Assembly: GCA_963817895.1 (NCBI GenBank)
Contig: CAWFQB010000003.1
Location: 672,001 to 736,000 of the forward strand
DNA from: an uncultured Chthonomonadaceae bacterium
GTDB taxonomy: Bacteria; Armatimonadota; Chthonomonadetes; Chthonomonadales; Chthonomonadaceae
Direction: 5' to 3'
Length of the DNA: 64,000 nucleotides
In this document: in pieces, positions 1-64,000 of the stretch
Numbering within the stretch: the first letter of the stretch is position 1
How the letters are laid out: each line of letters opens with the position of its first letter
Notes under the pieces: generated by a model
The model's input: only the letters and a program-made list of their open reading frames with translations
Told to the model about the DNA's origin: nothing
Database searches by the model: none
Position numbers and translations under genes: made by a program

Positions 1-599
1 GCAAGGTTGCCGAGCGCCTCCGCCTCCCGCTTTGCCTGTTGCGACGCGCGGACAGCCGTTGCCAGTTGGCGCTCGTTCATCACCACATCGGAAACGTTGT
101 GAACTGTCAGCAGCAGGCACGGCGTATCCAGAGCCGGCCCCTGTAGCCGTTGCAGGTTCCATTCCCAGTAGGCGATGTTGCGGGTGGCATGGTGAACAAA
201 TTGCAGGCGTCCGAAATCACTGCCCGCTTCGCCCCCGGCGTTGCCGGCAACACGCTGCAAAACGGTGTTCCAGACCTCCAGATCAAGGTTGGGAAGATAC
301 TCGTATGGCTGCCACTGGAGAACATCGCTCATGCCGACGCCCGAAAGCAGCAAACGCCGCAACGCCGTGTTTGTCCAGAGCGTGTGTCCCTCGCGCGCTT
401 CCAGCACGGCCATGCCGAGCGAAACGCTTTCCAGTATCTGGCCCCATATCGGGCTGCCCGGAGTCACGGGAGACTCTTTTGCAGCCGGGTTCAGTGGCGC
501 CGGAGAGATTTCTGACGAGGAAACAGCAATAGAAGCCCGGTCGTTGGTAACGGCATCATTTCCATGCCAAACCTTCGGTAAATCAAGCGCATCTGGCAT
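1..599 (-). CDS. PAS-domain sensor protein, N-terminal part (runs off window start)
   Basis: Manual translation, absent from the ORF track: GGAGG-6nt-ATG at 599, MPDALDLPK...QILESVSLGMAVLEAREGHTLWTNTALRRLL...IAYWEWNLQRL...LLLTVHNVSDVVMNERQL. PAS-like pattern followed by a coiled-coil. Confidence 0.7.
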   Translation of the reverse strand, partial: MPDALDLPKVWHGNDAVTNDRASIAVSSSEISPAPLNPAAKESPVTPGSPIWGQILESVSLGMAVLEAREGHTLWTNTALRRLLLSGVGMSDVLQWQPYEYLPNLDLEVWNTVLQRVAGNAGGEAGSDFGRLQFVHHATRNIAYWEWNLQRLQGPALDTPCLLLTVHNVSDVVMNERQLATAVRASQQAKREAEALGNL

Positions 600-890
600 C
601 TTGGCCCTCCCGAAGATGCGCTGCTTACAATCATGATAGCGGCACAGTGCTGTCGGATACATATCAGTTGAGGAAACAAACAGAACGGATAAGGAGTGAT
701 TTCGTGGCGCATATCGAAGACCATGCGCGTAGCCTGAAACCATTATACGCTATGAAAATAAACTTTGCGATGAATTTCAGCAAAGATTCGCGAAAGTGGG
801 ATTTTTACCGGTAAATTCGTAAAAGCCCACGTTCTGAATGTTCCGCCGCGCGTCAGAAGACACGCGCCAACAAGTCAGCCAGTCGTGAGA

Positions 891-919
891 TTGACCCCTC
901 GCCAAAATTCTGCTATACT
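891..919 (+). promoter_or_regulatory. sigma70-type promoter of ftsK
   Basis: TTGACC-17 nt-TATACT with TG extension. Confidence 0.7.
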
Positions 920-926
920 TCGGAAC

Positions 927-1026
927 GGTGGTTGGTGGTCGGTGGTTGGTGATTGGTAACTATTGCCTGTCAATTTTTGCTGTACAAATGTGACCAACCA
1001 CCAGTCACCAACCACCAACCACCACC
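927..1026. repeat. Heptamer-array hairpin (GGTGGTT)n ... (AACCACC)n in the ftsK 5' UTR
   Basis: Left arm 927-957, unique spacer, complementary right arm 993-1026. Confidence 0.9.
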
Positions 1027-1040
1027 GAGAGGCATCCATC

Positions 1041-3615
1041 ATGGTTAAAATGGCGAGAACGGCATCCCGCAATGCCCCGGAACCAACGAGTTTCGTAACG
1101 CGGCGGGCGCAGGACATTTGCGGGTTGATACTCTTTTTTCTCGGCGCGGGCAGCCTGCTGTGCCTCGCCCTGCCGCAGCAGGCATTTGTGCCTCGGCATG
1201 TGGACGATCTGTTACGACTGCTGGCAGGCACGGGCGCGTATGCGGTTCCCCTGCTGCTGATGTTTGCGGGAACCATGTTTCTCATCGGCTATGAACGCCT
1301 GTCTTTTTCCGAAACGTCCTGCGGAACCGCCCTGCTGTTTCTGGATTTCCTCGCCTTCCGCCATCTGCGCCTGATGCAAAATCTGGAAGCCCTGCATCTT
1401 CCGCCGCGCGACCTGCCGGGGCAAATTCAGGCTCAGATTCCGTTGTACGGCGGATGGGTCGGCTGGATGTTCGGCGCGACGCTGCACAGTCTGCTCGGTT
1501 TCACGCTGAGTTATCTCGCCCTCCTGCTCGCCCTTCTTATCGGCATCGTCCTGATCGTGGACCAGCCCCTTATCGAAATCCTGCGCCGCCTCCACGCCCA
1601 GAGCGCGCCGGGGTTCATGCCGCCGCGCAGATTACGGAATTCAGGCGATCAGGAAAAGGAGAAGAGGAGAGGAGGAGAAGAGGAAGCCAATGGAAGAGCA
1701 ACGGCAATCAGCCAATCACCAGTCACCAATCACCAGTCGTCGAGGATGCGGGCGGTTCGGGCGGCGCGAGTGGCGGAACGCGCCCTGACTCCGGGCGGGC
1801 GTTCGGTTCCGCCTGCTGACGCAATTACGCCCGCCGTGAAAACGCTCCCGCTGAAGACGAGCATCCGGCAACAGACTCCAAATCGCCCAACCTGTTCAAC
1901 CTGACACGCTTATGGCGCGGAGAAAAGGCGGAAGAGGAGAGAAATGCGGGAGACAGGTGAGAAGGGAAGCCGGGAGAAGAGGCATTCCATCGTTGCACCC
2001 GCAACTGAAGCCGCAAAGCCTCCGGGTGCCAACAGACGCAAAGGCAACCTGCGGCGCCGAAACCGTTGCCGCAAACGAGAGCAAAGAGGAGGAGGATGGA
2101 GTTGTCTTCCCTCTCACCCCTCATCGCTGCCACCTTCGCCGAGTTCGTTCTGCCGCCCCTGACCCTGCTGGCGCAGGCTCCGCCCGCCGGCACAAAACGG
2201 GCGCAGGCCGAACTGACGGATAACGTCAGCACGATTGAGCGGACGCTGGAGCAGTTCAATATCGGCGCGAACGTCGTGGAAGTGGCGAGCGGGCCGAGCG
2301 TGACGCGGTACGAAATTCAGCTTGCTCCGGGCATCAAGGTCAGTAAAATTGTCAGCCTTGCCGACAATCTCGCCATGAGCCTTGCCGCGATTGACGTGCG
2401 CGTGGAAGCGCCGATTCCCGGCAAAGTCGGCTATAGGCGTGGAAGTGCCCAACGCCGCGCCGGTCATGGTGACGCTGCGCGAATGTCTGGAAACCGACGA
2501 GTTCAAAAACGCGACCAGCAAACTGACCGTTGCGCTGGGCAAGGACGTCAGCGGACAATACAAATACGCCGACCTGACCAAAATGCCGCACCTGCTCATT
2601 GGCGGCTCGACCAATTCCGGCAAATCCGTCTGCCTGAACGTGCTGATCGCCAGCCTGGTGTATCGCAACACGCCCCGCGACGTGCGGATGCTGATGATTG
2701 ATCCCAAGCGCGTGGAACTCAGCCTGTGGGACGGCATCCCGCATCTGATGCACCCGGTTGTCAAAGACGTGAAGCAGGCGGCAGGGATTTTCCGGGCGGC
2801 CCTGCGCGAAATGGATCGGCGCTACGATATGTTCGCCACACTGGGAACCCGCAACATTGACGGCTACAACCAGCACGTGCCGGAAAGCGAACGACTGCCG
2901 TACCTCGTTCTGATCGTGGACGAACTGGCCGACCTGATGATGCAGCAAGGCCCGGAAGTGGAAACCAGCATTTGCCGCCTCGCGCAGCTCGCCCGCGCAA
3001 CCGGCATTCATCTCGTCATCGCCACGCAGCGCCCTTCGGTAGACATCATCACGGGAACCATCAAGGCCAACATTTCCAGTCGCATCGCGTTTGCCGTCGC
3101 CTCGCAGGTGGACAGCCGCACGATTCTGGACATGACGGGCGCGGACAGGCTGATCGGGCGGGGCGACATGCTGTTCATGCCGATTGACGCCGCCAAGCCC
3201 GTCCGCATTCAGGGCTGCTATCTGAGCGAAACGAAACCAATGCCATCGTGGATTATCTGAAGGAGCAGGAAAAACCCGTCTTCACGTTCACCGTCGCGGA
3301 AAGCAGTCCGAGCGGCGCGCCAACGCCTGCAGCGGCAACACCGAAGACGAGGGCGACGACGACCAGTTCTTCGAGCAGGCGGTGCGGCTCGTCGTCAACA
3401 ATGGGCAGGCGTCCACATCCATGCTGCAGCGTCGGTTCCGCATCGGCTACACGCGGGCGGCGCGGATCGTGGAAATGATGGAAGAAAAAGGCATTGTCGG
3501 CGCGCTCAACGGAGCCAAGCCCCGCGAAATCCTCGTCAGCAAAGACGAAGTGGAGCAGATGTTCAGTCCCGGCAGCAGCCTCCCGAGCGTAGACAACTAC
3601 AAGGATGAGGAATAA
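1041..3615 (+). CDS. ftsK: DNA translocase FtsK/SpoIIIE (split by several frameshifts)
   Basis: N-terminal TM helices; [22 protein letters not shown] (Walker A), [26 protein letters not shown]; gamma domain [20 protein letters not shown]. Spread over ORFs 963/2066/2382/3382. Confidence 0.95.
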
Positions 3616-3634
3616 ACTCAAGAAAGAGTGGAGA

Positions 3635-4069
3635 ATGATGACGCAAATACAGGTGATCGAAATCGCTTCTGCCGGTGAAACACGCGGCAATGGTCGAGAT
3701 GGGTACGCTGAAAAGGTACAAGATTTGCGTGATAGCGTTTCCGCTTCGGCTAGAGCGGAGGGCAGAAGCAACGACGCGCCGATTGCGCAACTTCAGGCTG
3801 AAGCAAATGCGCAATTTGAGCAAGTCAAGGCTCAGTTGTCCAACCTCAGCGTCGAGGAGTTGAAGGCAAGTGCGCAAACGGAATTGGCTTCCAGCGATAT
3901 TACGCGGATGTCGGAACTGCTCATCGGTCAAGAAGAGCGTGAGTTGGCCGAACACGAAGGAGCTGAACTCAACACGCTGCATGAAAAGATGCTGACGATG
4001 GCGGCAACGCGAACCGCCGCGTTATGGCTGCTGAAAAACCGGATGGAGCAGGGCAGAAGCGTTGAATAA
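3635..4069 (+). CDS. Small helical protein coupled to an HNH nuclease (putative antitoxin-like)
   Basis: Helical ORF whose end overlaps the HNH start. Confidence 0.6.
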   Translation: MMTQIQVIEIASAGETRGNGRDGYAEKVQDLRDSVSASARAEGRSNDAPIAQLQAEANAQFEQVKAQLSNLSVEELKASAQTELASSDITRMSELLIGQEERELAEHEGAELNTLHEKMLTMAATRTAALWLLKNRMEQGRSVE

Positions 4070-4508
4070 AGCCTACATCCCGGCAGAGTTACGGCGCATT
4101 GTTGTTGACGATTTCAACTCTCGTTGCGCTTACTGCCATAGCACAGAACTTCTGCTTGACGGGGCGTTTGTTATGGATCATATTTTGCCCGAAGTTTCCG
4201 GCGGTTCCACAACACGCGACAATTTATGTTACGCCTGCATCCTTTGCAATGGACACAAAGCGGCGCGGCGTGAGGTGATTGATCCCTTAACAAAACGGCG
4301 CGTACAATTATTCCATCCAAGACGGCATAACTGGAAACGGCATTTTGAGTGGTCTACAGACGGCTTGCAGATTGTGGGTAGAACGCAATGTGGCCGCGCA
4401 ACAGTGGCTGCGCTGCAACTGAACAATGACTCACTGGTGCGAATGCGTGGATTTTGGTTGCGTCTCAGGGCAAATCCCCCTGAGTGGGAACTGATAACTG
4501 AAGGATAG
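4062..4508 (+). CDS. HNH endonuclease
   Basis: CAYC...DHILP..GG....NLCYACILCNGHK, LFHPR, GRATVAALQLN. Confidence 0.9.
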   Translation: MNKAYIPAELRRIVVDDFNSRCAYCHSTELLLDGAFVMDHILPEVSGGSTTRDNLCYACILCNGHKAARREVIDPLTKRRVQLFHPRRHNWKRHFEWSTDGLQIVGRTQCGRATVAALQLNNDSLVRMRGFWLRLRANPPEWELITEG

Positions 4509-4517
4509 GGAATTGCC

Positions 4518-5421
4518 ATGACGCTTGAAAACTGGGAGCGTAATCCACGCGATGTTTCCTTGCAGTTCTTGAAGCAGTTGAACAGCAGCGAAGGCAACGT
4601 GATGGAAGCGGCAATCCGTGAATTGCGGGATGCGCCGCCCAAAGTGCTGATGCGCCTGCTGGATGAGGAAATGACGCTGGACGCGCAAGCGCAAGTTTGG
4701 ATATTCCTGTATGCGCTTGGCATTATCGGCTGTGTCCTGATAGGACTTCTCGCGTCTGTGTTCTGGCTGGATTGGCTGCGTAGGGGCAACGGTATGTTGC
4801 CCGTTGTGACATTTTATTCCGTTATGATGTGCATCATAAAAGGGTGGGCCGCAGGCGCGTCAAGACACAATAAGGCTCGTCCTCAACAGGCGCATGAACA
4901 GTTGATTGCCGCGATACGCGCCACTTGCGACCCCGCTCTGGTACGGCTGATACTGGAAGGGAATAATTATCCGATCCAATCGGAGGACGGAGCCATGACG
5001 CACAGCGAACCGTTCCCGAGTTCACTGCATCGCGCTGGAAAATCTGCTGCCGGTTCTCAGTGAAGCGGAAAAACAGGACATTGCGCAGCGGTACGGACGC
5101 ATCTGGACGTGTCTGTTGCGGGAGTCGCAGGTTTCGGATGGATTGAAAATCATTATTCTGGGACTGGTGGAGGCGTGGGGAACTTCGGAGTGTACCGGCG
5201 CGGTGAAGAGCCTGCTTCACGCCAACCCGGAACTGGAATTGACCTTCGCCGCGCAGCGTTGTCTGGCAGCGTTGCAGAAGCGCGAAGCCGAAGCGAAACA
5301 ATCCGCCACGCTGCTCCGCGCCTCCCATGCGAACGCGCCTGCCCCGGAAATCCTGCTGCGGCCCGCCATCCAAACAGCAGACGCGGAACCGGAAACTCTG
5401 TTACGCGCCACAAAATCATAA
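4518..5421 (+). CDS. Membrane protein with HEAT-like C-terminus and repeated LLR(A/P) tail (frameshift near 5000)
   Basis: ORFs 4518-5063 and 5116-5421 join in a shifted frame; two TM helices; tail TLLRAS..ILLRPA..TLLRAT. Confidence 0.6.
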
Positions 5422-5455
5422 ATCCTGCGAAATGCTGTAAACGGATGCGGCAATT

Positions 5456-6286
5456 ATGGACGTGGAAGAGGCTGAACTTGATAAGATAATGGCCCGCCTG
5501 ACTCATTCCTGTGAGCAGACGCGGCAAACTGCGCGTCAAGAGATACAAACCTGGACGTTTGAAACCGTGCTTGAACTGCTGGCGCGGCACTGGCCGCAGG
5601 GTTACGATTTGCCCCGCCCTGAACCCGCTACACGTTGGGAGCGTTTGCGGCGCAGATGGTCGCCTGCCGAAGAACCCCCAATGTTATCGGCCATTCTGGA
5701 TTTGATTGTGATTTTTCATGCGCAGGTTGCGACGGACGCGCGTATGGCCGGTCTGGTATTATCCGTCATGGCGCGGATGCAGGAGCGGGAACGGCAGTTG
5801 AGCGCGGGTTCCAGCAATCATTGGCCCTCTTCCGCAATGAACGCGCGTGTCTATATGGTGCTGGACGCGCCCATACGTTCGCCTGCCCATACCGCCAAAA
5901 ATCTACTGCATACGGCATTGAGGCGACTTGCGCCTCTTGTCACCCCGGAAAAATGCGAACTCTCTCCGTCACAATGCGACGCGCTGCTGATTCCCTTGCA
6001 GCGCCCTTACCGGAGTGTTGACCTGACCTTGAACATTCTTGTCCTACTGTCGTGGCTGGGCGAGCAGCGGCATATTCCCACGATTGAACACACGGCGCAG
6101 AGCGCCATCGGCACGGATAACGGACGGCGTGTTCGCGCTGCCGCCAATGCCTGTCTGGAACAGATACGCGCTCGTCAGAACAAAACGCGGCAATGCCAAA
6201 CCTTGCTGCGCCCTGTATCTGTTGATTCTGCTGACACTGCCGATGAACTGCTGCGCCCGACTGCAAGCGAGGATGCAAAGTGGTAG
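5456..6286 (+). CDS. HEAT-like helical protein with LLRP tail, probable paralog of the upstream gene
   Basis: VRAAANACLEQIR...TLLRPVS...ELLRPT. Confidence 0.6.
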   Translation: MDVEEAELDKIMARLTHSCEQTRQTARQEIQTWTFETVLELLARHWPQGYDLPRPEPATRWERLRRRWSPAEEPPMLSAILDLIVIFHAQVATDARMAGLVLSVMARMQERERQLSAGSSNHWPSSAMNARVYMVLDAPIRSPAHTAKNLLHTALRRLAPLVTPEKCELSPSQCDALLIPLQRPYRSVDLTLNILVLLSWLGEQRHIPTIEHTAQSAIGTDNGRRVRAAANACLEQIRARQNKTRQCQTLLRPVSVDSADTADELLRPTASEDAKW

Positions 6287-6368
6287 TTTCTACCCTCATC
6301 CGTCCCGGCAGGAATTCCGCCTGTCACTGGAGAGATTGGCCGTACTACACCCGCCGGAGATTGCCCCG

Positions 6369-7291
6369 ATGTCCACGCTCGAAGCGCTTGTCGGCACACA
6401 ATTTGTTACCCGCTTCCTTTTGTCGCAACACCTACATGAATTCGTCGAGACGTTTCTACCGGATGTAGCCGCCTATATAGACCCGACATTCGTTGAGTTC
6501 ATTGACAAAGAGGTATTTACGGACGTAACCGCCGGTGAAAAACACGAGGTTGATTTTCTGGCGAAGGTTAAGTTCAAGGGGCAGGATGTCTTTTTCTTTG
6601 TACTTGTAGAAAATCAGTCAACGGCAAGGCCGGGCTTCCCGAAACGCATGTTTGTTTATTTTGCCCGTCTGCTGGAAAAGTACGACCTGCCCATCTATCC
6701 CATCGTCATTTTCTCTTATGACGCGCCGAAAATCGCTGCTCCGACACGCTATGAGGTGTCCTTCCCTGGCAGGAGGGTGTTACGATTCGATTATAAGGTC
6801 ATTCAGCTAAATCGCATTCCATGGCGTCAGTTTCTGAAGAAACCCAATCCGGCAACAACGGCCTTGATGACGAAAATGAAAATGTCGGCAGCCGACCGGC
6901 CAAAGGTAAGATTAGAGTGTCTGCGCCTGCTAACAACCCTGAAACTAGACCCGGCTAAATCTAAACTTATCGGCGGTTTTATTGAAGGCTACCTGAAACT
7001 GACCGCAGCGGAAATGAAAAAGTACGAGCGCGAATTTGCCGCCCTCGCGCCCGAAGAAAAGGAGGCTACAATGGTAATGGTTACGAGTTGGGAACGCACC
7101 GGAATGCTAAGGGAAAACAGGAACTTGTCAGTCGTCAAGTGCGACGGCGGTTTGGTTCTGTTTCATCCCAAACTACCGAACGTCTTGATCAACTGTCGGC
7201 AGAGCAACTTGATCAACTTGGCGAAGCGTTGTTTGATTTCGCTTCGGTAACTGATTTGGAAGCGTGGCTTGCCAACACGGTTTCTCAGTGA
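6369..7291 (+). CDS. Rpn/YhgA-like PD-(D/E)XK nuclease with DUF4351-like C-terminus (frameshift near 7110; start uncertain)
   Basis: EFIDKEVFTD...DFLAKV...VENQS...RMFVYFARL...YPIVIFSY; C-terminus RQVRRRFG...LSAEQLDQLGEALFDF..DLEAWL. Confidence 0.85.
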
Positions 7292-7325
7292 CTCGTTCAA
7301 CAAAAAAGCGCTTGATGCAATAAAC

Positions 7326-7358
7326 AAGTGGGCGGCACATTAGATGTACCGCCCGCTT
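7326..7358. terminator. Hairpin between convergent genes
   Basis: AAGTGGGCGGCACAT-TAG-ATGTACCGCCCGCTT. Confidence 0.55.
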
Positions 7359-7382
7359 TATATTGTCGCTACGCCTGCGCAT

Positions 7383-8806
7383 TTAGCGATTTTTGGCGTA
7401 GCCCATGTTGTTGGCGGTGTTGGGGAACCAGTAGGTGACTTCGGGTACGCCCAATTTCAGTTTGTCTACCAGTTCCACGCCCTGCATCAGGCTGTGATCC
7501 TGATTGCTCACTTCGTATTTCCAGCCGCCGAAACGCCCCCGCGAGTAGATACCGAGTTTTTCCAGTTGCGGCTGTATGGCGTTGAGCGCGTGGTCGCGGC
7601 CCAACGCGGGCGTCGGGTAGCCGTAGTGGGCGCGGTAACTCCATGTGGAAAGCACATCGTGGCTTTTGTCAATCAGTTTCGTATTGTACATGCCCTCAAT
7701 CGTGTTTTCCACCACGCAATCCACGTTCACGGGCTTGGCAGGCGACTCGCTGATTTCCGCCATCAGACTCCATTGCGTGTTGATGTCCGGCACGTTGTTT
7801 GGGCTGTAGTTGCTGAATACGGTCACGCGGTAGAACGGGCAGTCGTCTTCCGGGAAAGTACATCCAGCATTTCTTTTTCAAATCCTCGGACGGCTTGCCG
7901 CTCAAGCCGATGCCGATGATGTTGCTGCTGCTGTACTTCAAATGTGAGGCCGGTTCTTTCAGATGGTTCAGGCCCGCCATGTCTACCAGCCGGTCAATCG
8001 GAAGCGTGGAGATCAGAGCGTCGTATTCCACTGCCTTGCCGTCCGCGAAAAACACTTTTTTGGCGGACGGGTCAATCCCTGTCACCGTCGCGTTAAGCGT
8101 GATGTTTTCGCGCCCTACCAGATCCGCGACGTTTTCCCAGATCGCGCCCGTGCCGCCGTGTTTGGGAAAGTGGAACGTGTTGTTCGGCCCCCACGAAAGG
8201 TCGTCCTTCTCGTGCAGCACGTTGTACAAGCACTTTTTCCAGATCGGTTACGGCAACCCGCTCGCCGATCCAGTTGAAGTCCATCTCCTCGCCGGGAAAC
8301 GCCCATACCTTGAAGTTGTACGGGATCATAAACACTTCGCCCAATCCCGGCCCGAAAGTGGCGTCTATCCACTCACGGAAGTTTTGCGGCTTGCCCTGAA
8401 ACGGCTGCTTGTAAAGCTGAATCAGCCCTTGAAGGCATTTCCAGCGCGTTTCCGGTTCCAGATGGCGAATGTTGTTCTGGAACGGGTAGGGCACGAAGCG
8501 GTTTTCAATCCACACCCACGACTCGCGCTCATGGTTGAGCCAGCCGGGGCCTTTGGGCGGCTTGACAGCGGCTTCCATCAGGTTATCGAAATAGCGGTAG
8601 TGCGAAAACTGAACGTGTCCGCCGATGTCCCACACAAAGCCCTGCGCGTCCGTATAGGAGGTGGCAAGGCCGCCTACCTGCGAGTCGCGGTCGTAAATGT
8701 GAAAGTTGTCGTGGCCGAGTTCTTTCAGGCGGTACGCGGCCCCCAGTCCGGTTGGCCCGCTGCCCAAAATCACCACGCGCTGGTCGGGTTGAAGCTGTCC
8801 CAACAT
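7383..8806 (-). CDS. FAD-dependent UDP-galactopyranose mutase, eukaryote-type (two frameshifts)
   Basis: GSGPTG, DIGGHVQFSHY, VPYPFQNNI, PYNFKVWA, GERVA, WGPNNTF.FP..GGTG.IW, FSNYSP, GYPTP, SRGRFGGWKYEVSNQDHS. Confidence 0.8.
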
Positions 8807-8809
8807 GGT

Positions 8810-10187
8810 CTATTCTCCTCCCCGCGTCGCCGACTTTGCCGCGCCGCTATAGGAAGAGGCGGCGGAAGTTTCGAAGCCGCCGAGATGGAGGCTGACGATG
8901 AGGCCGAAACCGAAGCCGCCGGGGACGATGGCGCGGAAGCTTTCGATGCGGCAGCCGTGACGCTCGGACATGCCGGACGGCGCGGATGGAGCGCTGACGG
9001 TGGACGCGGGCGCGCGGCGAGCCGTGACCTGCGGCTTGCCGTTCGCGGTTTTCGCCCACTCCTTCTGCATCAGGGTTTCCATGCTGTCGGCAATGGCGTC
9101 CCACGCCTGTTCCGCCAGAATTTTCTCCTCGCGCTTGTGTTTTCGCGCCCGGTCTTCCGGGGCTTCGTTGAGCGCGGCGTCAATCTGCGCAATGAACTGT
9201 TCGCGGCGTTTCGGCAAGGTACACAATATCGCTGTAAAAGCGAACCACATCCACAATCGGCGTGGAAATAATCGGGCGATGGGTCGCCATATATTCCAGC
9301 GTTTTGGTCGGGCTGATGAATTTGGTCGCCTCGTTCATGGCGAACGGCATCAGGCAAATGTCGGTTCCCTTCAAAATGCGCGGCAGGTCGGCGTACTGCT
9401 GCTGGCCGGGATAGTGCAGGTTGGCGGCTTTGGGCAGATTGATTCGGGTCCACTTTGGCGAACGGGCCGCATATCAGGAACTGCACGTCGGGGCGGGACG
9501 CGGCCATTTGCGCAATCAATTCGTAATCCAGCCGCTCGTCAATCACGCCGATATAGGTGGCGCGGGGGCCTGCGGGAATGTCCTGCATCCAGTCGGGCGT
9601 GGTCGTATCGGGATGGCAGGCGGTGGCGTAGTGCTTGCCGTCCACGCCGCTGGCGAACAGGTGCGTGTTGGGATTGAGGTGCTTTTTGGACTCGTACATG
9701 GAAGCGCCGCCCGTAAATACGACAGCGGACTGGCCGAGCAGCCGCTTCTCATTGGCTTTCAATTGCGGCGGGCGCATAAGCGAAATTCGCAAGTTCGTCC
9801 ATCACGTCGTACACCAGCATATCGGGCGACACGGCTTCCACCATGAAGTCGGGCGTGGGCGTGTACAGCCACAGGGCGCGGGTATGGAATTCCAGTTGGC
9901 GCATCGCGTCGCGCACCTGGCGCGTGATCTCATGGCGGCACGGCCACAGCCACAGGGGAGTATCGCCGCAATCTTCGGCGCGCACCTGGGGAACCAGAAC
10001 GGTGATACCGGGCATCACTTCGTTGATTTGGGCGGAAAGGGTGGGCGCGTCATCAGAAGCATAGACCGGCTCTTCCACAAACAGATATACGGTGGCTGTT
10101 GGCAAGCCGCGAAAGCAACTGCTGCGGGCGCTGCCACACGAAACTCCAGCGGAGGTGGGAGGCGACTACAAGGTCGAAGTTTTTCAT
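8810..10187 (-). CDS. GT-B glycosyltransferase of the type usually linked to UDP-galactopyranose mutase (several frameshifts)
   Basis: MKNFDLVVASHLRWSFVWQRPQQL, VYDVMDELANF, YIGVIDERLD, MPFAMNEATKFISPTKTLEYMA. Confidence 0.85.
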
Positions 10188-10686
10188 TGGTCTAATCTCC
10201 TGAAGTGAGAACAAGGCGTGTCTGTGATACGGCCTGCCGACATGCCGATCGCGCCGAGACAACAGCGCAGCCGACTGTCTGGCGGAAACAGGCAGGGCAT
10301 AGGGCAGACCATGACAATCGGCCTTGATGGTTAGAAAGCCTGACTGAAATGTAACATCTTGAAGCACAGACGCCAATGTTTCTCCAACGCGGTTGAAGAA
10401 ACATTGTGAGCGGGCCTGTGTCAAGACCAGTCAGTATAGAGCAGCGAACATGAGCCAATTCAGAACATGTCAACTCGTGGCGTGGTACACCGGGGCGGTG
10501 TGTTCAAGAGGAACGGACTTCGTAGGGGCGAAATCCGCGTCTCGAAAGAGGGTTTATAGCTCATTACAACCTGATGAGGCAGTCTCCGCATTTGTTAAAA
10601 GACGAACGAGCGAGGGTTGAAGTTCCCGAATTATACCTATATCGTTAGATATAAGTTAATACTTGTCTATGCAAATACGAGAGGAG

Positions 10687-10772
10687 GGTGTTCGGTGTTC
10701 AGGTATTCGGTGTTCGGTATTTGCGGCAGTCACAACGTAAGTAATGTTCTCCCAAAACCGAATACCGAACAC
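10687..10772. repeat. Repeat-array hairpin (GTGTTCG/GTATTCG)n ... (CCGAATA/CCGAACA)n
   Basis: Inverted tandem arms just upstream of the prfB promoter. Confidence 0.8.
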
Positions 10773-10774
10773 GC

Positions 10775-10803
10775 TTGACAAGGCAGGGGCGTGGAAGTAT
10801 ACT
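10775..10803 (+). promoter_or_regulatory. sigma70 promoter of prfB
   Basis: TTGACA-17 nt-TATACT. Confidence 0.8.
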
Positions 10804-10857
10804 GAAATTGGACATATCCGAAGTTCATCGGAGTACCGAAGCGGGAGAAATTTGAAT

Positions 10858-11972
10858 ATGCTCGAAGATGTGAAAGCGCGGGCGCGCGAATTGCGCGGAC
10901 GGCTGGACGAGCTGGGAGGTCATCTTTGACCAGGCCAATCGTCAGCGTGAAATCAACGATTTAGAAACCAGAGCCTCGCAGCCGGATTTGTGGAACGATC
11001 CCGCGCAGGCGCAGGAATTGCTGAAGCAACTGAGCCAGCTAAAAGAAAAACTCGCGCCGTTTCGGGCGGTGCAGGCGCGCGTGGACGATCTGGAAGCCAT
11101 GTGCGAACTGCTGTCCGAAGAGGGCGTTGAGGACGCGGAAACCCTTGCCGAACAGGACCGGGAAGCGGATGCCCTGAAACGGGAACTCGACCAACTGGAA
11201 CTGGAAACCCTGCTCGCCGGCGAACACGACAGCGCAGATGCCATTGTGGAGATCAAGGCGGGGGCGGGCGGCACGGACGCCTGCGACTGGGTCACGATGC
11301 TGCAGCGCATGTACCTGAAGTGGGCGGAACTGCATGGCTTTGCCGTGGACATTCTGGAAGAGAGCGAAGCGGATATTGCCGGATTGACGAATACCACGTT
11401 TATCATTCACGGCAAGAATACGTATGGCTATATGAAGGCCGAGCGCGGGGTGCATCGGCTGGTGCGCATTTCGCCGTTCGACGCGGCCAAACGGCGGCAA
11501 ACGTCCTTTGCCAAAGTGGACGTTCTGCCCGACATCGGCGAAGAGATCAAGGTGGACATCAACCCCGATGATCTGGAAATTGACTATTATCGCGCCAGTG
11601 GCGCGGGCGGGCAGCACGTCAACAAAACCGACTCCGCCGTTCGTATCACGCATATGCCGACGTGGTCTTGTCGTGACGTGCCAGAACGAGCGCTCGCAGC
11701 ACAAGAACAAAGCGTTCGCCATGTCCGTGCTGCAAGCGCGTTTGCTGGAACGCGAACAGCGCGAAAGCGACGAGAAAATGAACGCCATGCGCGGCGAATC
11801 CAAAGCCAACGAATGGGGCAATCAGGACCGCTCGTATGTGTTTCAGCCGTATACAATGGTAAAAGACCACCGCACGGGACAGGAGACCGGCGACGTCATC
11901 GGCGTGATGAACGGCAACATTGATCCGTTCCTGCAAGCCTTTTTGCAATGGCAGCAGGGAAAGGGTGAGTAG
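10858..11972 (+). CDS. prfB: Peptide chain release factor 2 (programmed +1 frameshift; a second shift near 11660 is likely an error)
   Basis: GAGGTDACDW, GVHRLVRISPFD (SPF motif), GAGGQHVNKTDSAVR, RSYVFQPY. Confidence 0.97.
10914..10930 (+). promoter_or_regulatory. RF2 autoregulatory +1 frameshift site
   Basis: Internal SD GGGAGG followed by CTT TGA C. Confidence 0.95.
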
Positions 11973-12069
11973 GGAGTAGGAGTTGCGACAAACAAATTGT
12001 CATGTTGCGCAACCTGTATCAAAAAGGTCCTACTGCTCAATTCTACACTATATCTCCCGGAGTGAGAAC

Positions 12070-12744
12070 ATGAACACGCGACAAAACTATAAAACGCGGG
12101 CAGTTGGCGTGGCAATGGCGGCGTTGCTGGCGTTGGGGATGGGAACGGCGCGGGCGCAAGGGTATCGCGCTGATGCCGATTTGACCAACAAAGAGATGGG
12201 CAGCAATCAGGTGTTGCTGGGCAGTCTGGTTGCGGACGCGCTGCGGGCTTCGGCTAAAACCGATGCGGCCTTTGTTTCCGCGTCCGCGTTTACGGACACG
12301 CCTGTTACGGTTTCTCATAACGGCTTTGACCTGCCGGAGATCGTCAAAACGCTGGAATACAAAGGCGACGCGATTGCGATTGTAAAACTGACGGGGCGGC
12401 AAATTCACGACGCGCTGGAACAGAGTTTATACCAGTATCCCACTCGAAACGTCGGCTTTCTCCAAACTTCCGGGCTGACTGTCAGTTTCAATCCCGCCTC
12501 GCCGGGTCTGAAACGGATCGCAAGCATTAAAATCAACGGCAACGCGCTGGACACGGGGAAGACGTACCGGGTCGCCATGCCCGCGCCACTTGCCAACGGC
12601 GCACACGGCTATTTCAAGTTCTGGAAGAAAAGCGACATTGAGAAAACGACGGATGTCACGCTGGAAGCCGCCCTGACCGCGTATCTCAACGACCACAAGA
12701 CTGTTACGAAAGGTGAAGACCGACTTGTTGCCAGCGGCAAATAG
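12070..12744 (+). CDS. Secreted protein consisting of a 5'-nucleotidase C-terminal domain
   Basis: Signal peptide; LGSLVADALR, LTGRQIHDALE, FLQTSGL, RIASIKING..LD..KTYRVA. Confidence 0.8.
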   Translation: MNTRQNYKTRAVGVAMAALLALGMGTARAQGYRADADLTNKEMGSNQVLLGSLVADALRASAKTDAAFVSASAFTDTPVTVSHNGFDLPEIVKTLEYKGDAIAIVKLTGRQIHDALEQSLYQYPTRNVGFLQTSGLTVSFNPASPGLKRIASIKINGNALDTGKTYRVAMPAPLANGAHGYFKFWKKSDIEKTTDVTLEAALTAYLNDHKTVTKGEDRLVASGK

Positions 12745-12803
12745 GGCGGGGAAACAGGGGAAGCGCGGCACAGTATCGCGCTTTTCCCATCGGCGCAAGC
12801 CCG

Positions 12804-13987
12804 ATGCGCGGCAAGAATTTGCGCCGTGTAATGGGCGTGTTCGCCTGCTTGCTGTGGCCGCTTGGCGGCTGTCAGAATGGAGACGCAACCCCGGTCACAG
12901 CCGCGCATACCGTGACCACCTCGCTGCCGAGTAAACGTACGCCCTGCCGCCGCGCCCAGCATCAAGCGGTACGCACTGACTACAAATGCGTCGGGAACCT
13001 CCTCCGCTTCCGCGTCGTCTGATGGGATAACCAACAAGCCGAAAAAGCGTCCAACCTTTGATGGCGACGCGGCATATACACTGCTGAAAAAGCAGTGCGA
13101 TTTCGGGCCGCGATCCACTGGGCAGCGACGCGCACGAGAAGTGCAAAACGCTGTTGCTGGAAGAGATGAAGAAATACGCGGACGTGACGATTGCCCAAAC
13201 GTTCAACTATCGCGGCCTGCCCGTTACCAATGTAATCGGTGTCATTTATCCCGCCGGGTTAAACGCGCCCGCGCAAAATCCGGTACTGCTGATGACGCAT
13301 TGGGACTCGCGCCCGGTTGCCGACGGCCCCAACTCTTCGGAAGCGTCGAAATCCCCCATTTACCATTATGGGCCGAAGGGCTGGAACCGAACCAATCCTA
13401 TTCCCGCCGCCAATGATGGCGCGTCCGGCGCGGGGGTTCTGCTGCAACTGGCGAAGATGTTCAAGGCAAAGAGGCCTCCCGTCGGCGTTCTGCTGATTCT
13501 TGACGATGGCGAGGATTATGGCGATTTCACGGCGAACAATGGCGAGGGCGAAGGCGTAGAACTCGGTTCGCGCTATTTCGCCAAACATTTTCAGGAAGAC
13601 AAGCGGTTCGGCTATCCCGATTACGGTATCCTGCTGGACATGATCGGCGGCAAAAACCTGCTGCTGCCCCGCGAGGACAACTCCGTGAAAGCCGCGCCGG
13701 GAACCCTGACCAAAATCTACCAGGCGGCGCAATCGCTCGGATACAGCAATGTGTTTCGTTCCGATTTGAGTTTCAATGTCAATGACGACCATATTGCCCT
13801 GATTGCCGCCGGTATCCGCACCGTAGACTTGATTCCATTTTTCGGCAACAGCGCGCCCGCAGGCGTCAGCTATTATCCCTACTGGCACACGCTGCAGGAC
13901 ACGCCCGACAAATGCTCCGCCGCGTCCCTGAAAATCGTCGGGGAAACCGTTGCCGAAGTAATTTACAGCGAAACGGCGTCGCCATAA
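12804..13987 (+). CDS. M28-family peptidase / glutaminyl cyclase-like lipoprotein (frameshifted in the N-terminal part)
   Basis: Lipobox LGGC; HWDSR, ANDGASG, DGED, LLDMIG, DDH, YWHTLQDT. Confidence 0.85.
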
Positions 13988-14080
13988 GTAGGAAGTGGGG
14001 AGTAGGAAAATATGTTCATTAAAAGCATTATTCATGTACACAGAACCTACTCCCTACTACCCACTCCCTACTGCCTACTT
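13987..14080. repeat. Heptamer-array hairpin (AGTAGGG/A)n ... (CCTACTC)n
   Basis: AAGTAGGAAGTGGGGAGTAGG ... CCTACTCCCTACTACCCACTCCCTACTGCCTACTT. Confidence 0.85.
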
Positions 14081-14222
14081 ATGAAACCTTTCACCCTTTG
14101 GATTCGTGGTATGTATAGAGATTGCGGCAATTATGCCACAATTTGTAGAATAGAAGTGGCGAAAAGCGAAAGCAGAACTTGCAAATCGGGCGAATAAGAA
14201 TGGCAGCGGAGGAGCGTAAGAG

Positions 14223-14537
14223 ATGTCCAGGGAGGCAGGGCCGCAGGGACAGGGGCGCGTCAGCACTTTTCACGAATCGGAACTCAAGATTTGTGAACTG
14301 TGCGGCTGGCTGAATTTTGAATCGAATACGGACTGCTTTGTCTGTGGCTGGCATGGGCATTTCGAGCAGAATCCCGAAGTGGTCCGCGCCGCTGTAGAAC
14401 TGGCCGTGCGCCGATACGGGCGTTTGGAACTTCAGCATCTGACCGACCCGCGCACCTACCGCAAACCCGCCCCGCCCACGTTCCGAACCCGCGCCCGCCT
14501 GTGGTTCCGCCGCATCTGGAACTGGCTGCGGGGCTGA
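14223..14537 (+). CDS. Small zinc-ribbon protein
   Basis: CELC..LN.....CFVCGW; GGAGGAG SD. Confidence 0.7.
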   Translation: MSREAGPQGQGRVSTFHESELKICELCGWLNFESNTDCFVCGWHGHFEQNPEVVRAAVELAVRRYGRLELQHLTDPRTYRKPAPPTFRTRARLWFRRIWNWLRG

Positions 14538-14541
14538 TAAA

Positions 14542-14610
14542 ATAGGTAGATAGTAGATGGGTAGGTAGGTAGGAACACAGTCTACTTATCTACCCATCTA
14601 CTATCTACCT
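14542..14610. repeat. Repeat-array hairpin (TAGGTAGA)n ... (TCTACCTA/TCTACTA)n between convergent genes
   Basis: Inverted tandem arms; overlaps the stop codon of the minus-strand gene. Confidence 0.85.
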
Positions 14611-16845
14611 TCACTATGCGTCAGCACCCAGTGCATATCGTCGCGGGCGACTTCATTGATGGCGTGGGTGGATTCGGTATCGAGGCTTAGTGTCTGCTGT
14701 AGCAGGATGAGGTACGTCAGGGCAATGCAGATGGCGGCAGGCAGCAAGACCCGGCGCATCCCGAGGGTTACAGCGGCAAGGACGGGAACACGCCGCCATA
14801 ATGCCCACAGGCATAGCCCCGTCACGAGCATCAGAGGCATGGCGCAGGACAAAAGCGCCACTTGAAACACGCGCCCGTATGAAATGACCGGTTCCATTCC
14901 CATCAGGCTCGTGAGCAGTTGCGCGACGGGATGCAGGCCGCTCAACAGGGGACGCAAAAACCATAATATCGCCAGATAGGGACTTAACAGGAAGAAGAGA
15001 AGCCGCCCCGTTGTACCCCGATGCCACCGTTGCTCCACGCGCCCTGGCTGCCATTCAGATGAAGTGGCTTCCTCTGACAGTTGAAAGTTCCCCTTCCCTT
15101 TTCGCCGCCATTGCCACCATCGGCTCTGAATATTTCCGGCGATAAGGGCAAACAGGCAGCCGCTCCCGATCAGAAACACAATGGCAAGGCGCGAGGAGAG
15201 AAGTCCTGTCAGCAGAAAGAAACCGCTGATAAGAACCATCGCGCTGACAAGAAACCACCCCGTCAAGCGCATTGCGCGTGGCAGGCGCGTTTGCTTTCGC
15301 GCGCTTTTGCGCAGGAGCCACGCCGCCACACCGCTGACCGCCAGCAGCAGCAGTTGCTGAACCAGACACACGCCCGTCATCCACGAACCGAACAGCGCGA
15401 TCAGGGGAATACCGGGGGGAATACCCGGATACGAGGCATCGGCGCGGCGCCCCATCCACCTGCGCCCGCAATTTGCAGCTCTCCTCCACTTCGGTTGTCA
15501 GCAGGGTAATCTCGGATAGTTTGCCGTTTGTTCGCAGAAACTCCAGGTAGCCCTGCGCCTGCTGCTGCCACTGCGCTACGGTGCGGACAGTGGTTTGCCG
15601 GGGCGTAGCGTCGTTGTCGCTGGCGGCAATCAGAGTCAAATCCGTGCCGTAAAGCGCTTCATACGCCCAGGTCGCGGTGTCGCGCAGCAGAGCGCCCAAA
15701 CGCAGCAGATGATGGCGAATCTGCAAAGCCTCGCGCACGTTGCCCCGACCGGCCTCCTGATCGGCATGCCAGCGCGCCATTTCGGTCATGCGCCGCAATT
15801 CGCGCAGGTGTGGAAACGCGATGATGGATAGCGGCCCGATTTTCTGCGTGGCCCCGTGATCGCCATAAGCCAGGGAGTACAACCGCCACTGGCCCAGTAT
15901 CTCCTCGTAAATGTAAGAATCCCACCGTGTTTTCCTGTCACACCGGGCAAGGGCATCCAGCGCCTGCGTATCCCGTCCCGCCGCGAAATAGGTAGCCGCC
16001 AGCATCGCCGGCCAGAACACATTGTCGGGGTCAAGCCGCTCCCCGTTGCTCAACGCCATCCGCATCAGTTTGACATCGGTATAGCGGGCGGGAATAGTTG
16101 AGGAATTTTCGATTTTCGATTTTCGATTTTCGATTGAAGATGCGCTTGTATCTTGTATCTTGTATCTTGTATCTACTGTCTCCTTTTCTCCTTTTCTCCT
16201 TTTCTCCTTTTCTTCCGCCTGTCCTGCCAGTTCCGCGCGCTGGATGCGGACGCGGTCTACCATCATGTAACGGGCGAGATGGGCCTGCGCTCCGGCGGCG
16301 ACGGGGAAATCATGCGCGACGCGGGTGAGGCGAATCAGCGTGTGGTCGGAAGTATCTACTGTGTTGTCGGGATGATCTATTTTGGGCGTGGGCGCGGCGC
16401 GGACGCCGCCCAATTCGACAAAGGCGGTGGCGCGGCCTACTTGCAGCAGATAGTCGTCGGGGAGAGTAGCGGCGGTGGCGTCCAGGCGGGGCGCTTCGCG
16501 CAGAGTGCGTTCCGAATCCAGCGACAGCACCCAGGGCAGGCCGTCCTGCGCAAGGGCAAAGCGCAATTGTGAGCCAAGCGTATAGCGTACCGGCGGCAGC
16601 AGGCACAATCCGATGAGGACGCCAAGAGCCATGCCCACCAGCCAGCCGGAGGGTCTTCGGGCGGCTGTCATGGGAACTTCTGCAGTCGGGGCGTCAACTG
16701 CGGCTCGGACATTCGCGGCGTTATCGTCAAACACCCCGGCTGCGCTTTCGTCGCTCAGGGAAAGCGCGTCATACAGCGCGTTTTCCAGAGCATCGAAAGG
16801 AGCGTCCGGGGTGTTATTCTGATGTGGAGGCACGGAAGCGTTCAC
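14601..16845 (-). CDS. Large membrane protein (helical central region plus C-terminal multi-TM region), frameshift near 15450
   Basis: ORFs 15055-16845 and 14601-15455; third gene of the ECF cassette. Confidence 0.65.
16106..16213. repeat. Three different tandem arrays back-to-back inside a CDS
   Basis: (TTTCGAT)x4, (TTGTATC)x4, (TCCTTTTC)x4; translated as EKEKRRKGEKE..DTRYKIQDT..IENRKSKIEN. Confidence 0.9.
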
Positions 16846-16898
16846 TATTGTCTTTCAGTGTGTTGCGGTTCCTGCCGCCAAGGCGTAGCGGGCGTTGT

Positions 16899-17591
16899 TT
16901 AGCCGAACGCCCGCGCGCTTGGTAACGCGGAACGGTGTAGATGTTCCGATTTGTCAGGAGCCTCCAACTTAGATGGCGGAATTGGCGGCGTCGAACTCGG
17001 AAGCGCGGGAACGGTCCTATCCGGCCTTCTGGTTTTCAGAAGCGGGGGGCCGGGCTGCGGATTGGTCCATAGCAGGGCGGCGCGGGGCGTGGGCGTTTGC
17101 AGCAGAGATTCCATCGGAATGGCCGCGTCCGCGCGTTCCCTCTCCTGCGCCTGTGATTCGATAAACTGCGCGGTTCGGGCGCTTACCGGCGGATGCGAAT
17201 GAAGGGCGGGCAACAGGAAAAGGGAGGTGAGGGCAACGGCGAGTACGGCCCCACTGCCAATCTGCGCCAGAAAACTAAATCGCAGCGCGCGGGTTTGCAG
17301 TTGCATCCGCTTCCATTGCCGAAATAGCCGGCCCGTTTGCGGCACGGAATTCAGCCGGCCCGCCATAACGGTGGCAACCACGCGATTATCAAAGGCAGCA
17401 ACGGATTCAGAGGTGAGCCGGGGCAGATGATGATCGAACGCGGCTTGCAGCGCGTTATCGGCTTCGGCGATTTTGCGGCAGGACGCGCAGCTTACGAGAT
17501 GATCCTGAAGCGTTCCCCACTGGGAAGGAGTGATAGAGCCGTCGGAGCGGCGCGCGAACAGGACGCGCCAGCGCCAGCAACGGTTAAACAT
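16899..17591 (-). CDS. Anti-sigma factor (zf-HC2 plus TM helix)
   Basis: DHLVSCASC, single TM helix, overlaps the sigma stop. Confidence 0.75.
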   Translation of the reverse strand: MFNRCWRWRVLFARRSDGSITPSQWGTLQDHLVSCASCRKIAEADNALQAAFDHHLPRLTSESVAAFDNRVVATVMAGRLNSVPQTGRLFRQWKRMQLQTRALRFSFLAQIGSGAVLAVALTSLFLLPALHSHPPVSARTAQFIESQAQERERADAAIPMESLLQTPTPRAALLWTNPQPGPPLLKTRRPDRTVPALPSSTPPIPPSKLEAPDKSEHLHRSALPSARAFG

Positions 17592-18205
17592 GATTGGCCT
17601 CCTCTTGAATGGCCGCCCAACGTTGTCGAAACTGTTCGCGGGCGGTATTCAGCCGCGACCGAACCGTTCCAACAGGAATATTCAATACGAGCGCGATTTC
17701 GGCGTATTCCAGCCCCTCCATTTCGCGCAAAACCAGCGCGGCCCGCATCGGGGCCGACAGCGAGTTCAGCACCTGCTCCACCACAATCCGCTTTTCCATA
17801 TCGGGATGAGACGACTGCCTGCATGGGCAGTGTTCTCTCTTCCAGCGGCAGTTCGGCGGACATGCACTTACGGCGCATCCGGTCCAGACAGAGATTAACG
17901 ACAATACGATACAGCCAGGCGTAAAATCCCGATTCGCCGCGAAATTGGTCTATTTGCCGAAACGCCTTGACGAACGCTTCCTGGGCAACATCTTCGGCCT
18001 CGCGGGAGTTGTGCAGAACATGGGCGGCAAGGCGTACCACGCGGTCACGGTAGCGATCCAGAATCCAACGAATCGCCCGCTCGTCGCCCAGGGCGCAGCG
18101 GTCCAGCCAGGCGCGCTCTTCCCGGCGGTCACTGTTTTCAACATCCGCCGCGCCCGCGCCCGGAGCCATGATCGATTCCGCTAATTTCCACACGCTGGTA
18201 GCCAT
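17584..18205 (-). CDS. ECF sigma factor (frameshift near 17810)
   Basis: AEDVAQEAFVKAF, FYAWLYRIVVNLCLD; region 4 YAEIALVLNIPVGTVRSRL. Confidence 0.92.
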
Positions 18206-18413
18206 GTATGCCTGATTCTCCTTACTCGTACAGACGCGCTGACGCGCTTGATTAGTTCGCAGCCTCTCGATAGGTCAGGCTGTCACTATTACACAGCGGA
18301 CGCTCCGTTACGTATGCCTGCTGACACGTTATTCGAGAATGTGCAGGAAGATTCCTGCATGGCCTGTGTCTGTGTGTCTATGTATTTGTGTAGATGTGGG
18401 CAGAAGCTCAGTT

Positions 18414-20339
18414 TCAGTTTAGATGTATGCGGCGGTGGAACACATACCACTCTATACACAGCAGCAGCAGGGCGGCAAACACCAGATAGGGGAGCCAGTC
18501 GCGTTTGGTGAGTACCGTATGGGTTGTAGTCGGCGTGGCGTTCTGGAGAATGGTCAGGGTTTTGTGGGGCGTGGTGTCGGACTCGCTTGCGCTGGCAAGG
18601 TTGGCGGCAAACCGGGAGGCCGGAACGTTCGGTCCCTCCACTTTGTACACGCCCGCCTGATCCGTGTTGTCGAACGCGCCCCCGCCCCGTTCGCCCACGA
18701 CAATTTCGCGCTTGCTGCCGTCCGGTTTGGTGACGGTCAGGCGTCCCGCATTGGGCGGCGCGGGAAGCAGCAGCGTTTCGCCCGTCCGTACCTGCCCCCG
18801 TTCGCTATCGTCCCCGCCCGTGCCGAGCCAGCGGACGCTGTTGGAAATAAAGATAGGGAACGGAACCGTGAGCAGGAAATGCACGGACTTTTCCAGCGAA
18901 AAGGCCACAAAGACCGCCCGCATTTTGTTCTTTTCGCCCGCCACAATCAGCGAACCGGATTCGCCAACCGCCAATTCTTTGCCCCACCCAAGCGGCGAGG
19001 CTTTGTACACGCCCAACAGATTCTCGCTGCCGAAGTCCACGTAGCGCAAAACGGGATGGTCGCGCTCCACGTCCGCGAATCCCACCCCGTCCATTTCGCC
19101 CTCGGATTTGGCGGGGGATTGGTCACTGGCGCAGTGCAGAAACAGATAGTTGCCTTCGGGCAGATGGGCCGGCGCGGCCTCGTTGAACACAACCACGTCG
19201 TAGTCTCTGGCGTGGTCGGCAGGGTACGCCCCCGCTTTGCTCAGGGTGACACCCGGATCAACTTTTAGCGCGTTTTCCAGCCACAGGTTTTCCGTTCCCA
19301 CCATCAGGACCTTCAGCAGTTTGCGCGGCTGCAAAATCAGCGACGCCTCGTTGTCTGAGGCCAAATCGTCCTTCACGTCCAGACGGACGCGCATCGCAAC
19401 GGGCCTGTCCGGTTCCTGCACATCGAACGCTTCCGTGTTTTCGCCGTGCGCGGGCAGGGTCAATTCGTGCGCGTCGAACAGGTTGTCCTCAATATAAATC
19501 TCTTCATTGAACTTTTTGGGCGCGTCGGAAAAGTTGCGGGTGACGACGAGCAACTGCACGGACTTTTCCCCGCCGATGTTGCGCCGGAAATCCACTGCCG
19601 TAATGCCGACGTTATCATGCCCCGCGCCAATGGGATGGAACGAAACATGCGTTTTGCCAAGATTGAGGTTTGCCAGCGTGTACTGCGGTTCGCCCCCACT
19701 CCCGGAATTGCCGCCGGTCGCCTCAAAACCGCCATCGGATACCAGTTCAATTTGTCCGGCTTCATTGCTGTTGTGGGCGGCAACCAGTTCCGCGCCGAGA
19801 TTAAGCGCGTCGCGCATATTGGTGGGCGTGTCGTGGGACTGGAGGCTGTCTACCGCGCGGCGCAGTTCCGAACGCTCGTTGGTAAAGCCCGTAATCGCTT
19901 CCGGGCGCGAATACGCGGACACGACCATCATCAGGTCGCCCGCGCCCATGCGATTGATAATCTGCTGCGCTTCCCGTTTCGCCGCTTCCAATCGGGAGGG
20001 CGCGACATCCGAGGCCCGCATGGACGCGCTTGTATCCACAATCAGGACGATGCTGCGCCCCCCGCTGCTCAGGCTGCGGTCGAAGGGACGGGCAAGCGCG
20101 AAAATCAGCAGAGTGGCAAGCAGCAGTTGCAGAAACAGGAGGAGGTTTTTACGGAGTTTTTGAAAGGGCGCGTTGGCCTGCACGTCGCGGATCACCTGCC
20201 GCCATAAATACGTCGAGGAAACAACCACATCCTTGCGCCGCAGTTTCAGGATGTACATCAGGACAATCAGGCCGCAGACAAGCGGCAGCCCAAGTGAAAG
20301 CGCCCAGCCGGCATTGGGATTGAGGAAGAAACGTTCCAT
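18414..20339 (-). CDS. BatA/vWA domain membrane protein
   Basis: N-terminal BatA-like LLLFLQLL...ALARP, MIDAS DTSASM, C-terminal LLCIEW. Confidence 0.85.
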   Translation of the reverse strand: MERFFLNPNAGWALSLGLPLVCGLIVLMYILKLRRKDVVVSSTYLWRQVIRDVQANAPFQKLRKNLLLFLQLLLATLLIFALARPFDRSLSSGGRSIVLIVDTSASMRASDVAPSRLEAAKREAQQIINRMGAGDLMMVVSAYSRPEAITGFTNERSELRRAVDSLQSHDTPTNMRDALNLGAELVAAHNSNEAGQIELVSDGGFEATGGNSGSGGEPQYTLANLNLGKTHVSFHPIGAGHDNVGITAVDFRRNIGGEKSVQLLVVTRNFSDAPKKFNEEIYIEDNLFDAHELTLPAHGENTEAFDVQEPDRPVAMRVRLDVKDDLASDNEASLILQPRKLLKVLMVGTENLWLENALKVDPGVTLSKAGAYPADHARDYDVVVFNEAAPAHLPEGNYLFLHCASDQSPAKSEGEMDGVGFADVERDHPVLRYVDFGSENLLGVYKASPLGWGKELAVGESGSLIVAGEKNKMRAVFVAFSLEKSVHFLLTVPFPIFISNSVRWLGTGGDDSERGQVRTGETLLLPAPPNAGRLTVTKPDGSKREIVVGERGGGAFDNTDQAGVYKVEGPNVPASRFAANLASASESDTTPHKTLTILQNATPTTTHTVLTKRDWLPYLVFAALLLLCIEWYVFHRRIHLN

Positions 20340-20374
20340 CGAGCGTCGCGCTTTCTATATGTCGGACTTATTTT

Positions 20375-20710
20375 CTAGCGGGAATTGTACAGGTTTTGCG
20401 TGATGCCTGTGTCACTCGTTCGGGGAAACCGCGTCTGCTGTTCCAGTTGCGTCATGCGGCGTTCCAGATTGTGCAGGTTGGTGTCGAAACTCAAATCGTA
20501 CTGCATGGTGGTGTCGCGCAGGGTTTTGATTTCCTGACGCACGGCGGCAAATTCGGCGCGAATGTCTTCCGAAATCACCTGTTGCCGGCGCAGGGACATC
20601 TCCTCCATTTTGCGCCGGTGGTGCGTCCAGATCGCCAGCAGAGGAATTGACAGGACACCCATTACCGGGATACCCACCACGATTAACAGCACAATCCACA
20701 CAGGCGGCAT
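20375..20710 (-). CDS. Small TM plus coiled-coil protein (paralog 2)
   Basis: LRDTTMQYDLSFD motif shared with the neighbour. Confidence 0.75.
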   Translation of the reverse strand: MPPVWIVLLIVVGIPVMGVLSIPLLAIWTHHRRKMEEMSLRRQQVISEDIRAEFAAVRQEIKTLRDTTMQYDLSFDTNLHNLERRMTQLEQQTRFPRTSDTGITQNLYNSR

Positions 20711-20745
20711 GTCTATACTGCCCTTTCTCAGAATGTGGAGAACAT

Positions 20746-21066
20746 TTAGCCACCGTTACGCATATTCAGAACGGCTTCTTCCGGCTTGATTGTGGGGCCG
20801 AAGGAGGAGTTTTGTTCCACGCGGGCGACGCGCTGCTCGACGCGCTGCAAGGCCGCGTCAAAACTCAGGTCGTACTGCATGGAGGTTTCGCGCAGCGCCT
20901 GTATCTCCTGCCGCAACGCTTCGATTTCTGTATTGGAGTTGCCATTCCCCTGCTGTAATTGCAAGCGCAATTGCAGCATTTCGCGCTGATGCTTGGTCCA
21001 CAGGTTCATCAACGGGATGGACATGGGCAGGCCGAAGATACATATAAGGGCGATAATGGGTATCAT
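20746..21066 (-). CDS. Small TM plus coiled-coil protein (paralog 1)
   Basis: LRETSMQYDLSFD motif. Confidence 0.75.
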   Translation of the reverse strand: MIPIIALICIFGLPMSIPLMNLWTKHQREMLQLRLQLQQGNGNSNTEIEALRQEIQALRETSMQYDLSFDAALQRVEQRVARVEQNSSFGPTIKPEEAVLNMRNGG

Positions 21067-21075
21067 AGGTTCTTC

Positions 21076-21816
21076 CTAACTCGTTCTTGCCAGCGCATCC
21101 GCCAGCGTTACCGTTCCCGCGTACAACGCCTTGCCGATAATTACGCCGTCTACATTGGGAGCCGACTGCGCTTGCAGCGTGTGCAGCGCGTCTACGTCCG
21201 CAATCGTCGCCACGCCGCCCGAAGCGATCACAGGGATGTTGGGAACCGCCTGCGCCACTTGCGCGAGGGCGGCGAGATTGACGCCCTTTAACATGCCATC
21301 CCGCGCAATATCCGTAAAGATAAACCGCCCCGCGCCCATGCCCGCCAATCGCTGCACAAAAGCGATGGCTGTTTCGCCGCTGTGTTCCTGCCAGCCATAC
21401 ACGGCCACAATACCGTCCCGCGCATCCACCCCGATAGCGATGTTGTTGCCGAACCGCGTCAGCAATTCATTCGTCAATTCCGGGTTCTGCGCCGCTGCCG
21501 TGCCGACAACCGCGCGAGCCACGCCCAGTTCCAGTATCCGCGTTGCGGCTTCCAGACTCCGTATGCCGCCGCCCACCTGCACGGGCAGGCCGGTCGCGTC
21601 CACGATGCCTTTGATAGCGGCAACATTTTCGTCGCTGGATTGCCCGGTTCGCGCGCCGTCCAAATCCACGACATGCAGCCAATGCGCCCCCTGATCCTGC
21701 CACTTCTGCGCCATCGCGACCGGGTCATCCCCATACGTCGTGACCTGCGCGAAATCGCCCTGTATCAGCCGAACGCACTTGCCGCCCTTTAAGTCTATCG
21801 CGGGGTAAATATCCAT
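21076..21816 (-). CDS. hisA: ProFAR isomerase
   Basis: IYPAIDLKGGKCVRL, LHVVDLDGA, QVGGGIRS, FTDIARDG, IASGG. Confidence 0.97.
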   Translation of the reverse strand: MDIYPAIDLKGGKCVRLIQGDFAQVTTYGDDPVAMAQKWQDQGAHWLHVVDLDGARTGQSSDENVAAIKGIVDATGLPVQVGGGIRSLEAATRILELGVARAVVGTAAAQNPELTNELLTRFGNNIAIGVDARDGIVAVYGWQEHSGETAIAFVQRLAGMGAGRFIFTDIARDGMLKGVNLAALAQVAQAVPNIPVIASGGVATIADVDALHTLQAQSAPNVDGVIIGKALYAGTVTLADALARTS

Positions 21817-21832
21817 CAATTCCTACTACCTA

Positions 21833-22468
21833 TCACCATTCTATGAAGTTTCGTAAAATTTGCAGGCCGACTGCGCCGCTTTTTTCCGGGTGGAATTGGG
21901 TGGCGGCAACGTTGTCTTTTTCCACCGCGCAGCAGAAGTTGATGCCGTAGTCACTGGTAGCGGCGACAAGGGAAGCGTCTGCGGGTTCCGGGTAGTAGGA
22001 GTGGACGAAGTACACGCGGCTGTCTTCGGCAATGCCGCGCAACAGGCGCGATTCGGGGTTGACATGCAGGCTGTTCCAGCCGATATGGGGAACTTTCAGG
22101 GCTTTCAACTCCGGGGTCAACTCTTCGAGGGGCGTATCTTCAAAGAATTTCACGACAGGTCCCGCGAACAGGCCAATACCGGGGGATATGCCCATTTCGG
22201 TACTGCTTTCAAACAGCATCTGCATGCCCACGCAAATGCCGAGAAAAGGCTTGCCGCTCGTGATGCTGCGGCATACGGCCTGCTGTAATCCGCTGTGTTC
22301 CAGATTGGTCATGCAGGCGCAGAACGCGCCCACGCCGGGCAGCACCACATGATCGGCGCGGTCAATGATAGCCGAGTCACTGGTAATCACCGGTTCGCCC
22401 CCCACATACGCCAGCGCCTTTTCCACGCTGCGCAGATTCGCCATGCCGTAGTCTACGATTGCAATCAT
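21833..22468 (-). CDS. hisH: Imidazole glycerol phosphate synthase glutaminase subunit
   Basis: IVDYGMANL, LPGVGAF, GICVGMQ, YFVHSY, QFHPEKSG. Confidence 0.97.
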   Translation of the reverse strand: MIAIVDYGMANLRSVEKALAYVGGEPVITSDSAIIDRADHVVLPGVGAFCACMTNLEHSGLQQAVCRSITSGKPFLGICVGMQMLFESSTEMGISPGIGLFAGPVVKFFEDTPLEELTPELKALKVPHIGWNSLHVNPESRLLRGIAEDSRVYFVHSYYPEPADASLVAATSDYGINFCCAVEKDNVAATQFHPEKSGAVGLQILRNFIEW

Positions 22469-22479
22469 AGTTTTATCCT

Positions 22480-22549
22480 GAGTGAGAGTGGAGAGTGCAA
22501 GAGTGAGAGTACTCGCATTGTCTCTCACTCTCACTCTTCACTCTCCACT
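22480..22549. repeat. Repeat-array hairpin (GAGTGA/GAGTGGA)n ... (TCACTC)n
   Basis: Inverted arms upstream of hisH. Confidence 0.85.
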
Positions 22550-22557
22550 TTTACTGC

Positions 22558-22857
22558 CTATTCCGGTTCCAATATCGGGCCGAGGATGGGACGTTTGGGC
22601 GCGGGGCTTTTGCCGCGTCGCGTGACCGGAATTTCCTGCTGTTCGTAATGATCCTGTATATGCGTCAGGTTGGTGGAAATCTGGCGCGCGTTCGCGTTAG
22701 TGATGTTGAGCGCCCACCGCATCGCGCCCACCAGCGTCAGGCTCAGGACGACGACCAGCATGGCGCGCGTCATCAGGCCGCTTTGAATAGCAGTTTCCCG
22801 CGCTTCCACGCGACCGGACGGTTCCGGCAACAACAAGGATTTTTTCGTTTGCTTCAT
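22558..22857 (-). CDS. Small single-TM hypothetical protein within the his cluster
   Basis: 99 aa, GGAG SD, one hydrophobic helix. Confidence 0.6.
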   Translation of the reverse strand: MKQTKKSLLLPEPSGRVEARETAIQSGLMTRAMLVVVLSLTLVGAMRWALNITNANARQISTNLTHIQDHYEQQEIPVTRRGKSPAPKRPILGPILEPE

Positions 22858-22915
22858 GTGCGTTTCTCCGATGAAGAGGATGATTCGAGTCGCCTTCTGG
22901 AGAAATCAATATACA

Positions 22916-22983
22916 AGTGGAGAGTGAGAGTGAAGAGTGAGAGAACAAGCGTTCTCTCTCACTCTCACTCTCCACTCTCACTT
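22916..22983. repeat. Second (GAGTGA)n hairpin, directly after the hisB stop
   Basis: AAGTGGAGAGTGAGAGTGAAGAGTGAGAGAAC ... GTTCTCTCTCACTCTCACTCTCCACTCTCACTT. Confidence 0.85.
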
Positions 22984-23573
22984 TAAAGAACGCCCTTCGT
23001 GGAGGGGATTCCCTGAACGCGGGGGTCATGCGCCATTGCCTGCGCTGCCGCCCGCCCGAACGCTTTGAACGCCGCTTCAATGATATGGTGCGTGTTCGTC
23101 CCCGCCATCTGGCGCAGGTGTACCGTCCAGCCTGCGTTGACGGCAACCGCCCGGAAAAACTCCGGCACTAATTCGGTTGTAAAATCGCCTAACTTCGGCG
23201 TCGGCAGGGCCAGGTCGCAGGCCAGAAAGCCGCGCCCGCTGATGTCAATGGCGCAAAACACGAGCGCCTCATCCATCGGCACGGCGCAGTTGCCCACCCG
23301 CGCGATGCCCGCCCGGTCGCCCAATGCTTCCGCAAACGCCTTGCCCAGCACAATGCCCACATCCTCGACGGTATGGTGGTCGTCTATATGCAGATCGCCC
23401 GTCACCTGCACATCCAATTGCAGCAGGCCATGTTTGGCGATATGCGTGAGCATGTGGTCGAAAAACCCCACGCCTGTCGCAATCGCGCTTTCGCCGCCTT
23501 CTATAGACAGCATTAGTTTAATATCGGTTTCCGCAGTTTTGCGGTGTATGGTTGCTTCGCGGGGTTGGCTCAT
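22983..23573 (-). CDS. hisB: Imidazoleglycerol-phosphate dehydratase
   Basis: GFFDHML, DDHHTVEDVG, PMDEAL, NTHHIIEAAFKA, IPSTKGVL. Confidence 0.97.
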   Translation of the reverse strand: MSQPREATIHRKTAETDIKLMLSIEGGESAIATGVGFFDHMLTHIAKHGLLQLDVQVTGDLHIDDHHTVEDVGIVLGKAFAEALGDRAGIARVGNCAVPMDEALVFCAIDISGRGFLACDLALPTPKLGDFTTELVPEFFRAVAVNAGWTVHLRQMAGTNTHHIIEAAFKAFGRAAAQAMAHDPRVQGIPSTKGVL

Positions 23574-23801
23574 AATATTCAGACGAAATTCCAATCGCGC
23601 AAGTTTGCTTCCTTCAAAATTAGTGATAGTGAGTTTAGCATTTTTCCACTGCCGGACACAATGGACAAACGGCACGATGCGCCCCTTTTTGTCGTACATA
23701 TCTTCGAGTAGAAAATAAGCCCTGCGCCAATACACGCAACGCTTTCAGAGGGACAAGTTCGCCAGTACATCATTTGCCACTATATCAGGAGAAAAAACAC
23801 T

Positions 23802-24626
23802 ATGCTTGCGCCGGAAACAATTCGTTTGTGGCAGGGGGATGCGCCTCGTTCGCAGGGTACGGCGGATTCGGACATTCCCACGCTGACGATTTACCGCCCG
23901 CAGCCGGAGAAGGCGAACGGCGCGGCGGTTGTCGTGTGTCCCGGCGGCGGGTACGGCGGATTGGCGGCGCACGAGGGGCAGCCGATAGCCGAATGGCTGA
24001 ACACGCTCGGCGTGACGAGTTTTGTTCTGAAATATCGGCTTGGGCCGCGCTACCGGCATCCGGTCGAGATGAGCGATGCGCAGCGCGCGTTGCGAACCGT
24101 TCGTTCCCGCGCCGGGGAATGGAAACTGGACGCGCATAAAATCGGTATCATCGGTTTTTCCGCCGGGGGACATCTCGCTTCTACAGCCGCCACGCATTTC
24201 GATGAGGGGGACGCGAAAGCGGCTGATCCGATAGACCGCGTTTCGTGTCGCCCCGACCTTGCCATTCTCGCATATCCTGTGATTACCATGACCGACCCGT
24301 TCACGCACGGCGGCAGCCGAACCAATCTGCTTGGCGACAAGCCTGATCCCGAACTGGTTAACCTGCTTTCCAATGAGCGGCAAATTACAACCAAAACCCC
24401 GCCCGTTTTCCTGCTGCATACCGCCGACGACGCTGTTGTTCCGGTAGAAAACAGCCTGTTGTTCGCCCTTGCCTGCCGCGCCGCCCGCGTCCCGTTTGAA
24501 CTGCACATCTTTGAACACGGGCCGCACGGCATCGGGTTGGGCGGCAACGATCCCGTTTTGAGTACGTGGCCGACAGCCTGCGCCGCATGGCTGAAGTCCC
24601 ACAATTTTCTGTCCGCAGCAAAATAA
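23802..24626 (+). CDS. Alpha/beta hydrolase (esterase)
   Basis: CPGGGY, GFSAGGHL, DDAVVP, HGPHG. Confidence 0.9.
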   Translation: MLAPETIRLWQGDAPRSQGTADSDIPTLTIYRPQPEKANGAAVVVCPGGGYGGLAAHEGQPIAEWLNTLGVTSFVLKYRLGPRYRHPVEMSDAQRALRTVRSRAGEWKLDAHKIGIIGFSAGGHLASTAATHFDEGDAKAADPIDRVSCRPDLAILAYPVITMTDPFTHGGSRTNLLGDKPDPELVNLLSNERQITTKTPPVFLLHTADDAVVPVENSLLFALACRAARVPFELHIFEHGPHGIGLGGNDPVLSTWPTACAAWLKSHNFLSAAK

Positions 24627-24633
24627 ATGGTTG

Positions 24634-24703
24634 CAAAAACAACCCACGCGGCTGTCTTTGACCTTGCAAACACGGTCAAAGACAGCCGCGTGGGTTGTTT
24701 TTG
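24634..24703. repeat. Perfect 30-bp inverted repeat with 10-nt loop (terminator or MITE-like)
   Basis: CAAAAACAACCCACGCGGCTGTCTTTGACC-ttgcaaacac-GGTCAAAGACAGCCGCGTGGGTTGTTTTTG. Confidence 0.9.
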
Positions 24704-24766
24704 TTTCCCACTCTGCGCGTCCTGCCGGAGTTATACGCCATTCTCGCAAATATTTTCTTTTGCGCC

Positions 24767-24797
24767 TTGACTTCGAGTTGACTCTAAGTTGTACACT
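24767..24797 (+). promoter_or_regulatory. MerR-type promoter/operator
   Basis: TTGACT-19 nt-TACACT with dyad ACTTCGAGT-tg-ACTCTAAGT. Confidence 0.85.
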
Positions 24798-24803
24798 GCT
24801 TGT

Positions 24804-25379
24804 ATGGACAACTCCGAACCGCAAAACGCCATGCCTCACGCCTGCTTTTCCATACAGCAGGTGAGCGAACGCACCGGCCTGAGCGCGTATACCCTGCGCT
24901 ATTATGAGCAGGAGGGCTTGCTCGATCCCATCCGGCGCGACGCGGGCGGGCGACGACGCTACACAATGGAGGATGTGGCGCGGGTTGCCCTGCTGATACT
25001 GATGCGCGACATGGGATTGACGCTCGCGCAGATACGGGCATTTACGGCCCTGATGCGGGAGGGGGACTCAGCGGCCCCGGAACGCCGCGCCCTGATTGAA
25101 GCGCATCAGGCGCAGGTGCAGGCGCAGGTGGAAGCCCTGTGCGCAAACCTGAAAATGATCGAGGAAAAGCTCGCTATGATGCGCCGCGTGGAAAGCGATC
25201 CGAATGAAAAGGCCGGATGGCAGGAACGTTGTCTGGAACTGCTGCAAAAGCGTAATGCAAGTCGGGCGCAGCCCGCGCTATCGGTCACAGACGCGGACGC
25301 GCAAACGCAAGCCAGGACAATAAAGAGACAGTGCAACAATCGCAAACGAAACAACGACGAGAAGGAAACACAAACATGA
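24804..25379 (+). CDS. MerR-family transcriptional regulator
   Basis: FSIQQVSERTGLSAYTLRYYEQEGLL..RRY. Confidence 0.92.
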   Translation: MDNSEPQNAMPHACFSIQQVSERTGLSAYTLRYYEQEGLLDPIRRDAGGRRRYTMEDVARVALLILMRDMGLTLAQIRAFTALMREGDSAAPERRALIEAHQAQVQAQVEALCANLKMIEEKLAMMRRVESDPNEKAGWQERCLELLQKRNASRAQPALSVTDADAQTQARTIKRQCNNRKRNNDEKETQT

Positions 25380-26272
25380 AAGTATTTTTGACAGGCGCCA
25401 CCGGCTTTATCGGTTCCGCCATTGTGCCGGAACTCATCAACGCGGGCCATCAGGTACTCGGTTTGACGCGCTCGGAGACGGGGGCGCAGTCTCTGCGCGC
25501 TGCGGGAGCCGAAGCGCATCGCGGAGATTTGGAAGACTTGGAGAGTATCCGCGCCGGAGCCGCGATGTCGGATGGCGTCATCCACTGCGCTTTCAGCCAC
25601 GACTTCTCAACCTTCTCGGCCTTCGTCGCGAGTTGCGAACAGGACCGGCGCGTCATTGAGACGATTGGGGACGCGCTGGTTGGCTCTGGCCGCCCTCTGC
25701 TCATCACCTCCGGGACGGGAATAGGCAGCGCTGTACCCGGACAGCCCGCGACCGAAGATGTTGTCAACCTCAGCCACCCGAACCCGCGCATCGCTTCGGA
25801 ACAGGCAGGGGCGGCCGTGGCGGAGCGCGGCGTCAACGTATCCATAGTACGCCTTCCGCAAGTTCACGACCCTTACAAGCAGGGACTTATCACCCCCTTG
25901 ATTCAGTTGGCCCGTGAGAAGGGCGTTTCGGCGTATGCCGGTGACGGCCTCAACCGCTGGCCCGCCGCGCATGTTCTCGATGTCGCGCGCCTCTACCGGC
26001 TGGCCCTAGAAAAGCAGGAAGCGGGCAGCAGATACCACGCGGTCGCTGAGGAGGGCATCCCGGTTCGGGACGTCGCGGAGATCATTGGCCGGGGCTTGAA
26101 GGTGGCGACGGTCAGCCTGTCTGCGGAGGAGGCGATCTCACATTTCGGGTGGTTCGGCGCGTTAGCATCTCTTGACATGCCCGCTTCCAGCGCGCAAACA
26201 CAGGAACGGCTGGGATGGCATCCGACCGGCCCCGGATTGATGGCCGATCTCGAACAAATGCGCTGCTTCTGA
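25376..26272 (+). CDS. Atypical SDR / NAD-dependent epimerase-family oxidoreductase
   Basis: VFLTGATGFIGSA, GVIHCAF, VRLPQVH. Confidence 0.9.
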   Translation: MKVFLTGATGFIGSAIVPELINAGHQVLGLTRSETGAQSLRAAGAEAHRGDLEDLESIRAGAAMSDGVIHCAFSHDFSTFSAFVASCEQDRRVIETIGDALVGSGRPLLITSGTGIGSAVPGQPATEDVVNLSHPNPRIASEQAGAAVAERGVNVSIVRLPQVHDPYKQGLITPLIQLAREKGVSAYAGDGLNRWPAAHVLDVARLYRLALEKQEAGSRYHAVAEEGIPVRDVAEIIGRGLKVATVSLSAEEAISHFGWFGALASLDMPASSAQTQERLGWHPTGPGLMADLEQMRCF

Positions 26273-26278
26273 AGCTTA

Positions 26279-26357
26279 TGGACAAATCACCTGAACATTG
26301 GACAATCGCGTTCATACCTGAGAAGGCTGATTGTCCAACTTCATTCTGATTTGTCCA
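26279..26357. repeat. Imperfect long inverted repeat between convergent genes
   Basis: TGGACAAATCA..TTGGACAATC ... GATTGTCCAA..TGATTTGTCCA. Confidence 0.65.
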
Positions 26358-26449
26358 TTACAAGTATGCTCAATCTGCATACTGAACGCGCCGAGCATCA
26401 AGCGGGTGACAATTGCGCGCGGTGGTGAACTCCTGATGCAGAGCAACAT

Positions 26450-28378
26450 TCACGGCCTGGCAGGCGTCTTTTTCTCACGGGAAAGAGAACCCCCTAACTG
26501 GAATACAGGCCCATTCTGCATTATATATTCGGTTCCGGGAGGTAAAAGGACGGGGCGGGGCGTCGGTTGCGTTTCCAGCGTAAGGTTGATCGTTACGAGT
26601 TTCTCACCGTGTCGCGCAATGGCGACGACCTTTTGCCCCGCTTTCATCGGCAATATCACCGCCCGTACCTCGCTTGTGGTATGAACCTGCTTGCCGTTCA
26701 GGCTAACGAGAATATCTGACGGCTGAATTCCTAATTTGGACGCGGGCGAATTGGCGTACACGCCCCTTACACGAACTTGCGAATTTAAGCGAATCGCGCC
26801 GTTATCCTCTTGCGCGTTGTCTATGTCGTCCAGAGCCACTCCGAGCCACGCATGAACAATGTCTTTGCCCGCTTTCAACTCCTCGATTACGTCCTTCATG
26901 GCGTTGATGGGAATGGCGAACCCGGTTCCGGGGCTGACGGTCAGCGGGCGTGGCGCATTTACGCCGGTATCCGGCACAAACACGGTGGTTTTGTTGCCGT
27001 TGCCGCCCTGCGCATACACGGTTCCTGTCTGAAAACCATCTGCGGAATACCGTAAAACGCTTTTCCCGTTCCAAAAATATGTCGTTTCTGCCAGCAGTCG
27101 CGTCGCTGCATTGCCGGCAGCCGTTGTTCTGACGCTGGCAGCCGCGTTATTTCCGAGTGTTTGATGCGTTGGGGCGGAAGGGGCAGAGTTATTGACCGGC
27201 GCGGACGGCGATATGGTTCCATTTCGGGTTTGAAAAGAGGCATCCACGTACCCGCTGGACGCAGAGGGCGTAGGTTCGGGCGCGAGCGCGGCGGCGATCA
27301 TGCCGATCACTTCGCCCCGCGCGTTCAGGATGGGGGCGCCGCTGGTTCCCGCGCCCACCGCGCTGTCCACCTGTAACAGCACAGGATAAAAATGCGCCCC
27401 GGAATAGAACCCCTGCGGGCGTATGCCGGAAACCAGTCCGAGCGCGACGGAATTGTACTGCCCCGCCTGATTGCCGATGGAAATGGCGAAATGTCCCGGC
27501 GCGACTTTGTCGCTGTCGCCGAGCGCGAGAGCGGGCAGGGTGACATTCGCCGCCAACCGCACCAGCCCGACATTACGTTCGCTGTCTACGGCAACCAGCA
27601 TGGCGCGTATCCGGCGTCCATCATCCGAGGTGACAATGGGGCTGCTCATGCCCTGCGCGACATCCGCTGTGGTGACAATATAGCCATCCCCAACCGAAAA
27701 TCCGCTGCCGGACTTGGGCGTAGCAGAGCGCAAACTCTCTGCGGTAACAAAGGGAGCGTACTGCGCGTTCGGTGTCCCGGCCTTGCGCTGCGCCTGCGCC
27801 GCTTTCAAATCCACTAAAACATGCGCCTGCTGCTGCTGCGAGGTTTGCAGGTCCGCGTTTGACACGACCCCGGCGTTTACCTGTTGCTGTAGCAGTTTGA
27901 TCTGTTCGGCGTAGGATTTTCGGTCGCCTTCCAGTTCGGCAATACGGGCGTCCAGATCGCGTTGTTGCTGCGCGGCCAAACTTTCGCGCCCGAAACCGGC
28001 AATTTTCTGCTGCAAAAACGTCAGGCGCGTATCCAGCCGCGCCAGTTCTCGGCGGGGCTTTTCCACTTCCAGAGCGGGAATCACTCCGGCGCGATACCGT
28101 TGTTCTTCCTGCGCCGCTTTTACCGCCGCCGCTGCCCGGTCTATCCGCAAATGCGCCAGTTGGTTCTCCAGGTCGGCTTTTTCCAGCGCGGAATTGTTGT
28201 AGCTGACCACAACGGCGCGGGCGTCCTCGATGGACACGATACAACTCCGCGCTTTGCTGGCAACCGTCGCCATCTCGTTCTGCATCTGTTCCAGAATGTT
28301 GTCCGCCCCTGCGGGATACGCGCTCAGGCTGCCGCCGATAAACGCGATTCCCAAAGTCAATGCGGCCTGTTTTACCAT
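26450..28378 (-). CDS. Secreted HtrA-like trypsin plus PDZ protein with a coiled-coil insertion; catalytic His and Asp substituted
   Basis: SGSGF, TTADV, RNVGLV, LGDSD, GTSGAPILNARGEVIG; PDZ AWLGV..SPA..GI.P.DI. Confidence 0.85.
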   Translation of the reverse strand: MVKQAALTLGIAFIGGSLSAYPAGADNILEQMQNEMATVASKARSCIVSIEDARAVVVSYNNSALEKADLENQLAHLRIDRAAAAVKAAQEEQRYRAGVIPALEVEKPRRELARLDTRLTFLQQKIAGFGRESLAAQQQRDLDARIAELEGDRKSYAEQIKLLQQQVNAGVVSNADLQTSQQQQAHVLVDLKAAQAQRKAGTPNAQYAPFVTAESLRSATPKSGSGFSVGDGYIVTTADVAQGMSSPIVTSDDGRRIRAMLVAVDSERNVGLVRLAANVTLPALALGDSDKVAPGHFAISIGNQAGQYNSVALGLVSGIRPQGFYSGAHFYPVLLQVDSAVGAGTSGAPILNARGEVIGMIAAALAPEPTPSASSGYVDASFQTRNGTISPSAPVNNSAPSAPTHQTLGNNAAASVRTTAAGNAATRLLAETTYFWNGKSVLRYSADGFQTGTVYAQGGNGNKTTVFVPDTGVNAPRPLTVSPGTGFAIPINAMKDVIEELKAGKDIVHAWLGVALDDIDNAQEDNGAIRLNSQVRVRGVYANSPASKLGIQPSDILVSLNGKQVHTTSEVRAVILPMKAGQKVVAIARHGEKLVTINLTLETQPTPRPVLLPPGTEYIMQNGPVFQLGGSLSREKKTPARP

Positions 28379-29289
28379 GCTCGTTCCTCTCCATTCCGGC
28401 TTGATGCTTCGTTATTCTGGCTTTTGGCATCCGTAGACAAGCAATCCATGACATAAGCGCGTGGGCGGCGCGGTTCCGCTTCCGTCTCCGCGCCTGTCAG
28501 AACATAATTCGGCGTTTCGGCAGTCAGGGTAACAACCATCGGCGTAAACCCTCCTGCCAACAAGCCGGGTGCAGTGGGGTTCTGCTGTGGCCGTACTGTC
28601 TCATTTCGCGCCACCAGCAAACCATGCGATTGCGCAAAATGGCGACTGCGAACGGATGTTCCGCTGCGCTCCGCGACTGAATTGGCGCGTGTAAATTTCT
28701 TATCTGCCACAAGAGAAAATCTGGAAAGCCGAGACGGAGGCGCAAATGGGCGCGTTAAATGAGGCATAGCGCCCAGACTGCTTTTCCGCAGAAACGACTT
28801 TTCAAAAGCGATACGTTCTTCCCCGTTTCCTGCGTTCTCTACCGGAATTTTCGCCACAGAGGGACGCGCTATACCCTGTTTCGCAGGCCGAGTTTGCGAT
28901 GTTTCTGATATTAAAAATGCCCGCTCACTGCCGCGTGGAACAAGCGCGGCCCACAACAGCGCCATTGCCGCAACAGACCCGGCGCCCATCAGAACGCGAT
29001 ACGGAACTGCTTTTCTCATTGGCGCGGGTTGAGGCGTGACGGGTATGGCAGCCAAACGCGCCTGCGCGTCCGACCAATTGGTTTGCGTGGCCGGAACATG
29101 CGCATGCCGCAGCATTTCCAATCCCTGCCCGATACGGGCAATCGTTTGCAGTTGCGTTTGGCAGGCGGCGCAATGCGCTAAATGCGCGTTCACGCGCGCT
29201 TTCTGGTCCGGCTTTAATTGTTCGCCCGCATATTGCCACAGCAGCGGTTCTATGCGCTTGCAGTTGTGTATGAATATCTTGCGCAACAT
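28372..29289 (-). CDS. Anti-sigma factor (zf-HC2 plus TM helix)
   Basis: AHLAHCAAC, TM helix. Confidence 0.8.
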   Translation of the reverse strand: MLRKIFIHNCKRIEPLLWQYAGEQLKPDQKARVNAHLAHCAACQTQLQTIARIGQGLEMLRHAHVPATQTNWSDAQARLAAIPVTPQPAPMRKAVPYRVLMGAGSVAAMALLWAALVPRGSERAFLISETSQTRPAKQGIARPSVAKIPVENAGNGEERIAFEKSFLRKSSLGAMPHLTRPFAPPSRLSRFSLVADKKFTRANSVAERSGTSVRSRHFAQSHGLLVARNETVRPQQNPTAPGLLAGGFTPMVVTLTAETPNYVLTGAETEAEPRRPRAYVMDCLSTDAKSQNNEASSRNGEERAW

Positions 29290-29293
29290 AATT

Positions 29294-29851
29294 TTATTTC
29301 TCCAATGCCTGTACCCGTTCGCGCAGGGAGCGACGGGCGCGGAAAACGCGGAGTTTTGCGCTCACGGCGGAGCAGCCTAAAATTGCCCCGATTTCCACAT
29401 AATTCAGTTCTTCAATATCGTGCAGAACAATGATTTCCCGCTGCGCGACGGGCATGCCGCGCAGGGCGCACAACACCGTTGCCATCGTTTCGGCGCGTTC
29501 CACAAGGGCGTGAGGGTCGGAACCGTAGCCCTCATCGCGCCACTCTTCGGAGCGCAGCCCCGCATCATATTGTACTTTACGCTTTTCCCACGATTTCAGC
29601 CTGTCCCGGCACAAATTGCCGCAAATTTTGAACAGCCACGTTTGCAGGCTGGAATCGCTACGAAATTTCCCGATTGCCTGATATGCCCGCGCGAATGTTT
29701 CCTGCTTCACGTCGTCCGCATCCTCGCGGTGGCCGAGCAGATGGTAGGCGTAGCGAAACACCTGCCGCTCATAACAAGCGTAGATTTCACTGAACGCTTC
29801 CAAATCTCCGGCGCGGCAACGCGCTGCCAGTTGGTCTTCCTCTACAGGCAT
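29294..29851 (-). CDS. ECF sigma factor
   Basis: DADDVKQETF, LQTWLFKICGNLCRD, YVEIGAILGCS...KLRVFRAR; start chosen by the GGAG SD. Confidence 0.92.
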   Translation of the reverse strand: MPVEEDQLAARCRAGDLEAFSEIYACYERQVFRYAYHLLGHREDADDVKQETFARAYQAIGKFRSDSSLQTWLFKICGNLCRDRLKSWEKRKVQYDAGLRSEEWRDEGYGSDPHALVERAETMATVLCALRGMPVAQREIIVLHDIEELNYVEIGAILGCSAVSAKLRVFRARRSLRERVQALEK

Positions 29852-29898
29852 TGCCACTCCACGCGTTGCGATTCTAACTTCCATCCGTCGTTCCAATC

Positions 29899-30009
29899 GG
29901 TGTTCAGGTGTTCAGGTATTCAGGTGTGTCGCTGATAACATTGCCACAAGTAAAAAATGTTCTGTGCCACATTGTCCTGAATACCCGAACACCTGAACAC
30001 CTGAACACC
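29899..30009. repeat. Octamer-array hairpin (GTGTTCAG)n ... (CTGAACAC)n upstream of the ECF sigma gene
   Basis: Inverted tandem arms around a unique spacer. Confidence 0.9.
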
Positions 30010-30122
30010 AAACTTCCTTGTTGCCATACCAGACGAAGCGCGTTCAGGAACGTATCAACGATTTCGCAGACAATGCTTACGAGATTTTAATTGCGCTGCC
30101 CCTGTGTAGCCATCCGTTCAGG

Positions 30123-30152
30123 TTGACCATACTCACTCCCAAAGGCTATACT
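30123..30152 (+). promoter_or_regulatory. sigma70-type promoter of purL
   Basis: TTGACC-18 nt-TATACT. Confidence 0.65.
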
Positions 30153-30161
30153 ATTGGAAAG

Positions 30162-30273
30162 AAGTCGGTAGTCAGTAGTCAGTAGAAACGCTCGTTTTCT
30201 ACAAAAGATGCTATATACGCTACAACCTTGCAGTTTTGCCCTACCGACTACCGACTACTGACTACCGACTACT
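30162..30273. repeat. Heptamer-array hairpin (AGTCGGT/AGTCAGT)n ... (CTACCGA)n in the purL 5' UTR
   Basis: Left arm 30163-30185, right arm 30241-30273, ending just before the SD. Confidence 0.9.
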
Positions 30274-30286
30274 TCTGGAGCAACTC

Positions 30287-32882
30287 TTGATTACACCCGA
30301 GATGGTGCGCGAAATGGGCTTGAACGAGCGCGAGTATCAGCAGGTACTCGACACGCTGGGGCGCGAACCGACGATTACGGAACTGGGCATGTTCAGCGTG
30401 ATGTGGTCGGAACACTGCGGCTACAAGTATTCCCGCCCCGTCCTCGCCCTGTTCAAGAACTACAAGGAAGCGCAGGAGACAGGGCGCGCTGGAAAACGCG
30501 GGCGTGATTCCGCTGGATGACAAGCTCGGCATCTGCTTCAAGATCGAATCGCACAACCACCCGTCTGCCGTGGAGCCGTTTCAGGGCGCGGCAACGGGCG
30601 TGGGCGGCATTTTGCGCGACATTTTCACGATGGGCGCGCGTCCCATCGCCAACCTCAACTCCCTCCGCTTCGGCCCCCTCGACGATCCCCGCAACCGCTA
30701 CCTGTTTGAACACGCCGTCGCCGGTATAGCCAATTATGGTAATTGCGTGGGCGTTCCCACGGTTGCGGGCGAAATCGCTTTTCATCCCTGCTACAGCGGC
30801 AATCCGCTTGTCAACGCCATGTCGGTCGGCGTCGTGGAACTGGGCAAGGTGGCGAGCGCGGCGGCAAAGGGCGTGGGCAACCCGGTCATTTATGTCGGCA
30901 GCAGCACGGGCAAGGACGGCATTCACGGCGCGACGTTCGCCAGCGTGGAACTCGGCCCGGACAGCGAAAGCAAGCGCCCGAATGTGCAGATGGGCGATCC
31001 GTTCATGGAAAAACTGCTCATCGAAGCCACTCTGGAAGCCCTCGATACCGGCTTTGTGGTCGGCATTCAGGACATGGGCGCGGCGGGACTGACCTGCTCG
31101 ACGTGCGAAACGGCCTCCAAAGCGGGCAACGGCATGGAAATAGACGTTCGCAAAGTTCCCCTGCGCGAAGCCGACATGACGCCGTATGAGATCATGCTGT
31201 CCGAGTCGCAGGAGCGCATGTTGTGCATCGCGCAGGCCGGAACCGAAAACCGCGTGATGGACGTGTTCAAAAAGTGGGGATTGAACGCGGCTGTCATCGG
31301 CTTTGTGACCGATGACAAAATGGTTCGCGTGAAAGACAACGGCGAAGTGGTTGCGGAAGTTCCCGCCAAAGCCCTCACCAACGAATGTCCCACCTACTAC
31401 CTCGAAACCGAAGAGCCGGACTACATCAAGCAGGTTCAGGCGTTTGATTTTTCCACCCTGCTGGAACCCGGTGTCGGACAGAATACGCAAACAAACGACG
31501 AGGAAAACGAGGAAGAAGTTTCTCCCGACACGTCCGACGCAGAATTGATACAGTTGCTTCGGGAATGTGTTAGCGGTTTGCCGGACGAATACCAACGGGT
31601 CATAGAATTGCGATGGTTCGACGATCATACTTATAATCAAATCGCAGGTATCACAGGTTTGGCAGTGCCGGAAGTCAAAACGCGACTGAAGCAGGCGCGT
31701 AATGCTTTGCGCCCGCGACTAGAAGCCCTTCCAGGGAAACAAATGGTCGCCGCACTTGCAGCGTTGCAAAGACAACAAAAACTACGCGATCAGAACGACA
31801 TTCCCTCGGATGCCCCGTTCACCTACCAAGAGGCTTTGATGTGCCTGCTTGACGCGCCCAATATCGCCAGCAAAAACTATGTGACCGAACAGTACGACAG
31901 CATGGTACAAACCTTGACGGTCGCTATGCCGGGTTCGGACGCGGCGATTTTGCGGATACGGGGCAGTCAAAAAGGGATTGCGGTCAAGATTGACGGGAAC
32001 GGGCGGTATGGCTACCTTGACCCGTTTGTTGGCGGGCAGATCGCGGTTGCCGAGGCCGCGCGCAATGTCGCCTGCGTGGGTGCGCGTCCCGCAGCCGTGA
32101 CGGACAACCTCAATTTCGCCAATCCCGAAAAACCGACCGGCTTTTGGCAGTTCCGGCGCAGCGTGGAGGGGATTGCCAAAGCGACGGAAGCGTTCGGTAC
32201 GCCCGTTGTGTCCGGCAACGTCAGCTTTTACAACGAAACGCCCGAATACGGCCCCATTTTCCCGACTCCTACGATTGGCATGTTGGGTATACTGGACGAT
32301 GTGAACAAACGAACGCAGGCCGCGTTCCGCCCGGACGCCGAGGGCGACACCATTGTACTGCTGACGGCCTACGACGATCCGAACGGCGGCATGGGCGGCA
32401 GCGAGTATTTAAACGTGATACATGGCGTGGAAGCGGGCATACCGCCGCACATTGATCTGGAAGGCGAGAAGCGGCTGCATACCCTGCTGTTGGAGTGCAT
32501 CGGAGAGGGCATGTTCGCCAGTTGCCACGATATTTCCGATGGCGGGTTGGCGGTTTGCCTTGCCGAGAAGTGCATGTTGAGCAATCAGGGCGCGTTGGTG
32601 TTGCTGAAGAAAAACGAGGATGAAAACGCGCTGCCGCTTTCCGCCACGCTTTTTGGCGAAGCGCAGGGCCGCGTCGTCGTTTCCATCCGCACCGAAAAGC
32701 AGTTTTCCAAACTAAAATCACGGGCGGAGCAGCTGGGTATTCGCGCCGATTGGATAGGCACAGTTGGCGGCGAAAACCTGCGTATCGCGCTTGGCCCAAC
32801 CGACATCATTGACCTGCCCGTATCGCAACTAACCGCCGTATACCAGAACGCCATACCGCGCCGCATGACTACAACCGTCTAA
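30287..32882 (+). CDS. purL: FGAM synthase subunit PurL (small type) with an in-frame sigma region-4 insertion; frameshift near 30480
   Basis: [68 protein letters not shown]. Confidence 0.96.
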
Positions 32883-33066
32883 CTTTAGAAACTTTCTGTC
32901 ATTGTACCGCGTAAGTTACAACCGTCACTGCTGTTTTCCTGTAGTCCTTTCGGAGTAGTTTTCCTATTCCCTATTAACAAGATGCGGCATGAGTCGCACA
33001 CGCCTGCTGTTTGTGATCTAATGTGCGTGGAGAGTCCCCAGCGCATTGCGCGAAGGAGCATGTTCA

Positions 33067-34689
33067 ATGACACCCGTTTTGACCGCCCCACTCGAACGAC
33101 CGTCCCTGCCACCGATGCAGGGGGAACCGGTACGCGCCCTTGCATCGCCTTTCGATCCCAGCAGCGCGGACAGCCTGCTTTCCAACTCCCAAAATGTCCC
33201 TGACGACGATTGGGAGCGCGACAATCCCAAAGAGGAGTGCGGCGTCTTCGGCATCTTCGCGCCGGGTGAGGAGGTGGCGCGCACTACCTTTTTCGGCCTG
33301 TTCGCCCTGCAGCACCGGGGGCAGGAGAGCGCGGGAATCGCGGTTTCCAATGGTCGCCACATTGAGACGCATAAAAAGATGGGGCTGGTCACGCAGGTTT
33401 TTGAGGAAGAGGACATTCTGCGCCTGAAAGGGATCAGCGCCATCGGGCATACGCGCTATTCCACAACCGGGTCAAGCGTCCTGTGCAACGCGCAGCCGAT
33501 TTCCGGCACGTCCAAAGTGGGTGAAATCGCCATCGCGCACAACGGCAATCTTGTCAACACGCAGGCGCTGCGCCAGGAACTCGAAGCGGAAGGCTGCAAG
33601 TTTGAAACCAGCAATGACAGCGAAGTGATCGCGCAACTGCTCGCGCATCTGCATCACGACTGCATTGAAGAGACGGTGAAAGCGGCCATGCTGCGCTTAC
33701 AGGGCGCGTACTCGCTCGTGATTTTAACGCCGGACAAACTGATTGGCGTCCGCGACAGTTACGGCGTTCGCCCGCTGTGTCTGGGCATTATAGATGACAA
33801 GCATTACGTGCTGGCTTCTGAATCCTGCGCCCTGATTCCCGTCGGGGCGCAGTATGTGCGCGAAATCGAGCCGGGTGAAGTGGTTGTGATTGACCACGAC
33901 GGCCTACACGAATTTCAGGCCATCCCAACCAAACAGCACGCCACCTGTCTGTTCGAGTTTATCTATTTCGCCCGTCCCGATAGCATGCTGTACGGACGTT
34001 CGCTGCATCAGGCGCGGCAGCGTATGGGGCAGGAACTCGCCCGCGAACATCCCGTACCCGGCGCGCATGTCGTAATTCCCGTGCCGGATACCAGTATTCC
34101 CGCCGCCATCGGCTACGCTGAAGCCTCGCATATCCCCTACGGCGAAGGCGTGATTAAAAACCGCTATATTCAGCGCACGTTTATTCAGCCCTCGCAGCAG
34201 ATGCGCGAAATGGGCGCGAAAATGAAGTATTCGCCCCTTAAAGAGACGCTGGCGGGCAAAAAAGTGGTTGTGGTGGACGACAGTATTGTGCGCGGCACGA
34301 CGACCGGCAAACTCGTCAAAATGTTGTTTGATGCCGGGGCTGTCGAGGTGCATGTCCGCATTACGGCTCCGCCCGTCCGACATCCCTGCTACTACGGCAT
34401 TGACATGGCAAACCAGAACGAGTTGGTTGCCGCCCGCCTGAGCGTGAAACAAATCTGCGAACTCATCGGCGCGACCAGTCTGGGCTACCTTTCCCTTGAC
34501 GGCGTGGTTCGCGCGGTCGGCATGCACAAGGATAAATTCTGCCGCGCCTGTTTCGACGGCAAGTACCCCATTCCCGTGCCGGAAGATGTGCGCAACAGCA
34601 AACTGATGCTGGAAGAGGAGCGCAACGCCACAGAACTCGAACACGCGGAGGGTGGTCCCGACGACGGCTCTCCCGACACGCATGAGTAG
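33067..34689 (+). CDS. purF: Amidophosphoribosyltransferase
   Basis: EECGVFG, LQHRGQESAG, GHTRYST, VDDSIVRGTT, Fe-S CRAC. Confidence 0.97.
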   Translation: MTPVLTAPLERPSLPPMQGEPVRALASPFDPSSADSLLSNSQNVPDDDWERDNPKEECGVFGIFAPGEEVARTTFFGLFALQHRGQESAGIAVSNGRHIETHKKMGLVTQVFEEEDILRLKGISAIGHTRYSTTGSSVLCNAQPISGTSKVGEIAIAHNGNLVNTQALRQELEAEGCKFETSNDSEVIAQLLAHLHHDCIEETVKAAMLRLQGAYSLVILTPDKLIGVRDSYGVRPLCLGIIDDKHYVLASESCALIPVGAQYVREIEPGEVVVIDHDGLHEFQAIPTKQHATCLFEFIYFARPDSMLYGRSLHQARQRMGQELAREHPVPGAHVVIPVPDTSIPAAIGYAEASHIPYGEGVIKNRYIQRTFIQPSQQMREMGAKMKYSPLKETLAGKKVVVVDDSIVRGTTTGKLVKMLFDAGAVEVHVRITAPPVRHPCYYGIDMANQNELVAARLSVKQICELIGATSLGYLSLDGVVRAVGMHKDKFCRACFDGKYPIPVPEDVRNSKLMLEEERNATELEHAEGGPDDGSPDTHE

Positions 34690-34695
34690 GAGATT

Positions 34696-34835
34696 TTTCA
34701 CCACCAAGACACCAAGAAAGAGAAAAGAAGAAAAGGAGAAGAGGAGTAGACATCATTCGTTAATAGCGTATGTTTCTTTATTCAATTGTTGCTTTTCTAC
34801 TTTAACTTGGTGTTCTTGGTGTCTTGTGGTGAAAT
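34696..34835. repeat. Long hairpin with 9-nt unit arms (CACCAAGAC)n ... (GTCTTGGTG)n
   Basis: TTTCACCACCAAGACACCAAGA ... TCTTGGTGTCTTGTGGTGAAA. Confidence 0.75.
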
Positions 34836-34893
34836 CATTTTCCTGAAGCCTGCTGTGGATTTGTAACGTCGAAGGGAGCAGGAGGACACAAAT

Positions 34894-35730
34894 ATGTTGG
34901 AAATGGTTGATCCCTTTGCGAAAAAGCCCACGCGGGGGCAGGTGGCCGCGCTGATTGTTTTGTCGGTGGCGGGGGTGGCGGGATTGCGGTTGTTGGGCGC
35001 GCGCAAAATCAATGGCGCGGAACGGCTGGCGGAAGCCCTGCTGGATACGGAAAAACTGAATGAGGCGCAGCGCAGTCTGCCGGAAGCGTCGGAAACTGTG
35101 CTGGCGAACTGCGCCGCGTATGTCGTGGGCGTCGCTTACCGCGCGGCGGAGGGGCAGGGTATTGGCGGCGTAGCGGAAGACCCCATCGGGCATAGCCGTA
35201 CCCATAATCATCCCTATACCCATGCCGTAACGACCGTGCTTACCGAGTCTCATGCGCCCGATCATCTGCTGACGTATGCGGTGAATCTGCCCGAAATCGG
35301 CGAAGTGCGCGGAACGCGGCGTATCGGAAGCCTGCGCGTCACCGGACTTTCTCCCGCCCGTCCCGCCGCCGATACCGTTCAAATCACGCTCACGCACGAC
35401 TACACGGCGCAGATGGAAACCGAGTTCGAGATCGCGGATTATCTTGTCATGGGGCATACCCGCGTGTTCGGTTCGGCCACCCTGCGCGACAACAAAGGCA
35501 ATGTGGGGCGCATTAACATCGGCTTCGACGGCACGGTGACGGGAACCATAACTCGCGAAGCCCGCGTTGTCGGACGCTTCGAGGGCAAAGTCTCAACGGG
35601 CGTTACCTTCCGGCAATACGACCTGCCGCCTGCCGACGCCACCGGCAGCGACACGCCCGCCGACACATCCACCGACAACGGCCCAACCGTTGATCCCAAT
35701 CCTGCGCCCGATACGCCGCCTGTCGAGTAA
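34894..35730 (+). CDS. Hypothetical membrane-anchored beta-rich protein
   Basis: AGGAGG SD, N-terminal TM helix, 278-aa ORF. Confidence 0.7.
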   Translation: MLEMVDPFAKKPTRGQVAALIVLSVAGVAGLRLLGARKINGAERLAEALLDTEKLNEAQRSLPEASETVLANCAAYVVGVAYRAAEGQGIGGVAEDPIGHSRTHNHPYTHAVTTVLTESHAPDHLLTYAVNLPEIGEVRGTRRIGSLRVTGLSPARPAADTVQITLTHDYTAQMETEFEIADYLVMGHTRVFGSATLRDNKGNVGRINIGFDGTVTGTITREARVVGRFEGKVSTGVTFRQYDLPPADATGSDTPADTSTDNGPTVDPNPAPDTPPVE

Positions 35731-35784
35731 GCGCAAAACTTGGTCAGACACAGGCCAGATACTCAATAGCAAAAGAGGGTTCGT

Positions 35785-36054
35785 ATGCCAGTCATTTTTG
35801 ATAGAGTCGTTCACCTCTCCGAAGAGCGAGCAACCCGCCTGGGACAACTTGCATCCGCCAGTGGAACAACGGAAGACGCGCTGATTGAAAAAGCGATTGA
35901 TATTCTGCTTGAAATTAGCCAACGCGAAAGCGGCGCAGAGCGTCAGGCATGGAGTGAGGCAAGCCTTCTCGCGTTGCAGCGCGTCTGGGATAATGACGCC
36001 GATAAGGTGTATGACAATTGGAGAGAACTTTACGGCGTTCAACTAACTTCCTAA
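35785..36054 (+). CDS. Orphan antitoxin-like (RHH-type) protein
   Basis: LSEERATRLGQLASASGTTEDALIEKAI; C-terminal LQRVWDNDADKVYD resembles antitoxins that precede PemK/MazF toxins. Confidence 0.55.
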   Translation: MPVIFDRVVHLSEERATRLGQLASASGTTEDALIEKAIDILLEISQRESGAERQAWSEASLLALQRVWDNDADKVYDNWRELYGVQLTS

Positions 36055-36060
36055 TCTCTT

Positions 36061-37104
36061 ATGACTGACCAACGAATAACCTATCGAGATGCGGGCGTAG
36101 ATATTGACGCCGCCAATGACGCCATGCAACGCATCAAGGCGCATGTGCGCAGCACGTTTACGCCCGGAGTGTTGACCGACATCGGCAGTTTCAGCGGCAT
36201 GTTTTCGCTTGCCGCCCTGCCGCAATACCAGCATCCTGTTCTGGTTTCGAGCATTGACGGCGTTGGCACGAAACTAAAAGTGGCTATCGCCGTCGGCAAG
36301 CACGATACTATAGGGCGCGATCTGGTAAACCATTGCGTCAACGACATTCTGGTACAGGGCGCGCGACCGCTCTTCTTTCTAGATTATTTCGCGACCGGAA
36401 AGTTGTCGCCTGCTGTTGTGGAAGATGTTGTCAAAGGATTGGCGGAGGGTTGTCGCGAAGCAGGGTGCGCCCTGATTGGCGGCGAAACGGCGGAAATGCC
36501 GGGTTTGTACGCGGATGGCGATTACGACCTTGCCGGGTGCATCGTGGGCATTCTCGACCGTGACCGCATCATTGACGGTTCGCGAGTTCAGGTAGGGGAT
36601 ACGCTTGTCGGCATGGCGTCGAGCGGCCTGCACACGAATGGCTATTCGCTTGCTCGCCGCGTTCTGCTGGATAGTGACAATCCCCTGCCGCTGGACGAAT
36701 TTTTTCCCGCTTTAGGGCGCACGCTCGGCGAGGAACTGCTTGCCACGCATCGCTGTTATGCCCCTGCCGTGCTTGCCCTGCTTGATGAGTTCGATATACA
36801 CGGCATGGCGCATCTCACGGGCGGCGGCTTTTATGAAAACATTCCGCGCATCCTGCCCTCCGATTGCAGCGTCACCATCGAACGCCGCAACTGGCCCGTT
36901 CCCCCTATCTTTTCCTTGATTCAGGAGCGCGGCAACGTTCCCGAACCCGAAATGTACCGCACCTTCAACATGGGCATCGGCTTCGTCCTCGTCGTTCCCC
37001 CCGAACAAGCCCCTCTGCTCGCCCACCGCCTGAACGCCCTCAACGAATCCGCCTATATCATCGGCGACGTGATTCGCGGCGGGCATGAGGTGAGCATACC
37101 ATGA
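36061..37104 (+). CDS. purM: AIR synthase
   Basis: YRDAGVDID, DGVGTK, GGETAEMP, SSGLHTNGYS, HLTGGG, TFNMGIG. Confidence 0.97.
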   Translation: MTDQRITYRDAGVDIDAANDAMQRIKAHVRSTFTPGVLTDIGSFSGMFSLAALPQYQHPVLVSSIDGVGTKLKVAIAVGKHDTIGRDLVNHCVNDILVQGARPLFFLDYFATGKLSPAVVEDVVKGLAEGCREAGCALIGGETAEMPGLYADGDYDLAGCIVGILDRDRIIDGSRVQVGDTLVGMASSGLHTNGYSLARRVLLDSDNPLPLDEFFPALGRTLGEELLATHRCYAPAVLALLDEFDIHGMAHLTGGGFYENIPRILPSDCSVTIERRNWPVPPIFSLIQERGNVPEPEMYRTFNMGIGFVLVVPPEQAPLLAHRLNALNESAYIIGDVIRGGHEVSIP

Positions 37105-37850
37105 CATACGAGGAAAAAGGAGAAAGGAAAAAGGAAAAAGTGGATTCTTTCAATACGGAGGCTTTCTCCTTTCTCCTTTCTCCTTTTTCCTGCCTGCTAT
37201 GGGATATTGACGGCACACTTATTGACACCACGACGCTGATTGTGGATTCGCTGGACTTTGTGTATCGCCGCTATTTTGGGCGAACGCTGCCGCCGGATGA
37301 CATTCGCGCTCTGATTGGCACACCGCTGTACAAGCAAATCCGCGTGTTTGGCGAACTGGAAACGTTGGGCGTGGACGAGCAGGCGATTATGGCGGATTTC
37401 ATCGCGTATTATGAGGCGCATCGGGATCAGGAACGGATACTGGAAGAGGTGACGGCCATACTGATTGAGGGCAAGAAGCGGGGTTTTCCGACCGCGCTGA
37501 TTACGTCTAAAAATCAGGAAGAACTCGACAATACCCTGCCGCGCCTGCATATCGCCGAGTATGTAGATTTCGCCATCACCGCCGATGATGTCACCCATCC
37601 CAAACCCGACCCGGAAGGTATGCGCCTTGCCCTTGCCCGCCTGAACATTCCCGCCGAACAAGCCCCCTCCGCCGTATACATCGGCGACACCATTCACGAC
37701 ATGCAGGCCGCAAAATCCGCAGGCGTTCAATCTGTCGGCGTGACATGGGGCGCGGCAGGACGCGACCGCCTTTCCGCCGAATCCCCCACCTACCTGTGCG
37801 ACACCCCCGCCGCGTTGAAAGATTTATTATTTCACCACCCGCTGCGCTAG
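37101..37850 (+). CDS. HAD-family phosphatase
   Basis: WDIDGTLIDT, KPDP, IGDTIHD. Confidence 0.9.
   Translation: MTYEEKGERKKEKVDSFNTEAFSFLLSPFSCLLWDIDGTLIDTTTLIVDSLDFVYRRYFGRTLPPDDIRALIGTPLYKQIRVFGELETLGVDEQAIMADFIAYYEAHRDQERILEEVTAILIEGKKRGFPTALITSKNQEELDNTLPRLHIAEYVDFAITADDVTHPKPDPEGMRLALARLNIPAEQAPSAVYIGDTIHDMQAAKSAGVQSVGVTWGAAGRDRLSAESPTYLCDTPAALKDLLFHHPLR
37110..37191. repeat. Heptamer-array hairpin (AGGAAAA/AGGAGAA)n ... (TTTCTCC)n encoding the HAD N-terminus
   Basis: Translated as EEKGERKKEK ... FSFLLSPFS. Confidence 0.85.
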
Positions 37851-37900
37851 AGACACAGAGAGCCTCTCTGTGTCTCTGTGTCTCTAGCGTAGCGGGTGGT
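37834..37900. terminator. Long hairpin with an internal (CTCTGTGT) duplication between convergent genes
   Basis: ACCACCCGCTGCGCTAGAGACACAGAG ... CTCTGTGTCTCTAGCGTAGCGGGTGGT. Confidence 0.7.
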
Positions 37901-37905
37901 TAGTT

Positions 37906-40900
37906 TCATTCAATCGGCACGGTGCGGGTGGCGAAGTCGTATCCGGCAATCGTCGGCTCGTTGGTCAGCAGCACGAAGTCGGCGCGAACGTCCTTGCCTT
38001 CGCGGGCTTTGAGGACAAGGGTATGCGAGTCTTTGGTCAAATTGACTGTGCCGACGAGCAGCGTTTGGCCTGCCCGCGTTTTCTCCGTTTCCGCGGAACC
38101 TACCGCTTCGCCATCAAGCAGAACGTCTACCGCTTCCGGTTTGCCGTTGCGCAGGCAGCGCGTGAACAGTTTGTAGCGTCCCGGCACCTCAACCTTGAAC
38201 TTGGTGACAATCGCGGTTGCCGCTGTCAGCCGTACCGCGCTTGCGCCCTCGCCGGGACTGCAATCGGGGGCGGACAAACGGTTTGAGCGTTCCCAATCCG
38301 GTAAACGCCTCGCACTCAAACAGCAGTTCTTGCGGGGGCGGATTCAGATAAATCGCGCTGATGCCATGCGCTTCGATTTTCAATGTCCAGGCGTTTTCTA
38401 AGGGCGTCGCAACCTGATTTTTCCACTGCGCGAACAGGGCTGCGGGAATTTTGACGGTTTTGGTGACGGCCACATCTTTCGGATTGTAGTACAGGATTTT
38501 ATCGGTAAACAGCGTGGCGTATACCCCATCCGCGCTGTCGTCAATGGGCAGGGCATCCCTGCGCGTCGGGTCAATCTGCGACAGGTGGTACATGGCCTGC
38601 CGAACCACCTCCAGATAGCCTTTCAGCAGCGATTTATTGGCGGGGAAGTAGATGGTCAGCCCTTTGCCGTACAATCGCGCCCAGGATTGTTCCGGCTTTT
38701 CGTACTTCGGGTTCAGGAAGCGCAAATCCAGTTCGCGGGCAAGGCGTCCGGGGGGAGGGAGGGCGGCAGGGTCTTCCGCTGTTCCCTGCTCCACAAGTTG
38801 AACGTACTGCACCCGGATGCCAAGCGGTTTGGTGTCTGCGCTGTCCGGCGCGATTTTGTTGTTGCGGCAGGGTATCGGATTGGATTGTCAGGGTCGCCAG
38901 CGAACGGCCCGTCAACACCCCTTCGGGAATGGGGAAGCGGTAGGTAACATCGCCCGTCGAGGACATATCCCCAAGTTTGATGTTGTCGCGGCGCGCGCTG
39001 AGAAACACCTGATGTTTCAGCCCTTCGGCCTCCGGGGGCAGGGTTGCGCGAACAATCAGAGTATAGCGTTTGTCGGGCAGAACGGGCAGGCGCACAGTGG
39101 CTTTGTCGCCCGTCCAGCGGAACGTGTTGCCGTCCTCATCCTTTTCCGCGTCCTGCCACGTATCGCCCAGATAGTCGGCCTGTTCCGGCTTGCCGACGCT
39201 GATACGGTACTGCGGCGGCATATTGCCCGCATAGCGTTCGGTCACGCGGGCGGGCGCAAGTTCCTTGTAGTAGCCGAACAAGTCCTGAAACCAACTGTCG
39301 TCGCCCGCGAATGTCCGCACCTTGCCGAAGTCGTAGGCGAGCAGGACGCCGCCCTCTTCCACCCATGCTTTGATTTTCGCCAGCGTTTCCGGTTCGGCAA
39401 GCAGTCCCTCCCACAGCACGAGAACGCGATACCCGGACAGGCAGCCGTCGCGCACCATGCGGTCGTCTACGATGTCGAAATTGCCCACGTCGCGCAGATA
39501 CGCGCAGGCGCGGGTAAAGGTCTGGGCGGTCGGCTGCGTGACGCGCAGACGCTGCGCTTCGGCGGGATAGAACATCGCAACATCCACAACCGGCTTTTCC
39601 ACGCGCAGAAACTTGCCGTAGCGATAATACACGTCGCGGTTGTTGACGGCATTGCTGGCCCAATCGAAATAGCCCGTAGAACCCTGCGACACGGACTTCA
39701 AAAATCCGCTCCACCTCCTCATTGGGCGTCAAGGCTCCCGGCGGCTCCGTCCAGAAGGGCGCGCCATAAAACCGGGACGCGCTGCCCAATCGTCCGAGCA
39801 TGGAAGCGGCATTGTCGGCAAACGGCTTGTACCGTCCGTGCGTGGAGCGCACATCGGCTTTATATTTGGCGGCGAGTTTGGGGATCAGGCTGTTGTCGTT
39901 GCCGCCGCGCACGTCTTCATCCCCGAATCCGGCGGGCAGCATCAGGAGGGTATCGGGAAAGCGGGTTCGCGCCGCGCGCAGATTCAGTTCAATCGCCCGC
40001 CCCACGCCGCCCTGATACCACGCGACGAAATCCAGCCACGCCCGCCGGTTTTCCACGTTCGGCTCCGGGTTGGGGATGGGCGGATACACAATCTCTTCCG
40101 GCGATTGAAACTGCTTGTTCCAGGCCGCATTGACGCCCGACAACCGAGCCGTATTTTTGCAGCATCTGCGCCCGGAAGTCCTGCCGCGCAATCGGGTCGG
40201 CGCACCAGAACCCAGATGGTCGTGCAGATTGCCGAACCGATGCTGCCAGTCCTCTTTCTGCCCCGGCACCGCCACCCGCGCCCCCATCAGCATCCCCGCC
40301 TCGCCATAATCGCCGTGAACGCCGACATACAGCGCGGTACAGGCGTTGAGGCGTTGGGCGTTGAGGTGATTGGGTCTCCTCTTCTCCTCTTCTCCTCTTC
40401 TCCTTTTCTGAATTGCTTTGCCAGCGCGTCGTAGCCGTGTTCGATGAAGTCGGGCCATTTCGGGTCCCAGGGAGAGAAGGCGCGGACGGGCTGATTGTGT
40501 TCCAGGCATTGGATTTGCGTAAAGTCGCTGTACCACTTCGGCGGAAACGCTTCGTGCGGGAAATAGCACCAGTCCAAGCCGAGTTTATCAACGGCCTGCC
40601 GCGACGGTTTCGGCGCTGCGGAAATCCCACTGGCCGGGTTTGGTTTCTTCGGTGGAAAGGTGGTCGGAGTCGGTTTGAAACAGGGTGAAACCGGCGTTGT
40701 TGAGAATTTGCATGTCCGATTGCGTGGACACGCTGGACGCCAGCAGCATCCGGTCGCCGACATTGCGCTGCCGGGTATAGGGGTTTTCGTCCGGCTTGCC
40801 GCCCGCGCGAATGTCCCAGAGCCGCACAAGGCGCGTGTAATCGGGCGTGGGCGCTCCGCGCAGGGTTCCCCAGGGCGCGCCGCCTGCCGGGGCGATTTCC

Positions 40901-41718
40901 GTCGCCGTTTTCCAGGTTTTATCGTCCAGCGCAAGGCTGTTCCAGGCAAGGGGCGGATTGCGCAGGGTGCGGACGTGGCTGTTGGACACCAGCGTGACGG
41001 TTCGCGCCGCCGAGGTTTTGATGGTCAGTTTGTACAGCAGTCCGCCCACCCCGCCCGTGTTGCGGCAGGAAATGCCCAGCACGTTGTCGCCGGCTTTCAG
41101 CAGCCGCGTCACATCGTACTCGCGTACCGTGGTCCAGTCATTGGCTTCGGCAACGGGTTTCGCGCTTCCATTGATGTACGCCTGGTAGCTGTCATCGGCG
41201 GTAATCAGCAGCCGCGCCGAAATGGGCGTTCGGGCAAGCGTGAAGCGTTGCCGAAAATACACGGTTTCCGGCGGGCGCGTTCCATCCGCCGCCCATATCC
41301 ACTTCCAGACTTCAATTGGAGATTGACGATTTTCGATTGACGATTGGGGATTGACAGATGTTGGCTGCCCCTTGCCGACAGAGGGTTGGACTGGCTTTTT
41401 ATCGCTTTTCGCGCCCGCCTTTTGAGAAGCGGCGTCAGTCGGCGGCTTACCTGTTGATTTGCCTGCGTTCGCGCCGGAACCGGACGCCGATTTCCCGTTT
41501 GCCGTTGCCGCCTTTGTTTTCGGTATGGGCGGCGCGGCAGGGGCAGGCGCAGCCCTATCCTGCGCCAGAGCCTTTACAGGAAGCGCAATTCCAATCGGCA
41601 ATCGGCAATCGGCAATCGAAAATATCACAAGCGCGAACAAAACGCAAAAGCGCGGCATACGGTACATCCTTGGCTGTGTTTTCAAAACTTCAAGCAGGCG
41701 ATTTATTTTGTGTCCCAA
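37906..41718 (-). CDS. Large secreted glycoside hydrolase-like protein (rhamnosidase-N/CBM-like domain, GH14/GH42-like barrel, C-terminal beta domains), multiple frameshifts
   Basis: WIW...YFRQRF...ITADDSY..YING...GDNVLGI; PGQWDF, CLEH, HGDYGEAG, FWTEP. Spread over ORFs 40588/39136/38634/38189/37906. Confidence 0.65.
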
Positions 41719-41815
41719 CGAGAACTATGAATCAGTATAGCAAATTCATGTGGTCTAATGTCGGGTACGCGCCTGAATTGTCGTTTGTTTCCGCAGCGAA
41801 GGATTCCTGCCTGAT

Positions 41816-41909
41816 AGCCCTCAACCCCTGACCCCTTCTCCCAAGTTTGGGAGAAGGGGAACTTGCCCTCAACCCTGCCCCCTTCTCCCAGCTTTAGGAG
41901 AAGGGGAAC
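41816..41909 (+). repeat. Two tandem REP-like palindromic units
   Basis: GCCCTCAACCC..CCCCTTCTCCCA-N-TGGGAGAAGGGGAAC, twice. Confidence 0.85.
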
Positions 41910-41942
41910 CTGTCGTAATCGCCCCCTGTAAGATACGACGGA

Positions 41943-42185
41943 TCAGGCGGCTACTTTTTCCGCCGCGCCCACAGCGGCATATTCCACCGACTCTTCCAGC
42001 AGCGCCACATTACAAACCCGGTCCAGCCGAATATCATCCACATCCGTTACAAGATAACCGCCATACAGGGGTACAAAGGTCGCGTCATACACTTTAGAAA
42101 CCGTGACCTGCTCCTTGCCGACGCGGTCTTTCCACACGATAGTACACTGTTTACCGATATAAGATTTCGCTTCATTAAGTAACAT
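41943..42185 (-). CDS. Small hypothetical protein
   Basis: 80 aa, AGGAG SD. Confidence 0.65.
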   Translation of the reverse strand: MLLNEAKSYIGKQCTIVWKDRVGKEQVTVSKVYDATFVPLYGGYLVTDVDDIRLDRVCNVALLEESVEYAAVGAAEKVAA

Positions 42186-42321
42186 GATAGACTCTCCTGA
42201 AATGCCTTTCTCAGGCTGCCCATCGTTCGGACAGCGCGTTGACGCCTGAGATTAACGGCAGATTTCAGTTCGGGTTCTATCAGTGTTACTACGGGAATTT
42301 AAGACGACTTCATGAACCTCG

Positions 42322-42990
42322 TTAAACGCGAGAGGACGCTTTGCGCCGCCGCAGACCCATTCCCAACCCCCAACACCCAACCCCCAACACTGCCACGCTG
42401 CCGGGTTCGGGAACGGCGGCAACCGGTGTCGAAAACGCGAGGAACAAGGGGCCGTTCAGTCCGCTGGCAAACGTCGTCTTGACACCGCCGGGCGTGAACT
42501 CATTGATGCTGTTGCTGATGGCGTCCACCTCAAACAGATTGCCGCTCGGATCAAACGCCAAACCGAGAGGTTCGTTCAGGCCGGTGACGAAGGTAGACTG
42601 TACGCCGCCCGGCGTGAACTCCACGACGCTGTGATTGATAAGATCGGCGGCGAACAGGTTGCCACTGCTGTCGAAGCGTAGTCCGTTGAGGAAAAGATTG
42701 CCGGAAGCGAACGTAGACTTCGTTCCACCCGGCGTGATTTCCACGAGGCTGCCGGTGTTGCGGTTATTGACAAACACGTTGCCGCTGCTGTCTACGGCAA
42801 TGCTTACAGGCCCGCTTCTTCCAAAACCCGACGCAAAGGTAGTCCTGACACCGGCAGGCGTGAACGCATACACGTTGCCGCTGTTATTGTCGGTTTCGTA
42901 CAGCGTTTACGCGGAAACGGCGGCAGGCAGCAGGGAAAGAGAAAACGCGGCAAGGGCAAAGCCGCAGCGCGCGGAAAGGCGGGTGAACAT
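42322..42990 (-). pseudogene. PEP-CTERM protein with NHL-like repeats; in-frame TAA at 42907-42909
   Basis: Signal peptide ..AAVSA*TLYETD; repeats LAFD.SGNLF, EFTPGG..STFASGL; VPEP-TM-RRRK. Confidence 0.75.
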
Positions 42991-43154
42991 GAAACAGGTC
43001 TCCTTGAAAAGTGACAGACGTAGCGATACCGTACCAATAACCTTAGTGCATAATCTATGCCAAACTACGCCAAAAGTGGGGCATACACCAACTATTTCTA
43101 AAATAAGCAGAGAACAGGCAGCGAATACGCGGTTGCAAGGAGGGAAGCCCTCAA

Positions 43155-46100
43155 TCACCTGTCCAGCATTCGCGCAAAGACGGCATCCACAGACGGCAAC
43201 AGCGCAGCCGTTTCGCGCAGGGCGGCCAGCATTTTGCGGTAGTGGGTGATCTCGGCTTCGGTCAGAACGCGGCCCGCGCGGTCATCCAGCCACTTGAACG
43301 CGGGCTGATACCCGCCCACGCGAAACTCCCACGCTTCGGGCGGCACGTTGTCGAAATACTCCACAGCATTGAGCCACACGCGGCCCGGCTTGCCGTCCGG
43401 CGTGGGCGGAACGTAGCGTTTGGCAACATTGCGCTTTTCCACAACATGATCGCCGCCGACCGGGTACGCGATGCCGGTGGGCGTCAGGGCGGGCAATTCC
43501 AGCAGGTGCAGGGCCACGAGTTTCGCGCCGAGTGTGGCGAGTTCGTGGAACGTGTCGGCGTCGGGCGGCAGAGGCAGGCGCGGAAAGTCAATTTTCAGGA
43601 ACGGGGCGTAGCGCGTCCGGTACGTGGGCGCGTGGAACACGGCGTAGGCGTAATGAAACACGTCTTCGGGCGTCGGCGCGGTTCCAACCCGTTCCGCCAA
43701 CGCCGCCACAAACGCCGGGTTCAGGTTCGCCCGTCGTTCCTCATGCGCTTCCAACGAACCCTCTTTTGGGTACAGCCATAGTGGAAACGCGAAATTTCCT
43801 TCTTTCATGGAAACTGTATGTAGTACAGATAATGTATCAGTACAGAATACATGGTCGAAATCTGCGTTTACTTCTACTCTACGAGCCGTAATCAAAGCCA
43901 AATTAGGTTTCAGCATGTGCTGCATTAACGGGTATCTATGGTCGCCTCTTTCAATCATAACCTTATCGTAGAACACATAACGTACATCGAATGGCCTGAA
44001 CAGTACAGGTTTGACGGTGTTCTCAACATTGCCGAGTTTAGGCTTTGCCTGCGTGAAATTCCAATACGGCGACTGCTTGATTTCAGTACTTTACGATTGC
44101 ATCCTCTGGTGACAAGCGCACTATGTCTTTGAATTTTTGCGTGAGCGCTTCTCGGTCTATATCAACCAACAAGTAGTCCTTACGAGTTGCTATACCCCAA
44201 CCATTGACCGGAAATACATCCGTAATTGATTAGCCTTGCTCGTATTCTTCGCGGAGTTCTTGTTCCTGTGGGCGGAATAGGTAGAACGGCACATTGGGTA
44301 CAAGCGGCTGCCAATCTACGTTGTTCAAGTTGGAAGCGCGGAGCAATTCATATTTGCTTTTGCGCGTACCATACACATCGGCGTGATGAATTACGGCGTC
44401 CGGTGACGCGCCAACCCTTTCGGCGCGACGGATGAACACGGCAATAGCGACACCCTGCATGATGTCGAACACGTTTTCGTCTTTGCCGCCGTCAAGGGCG
44501 CGTTCCTTCTTTTTGCTGTTGCCGTGCAGGTCGAGCAGGTAGATTTCATCGAACGTTCGCATCAGGCTGCGGCGCATCCCCCGGAACGTCGGATTGTCCA
44601 GATACGAGTTGTCCGTGATGAAGGCGACAATGCCCTGCCCGCTGCGCTCGATCTCATACTGCGCGAACCGGAGGAACTTCACATAATCGTTTTGCAGCCA
44701 CTTCGGGTTCTTTTCGCCAAGCGGCTGCCCGTCTACCGTATAGTAGTCCTGCATCAGATTGCCGATGAACGTGAATTTGCCGCTCGCGTCCTTGCTTGGG
44801 TTGTCGGACTTGCCGAAATACGGCGGATTGCCAAGCACGACGAGTATCTTTTCCTGATCGCGCACCTTCACGGCTTCGCGTATCTCCTTACTCAGCACGT
44901 CCGCGCCCGGCAGGTTGATCTGTTCGGGAGCCTTGTTTATCATCGTGTCGGCAAGATAGACGGGCAGGCGTTCGCCGTCGGGCAAACCCGCGTTCAGTTC
45001 CGACAGCAGTTGCCGCAATTTGATGTGCGCGAGGGTGTACGCGGTGGGCAGGCGCTCGAAACCGTAGAAGTGCTTTGCCAGATGGTTTTTGCGCTCTGTC
45101 CGGCCAGTACGCCGCGTTCTCGCCTTGCATCATCGTCTCATACGCCTGCCGGTACGCCCGCGCCAGAAACGTCGCCGTTCCCGTTGCCGGGTCGAGCAGG
45201 CGAACGCTGTCGTCCGCCAATCCCTCCGTTTTGCCGAAATCCCGTTTCAGCACATCGTCAACCGCCCGAACAATGAAGTCCACAACCGGGTCGGGCGTAT
45301 AGTACACGCCCGCCCGTTCGCGCAGGCCGGGGTCATACGCGGCCAGAAACGGCTCGTAAAAGTGGACAAGCGGATCGTCGAACGCGCTTTTATGCTTGGT
45401 CGCCGTTTCCCGCGTTGACGCTTCCAGGTCGGAGCAGATGCCGTCCACAATCCAGTGGAATTCATCGGGCAGGCTGCCGAACTCGCTGAACTGCATCAGG
45501 GTACGGATGGGCGGCACGGCTTTGGGGATGGCGTGGAGGGCGGTTTCGCGGTCGAAAATCAGGCTTGTGGTATTGAGCCACGCGAGAAACAGGCCATACG
45601 TGAACGTCTGCGCGTACACGTCCGCGAACTTCTCTTTGTCAATGCCGTCGAAAAGCGTCTGCTTGTACAACTCCCAATACACATGCAGCGGCAACTCGTC
45701 CTGTGACAGCATGGCGTCGGCAGCCACGCGCAGGAAGCGGGCGCGGCGGGCAAGCTGCTCGGGCAATGTCTTCGGGCGAATTGGCGGCAGGGCGTACTCG
45801 CGTCGAGGAACTGTTCCAGCAGGTCGCGCAGTTCCTCCAATGCGGAAGCGGAAACCGTAATCGCGCCGTGTTCGGGCGGTTCGGGCAGGCGCGCGGTTTT
45901 CACAAGCTGCCCGTCCAGAAACAGGCGAAACTCAAAGTGGTTGGTCAGCAGGAAGTTGTGCAGGTTCAGCCGGAAACGCTCGTTCTGCTCTTTAGCGTGG
46001 CCTTTCAACTGCGTCAGCGGCGTATTGAGCGCTTCCGCTTCCACATACCCGATCACTCTTGCCCCGTTCGTCACCTCATAATCGGGACGCCCGAACGTAA

Positions 46101-46272
46101 TTTTCTTCGCTTCGCCGGTAAACTCCGCCGTTTTGCCGAGCAGGTCTTTCGCGTCCCGCAAAAACGCGCCCAGAAAGTCCCGGTACGACAATTCTTCCGT
46201 GCTGTTGGACAAAGCGGCTTGTTTGCGAATGGCGGTCAAATAGGTAAGGGCAAGCGATTCGAGCGTGGACAT
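43155..46272 (-). pseudogene. Single-chain type IIG / ISP-like restriction-modification enzyme without helicase, disrupted
   Basis: GRPDY..YVEAE, LLTN..EF; FYEPFLAAYDP..R...GVYYTP, LLDPATGTATF, GNPPY, NDYVKF, DLHGN, DENVFDI, FRPFD, IDFPRLP, VGGYQ. One in-frame TAA at 44230-44232 plus indels. Confidence 0.8.
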
Positions 46273-46401
46273 GCGGGCTTTCTCCGGCGGGTGTAGTACG
46301 GTCTATTTCTCCAGATATGGGTGGAATTCCTGCCGGGACGGGTGAATGAGGGTAGAAGCTGGCAAGGCTGCGTTCTTCCACAACATAATCGCCGCCCCAA
46401 A

Positions 46402-46435
46402 CTGAAAAACCGGCTCGTAAAAGCCGGTTTTTCAG
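46402..46435. terminator. Hairpin downstream of gyrA
   Basis: CTGAAAAACCGGCT-cgtaaa-AGCCGGTTTTTCAG. Confidence 0.7.
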
Positions 46436-46463
46436 CACGTCGGTTCAGGACAAAATCCCTCGC

Positions 46464-49400
46464 CTATTTTGTCTTCTTCCCGTTTTTGGGAGCGTCGTTG
46501 GAACCGTCTTTGCCGTTGTCGGTTTCAGCCGGTTCGATCAGGACTTGTTGCAGTTCATTGCCCGTTTGCGCGGCGGCAATCACTTCCTGTTCCACTTCGT
46601 CTGTGTCCACGAGCCGCTCAATGGTGACGACTTTATCGCCCGTGTTCAGGTTCATCAGGATCACGCCCTGCGTTTTACGGCTTTGCGTCTCCTTAATTTC
46701 GCGGATAGTGGTTTGAATGGTGACGCCCTTTTCGCTGATAATCATCAGTTTGTCATCTTCATGCACAATCGCCGCCGCAATCACCGGCCCCGTTTTGGTC
46801 GTTACATCCATCGTTTTCAGGCCGCGTCCGCCGCGTCCCTGACGGGTATACTTGCTCAGGTCGGTGCGCTTGCCCAGCCCGTTTTCACTGACCACAAGCA
46901 ACTGCTGCCGCGTGTCCGGGGCAATCACATCCATCGTGACCACATTATCGTCAAGGTCGCGTGTGCCGGGAGCGCGCATTTCAATGCCCCTGACGCCGCC
47001 CGCCGCCCGTCCCCGCGTGGGCGTGTCGGCTTCGGCGAAGCGAATGGACATACCTTTTCGCGTGACCAGAACCACATCCTGCAAACCGTCCGTATGCTTC
47101 ACCCAGTTGAGATTATCGCCGGTTTCCAGGTCGAAACAGTTCAGCCCGTTGGCGCGCAGGTTGGCGAACTCGGAAAGGGACGTGCGCTTGATTTCGCCGT
47201 ATTCCGTCGCCATGAGCAGGAAGCCATCGCCCTGCATGTTCTTCATCGGCAGAATGGCCGTTATCTGATCGCCCGGCTCCAGTTGTATCAGGTTATTGAT
47301 ATGCTGTCCGCGCGCCTGTCGGCTTGTGGCCGCCACCTCGTAGGCTTTCAGGCGGTACACCCGTCCCCGATTGGTGAAGAACAGAATGTAGTGCGTCGTG
47401 GTCGCCACAAACAGGTGCGCGAGGCTGTCCTCGTCCTTCAGGTTGGCTGCCGCCACGCCCCTGCCGCCGCGCTTTTGAGTCCGGTAGGTGTCCATCGGCA
47501 CGCGCTTGATATAGCCGTCGCGGGAAATGGTCACGAGCGTCTGCTCTTCGGGAACCAAATCCTCTTCGGTGATCTCGTCGGCTTCGAGGGGCAGGATGCG
47601 CGTCCGCCGCTCATCGCCGTACTTGTCGCGCAGCGCTTTCAGTTCGTCCTTGATGAGTTTGACCACGCGGGCCGGCGTCACGAGAATGTCTTCCAGTCGC
47701 GCGATCTCTTTGAGCAGGTTTTTGTACTCGTCTTCGATCTTCTGCGCTTCCAGTTGCGCGATCTGGCGCAACTGCATGTTCAGAATCGCTTCGGCCTGTA
47801 TCTGCGTCAATCCGAACCGCGCCACCATTTCCGTACGCGCCGTTTCGCTGTTCGCCGCGCGCCGGATGAGGGCGATAATCTCGTCCAGAAAGTTGAGCGC
47901 GATTTGCAAGCCTTCGCGGATGTGCGCGGCCTGCTTCGCCCGCTGAAGTTCGTAGCGGGTTCGGCGGGCGATCACTTCCTTGCGGTGCGCGACATGCAGG
48001 TTGATGATTTGCGCCAGATTGAGCATCTTGGGCTGGCCGTTGACGAGGGCCAGCATGATGATGCCGAACGTCTGGCGCAGTGCCGTATGCTTGAGCAGGT
48101 AGTTGACGATGCGCTTGGGCAGCACGTCCCGGCGCAGCTCAATGACCATTCTCATGCCGTGCTTGTCGGAAAAGTCGTTGACATCCGTGATGCCGTCAAT
48201 CTTCTTTTCTTTGGCAAGTCCGGCAATGGTTTTCACGAGCATCGCCTTGTTGACCTGATAGGGCAGTTCGGTCACGACAATGGCGTTTTTGCCCCCGTCC
48301 ATCGGCTCGATCTGCAATTGCGCCTGCATGATAACGCGCCCGCGCCCGGTGCGATAGGCTTCCTTCGCGCCCTTCGTGCCTAAAATCAGAGCGGCAGTGG
48401 GGAAGTCGGGAGCCGGAATGAACTTCATCAGGTCGTCGGGCGTGGCCTCGGGATGATCCAGTAAATACAGGTGCGCATCCACCACTTCGCGCAGGTTGTG
48501 CGGCGGCATACTGGTGGACATTCCCACCGCGATGCCTTCGCCGCCGTTGCACAAGAAGTTGGGGAACTTGCCCGGCAACACTATCGGCTCGCGCTTGGAC
48601 TGGTCGTAGTTGGGCATGTAGTCTACCGTCTCGCGCTCGATGTCTTCCAGCATCTCGACGGCGAGCGGCGTCATGCGGCACTCCGTATAGCGGTAGGCCG
48701 CAGGCGGATCGCCATCAACACTGCCCCAATTCCCTTGAGGGTCAACAAGGGGATAGCGGAGGCTGAAATCCTGCGCCATGCGAACCATCGTGCCGTAAAT
48801 CGCGCTGTCGCCGTGCGGGTGATACGAACCCATGCAGTTGTGTACCAACATGCCGTTGGCGACAAACTCATGGTCGCGGGCCACCTGAATGTCATAGGTG
48901 ACATCTTCTCCGGCGTCCCGTATCGCTTTCACCTGACTGAAGGTGATTCCGCTTTCCGTTAATTGCTGCACGAAATGCGCGTAGTCCGAACCGATGGCTT
49001 GCAGTTTATTGCGAATGTTCAGCTTCACCAGCGTGGAAAAATAAACCTCAAATGTTTGCGCCAAATCTTTGTGACAGCGCAGTTTGACGCCGTTCTCGTG
49101 CTTCAGTCCGGCGCGAACTTTCTGACCGGAAGCGCCCATGTACCAGCCGCCGCCGAGATGTTTGGCTTGGAACTCCGCGATAATCTTCTGTCCGAGATAG
49201 GGAATGTGCTGCCCGCGTTCCGCCGTGAAACGGTTTGTTGTCGCATGGGAATGCAGACGCCTTCGCTTCTCCGCGTGTGCCAGATCGAGATGCTCTGCCG
49301 CCCGCTGGAACGATAAACTGTAAACTTCCAGAACGTGGTTTGCATAGCGGCCATACACCGGCTTATCGCCAACGCGTCCCTCAACCGGCGCATACGTATA

Positions 49401-50450
49401 AAGGTGGCTGTGGATGTTCAAGCTATGAAGCAGAACTTGCGTCTGGCGAATGAACGTTTCGGAAATACTGGTGAAAACCAGCGTGTTATCTTCCTTGTTA
49501 ATGGAACCGTCGCCATCCACAAAGCCCGACAGGAACGCCCACGCAACGCTTTTGGGCGAACGGAAGACGGCCTCGGGTATGGCGATGTTATGCGCGTACT
49601 TGCCCCGTATGCCGAAAGCGTTGAGCAATTGGTTATTAAGTTTCGAGTTGTTGATGCGCAGGCAATGCAAACCCGCTTTGTCGGTAATGTTCGACTTTTC
49701 GCCAAACTGTTCGAGCAGAATGGTTTGCAGTTTCTGAATGATTTCCAGACTCCCGCAGGAAAAGCCGATGCGGTCATAACCCCGTCGCGCGTCACGGCAG
49801 ACCCAGTCATCCGCAAGGAAAAAGCCGAGCAGATACGCGATGTCTTCGTTTAGCGTGACGCCATCCACATCAATGTAATCGGCAATTTGGGAGGCAGCGG
49901 AACGGGAAATGATGTACTCGCCGGGAGTCAGTTCATTCGCCTGTTTCCACGCCACCTGTAATTCCGGCGTGAGAACCTTGAACTTCTGATCCACTGTGCA
50001 GACGTTCTTCATGCCGCTTGCCAGTTCCACTTCGAGCAGGGATTGACGCGGCATGATGTAGGTTTGCGTGATGGGACAAACGCCATTTTGGGTGTAAACC
50101 TCATCTCCGATTTGCAAATCTTCGATAGGCAGCAAGCCTTTGGGCGTGGATACGAGCGTACCCTCGACGAAACATGTCCCGACGACCTGCGCCGACTTGA
50201 CGCGGGCGCTTCCCGGCCCCAAACCTAAGTCGCGCATGGTGGCGAGGATGCGACGTTGCACGGGTTTGAAGCCGTCGCGCACATCGGGAAGGGCGCGCGA
50301 AATCAGCGTGGAAACGGCGTAGCCCAGATACGAGCGGCGCAGTTCCTGCTCTATGTCTATGAGCATGGAACCGCCCGCGCCATCGCTGCTGCCGTCGTCC
50401 GGGGAACGTTCCGCGCGGGGCGGTATGGGAGGAAGATTGGTATCTGCCAA
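46464..50450 (-). CDS. gyrA: DNA gyrase subunit A containing an intein
   Basis: [29 protein letters not shown], GyrA-box QKRGGRG, beta-pinwheel CTD. Confidence 0.97.
48837..50174 (-). mobile_element. Intein with LAGLIDADG homing endonuclease (446 aa)
   Basis: [12 protein letters not shown]...[28 protein letters not shown]; motifs [10 protein letters not shown] and [10 protein letters not shown]. Confidence 0.95.
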
Positions 50451-50802
50451 CGGACTCTCCTGAAAATGTTGCGCAGGCGTGAAGCGGACGCTTTAATGTA
50501 AACGCTTATGCCTGCCGGGTGAAGAACCATCCGACGCGCTAAAGAATAGTGGTATGCGGAATGGCTAAAAAGGGTGTGTTGCCTCTCATTAATTGTTATA
50601 TTGTACCATTTACGTACAATTTTGTCAACGTTCAAGAGGGACATAGCGGGCAGTCCACGGGGCTTTCAACCCCTTTAACCTGTTACTGCGAAAAGGTGGC
50701 GGAAACAGGAAACAGATGCGCAAACATTGCGGCGCGGCCTGCGTAAAATGGGAACGAAGACCACAAAACACAACAGCGGCAATAAGAGCCTATCCCAACA
50801 AA

Positions 50803-50846
50803 TTCTCCTTCCCCAAACTTGGGAGAAGGGGCATGGGTTGAGGGCT
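50803..50846 (-). repeat. REP-like unit, inverted copy of the 41816 element
   Basis: Reverse complement reads AGCCCTCAACCCATGCCCCTTCTCCCAAGTTTGGGGAAGG. Confidence 0.8.
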
Positions 50847-50877
50847 AATTGTATGGTCGCGCGCAGAGGAGATGTGA

Positions 50878-51388
50878 ATGGCAAAACGTTTGAAGCAGGC
50901 GAGCGAGGATAGCGACGTGAAAATTGTGATACGCGCCCTTGCGCTAGGTGGGGTGGCGGGACTGCGGGCGATGCTTGCGCCCGCCCTGTTCAGCAGCAAA
51001 CTGGCGCAAAAGAACCCGGACAGCGCGGCGGGCAAAATCGCCGAGGCCCTTGCTGAGCCGAAAGTCGCAACCGCGCTGAAAGTATTATCGGCAGGCGAAA
51101 TGATCGGGGACAAACTGCCCAAAACGCCGGATCGGATCGCGCCCCTGCCCCTGATTGCCCGCGCGTTTTCCGGCGCGCTGGTGGGCGGGGCCGTGTTCGG
51201 AACCGCCGAAACGCCCGACATGGATCGGGGCGGCATTGGGCGCGGGCGCGGCCATTGGGGCCGCTTACGGCGGCTATCATCTACGTAAATACCTTGACGA
51301 GAAACTCAACCTGCCCGATCCCGTTGTCGCGCTTGTCGAAGACGCCCTCGCGGTCAGCATCGGAACGAGCGTGCTGGCGACAAAATAA
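50878..51388 (+). CDS. DUF4126-like membrane protein (frameshift near 51215)
   Basis: GVAGLRAMLAP, GEMIGDKLPKTPDR, VALVEDALA. Confidence 0.7.
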
Positions 51389-51393
51389 ATAGC

Positions 51394-52182
51394 ATGGACG
51401 AAGTACGCATTAACAACTGGAACGAACTCAACGAGCATCTGTATGCCGGGGCGTGGCAGGAGGCGATGGGACGGTTCCGGTCGCCGTTCGCGTTTCGGGG
51501 CATGTCGCATGTGGAGCGCGATCTGACTTCGAGCCTGATACGGCTGGGCGTCAGCTATGAGAAGCAGGAGGGACACATGCTGCGCAACTTCCGCAAATAC
51601 GCCCATCCTGACAACCCCTTCACGGACTCGATCTGGAACTGGCTCGCCCTCGCGCAGCATCACGGCCTGCCGACACGCCTGCTGGATTGGACGTACTCGC
51701 CGTTTGTCGCTATGCACTTCGCCACGGACGAATTTACGAACGCGCAGGCGGACAGCGTGATCTGGCGTATTGATTTTGTGAGCGCGAACCGGCTTCTGCC
51801 CGACGGCCTCAAAGCGATTCTGGAAGAGGAGGGCGCGGACGTGTTCACGGCGGAGATGCTGGATAAAGCGTCCTCTACTCTGGGCGATTTCGACAAACTG
51901 GCGGACGAGCCGTTTTTAGTTTTCTTTGAGCCGCCCTCGTTCGACGGGCGCATTGTAAACCAATTCTCCCTTTTCTCGCTCATGTCCTCGCCAACAGCGA
52001 ATTTGACGGATTGGGTAGCCGCGCATCCCGACCTGTGCGGCAAAACCATTGTGTCCGCTGCCGCAAAACTGGAAGTGCGCGACAAACTGGATCAGGCCAA
52101 TATAACGGAGCGTGTTCTATTCCCTGGTCTGGATGGCTTCAGTCGGTGGCTGAAACGCTATTACACGCATATTAAGCCCTGA
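51394..52182 (+). CDS. FRG-domain protein
   Basis: AFRG, LALAQHHGLPTRLLDWTYSP.VA..FA, LFPGLDG. Confidence 0.92.
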   Translation: MDEVRINNWNELNEHLYAGAWQEAMGRFRSPFAFRGMSHVERDLTSSLIRLGVSYEKQEGHMLRNFRKYAHPDNPFTDSIWNWLALAQHHGLPTRLLDWTYSPFVAMHFATDEFTNAQADSVIWRIDFVSANRLLPDGLKAILEEEGADVFTAEMLDKASSTLGDFDKLADEPFLVFFEPPSFDGRIVNQFSLFSLMSSPTANLTDWVAAHPDLCGKTIVSAAAKLEVRDKLDQANITERVLFPGLDGFSRWLKRYYTHIKP

Positions 52183-52399
52183 GTTATAGATTTATGGTAA
52201 GGCGGCTGGTTTCGACCCGACGACGCGCTTTTGGCGTAAACCCGGCAACAATTTCAGGAACTAACAGGCAAGAAGCCCGTCCTGTCAGGCGTTGATGGAA
52301 ATGCCGCAGAGAATGGCCGCTTCCATCGCCAATGCATAACTATTGCCCACTCAGCGTGGAAGCGAAACGGGCTGTGTTTTGAAAATGGAGCAAACGATC

Positions 52400-53266
52400 A
52401 TGGGAATGACAGTGGTAGGCTTGTTTGAAACGGTTGCCGAAGCGGAAGCGTCCCGACAGGAATTGAAGCAGAACGGGTTTGCCGCCCACGAGATTGATCT
52501 GCGCGAACCCGTAGGCGCGCATCAGCGGGGCGGCGACATGAGCGAACTCATGGAAGAACTGCGCGAGGATGGCGTTCCCGATGAGGACGCGCGTTTGTAC
52601 GTCGCGGGTGTTCAGCAGGGGGACGCGCTGGAATTTCTACGCACAACAAATGAAAAATCGCAGATCGCGCTGGACATTATGAACCGTCACGGCGCGCTCG
52701 ACATTCACCACGCGCATGAAGTGCGGACACGAACGACCACAACCACCACCACTCCGGGCGCGGTAGTGGGGACTGCCGTTGCTGCCGCTACGATGTCTAC
52801 GGCCCCTGTCGTCGCCGCGCCCGTCACGCAAACTATAAACACCGCAGGCGAAACGGTTCTTCCGGTTGTGGAAGAGGAAATCGCGCTGGGTAAGCGCGAA
52901 ATCAATCGCGGCGGCGTCCGCGTGTATACCCGCGTTACGGAAACACCGGTTGAGGAGAGCATCAATCTGCGCGAGGAGCATGTCACGATTGAGCGCCATG
53001 CGGTCAATCGCCCGGTTGACGCGGCCACGATGAGCAATCTACGCGAGGGTGTGATTGAAGTGACGGAAACCACAGAAGTGCCGGTCGTCGCCAAAGAAGC
53101 GCGTATTGTCGAGGAAGTGGTTGTCGGCAAGGAAGCAACGGAGCGCGTGGAAACCGTGCATGATACCGTTCGCCGCACAGACGTGGAAGTGGAGCAAATC
53201 GCCGGCACAACAACCACAACCGGAACGACTTTCGATACCGCCACAACCACCGACCGCAAAATCTAA
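52400..53266 (+). CDS. YsnF/AvaK (DUF2382) domain protein
   Basis: VVGLFET..EA; VVEEEI.LGKR...GGVRV, EEVVVGKE, VRRTDVEVE. Confidence 0.88.
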   Translation: MGMTVVGLFETVAEAEASRQELKQNGFAAHEIDLREPVGAHQRGGDMSELMEELREDGVPDEDARLYVAGVQQGDALEFLRTTNEKSQIALDIMNRHGALDIHHAHEVRTRTTTTTTTPGAVVGTAVAAATMSTAPVVAAPVTQTINTAGETVLPVVEEEIALGKREINRGGVRVYTRVTETPVEESINLREEHVTIERHAVNRPVDAATMSNLREGVIEVTETTEVPVVAKEARIVEEVVVGKEATERVETVHDTVRRTDVEVEQIAGTTTTTGTTFDTATTTDRKI

Positions 53267-53334
53267 GCGTATCGGGCATTCGCCAAGTCCATTTTGCCAT
53301 TGCGCCGGTGTAGATTATGAAGGCATGTCGAATA

Positions 53335-53381
53335 CAGCGTCCCGCCTTTTCCTGATAAAAATAGGAAAAGGCGGGACGCTG
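53335..53381. terminator. Strong hairpin after the ysnF-like gene
   Basis: CAGCGTCCCGCCTTTTCCT-N9-AGGAAAAGGCGGGACGCTG. Confidence 0.7.
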
Positions 53382-53468
53382 CTGTATAATAGAATACAAA
53401 TTCCAACCCGAAACATTCTATTCGCAACATCCGGCTCTCAAACCATTCGATACTGAGGAAGCGCAAAC

Positions 53469-54731
53469 ATGATAGACGAAGCAATGGAACACGCGGGCGC
53501 GTTGAAGCGGCAACTGGTGCATTTTGGCGAGGCAAAAAGGTTCGCGAGTGATCTGGTGGAAGCGCAATTCCACTATTTTGATTCGCCGGATCCAGTGAGC
53601 AACCCACAGCACGTCAGTTTTCTGGATTATTTCCTGCTTCAATACCGCCTTTCGGACGGCCTGACCGTTGTGGATCACTATGTCAACGACACGCCTTTAT
53701 TGCCGCAAGCGGATAAGGACATTCTGCTCGGCTGGAAAAGCGTGGTGGAGGGCCTGTTCGAGATATTGCGTCATGAGGGCGATATTCTCGTGTTTGACAA
53801 CCTGCTCAACGACGTTGTGTATCGCGTCCGTTCCAACATGGGGCGGGCGTATTTCGACAAAATGCTGCCCGGCCACTATATCCGGGCGCGGATTGTCCCG
53901 ATGGGCGCAGTCTGGATGCTGAGTGGCGCGATCACCATGTATCCGCCGTCCGGCAGAAACGAAGTCTTGCGCGCGTCCGCAGAAGCCGTTGTGAAGCAGC
54001 CATTTTTGCTGTATCGCAACCCTGATAAACGAGAACAGGCGATTAAGTTACAAACAGCGGAAAAGCCGGACTTCGTTGCCTTCTTCGGTTCCAATCTGAT
54101 TGTTGTGCCTGTGAGCGAATTGGCTGAAACCATGAGGGGCTACATGTCGCTTCGCGCGCAGATGGCGGAATTGGAGGCTCTCCCCATGCCGGGTTCCGCG
54201 TTGGGGCAGACAGGGACGCCTTTTCTGCTGCCGCTGCATCCCAATTTGCAGTACGAAAATAGAACATGGGCGAAGGACGTGGAAACGATTGGGATTACCT
54301 TTGATGACATTGAGGGAATGGAGTATCATCCCAACCTTGGCCTTGTCGTGGAAGCGTTCGCCGATCCTGAAAAGGTGAAAGAGGAACCCTATCGAAAAGC
54401 GGTAAGCGATTACGTTCAAAACCCGGATGTGTCTCTGCTTCCAATTCGTATTCTGGCGGGCCGCGACCCGGAACGCGCCACGTGGGTAATACGCAATCTG
54501 CTGCCCCTGCCGGGTTTTGAATGGGGCAGGGACGGCGACAATCTGCTGCGCCAGTACAGACCGGACTACGAGCAAAAGATGCAACCTGGCGCGATCCCCC
54601 TGAGTGAACGCCTGATCGAAGCGCTGCAACTGCCGCTTCCGCCCGCTGCCCCGCCCGCCGGAAAGCAGGTAGGACGCAACGAACCCTGTCCCTGCGGCAG
54701 CGGCAAAAAATACAAACAGTGCTGCGGCTAA
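53469..54731 (+). CDS. SEC-C motif protein
   Basis: C-terminal [19 protein letters not shown]. Confidence 0.85.
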
Positions 54732-54796
54732 ACCGCGCCGTTGGAACTGGACGCAGACACAAAGCGCAAGAAGAGCAGAAGGAGAAAGGCAACGAT

Positions 54797-55111
54797 ATGG
54801 CTGACGAGATGAGCAAGCGGGAAGAGATCGAGGAAATTCTGACGGACGCTTATGGCGAGTACGAGCAGATGAGCGCGTGGGAAAACACTTTTTTGGAGCA
54901 GGTAGAAACGCCATTCAAGGCCAATCTGATGGGCAGTCCGGTGGAGGTCCTCGGCTTTCAGGTCGGCGCAAGCGACACGCTGCAATGTGAGGTGAAAGCG
55001 AAAGGCAAACAGCGCTGGATTGCCGTAGAAGATTTGGACGAGGAGGGTCTGCCGGAAGATGCCGCGCATTATCTCGACCTGTATCAATCGTGGCTGGAAG
55101 GCGGCTACTGA
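54797..55111 (+). CDS. Small acidic CcbP-like (calcium-binding family) protein
   Basis: EEILTDAYGEYEQMSAW..FL.....PF.A; C-terminal Y..W. Confidence 0.6.
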   Translation: MADEMSKREEIEEILTDAYGEYEQMSAWENTFLEQVETPFKANLMGSPVEVLGFQVGASDTLQCEVKAKGKQRWIAVEDLDEEGLPEDAAHYLDLYQSWLEGGY

Positions 55112-55166
55112 TCCTCTTGACGAATGCGCCGGAACTTGCTACGCGAAAAAGATGAAGGATGAAATC

Positions 55167-55673
55167 ATGGCAATCATACCTGAGATGCCCTTGACTCCTG
55201 AAAACGCTTATGAACATGCAATGAGAATTATAGAACAGAAATGGCTGGACGCTGGAGTCACACAGGAAGAGATTGATCAAAGCGAAGAATTCACAGATAT
55301 TTTTGATCGTCTGGTAGGATCAGGTTACGCGCGGGAGATTATCTATGCGGCATGGGACGCGGATTATACCGGGTATGATAATCCGGCCCTCGCCTTATAC
55401 CTGCGCCTGCTTGCTATCGCCGAACGCGCCCTGCCCGCCACCGATCCCATGCTGTCACAAATTCTGTTCAGCCTTGCGAAGCAGTATCAGGCAAGCGGCA
55501 ATCCGGCGGCTGCCGAACCGCTCTATGCCCGCGCCCTGACCCTGCGAGAACAAACGTTCGGCATACAACATCCCTTAACCATACAAGCGCGTGAGGCTTA
55601 TACGGCCTTGCTGTGTGCCGCAAATAGATGCGACGAGGCTGATAAACTGCAAACCATGCTCGTGCCTGCCTGA
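55167..55673 (+). CDS. TPR-repeat protein
   Basis: LAKQYQASGNPAAAEPLYARALTLREQTFGIQHP. Confidence 0.8.
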   Translation: MAIIPEMPLTPENAYEHAMRIIEQKWLDAGVTQEEIDQSEEFTDIFDRLVGSGYAREIIYAAWDADYTGYDNPALALYLRLLAIAERALPATDPMLSQILFSLAKQYQASGNPAAAEPLYARALTLREQTFGIQHPLTIQAREAYTALLCAANRCDEADKLQTMLVPA

Positions 55674-55790
55674 CTATGAAAATTTTGCCTTCGTGGAAGG
55701 AAGTCGCTACTTGCAAAGCGAAGATTGTATTGTAGAAATGCAAAACCATCAACACACATCCACGCAGGAACGTCAGAAAGCGACCACACG

Positions 55791-58118
55791 ATGCAACCGG
55801 GCAGCAAACTGGGAAAATACGAAATCTTACAATGGTTAGGTGGTGGCGCGGCAGGCACAGTCTGGCTTGCTAAAGATACGACGCTGAACAAAAATGTTGC
55901 CCTGAAAACCATTGAAACGCACCCAGACAACCGCCAGGAAACGCTGAAAGAAGCGCAAATTCTGGATCGTCTGAATCATCCTGCTCCGCATCCTCACATT
56001 GTTCGCTTCCACACCGCTAGCATTGAACCTCCTTACGTTGTTCTTGATATGGAGTACATCAAAGGACAAACGTTGAGCAGACTGCTGGAAGCGGAAGAGT
56101 CTCTTTCTCTTGAACGCTCCATAGAAATCGCTGCGCATGTTCTTGACGCGCTTGCCTTTGCCCGAACTAAGCACATTTGTCACCGAGATATCAAACCTGC
56201 GAACATTCTTATTGGAACTGATGGTTGCGTAATGCTGACGGATTTCGGTATTGCTGACCACTTGGACACTAAATCTGTGATGGTTGGAGGCGGATCCCCG
56301 GCCTACATGGCGCCTGAAGTATTTGCGCCAACCCCGCAGATGGATTATCAGTCGGATGTTTGGTCAGTTGGAGTTGTGCTGTATGAGATGTTAAGCGGAC
56401 AGCGACCCTTCAAACCATCAAAAGGCACACCTGAATGTACAACACAGGCACGTTGGCAGGAGGCAATTACGACACAAACCCCAAGGCCGATTACGACATT
56501 CGTGCTGGACGCCCCGCCTGCTCTGCAAATCGTGCTGAACCGCGCTCTGGCTGTCAAGAAGAGTGAGCGATTTCCAAGTGCGCAGGAGTTCTATGACACG
56601 CTCGTTCGAACTCGTCTTTACAATCCGCCTCTGACAAAAGAGGAGATGGAACGCGAACGGCATTTCCGTCAAGTGTTTGCGTCCATCGAGAAATGGATGG
56701 ATAATGCCGTACAACCAGTGCAGGTAATAGGCTTTAAGGATGTCGTTCGTGAGTACGCGAGGCAAAATCCGGCTTGGTCTGATACAGATGAGCTGCTGCG
56801 ACTTGCGAACATACGCAACCGCTTCTCTCACGAACTTACGCAGGAGAATGAGCGTCGCCTATTGCCCACACTTGCCGATATTGCTTTGATTGAGCGTATC
56901 AATACGGCTCTTGTTTCAACCTTGCCGGAACGCTCCCCGTCCACGACAACTACGGTCAACCCCATTACCACCTGCAAGCCAAAACCGCTAGAAGTGAAAG
57001 CGAACCTTGTCAATGAGTCTGCACAGCAGCCTGTCGCCTCCGCCGCAACACTGCCAGTTCAACCGGTGAACAACGATAACAGCGAGCCAGAGATAGCGAA
57101 AGTTGACCATGTGGCTGTTTCAGTACAAATAGCCGCTGAACAATCCAGCAGGAGCAAGCAAACATCTCAACGACAGGCGAAATCACCAGAAAGAGTAGAA
57201 CAGACTGCCAAGCCACAGCCCGTTCGTGACCGCAAACCGTTGAGCCAACCGAAGGCTGTACGGACGAGATTACGACGCTTCCTGTTCAGTACGTCCATTC
57301 TCTGTACCTTCTGCGCACTTGTCTGGTTTACAATGTCTATGGTTGCATCAAAGCAGCGACAACATCGGTTCGACCAGATTCTTGCAGATGCGGTCAAACG
57401 CAATGATGTTAACGGTGTGCGAGATGCGCTTCATCAGGGAGCCAACCCCAATGGTCTTGATAAAGAGGGCCAGTCCATCTTCGGAATCTCACAAGAAAGT
57501 TACGACATAAGTGTTGATCAGGCAAACTCTACTATGGAGGCCGCGGGAGATACAAAAAGATATGAGTATTATAATTCTGCAATCATGCAAGCTATGCTTG
57601 ATGCACGAGCCGATGTCAGCAAATCCACCTTCGACGGAACACTCCCGTTTATAACCTCAGTACGTTTCGAATCTCCGGGAACAGTTCAATGCTTTCTGAA
57701 TCATGGTTGTAGGATCAATTCAAGGGGCAATACTTCTTTCGTAAACTCCGATGTAGACAAAGGGGAAATGATTTCCGGGCTAACTGCAGTACATGCGGCG
57801 ACTGTACGCAAGGATACTGCCGTTCTCAAACTACTGCTTGAAAATAACGTATATATCAATGTTCAGAATAAATTAGATAAAAATTATATAAAATTCCATT
57901 GTGGGTATAATGTTGAATACCAGAAGTTGCCAGATGGAGTGACCGCGCTTATGCTAGCTGCCGGGAACAAAAGAAACACCGCCCTGAAAATGTTGCTTGG
58001 ATATGGCGCGGATACTAACCTCGTGGACAACAAAGGCCGAACTGCACTGACTTATGCCAAACTGGCCCATAACGACATTGGGGTTCAATTGCTAAAAAAC
58101 GCGGGAGCAAGACTGTGA
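55791..58118 (+). CDS. Ser/Thr kinase - HEPN-like - TM - ankyrin repeat protein
   Basis: LGGGAAGTV, VALK, HRDIKPANIL, TDFG, GSPAYMAPE; RNRFSH; TM FLFSTSILCTFCALVWFTM; ankyrin repeats GLTAVHAA, GVTALMLAA, GRTALTYA. Confidence 0.9.
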   Translation: MQPGSKLGKYEILQWLGGGAAGTVWLAKDTTLNKNVALKTIETHPDNRQETLKEAQILDRLNHPAPHPHIVRFHTASIEPPYVVLDMEYIKGQTLSRLLEAEESLSLERSIEIAAHVLDALAFARTKHICHRDIKPANILIGTDGCVMLTDFGIADHLDTKSVMVGGGSPAYMAPEVFAPTPQMDYQSDVWSVGVVLYEMLSGQRPFKPSKGTPECTTQARWQEAITTQTPRPITTFVLDAPPALQIVLNRALAVKKSERFPSAQEFYDTLVRTRLYNPPLTKEEMERERHFRQVFASIEKWMDNAVQPVQVIGFKDVVREYARQNPAWSDTDELLRLANIRNRFSHELTQENERRLLPTLADIALIERINTALVSTLPERSPSTTTTVNPITTCKPKPLEVKANLVNESAQQPVASAATLPVQPVNNDNSEPEIAKVDHVAVSVQIAAEQSSRSKQTSQRQAKSPERVEQTAKPQPVRDRKPLSQPKAVRTRLRRFLFSTSILCTFCALVWFTMSMVASKQRQHRFDQILADAVKRNDVNGVRDALHQGANPNGLDKEGQSIFGISQESYDISVDQANSTMEAAGDTKRYEYYNSAIMQAMLDARADVSKSTFDGTLPFITSVRFESPGTVQCFLNHGCRINSRGNTSFVNSDVDKGEMISGLTAVHAATVRKDTAVLKLLLENNVYINVQNKLDKNYIKFHCGYNVEYQKLPDGVTALMLAAGNKRNTALKMLLGYGADTNLVDNKGRTALTYAKLAHNDIGVQLLKNAGARL

Positions 58119-58432
58119 TTTCCGGTTCATCCGAAATGGAACCAACCATATCAACCATACAGGCAACGCTTCTTGATTTGTTGCCGAGTAATCCGTCTGC
58201 ATTGTTGTACGAGAAGCAGGCGCGCTACAAAGGTGGAAGCCGCTTGTTTACGCAGAAGGTAAATGTACCGGATGAAAGTTTGTTTCAGCGTCTATGCCAT
58301 GAAGCGAGCAAAGGCAGCGAGATCAAAATAACTGTCACAACGGAATGGCGCGAAGATCATAGTGTCGCTTACGTTTCAGATGCCGAACTACTGCAAACGG
58401 CTACTTGCGAAGCCCTTGTAAGCGCGGCGTAA
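58115..58432 (+). CDS. Small hypothetical protein overlapping the kinase stop
   Basis: GTGA overlap, 105-aa ORF. Confidence 0.55.
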   Translation: MISGSSEMEPTISTIQATLLDLLPSNPSALLYEKQARYKGGSRLFTQKVNVPDESLFQRLCHEASKGSEIKITVTTEWREDHSVAYVSDAELLQTATCEALVSAA

Positions 58433-58464
58433 GCAGGGAAGCAAACACCTGTCGGCAGATTTGT

Positions 58465-58800
58465 TCAGGTGACGGCAAATTCGGTGAACTTGCGTTTTGC
58501 GGGGTGATGAAATCCTAAGACGATCTGTTCCTGTGGGATGCCGGCTTCCAGCAGTTCATCTACAATCCCGTTTTTTGTGCCGTCGTGCTGCACCCATAGT
58601 TTGTTGTCCCGAAAGTCAATATGGATTACGCTGCCGTGTACGCGCCGCACTCCGTCCCAACCGGTGTAGAACAGGATGTAGTGACCATGTTCGTCATCGA
58701 ACACGGTTTCCGCAGTAACATTGGCATAGGCGGGAATGAAGTCCGCATATTCTTGAATGATGCGCTTCACAACCGCGCGATAATTTTCTACTCGATCCAT
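58465..58800 (-). CDS. xisI: XisI-family protein
   Basis: FDDEHGHY...GW...RVHG..IHID....KLWVQHDGT, GIP..QIVLGF. Confidence 0.92.
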   Translation of the reverse strand: MDRVENYRAVVKRIIQEYADFIPAYANVTAETVFDDEHGHYILFYTGWDGVRRVHGSVIHIDFRDNKLWVQHDGTKNGIVDELLEAGIPQEQIVLGFHHPAKRKFTEFAVT

Positions 58801-59204
58801 CTTACGATGTTCTCTCCTTCGGCATCAAACAGCAGCAAGCGAATCATTGTTGCGGCAACCAGATCGCGCGCATCCGCCGTATTGAAAACGGCCTCGTAAG
58901 TGTCGGCGGAAACGCATAGAAACAGGGTACGTTCCGGCTCCTTGCGCTGAATAAGAAAGCGGTACAGCGTGAATTGACCGAGCGCGCGTTCCAAATCCGT
59001 CATAGGAGATTTGCCGAGAAAACTTTTGATCTCGACAGCAATTTTGCGCCCCTCCTTCTCGGCCCCGATAGGCGCTTCTGCTCCCAAATCAACGTACAGG
59101 TCTTCCTCGCCGAATTTAAGTGGATAGGGGTCATGCGTAATTACCCACCCCTCGGCTTCCAGCGCTTGTCGGACGATAGCATGGTAGGTATCTTTACGCG
59201 GCAA
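58788..59204 (-). CDS. xisH: XisH-family PD-(D/E)XK protein
   Basis: KD.YH..V..AL..EGW.ITHDP, VDLGAE, IAVEIKSF, ALGQF..Y. Confidence 0.92.
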   Translation of the reverse strand: MPRKDTYHAIVRQALEAEGWVITHDPYPLKFGEEDLYVDLGAEAPIGAEKEGRKIAVEIKSFLGKSPMTDLERALGQFTLYRFLIQRKEPERTLFLCVSADTYEAVFNTADARDLVAATMIRLLLFDAEGENIVRWIE

Positions 59205-59271
59205 CGTCTTCGCTCCTTATGGCGTTATTATATACCATACGCCTGATTACAGCAAGAGGTAAGAAACGAAC

Positions 59272-59308
59272 AACGCCCCGCTTTCCAAAATATGGAAAGC
59301 GGGGCGTT
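59272..59308 (-). terminator. Intrinsic terminator of groESL
   Basis: AACGCCCCGCTTTCCA-aaata-TGGAAAGCGGGGCGTT. Confidence 0.8.
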
Positions 59309-59340
59309 TAGTTTTGGACAAGAAGCGGAAGCAGGATTGA

Positions 59341-59371
59341 CCTACTCCCTACTTCCCACTCCCTACTGCCT
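59341..59371. repeat. (CCTACTC)n heptamer array after the groEL stop
   Basis: CCTACTCCCTACTTCCCACTCCCTACTGCCT; same unit as 14047-14080. Confidence 0.8.
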
Positions 59372-59375
59372 GTTC

Positions 59376-61124
<1,749 letters not shown>

Positions 61125-61128
<4 letters not shown>

Positions 61129-61415
61129 CCTTCCAAAATCGCAAAAATCTGATCTTCGTCCAAAAGCACGTAGTCGGAACCGTCCATTTTAACGTCCGTG
61201 CCGCCGTACTTGGAATACACTACTTTGTCGCCAACGGTGACGGACAAGGGTTTGATTGTGCCGTCGTCCAGCAAACGCCCGGAGCCTACGGCGATGACCG
61301 TACCCTCCTGCGGTTTCTTTTTAGCGGCGTCGGGCAGAAAAATGCCTCCCGCGCTTTTATCGTCCGCATCACTGGGTTTCACAACAACCTTGTCGCGCAG
61401 TGGTCGCAATGCCAT
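61125..61415 (-). CDS. groES: Co-chaperonin GroES
   Basis: LRPLRDKVVV, GGIFLPD.AK.KPQEG, YSKYGGT. Confidence 0.98.
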
Positions 61416-61463
61416 TCGCGTTCCTCCTGTCAGAATAGCTCGCCGAGCGAGCGCTTGGGATAA

Positions 61464-61490
61464 TTAGCGCTCTACGTGTGCGAGTGCTAA
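61464..61490. promoter_or_regulatory. CIRCE element (HrcA operator)
   Basis: TTAGCGCTC-N9-GAGTGCTAA upstream of groES. Confidence 0.93.
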
Positions 61491-61493
61491 AAA

Positions 61494-61523
61494 AGGATAC
61501 AACATTGCGCAGGGGATTGTCAA
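61494..61523 (-). promoter_or_regulatory. sigma70-type promoter of groESL
   Basis: Minus strand TTGACA-18 nt-TATCCT, immediately upstream of CIRCE. Confidence 0.7.
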
Positions 61524-61656
61524 GTAGCCTGTAAAAATTATCATCCACAATCAGGCCGAACTCCCCGCCCCGAATATTTGTTTCCAAATACAGGAACAAC
61601 GTATAGAATAGCCGAATGATGGGAGCGTGAAGCGTAAGCATGGGCAGGAGGCTGCG

Positions 61657-62427
61657 GTGACGAACGAGGCAAAAACGGCGTTGTTGGTGATGTGCGACAT
61701 CAGCGGCTATACACAGTTCATGGTGTCGCATCGGGAGTCGCTGGCGCACGGGCAAATTATCATTACGCAACTGATACAAACGCTGCTGCGCGAAGCCAAA
61801 ATGCCGCTTGTCGTCGCCAAACTGGAAGGGGACGCGATTTTCCTGTACTGCGTCCTTGCGCCCGATATGCCCGCGCTTCAGGTTCGCGATGTGCTGGCAA
61901 AGATGAGCGGTTTCTTCGTCGCGTTCGACGCCAAGTTGTTGGAACTGGCGCAATCCAATATCTGCCCCTGCGAAGCGTGTCGCCATACGGAAGCCCTCCG
62001 CCTGAAAATTCTGCTGCATGTCGGAACCGCGCTGATGCACCGCATCGGGCGCTTCACCGAACTGGCGGGAACCGACGTGATTTTAATTCATCGCCTGCTG
62101 AAGAACTCTCTGGAAGCGAAGCAGTACCTGCTGCTGACCGAAACCGCCCGGAATGTGGCCGGACTGGAAGCCGCGCCCTGCGATTATGAGGGCGTGGAGG
62201 AGTACGACGCGCTGGGCGAAGTCAATATTTATGCGTACTTCCCACCCCTGAATTTCGCGCCACAAATGCAGCCACTCCCAAAGCGCAATTACGCCACGCT
62301 ATGGTATAAAACAAAGAACATCCTCCTGAAAATACTGTATACGCGGCTGACATTTTTGCATTTGAAACGCCGTCCCTTCTTCCGCAATCTGGCTTCGAAA
62401 GAAACGCGCAGCCAAACGAATTCCTAA
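61657..62427 (+). CDS. DUF2652 protein (class III nucleotide cyclase-like)
   Basis: CDISGYTQF, KLEGDAIF, CPCEAC, LKILLHVG, DVILIHRLLKN. Confidence 0.85.
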   Translation: MTNEAKTALLVMCDISGYTQFMVSHRESLAHGQIIITQLIQTLLREAKMPLVVAKLEGDAIFLYCVLAPDMPALQVRDVLAKMSGFFVAFDAKLLELAQSNICPCEACRHTEALRLKILLHVGTALMHRIGRFTELAGTDVILIHRLLKNSLEAKQYLLLTETARNVAGLEAAPCDYEGVEEYDALGEVNIYAYFPPLNFAPQMQPLPKRNYATLWYKTKNILLKILYTRLTFLHLKRRPFFRNLASKETRSQTNS

Positions 62428-62527
62428 ATGTATGTTGCTTCTAGTAGTCGGTCCGTCAAAAACCATTTTTCGGCTCAACAGGCAGGTACAATAGAGATAG
62501 TCTTTGCAGTAGAATTAGGAGGCTTCA

Positions 62528-62785
62528 ATGACGCAAATCGCTATCAAACAGGCGGAAACGCAACTGACTCAGCTGGTACAGGCGGCTCGGCGTGGTGAAG
62601 ATATTGTTCTCATGGAGAACGATACACCGGTAGCCCGTCTGGTATCTATTGCCGAACCCGAATCCAAGCCCAAACCGCGCCCGCAGTTTGGCAGCGGCAA
62701 GGGATTGATTCTCTACATGGCTCCTGACTTCGATGCCCCAATTGGAGAATGTGCCGTTGCGCCCACTTCCTGTGAAGCGGAATGA
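62528..62785 (+). CDS. Phd/YefM-family antitoxin
   Basis: IKQAETQLTQLVQAARRGEDIVL....PVARLV; FGSGKG...MAPDFDAP. Confidence 0.85.
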   Translation: MTQIAIKQAETQLTQLVQAARRGEDIVLMENDTPVARLVSIAEPESKPKPRPQFGSGKGLILYMAPDFDAPIGECAVAPTSCEAE

Positions 62786-63102
62786 GCTATACTGAGCAAA
62801 GGTTATGTGAAATGAACATAGATATAAAGTCAATTGTTGAGCAATGCTCAATGCTCCGTTTGCAAATCAACAAAGGTGAGCGACACCGAATAATGCGTAA
62901 TGGCGTGAGGCGAGGAAGCCTTTGGGTGACGCCTGGAACCAACTGCTACTGTGTTTGCGTCACTGGTGAAACTGAGGCAATTTTGTACGATTTTCTACGC
63001 AGCGATTTCGGGGCTGAAACTGGCGAAGATCAAGGAAAGAAGTATTGGAATGTCATCAGCATCAAGGATGTTGATAAAATCATTCGGCAATTCGACAAAT
63101 AG
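62782..63102 (+). CDS. AT-richer hypothetical protein coupled to the antitoxin
   Basis: ATGA overlap, 106 aa, no PIN motif. Confidence 0.5.
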   Translation: MSYTEQRLCEMNIDIKSIVEQCSMLRLQINKGERHRIMRNGVRRGSLWVTPGTNCYCVCVTGETEAILYDFLRSDFGAETGEDQGKKYWNVISIKDVDKIIRQFDK

Positions 63103-63264
63103 ACGCGCAGTAACTATGCGCGACGGTCCCAATATACGATAAAGGAGAACACGGTTCTTTGCATCCCGGTTTTGGCAATAATGGTTTGTGCTGTCAGAGC
63201 AATGAGCGTGAAGGCGCGGCAGTGTGTGTTATACTATTCAGCATACACGCAGGAGGTACAAACA

Positions 63265-63561
63265 ATGAATGAGACGGCGTATCGGACATGGCAGGCGCTG
63301 CATGACCGATGGGCGCAGGGCGAAGCGCTGACCCCGGAAGAGCAAGAAGTGTATGAGGCGGGTTGCGCCGAACTGGACGCCGAAGAGGTTTTGCCAGGAA
63401 GCCTAAAGAACTTACAGGCTATTCATGCCAAAGCGAAGGAGTTGGACGCGCAGATTGCCCGCGCGCAGTCAGAATCCGTCGCGCTGCGGACGCAAATCGC
63501 GGAAACAGAAACCCGTTTAAGTGAAGCGACCCGCCGCAGGCTAGGCCTTTCCACCCACTGA
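63265..63561 (+). CDS. Small helical/coiled-coil protein coupled to an HNH nuclease
   Basis: AGGAGG SD; TGATG overlap with the HNH gene. Confidence 0.75.
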   Translation: MNETAYRTWQALHDRWAQGEALTPEEQEVYEAGCAELDAEEVLPGSLKNLQAIHAKAKELDAQIARAQSESVALRTQIAETETRLSEATRRRLGLSTH

Positions 63562-64000
63562 TGGCCCACCCAAAACATGAACAAGTACGGCAACGCTACA
63601 ATTTTTGCTGCGGCTATTGCGGCGTGTCTGAGACAAGCAGCGGCGGTGAACTGACGATTGACCATTTCGGCCCTGTGTCCAAAAACGGCGACGATAGTGA
63701 CGCTAATCTTGTCTATGCCTGTAGCCGATGCAATCTGTTCAAGAGCGACTTCTTTCCTGACCCGGCAACTTCCGCGCCGGAACACCGCCTGCTGCATCCA
63801 CTTTTGGACAATACGGAATTGCATTTTCGGGAGGATGATTATGGACGCCTTCAGTCTTTGAGCGTCACCGGTTTATTCCACATCCGAAAACTGCGATTGA
63901 ACCGGCCTCAACTCGTGGATTACAGACTGATGAAGCAGGAAGAACGGCTATGGCAGGAGCGTATTCAGCATCTTGAGCGAATGCTCGGCGATGTAAATGT
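63561..64000 (+). CDS. HNH endonuclease (runs off window end)
   Basis: Manual translation: MAHPKHEQVRQRYNFCCGYCG...TIDHFGPVSKNG.D...NLVYACSRCNLFK...LLHP...LRLNRPQL. Confidence 0.9.
   Translation, partial: MAHPKHEQVRQRYNFCCGYCGVSETSSGGELTIDHFGPVSKNGDDSDANLVYACSRCNLFKSDFFPDPATSAPEHRLLHPLLDNTELHFREDDYGRLQSLSVTGLFHIRKLRLNRPQLVDYRLMKQEERLWQERIQHLERMLGDVN

Follow-up and report, generated by a model that had tools for sequence, protein, structure and literature searches.

A bacterial membrane kinase of PknB type joined to a very probable HEPN domain, an analogue rather than a relative of IRE1 and RNase L

The window analysed here (the whole 64,000-nucleotide stretch of DNA, from an uncultured Chthonomonadaceae bacterium) contains a gene whose product, P0001, joins a Hanks-type kinase directly to a middle domain that is very probably HEPN, judged from a structural model and from homologous sequences. 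P0001 resembles IRE1 and RNase L by analogy and not by descent. It is quite possible, if a little short of probable, that P0001 is a single-pass inner-membrane receptor kinase whose fixed cytoplasmic kinase–HEPN unit acts as an IRE1-like RNase switch; its RNase activity and its trigger are both predicted. The initial annotation had described a kinase with all of its motifs, a helical domain bearing RNRFSH, a linker, one transmembrane (TM) helix and C-terminal ankyrin repeats, encoded by a gene richer in AT than the core genes. This layout, the intact kinase, the position of the motif and the composition were all confirmed: the GC content is 48.8%, where the genome as a whole has 56.8%, and GC3 is 47% compared with 72–74% in gyrA and groEL. 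The coordinates are given in Table 1.

Table 1. Features of the kinase–HEPN gene and its flanks (positions in the window; aa, residues of P0001).
Feature	Position	Strand	Residues	Basis or remark
TPR gene, left flank of insertion site	55059..55673	+		Annotation and synteny
Kinase–HEPN–linker–TM–ankyrin gene (P0001)	55791..58118	+	775 aa	One ORF without internal stop
Hanks-type Ser/Thr kinase, PknB-like	55818..56609	+	aa 10–273	Pfam Pkinase, E 2e-50
HEPN-fold domain (very probable), kin to N-terminus of HEPN-CBS proteins	56637..56918	+	aa 283–376	Model and homologues
First-helix positions A297 and E300	56679..56690	+	aa 297, 300	Homologue alignment
RNRFSH motif (R342, N343, H347)	56814..56831	+	aa 342–347	End of third modelled helix
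Pro/Ser/Gln/Thr-rich juxtamembrane linker	56919..57260	+	aa 377–490	Composition
RTRLRR basic stretch and single TM helix	57261..57335	+	aa 491–496 and 497–515	Hydropathy and charge
Ankyrin-repeat region	57369..58115	+	about aa 527–775	Ankyrin matches, E 3e-16
Small ORF, member of multicopy genus-level family	58115..58432	+		Overlaps kinase–HEPN stop by 4 bases
XisI and XisH genes, right flank adjoining groEL	58465..59204	-		Annotation; syntenic in G001

Every catalytic motif of the kinase is present (G-loop, residues 17–24; VALK, 36–39; helix-C Glu, 53–55; HRDIKPAN, 131–138; DFG, 151–153; APE, 174–176). The top structural match was Mycobacterium tuberculosis PknB (Z 28.8, r.m.s.d. 2.4, 250 aligned), and PknB, StkP, PknE and PknA were the best matches overall. 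All nine HEPN-fused kinases clustered with the family-wide bacterial core kinase (99/96) in a tree from which IRE1 was absent. On these two grounds the kinase is not of IRE1 lineage, and transfer from eukaryotes was rejected. P0001 shares with PknB/Stk1 an N-terminal Hanks kinase, a low-complexity juxtamembrane linker, one TM helix and a C-terminal outside domain; unlike them it has a HEPN domain inserted after the kinase and ankyrins in place of PASTA repeats, and is an accessory rather than a core gene. No PASTA repeats were found in the protein using Pfam, and the Stk1/PknB model NF033483 scored 196 bits against a cut-off of 450, over the kinase part only.

The middle domain was modelled using AlphaFold2 (pLDDT 88.8, four helices). 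RNRFSH occupies model positions 66–71 at the end of helix H56–72, as expected from the HEPN signature given in an excerpt of PMC3710099, R-(N/D/H)-x3-H at the end of helix 3. When the model was compared with 48,161 chains, ranks 1–6 were HEPN-fold chains (r.m.s.d. 2.8–3.8, 96–100 of 103 residues aligned) with Z values of 10.1–8.0, which lie below the level of about 13 under which the tool advises caution for helical bundles; more HEPN entries stood at ranks 9, 18 and 20–22 among the matches listed. The best Foldseek TM-scores (0.53–0.57) belonged to HEPN toxins, with no match at E ≤ 0.001. The nearest folds are of HepT/DUF86 type, the closest solved ones being toxins of MNT-HEPN pairs (PDB entries 1wwp, 8xdj, 5yep, 7ae2 and 1ylm), which share 8–19% identity with P0001 and whose first helix is unmatched. 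HEPN/Swt1-like matches had been expected; the HEPN part of that expectation held and the Swt1-like part gained no support. Pfam HEPN_Swt1 matched none of 10 members, and weak sub-threshold matches were to HEPN_RiboL-PSP (0.003), HepT-like (0.057) and NTase_sub_bind (0.12). A Pfam match to TPR_ANAPC2 (E 0.005, under the cut-off) was rejected as generic for helical proteins. The search of PDB sequences with the domain profile returned nothing meaningful; none of the 29 sequences at E ≤ 10 was an IRE1 or RNase L chain, and ESM Atlas gave nothing at ≥ 0.9 for the HEPN domain and generic kinases for residues 1–380. The alignments to the six best chains start at residues 17–34 of those chains, and HEPN-CBS homologues begin at the same point; the model leaves the first 16–33 residues of these six matches uncovered and so appears to lack canonical helix 1.

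Among the homologues, mostly HEPN-CBS proteins, the R, N and H of RNxxxH are each conserved in 47 of 47 that bear the motif, a count that is partly circular as the profile itself contains the motif. The position of E300 is Asp or Glu in all 47, in keeping with the conserved acidic residue of HEPN helix 2. This conservation, together with the structure matches, supports the HEPN identity proposed for the domain. In random 98-residue windows drawn from the long six-frame ORFs of the genome (spurious frames included), R-x4-H occurred in 922 of 4257 and R-N-x3-H in 37 of 4257; R-x4-H alone is weak evidence and takes its weight from its conservation in homologues. All 47 homologues, among them the four other fusions with the motif, have Asn at position 297, where P0001 has Ala; P0001 is also long-branched in both trees (1.31 and 1.39). 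Furthermore, four related fusions from the same bacterial family have lost the HEPN motif and the kinase motifs yet retain the domain, so that a HEPN domain can persist without catalysis. The replaced Asn, the long branches and these relatives all favour a reading in which the HEPN domain is real but weak or dead here, a dimerization or RNA-binding module within an ordinary PknB-type receptor whose output is phosphorylation only. We consider this unlikely: R342, N343, H347, E300, F315, W329 and P359 are kept at only 26–35% domain identity to homologues, and the motif-less relatives lost their kinase and HEPN motifs together, whereas both are intact in P0001.

The order kinase-then-HEPN recurs in other proteins, as the initial annotation had anticipated. 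Four other, independent fusions (P0003–P0006) keep the kinase motifs and the HEPN motif and carry unrelated tails, and the spacing from kinase subdomain XI to the HEPN Arg is 82–84 residues in 5/5 motif-bearing fusions. Because motif and spacing are constant while the tails differ, the conserved unit is kinase–HEPN. A single branch with support 90 (not starred) has all nine kinase-fused HEPN domains on the same side. Two of the four other motif-bearing fusions (P0003 and P0005) are soluble and lack a TM helix, and P0004 and P0006 have multi-TM tails. In P0001 a low-complexity linker of 114 residues lies between HEPN and the membrane; given this linker and the two TM-less fusions, gating across the membrane does not characterize the family. 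The linker has no counterpart elsewhere in the source genome. The TM helix is the sole hydrophobic segment of P0001, with six Lys/Arg in the preceding 15 residues and three after it, from which the positive-inside rule predicts an N-in, C-out topology; the position of the helix and these charges support a topology in which the membrane separates the ankyrins from the kinase and HEPN domains. In P0004, too, the first TM helix follows a similar stretch of basic residues. The ankyrin region is probably periplasmic, and Omp85 genes are present in the genome. Ankyrins were found in none of the eight other kinase–HEPN fusions (six scanned, two judged from sequence), and their proposed role as the defining sensor was therefore not borne out; by this comparison the ankyrin tail was added locally.

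Only one sequence, on one contig, showed the four-part architecture; the genome from which it comes has several frameshifts. The ankyrin region resembles the many stand-alone TM-anchored ankyrin proteins of the genome, in which 79 ankyrin-like ORFs were counted; in 24 of them a hydrophobic segment precedes the first repeat. A first scan of metagenomes gave nothing and a motif scan gave four contigs, all P0003-like, two of which carry a broken copy. The singleton architecture, the ankyrin counts and the broken copies would suit a nearly neutral protein that domain shuffling produced recently in an ankyrin-rich genome, with no selected function at full length. This is very improbable in view of the intact 775-codon frame, in which every catalytic residue is retained despite strong divergence, and of the kinase–HEPN junction and basic pre-TM stretch that are common to distant homologues.

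The kinase–HEPN gene is accessory and is absent at the syntenic site in the congeners G001 and G002. The downstream small ORF had been put forward as a partner or inhibitor, which did not hold: its family has three copies in the source genome, two in G001 and seven in G002, and because in G002 the ORF occupies this site although the kinase gene is absent there, it is a neighbour and not a dedicated partner. A role as antitoxin was rejected for the same reasons. Promoter and terminator scans around the gene were at chance level (3 versus 2.9 and 3 versus 3.7), and contigs from two DNA sequencing runs (shares 0.05–0.06) overlap mainly the TPR gene and not the kinase–HEPN gene. No nucleotidyltransferase gene lies beside the gene, and no recognised defence gene adjoins it.

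The motif-bearing kinase–HEPN family is rare, with five members found. The alignment search scored 8000 candidates and did not return P0003–P0006, and hence is not exhaustive for fusions; CBS was present in 34 of the 35 homologues it returned and in 20 scanned genome matches. The HEPN domain alone, used as query in word-indexed searches of proteins, returned itself or nothing, and a scan of GTDB loci returned generic kinases, with the domain in 0 of 80 loci listed. Bacterial HEPN-CBS proteins are direct sequence homologues of the middle domain with the same R-N-x3-H; in P0001 the presumed switch is the N-terminal kinase and not, as in them, a CBS pair at the C-terminus. They appear as a class in section 15 of Anantharaman et al. 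(2013; PMC3710099), whose example, gi 118580987, may belong to the same subfamily.

A special case of the IRE1-like explanation is an abortive-infection receptor that senses phage. A gene that occurs sporadically, is low in GC3 and sits at a variable site of insertion would fit such a role, as would swapped tails on a constant effector unit, a HEPN-CBS homologue directly upstream of a Druantia DruE-like helicase, the HEPN and PIN-like toxin genes that adjoin a P0003-type gene, and a 233-residue protein, HEPN-CBS-like by eye, that is an unvalidated DefensePredictor prediction (supplement row). This special case is nevertheless quite unlikely: in addition to the lack of a recognised neighbouring defence gene, the PADLOC matches were to generic kinase models only and included 0/10 HEPN-CBS-family proteins. 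Moreover, of 27 genomes of one family, 20 have a single copy of HEPN-CBS, and in the locus checked a DNA-repair gene and an ATP-grasp gene lie beside it, a pattern that resembles housekeeping. In DS-11, a CBS-regulated HEPN protein, the HEPN residues are required for phage defence according to passages of PMC13092281, and a fused sensor can therefore gate a HEPN RNase. DS-11 resembles P0001 in combining sensor and HEPN in one protein; unlike P0001 it has CBS first and a Swt1-like HEPN C-terminal, which also counts against the phage-sensing role. Its model, NCBIfam NF053863, does not match P0001 and covers only the CBS part of HEPN-CBS homologues; membership of P0001 in DS-11 was rejected on this result and on the opposite domain order.

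Of the proposed likeness to IRE1 and RNase L, the kinase-then-HEPN order stands; the kinase lineage, the KEN family by sequence and the N-terminal place of the sensor are not shared. In IRE1, as in P0001, a Ser/Thr kinase is followed directly by a HEPN-superfamily domain with R-N-x3-H, and there is a single TM helix with a sensor on the far side. However, the IRE1 sensor is N-terminal with the TM helix before the kinase, whereas in P0001 the sensor is C-terminal and follows the only TM helix; the kinase of P0001 is PknB-like and its post-kinase domain HepT/DUF86-like. The KEN domain is circularly permuted (PMC3710099, in part), and the P0001 domain, from its alignment ranges, likewise seems to begin at canonical helix 2; unlike permuted KEN it has no helix after helix 4 to complete the permutation. 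Pfam KEN (Ribonuc_2-5A) was absent from the 14 families matched at E ≤ 1 by 10 aligned domains. IRE1 and RNase L were not among the best 50 structural matches listed for either model, a result compatible with a shared fold. RNase L also combines ankyrins, a kinase fold and a HEPN-type domain, with kinase then HEPN. Its ankyrins are N-terminal and cytoplasmic, where they bind the messenger 2-5A, and its kinase is a pseudokinase, whereas the ankyrins of P0001 are C-terminal to the TM helix and its kinase motifs are intact; lying across the membrane, these ankyrins could not bind a cytoplasmic messenger such as 2-5A.

PknB-type kinases pair and trans-autophosphorylate. In the IRE1-like explanation, an external signal would bind the periplasmic ankyrins and cluster P0001, the clustered kinases would pair and autophosphorylate in trans in the same manner, and pairing would join two HEPN domains, or license them, to form a composite site. 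This site would cut RNA without metal, slowing or stopping translation, with either stress signalling or defence as the output. HEPN nucleases cut only as two domains, as stated in an excerpt of bioRxiv 10.1101/760058. Such a unit may have arisen independently of IRE1 when a PknB-type kinase native to the lineage was joined to the RNase head of a bacterial HEPN-CBS protein, the kinase taking the place of the CBS pair as switch. Dimer prediction of residues 1–379 gave scores of 0.25 and 0.22 against a mark of 0.42, which speaks neither for nor against. A297, the long branches, Z below 13, the want of a Foldseek match at E ≤ 0.001, the apparent lack of canonical helix 1, motif loss in four relatives, and the long linker together with the TM-less fusions were counted against this explanation. 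Alternatively, P0001 could be a one-chain toxin–antitoxin, an active and constitutively dimeric HEPN toxin held or released by kinase phosphorylation, for which dimerization is not the trigger. The HepT-type nearest folds, the soluble members P0003 and P0005 and the lack of an evident dedicated antitoxin gene argue for it; it is distinctly unlikely, as the receptor-like layout and the multi-TM tails of P0004 and P0006 point to membrane signal input. Such a switch would resemble HepT neutralized by a modifying enzyme.

No bacterial kinase-then-HEPN fusion was found in the literature searched, including passages of PMC11090510 and PMC13581612. In the excerpted text of Anantharaman et al. (2013; PMC3710099), the kinase–KEN fusion is listed for eukaryotes only, and KEN is said not to be specifically related to any prokaryotic HEPN family. 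It is possible, though less likely than not, that a small bacterial family evolved the logic of IRE1 independently, kinase pairing switching on a fused HEPN RNase while sensor tails are interchangeable. If so, bacteria would have an RNase receptor gated by a kinase, and with it a living model of how the kinase–KEN unit of IRE1 and RNase L could originate. The bacterial unit would copy this design by convergence and couple RNA decay directly to Ser/Thr signalling; because the family is rare, its general weight is limited. A small soluble construct (residues 1–380, or the more canonical P0003 or P0006) could report kinase gating of the HEPN RNase. The widespread, mostly unannotated N-terminal HEPN-CBS proteins are candidate ligand-gated RNases.

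The Hanks kinase that the initial annotation had read in P0001 (the window protein) is intact, with the G-loop, VALK, the helix-C Glu, HRDIKPAN, DFG and APE all found, and the RNRFSH motif lies where it had been placed (see table). A single transmembrane (TM) helix after basic residues had also been described, and the sole hydrophobic segment is flanked by six basic residues on its N-terminal side versus three on its C-terminal side. Basic residues flank the cytoplasmic side of TM segments (the positive-inside rule); by this rule the kinase and middle domain are predicted to be cytoplasmic and the ankyrins to lie outside, which probably means the periplasm, since Omp85 genes are present in the genome (G000). 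The gene is AT-richer than core genes, as had been noted (GC 48.8%, GC3 47%; genome GC 56.8%; GC3 of gyrA and groEL 72–74%).

Coordinates of P0001, its neighbours and related loci
Feature	Coordinates	Strand	Remarks
Kinase-HEPN-linker-TM-ankyrin ORF	window 55791-58118	+	intact, 775 aa
Kinase domain	aa 10-273		Pfam E 2e-50
RNRFSH motif	aa 342-347 = window 56814-56831
Low-complexity linker	aa 377-490		followed by RTRLRR
Sole hydrophobic segment	aa 497-515		preceded by RTRLRR
Small ORF	window 58115-58432	+	no Pfam, NCBIfam or PADLOC match
gyrA	window 46464-50450	-	holds intein with LAGLIDADG homing endonuclease
Type ISP restriction-modification gene	window 43155-46272	-	split over four frames; about 10 kb from kinase, beyond gyrA
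Accessory gene cluster beyond groES	window 61627-63998		DUF2652, Phd-like antitoxin, HNH endonuclease
Pseudokinase + motif-less HEPN + FGE-sulfatase-like fusions	L002, L003, L004, L027 (genomes G034, G012, G025, G003)		two genera, same family
HEPN-CBS gene	L025:1054-1761 (genome G084)		directly upstream of Druantia DruE-like helicase
P0003-type kinase-HEPN neighbourhood	L112:5647-11173		stand-alone HEPN gene, PIN-like toxin pair (by eye)

The middle domain (aa 283–376) is very probably HEPN, as had been proposed. R-x4-H by itself is weak evidence, occurring in 922 of 4257 random 98-residue windows (R-N-x3-H in 37 of 4257). An unfiltered phmmer search with aa 283–380 against 1.84 billion representatives (E ≤ 0.001) gave ten proteins: P0001, four kinases with the domain at the same position (P0003–P0006) and five with it at the N-terminus, four of which have a downstream CBS match (one of these under the cut-off). 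CBS was also found in 34/35 matches of a profile search. Matches occur in 24 of 401 genomes of the phylum, comprising G000, two kinase fusions without the motif and 21 further loci (CBS in 20/20 scanned; one at a contig end was left unscanned), and a class-level scan matched 5/68 genomes, G000 included. After removal of 90% near-duplicates, 52 of 82 collected domains were left, and P0001 and four motif-less domains were set aside. R, N and H are all kept in the remaining 47/47, a count that is partly circular because the search profile contains the motif; motif-less relatives were also retrieved by the same searches. An acidic residue at the E300 position is likewise kept in 47/47.

The AlphaFold2 model of the domain is confident (pLDDT 88.8) and has four helices, of which the third carries the motif at its end, the site described for HEPN in PMC3710099. 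Among 48,161 solved chains, ranks 1–6 are all HEPN-fold proteins (1wwp, Z 10.1, r.m.s.d. 3.3, 97 aligned; then 8xdj, 1jog, 5yep, 1ylm and 7ae2, Z 9.1–8.0) and lower ranks include sacsin, AF0298 and Csm6; the search tool warns that Z below about 13 may be generic for helical bundles. Foldseek gave no match at E ≤ 0.001, its top TM-scores (0.53–0.57) being HEPN toxins. The argument rests on the enrichment of HEPN folds among the matches and on the motif. In the six best chains the structural alignments begin only at residues 17–34, which suggests that canonical helix 1 is absent. KEN, as described in PMC3710099, has no N-terminal helix 1 but carries it at the C-terminus, whereas no helix follows the domain here.

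Judged by sequence, the conserved unit is kinase–HEPN, a family that is rare but real. Five proteins (P0001 and P0003–P0006) combine an intact kinase with the full HEPN motif, and the spacing from kinase subdomain XI to the HEPN Arg is 82–84 residues in 5/5. Their tails are unrelated (P0001 has a TM and ankyrins, P0004 and P0006 each have four or five TM segments, and P0003 and P0005 lack TM segments); of the architecture proposed for a search in other genomes, the kinase–HEPN unit thus recurs and the ankyrin tail does not. That P0001 is a neutral product of shuffling is very improbable. Related fusions occur in four genomes from the family to which the window belongs. Their kinase motifs are degenerate, the HEPN motif is missing and the C-terminus is FGE-sulfatase-like; both catalytic centres have decayed and the domains are retained. 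Two loci (L109 and L110) hold broken P0003-type copies, with a frameshift in the kinase and truncation just past the HEPN domain, beside transposase-like fragments (by eye).

In the tree of HEPN domains, one branch (support 90, not starred) has all nine kinase-fused domains to the same side. For the kinases, a tree of 58 rows took in the nine fusions, 29 core kinases of the family and, as outgroup, 20 of 80 listed GTDB kinases, without core kinases of other families. All nine fused kinases group with one core kinase (support 99/96), found in 38/41 genomes of the family; the inner order is unsure because branches are long. The closest solved relatives of the P0001 kinase are PknB, StkP, PknE and PknA. 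G000 has 79 ankyrin-like ORFs, 24 of which (P0001 included), by a rough rule, have a hydrophobic stretch ahead of the first repeat, and the P0001 tail resembles this large local family; many of these ORFs have an N-terminal membrane anchor and then a conserved first repeat. All parts of P0001 are thus bacterial and lineage-native, and its resemblance to IRE1 and RNase L reflects convergence. The initial annotation's IRE1/RNase L-like module holds in that P0001 would work like IRE1; it is not an IRE1 member, since kinase lineage, HEPN subfamily and sensor position differ, and is not RNase L-like in mechanism because its ankyrins lie across the membrane. DS-11 was ruled out, being CBS followed by Swt1-like HEPN in the description in PMC13092281. 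PMC3710099 lists kinase–KEN fusions for eukaryotes only and predicts bacterial HEPN RNases, membrane-bound and CBS-fused, with no bacterial kinase fusion in the sections consulted. Full-text literature searches gave no description of a bacterial kinase–HEPN fusion and 0 papers with the term 'kinase-HEPN'; subscription journals, figures and the PMC3710099 supplements may hold one.

Established for P0001 are its domains, their order, the motifs, the fold prediction and the conserved junction. We tentatively favour, as most likely, a receptor kinase in which clustering and autophosphorylation would switch on the fused predicted HEPN RNase. The ankyrins would sense a signal in the periplasm, the kinases would pair and bring the HEPN domains into a dimer, and this dimer would cleave RNA and arrest growth; two domains are needed for HEPN nucleases to cut, according to the portion consulted of bioRxiv 10.1101/760058. 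The linker is long and flexible, so the signal would pass by proximity and not by rigid conformational relay. P0001 has A297 where 47/47 homologs have Asn, and this residue, together with the long branches, is the chief reason for doubting this copy in particular; P0003 and P0006 are safer test cases. A catalytically silent HEPN serving as scaffold is somewhat unlikely, and a constitutive HEPN toxin under phosphorylation control is quite unlikely.

A specifically anti-phage role, which overlaps the receptor-kinase and phosphorylation-controlled-toxin readings, is fairly unlikely. Indirect hints for defence are a HEPN-CBS gene preceding a DruE-like helicase, the toxin–antitoxin-like neighbours of a P0003-type gene and a 233-aa protein, HEPN-CBS-like by eye, predicted in a DefensePredictor supplement row. 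Against it, PADLOC matched 0/10 family proteins and HEPN-CBS is single-copy in 20/27 genomes of family f6 (another family than the window's); no recognised defence gene was found flanking the window kinase. HEPN-CBS proteins form a widespread family with N-terminal HEPN and a CBS pair (L006–L024 in f6 and P0007–P0060), annotated only as CBS proteins or transcriptional regulators, with R-N-x3-H invariant; they are candidate adenine-nucleotide-gated RNases, distinct from DS-11. A methyltransferase-like gene lies upstream of the L025 copy (by eye), and SMI1/KNR4 and RNA 2'-phosphotransferase (Tpt1/KptA) genes also lie in the P0003-type neighbourhood.

The HEPN domain is absent with this query from the assemblies of the congeners G001 and G002 (completeness 97% and 91%), so the kinase–HEPN gene either is an accessory gene inserted at a variable site or has been lost on two occasions. 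Unrelated genes follow groEL-xisH-xisI in G001. The small ORF, proposed as partner or inhibitor, is not a dedicated inhibitor, since its family is multicopy (three in G000, two in G001, seven in G002); in G002 it stands at the same site (71% identical) within about 75 bases after the TPR gene, with no kinase between. This site in G002 also holds a cyclase-like and FGE-like fusion gene (L155:1468-2847, by eye). Both G000 paralogs (C1:932407-933262 and C13:12279-13171) come after a similar gene of ~150–180 aa that lacks annotation, an unexplained two-gene module. The core kinase at G000 C5:2-1786 is frameshifted like the ISP gene, and such frameshifted genes suggest indel errors in the assembly.
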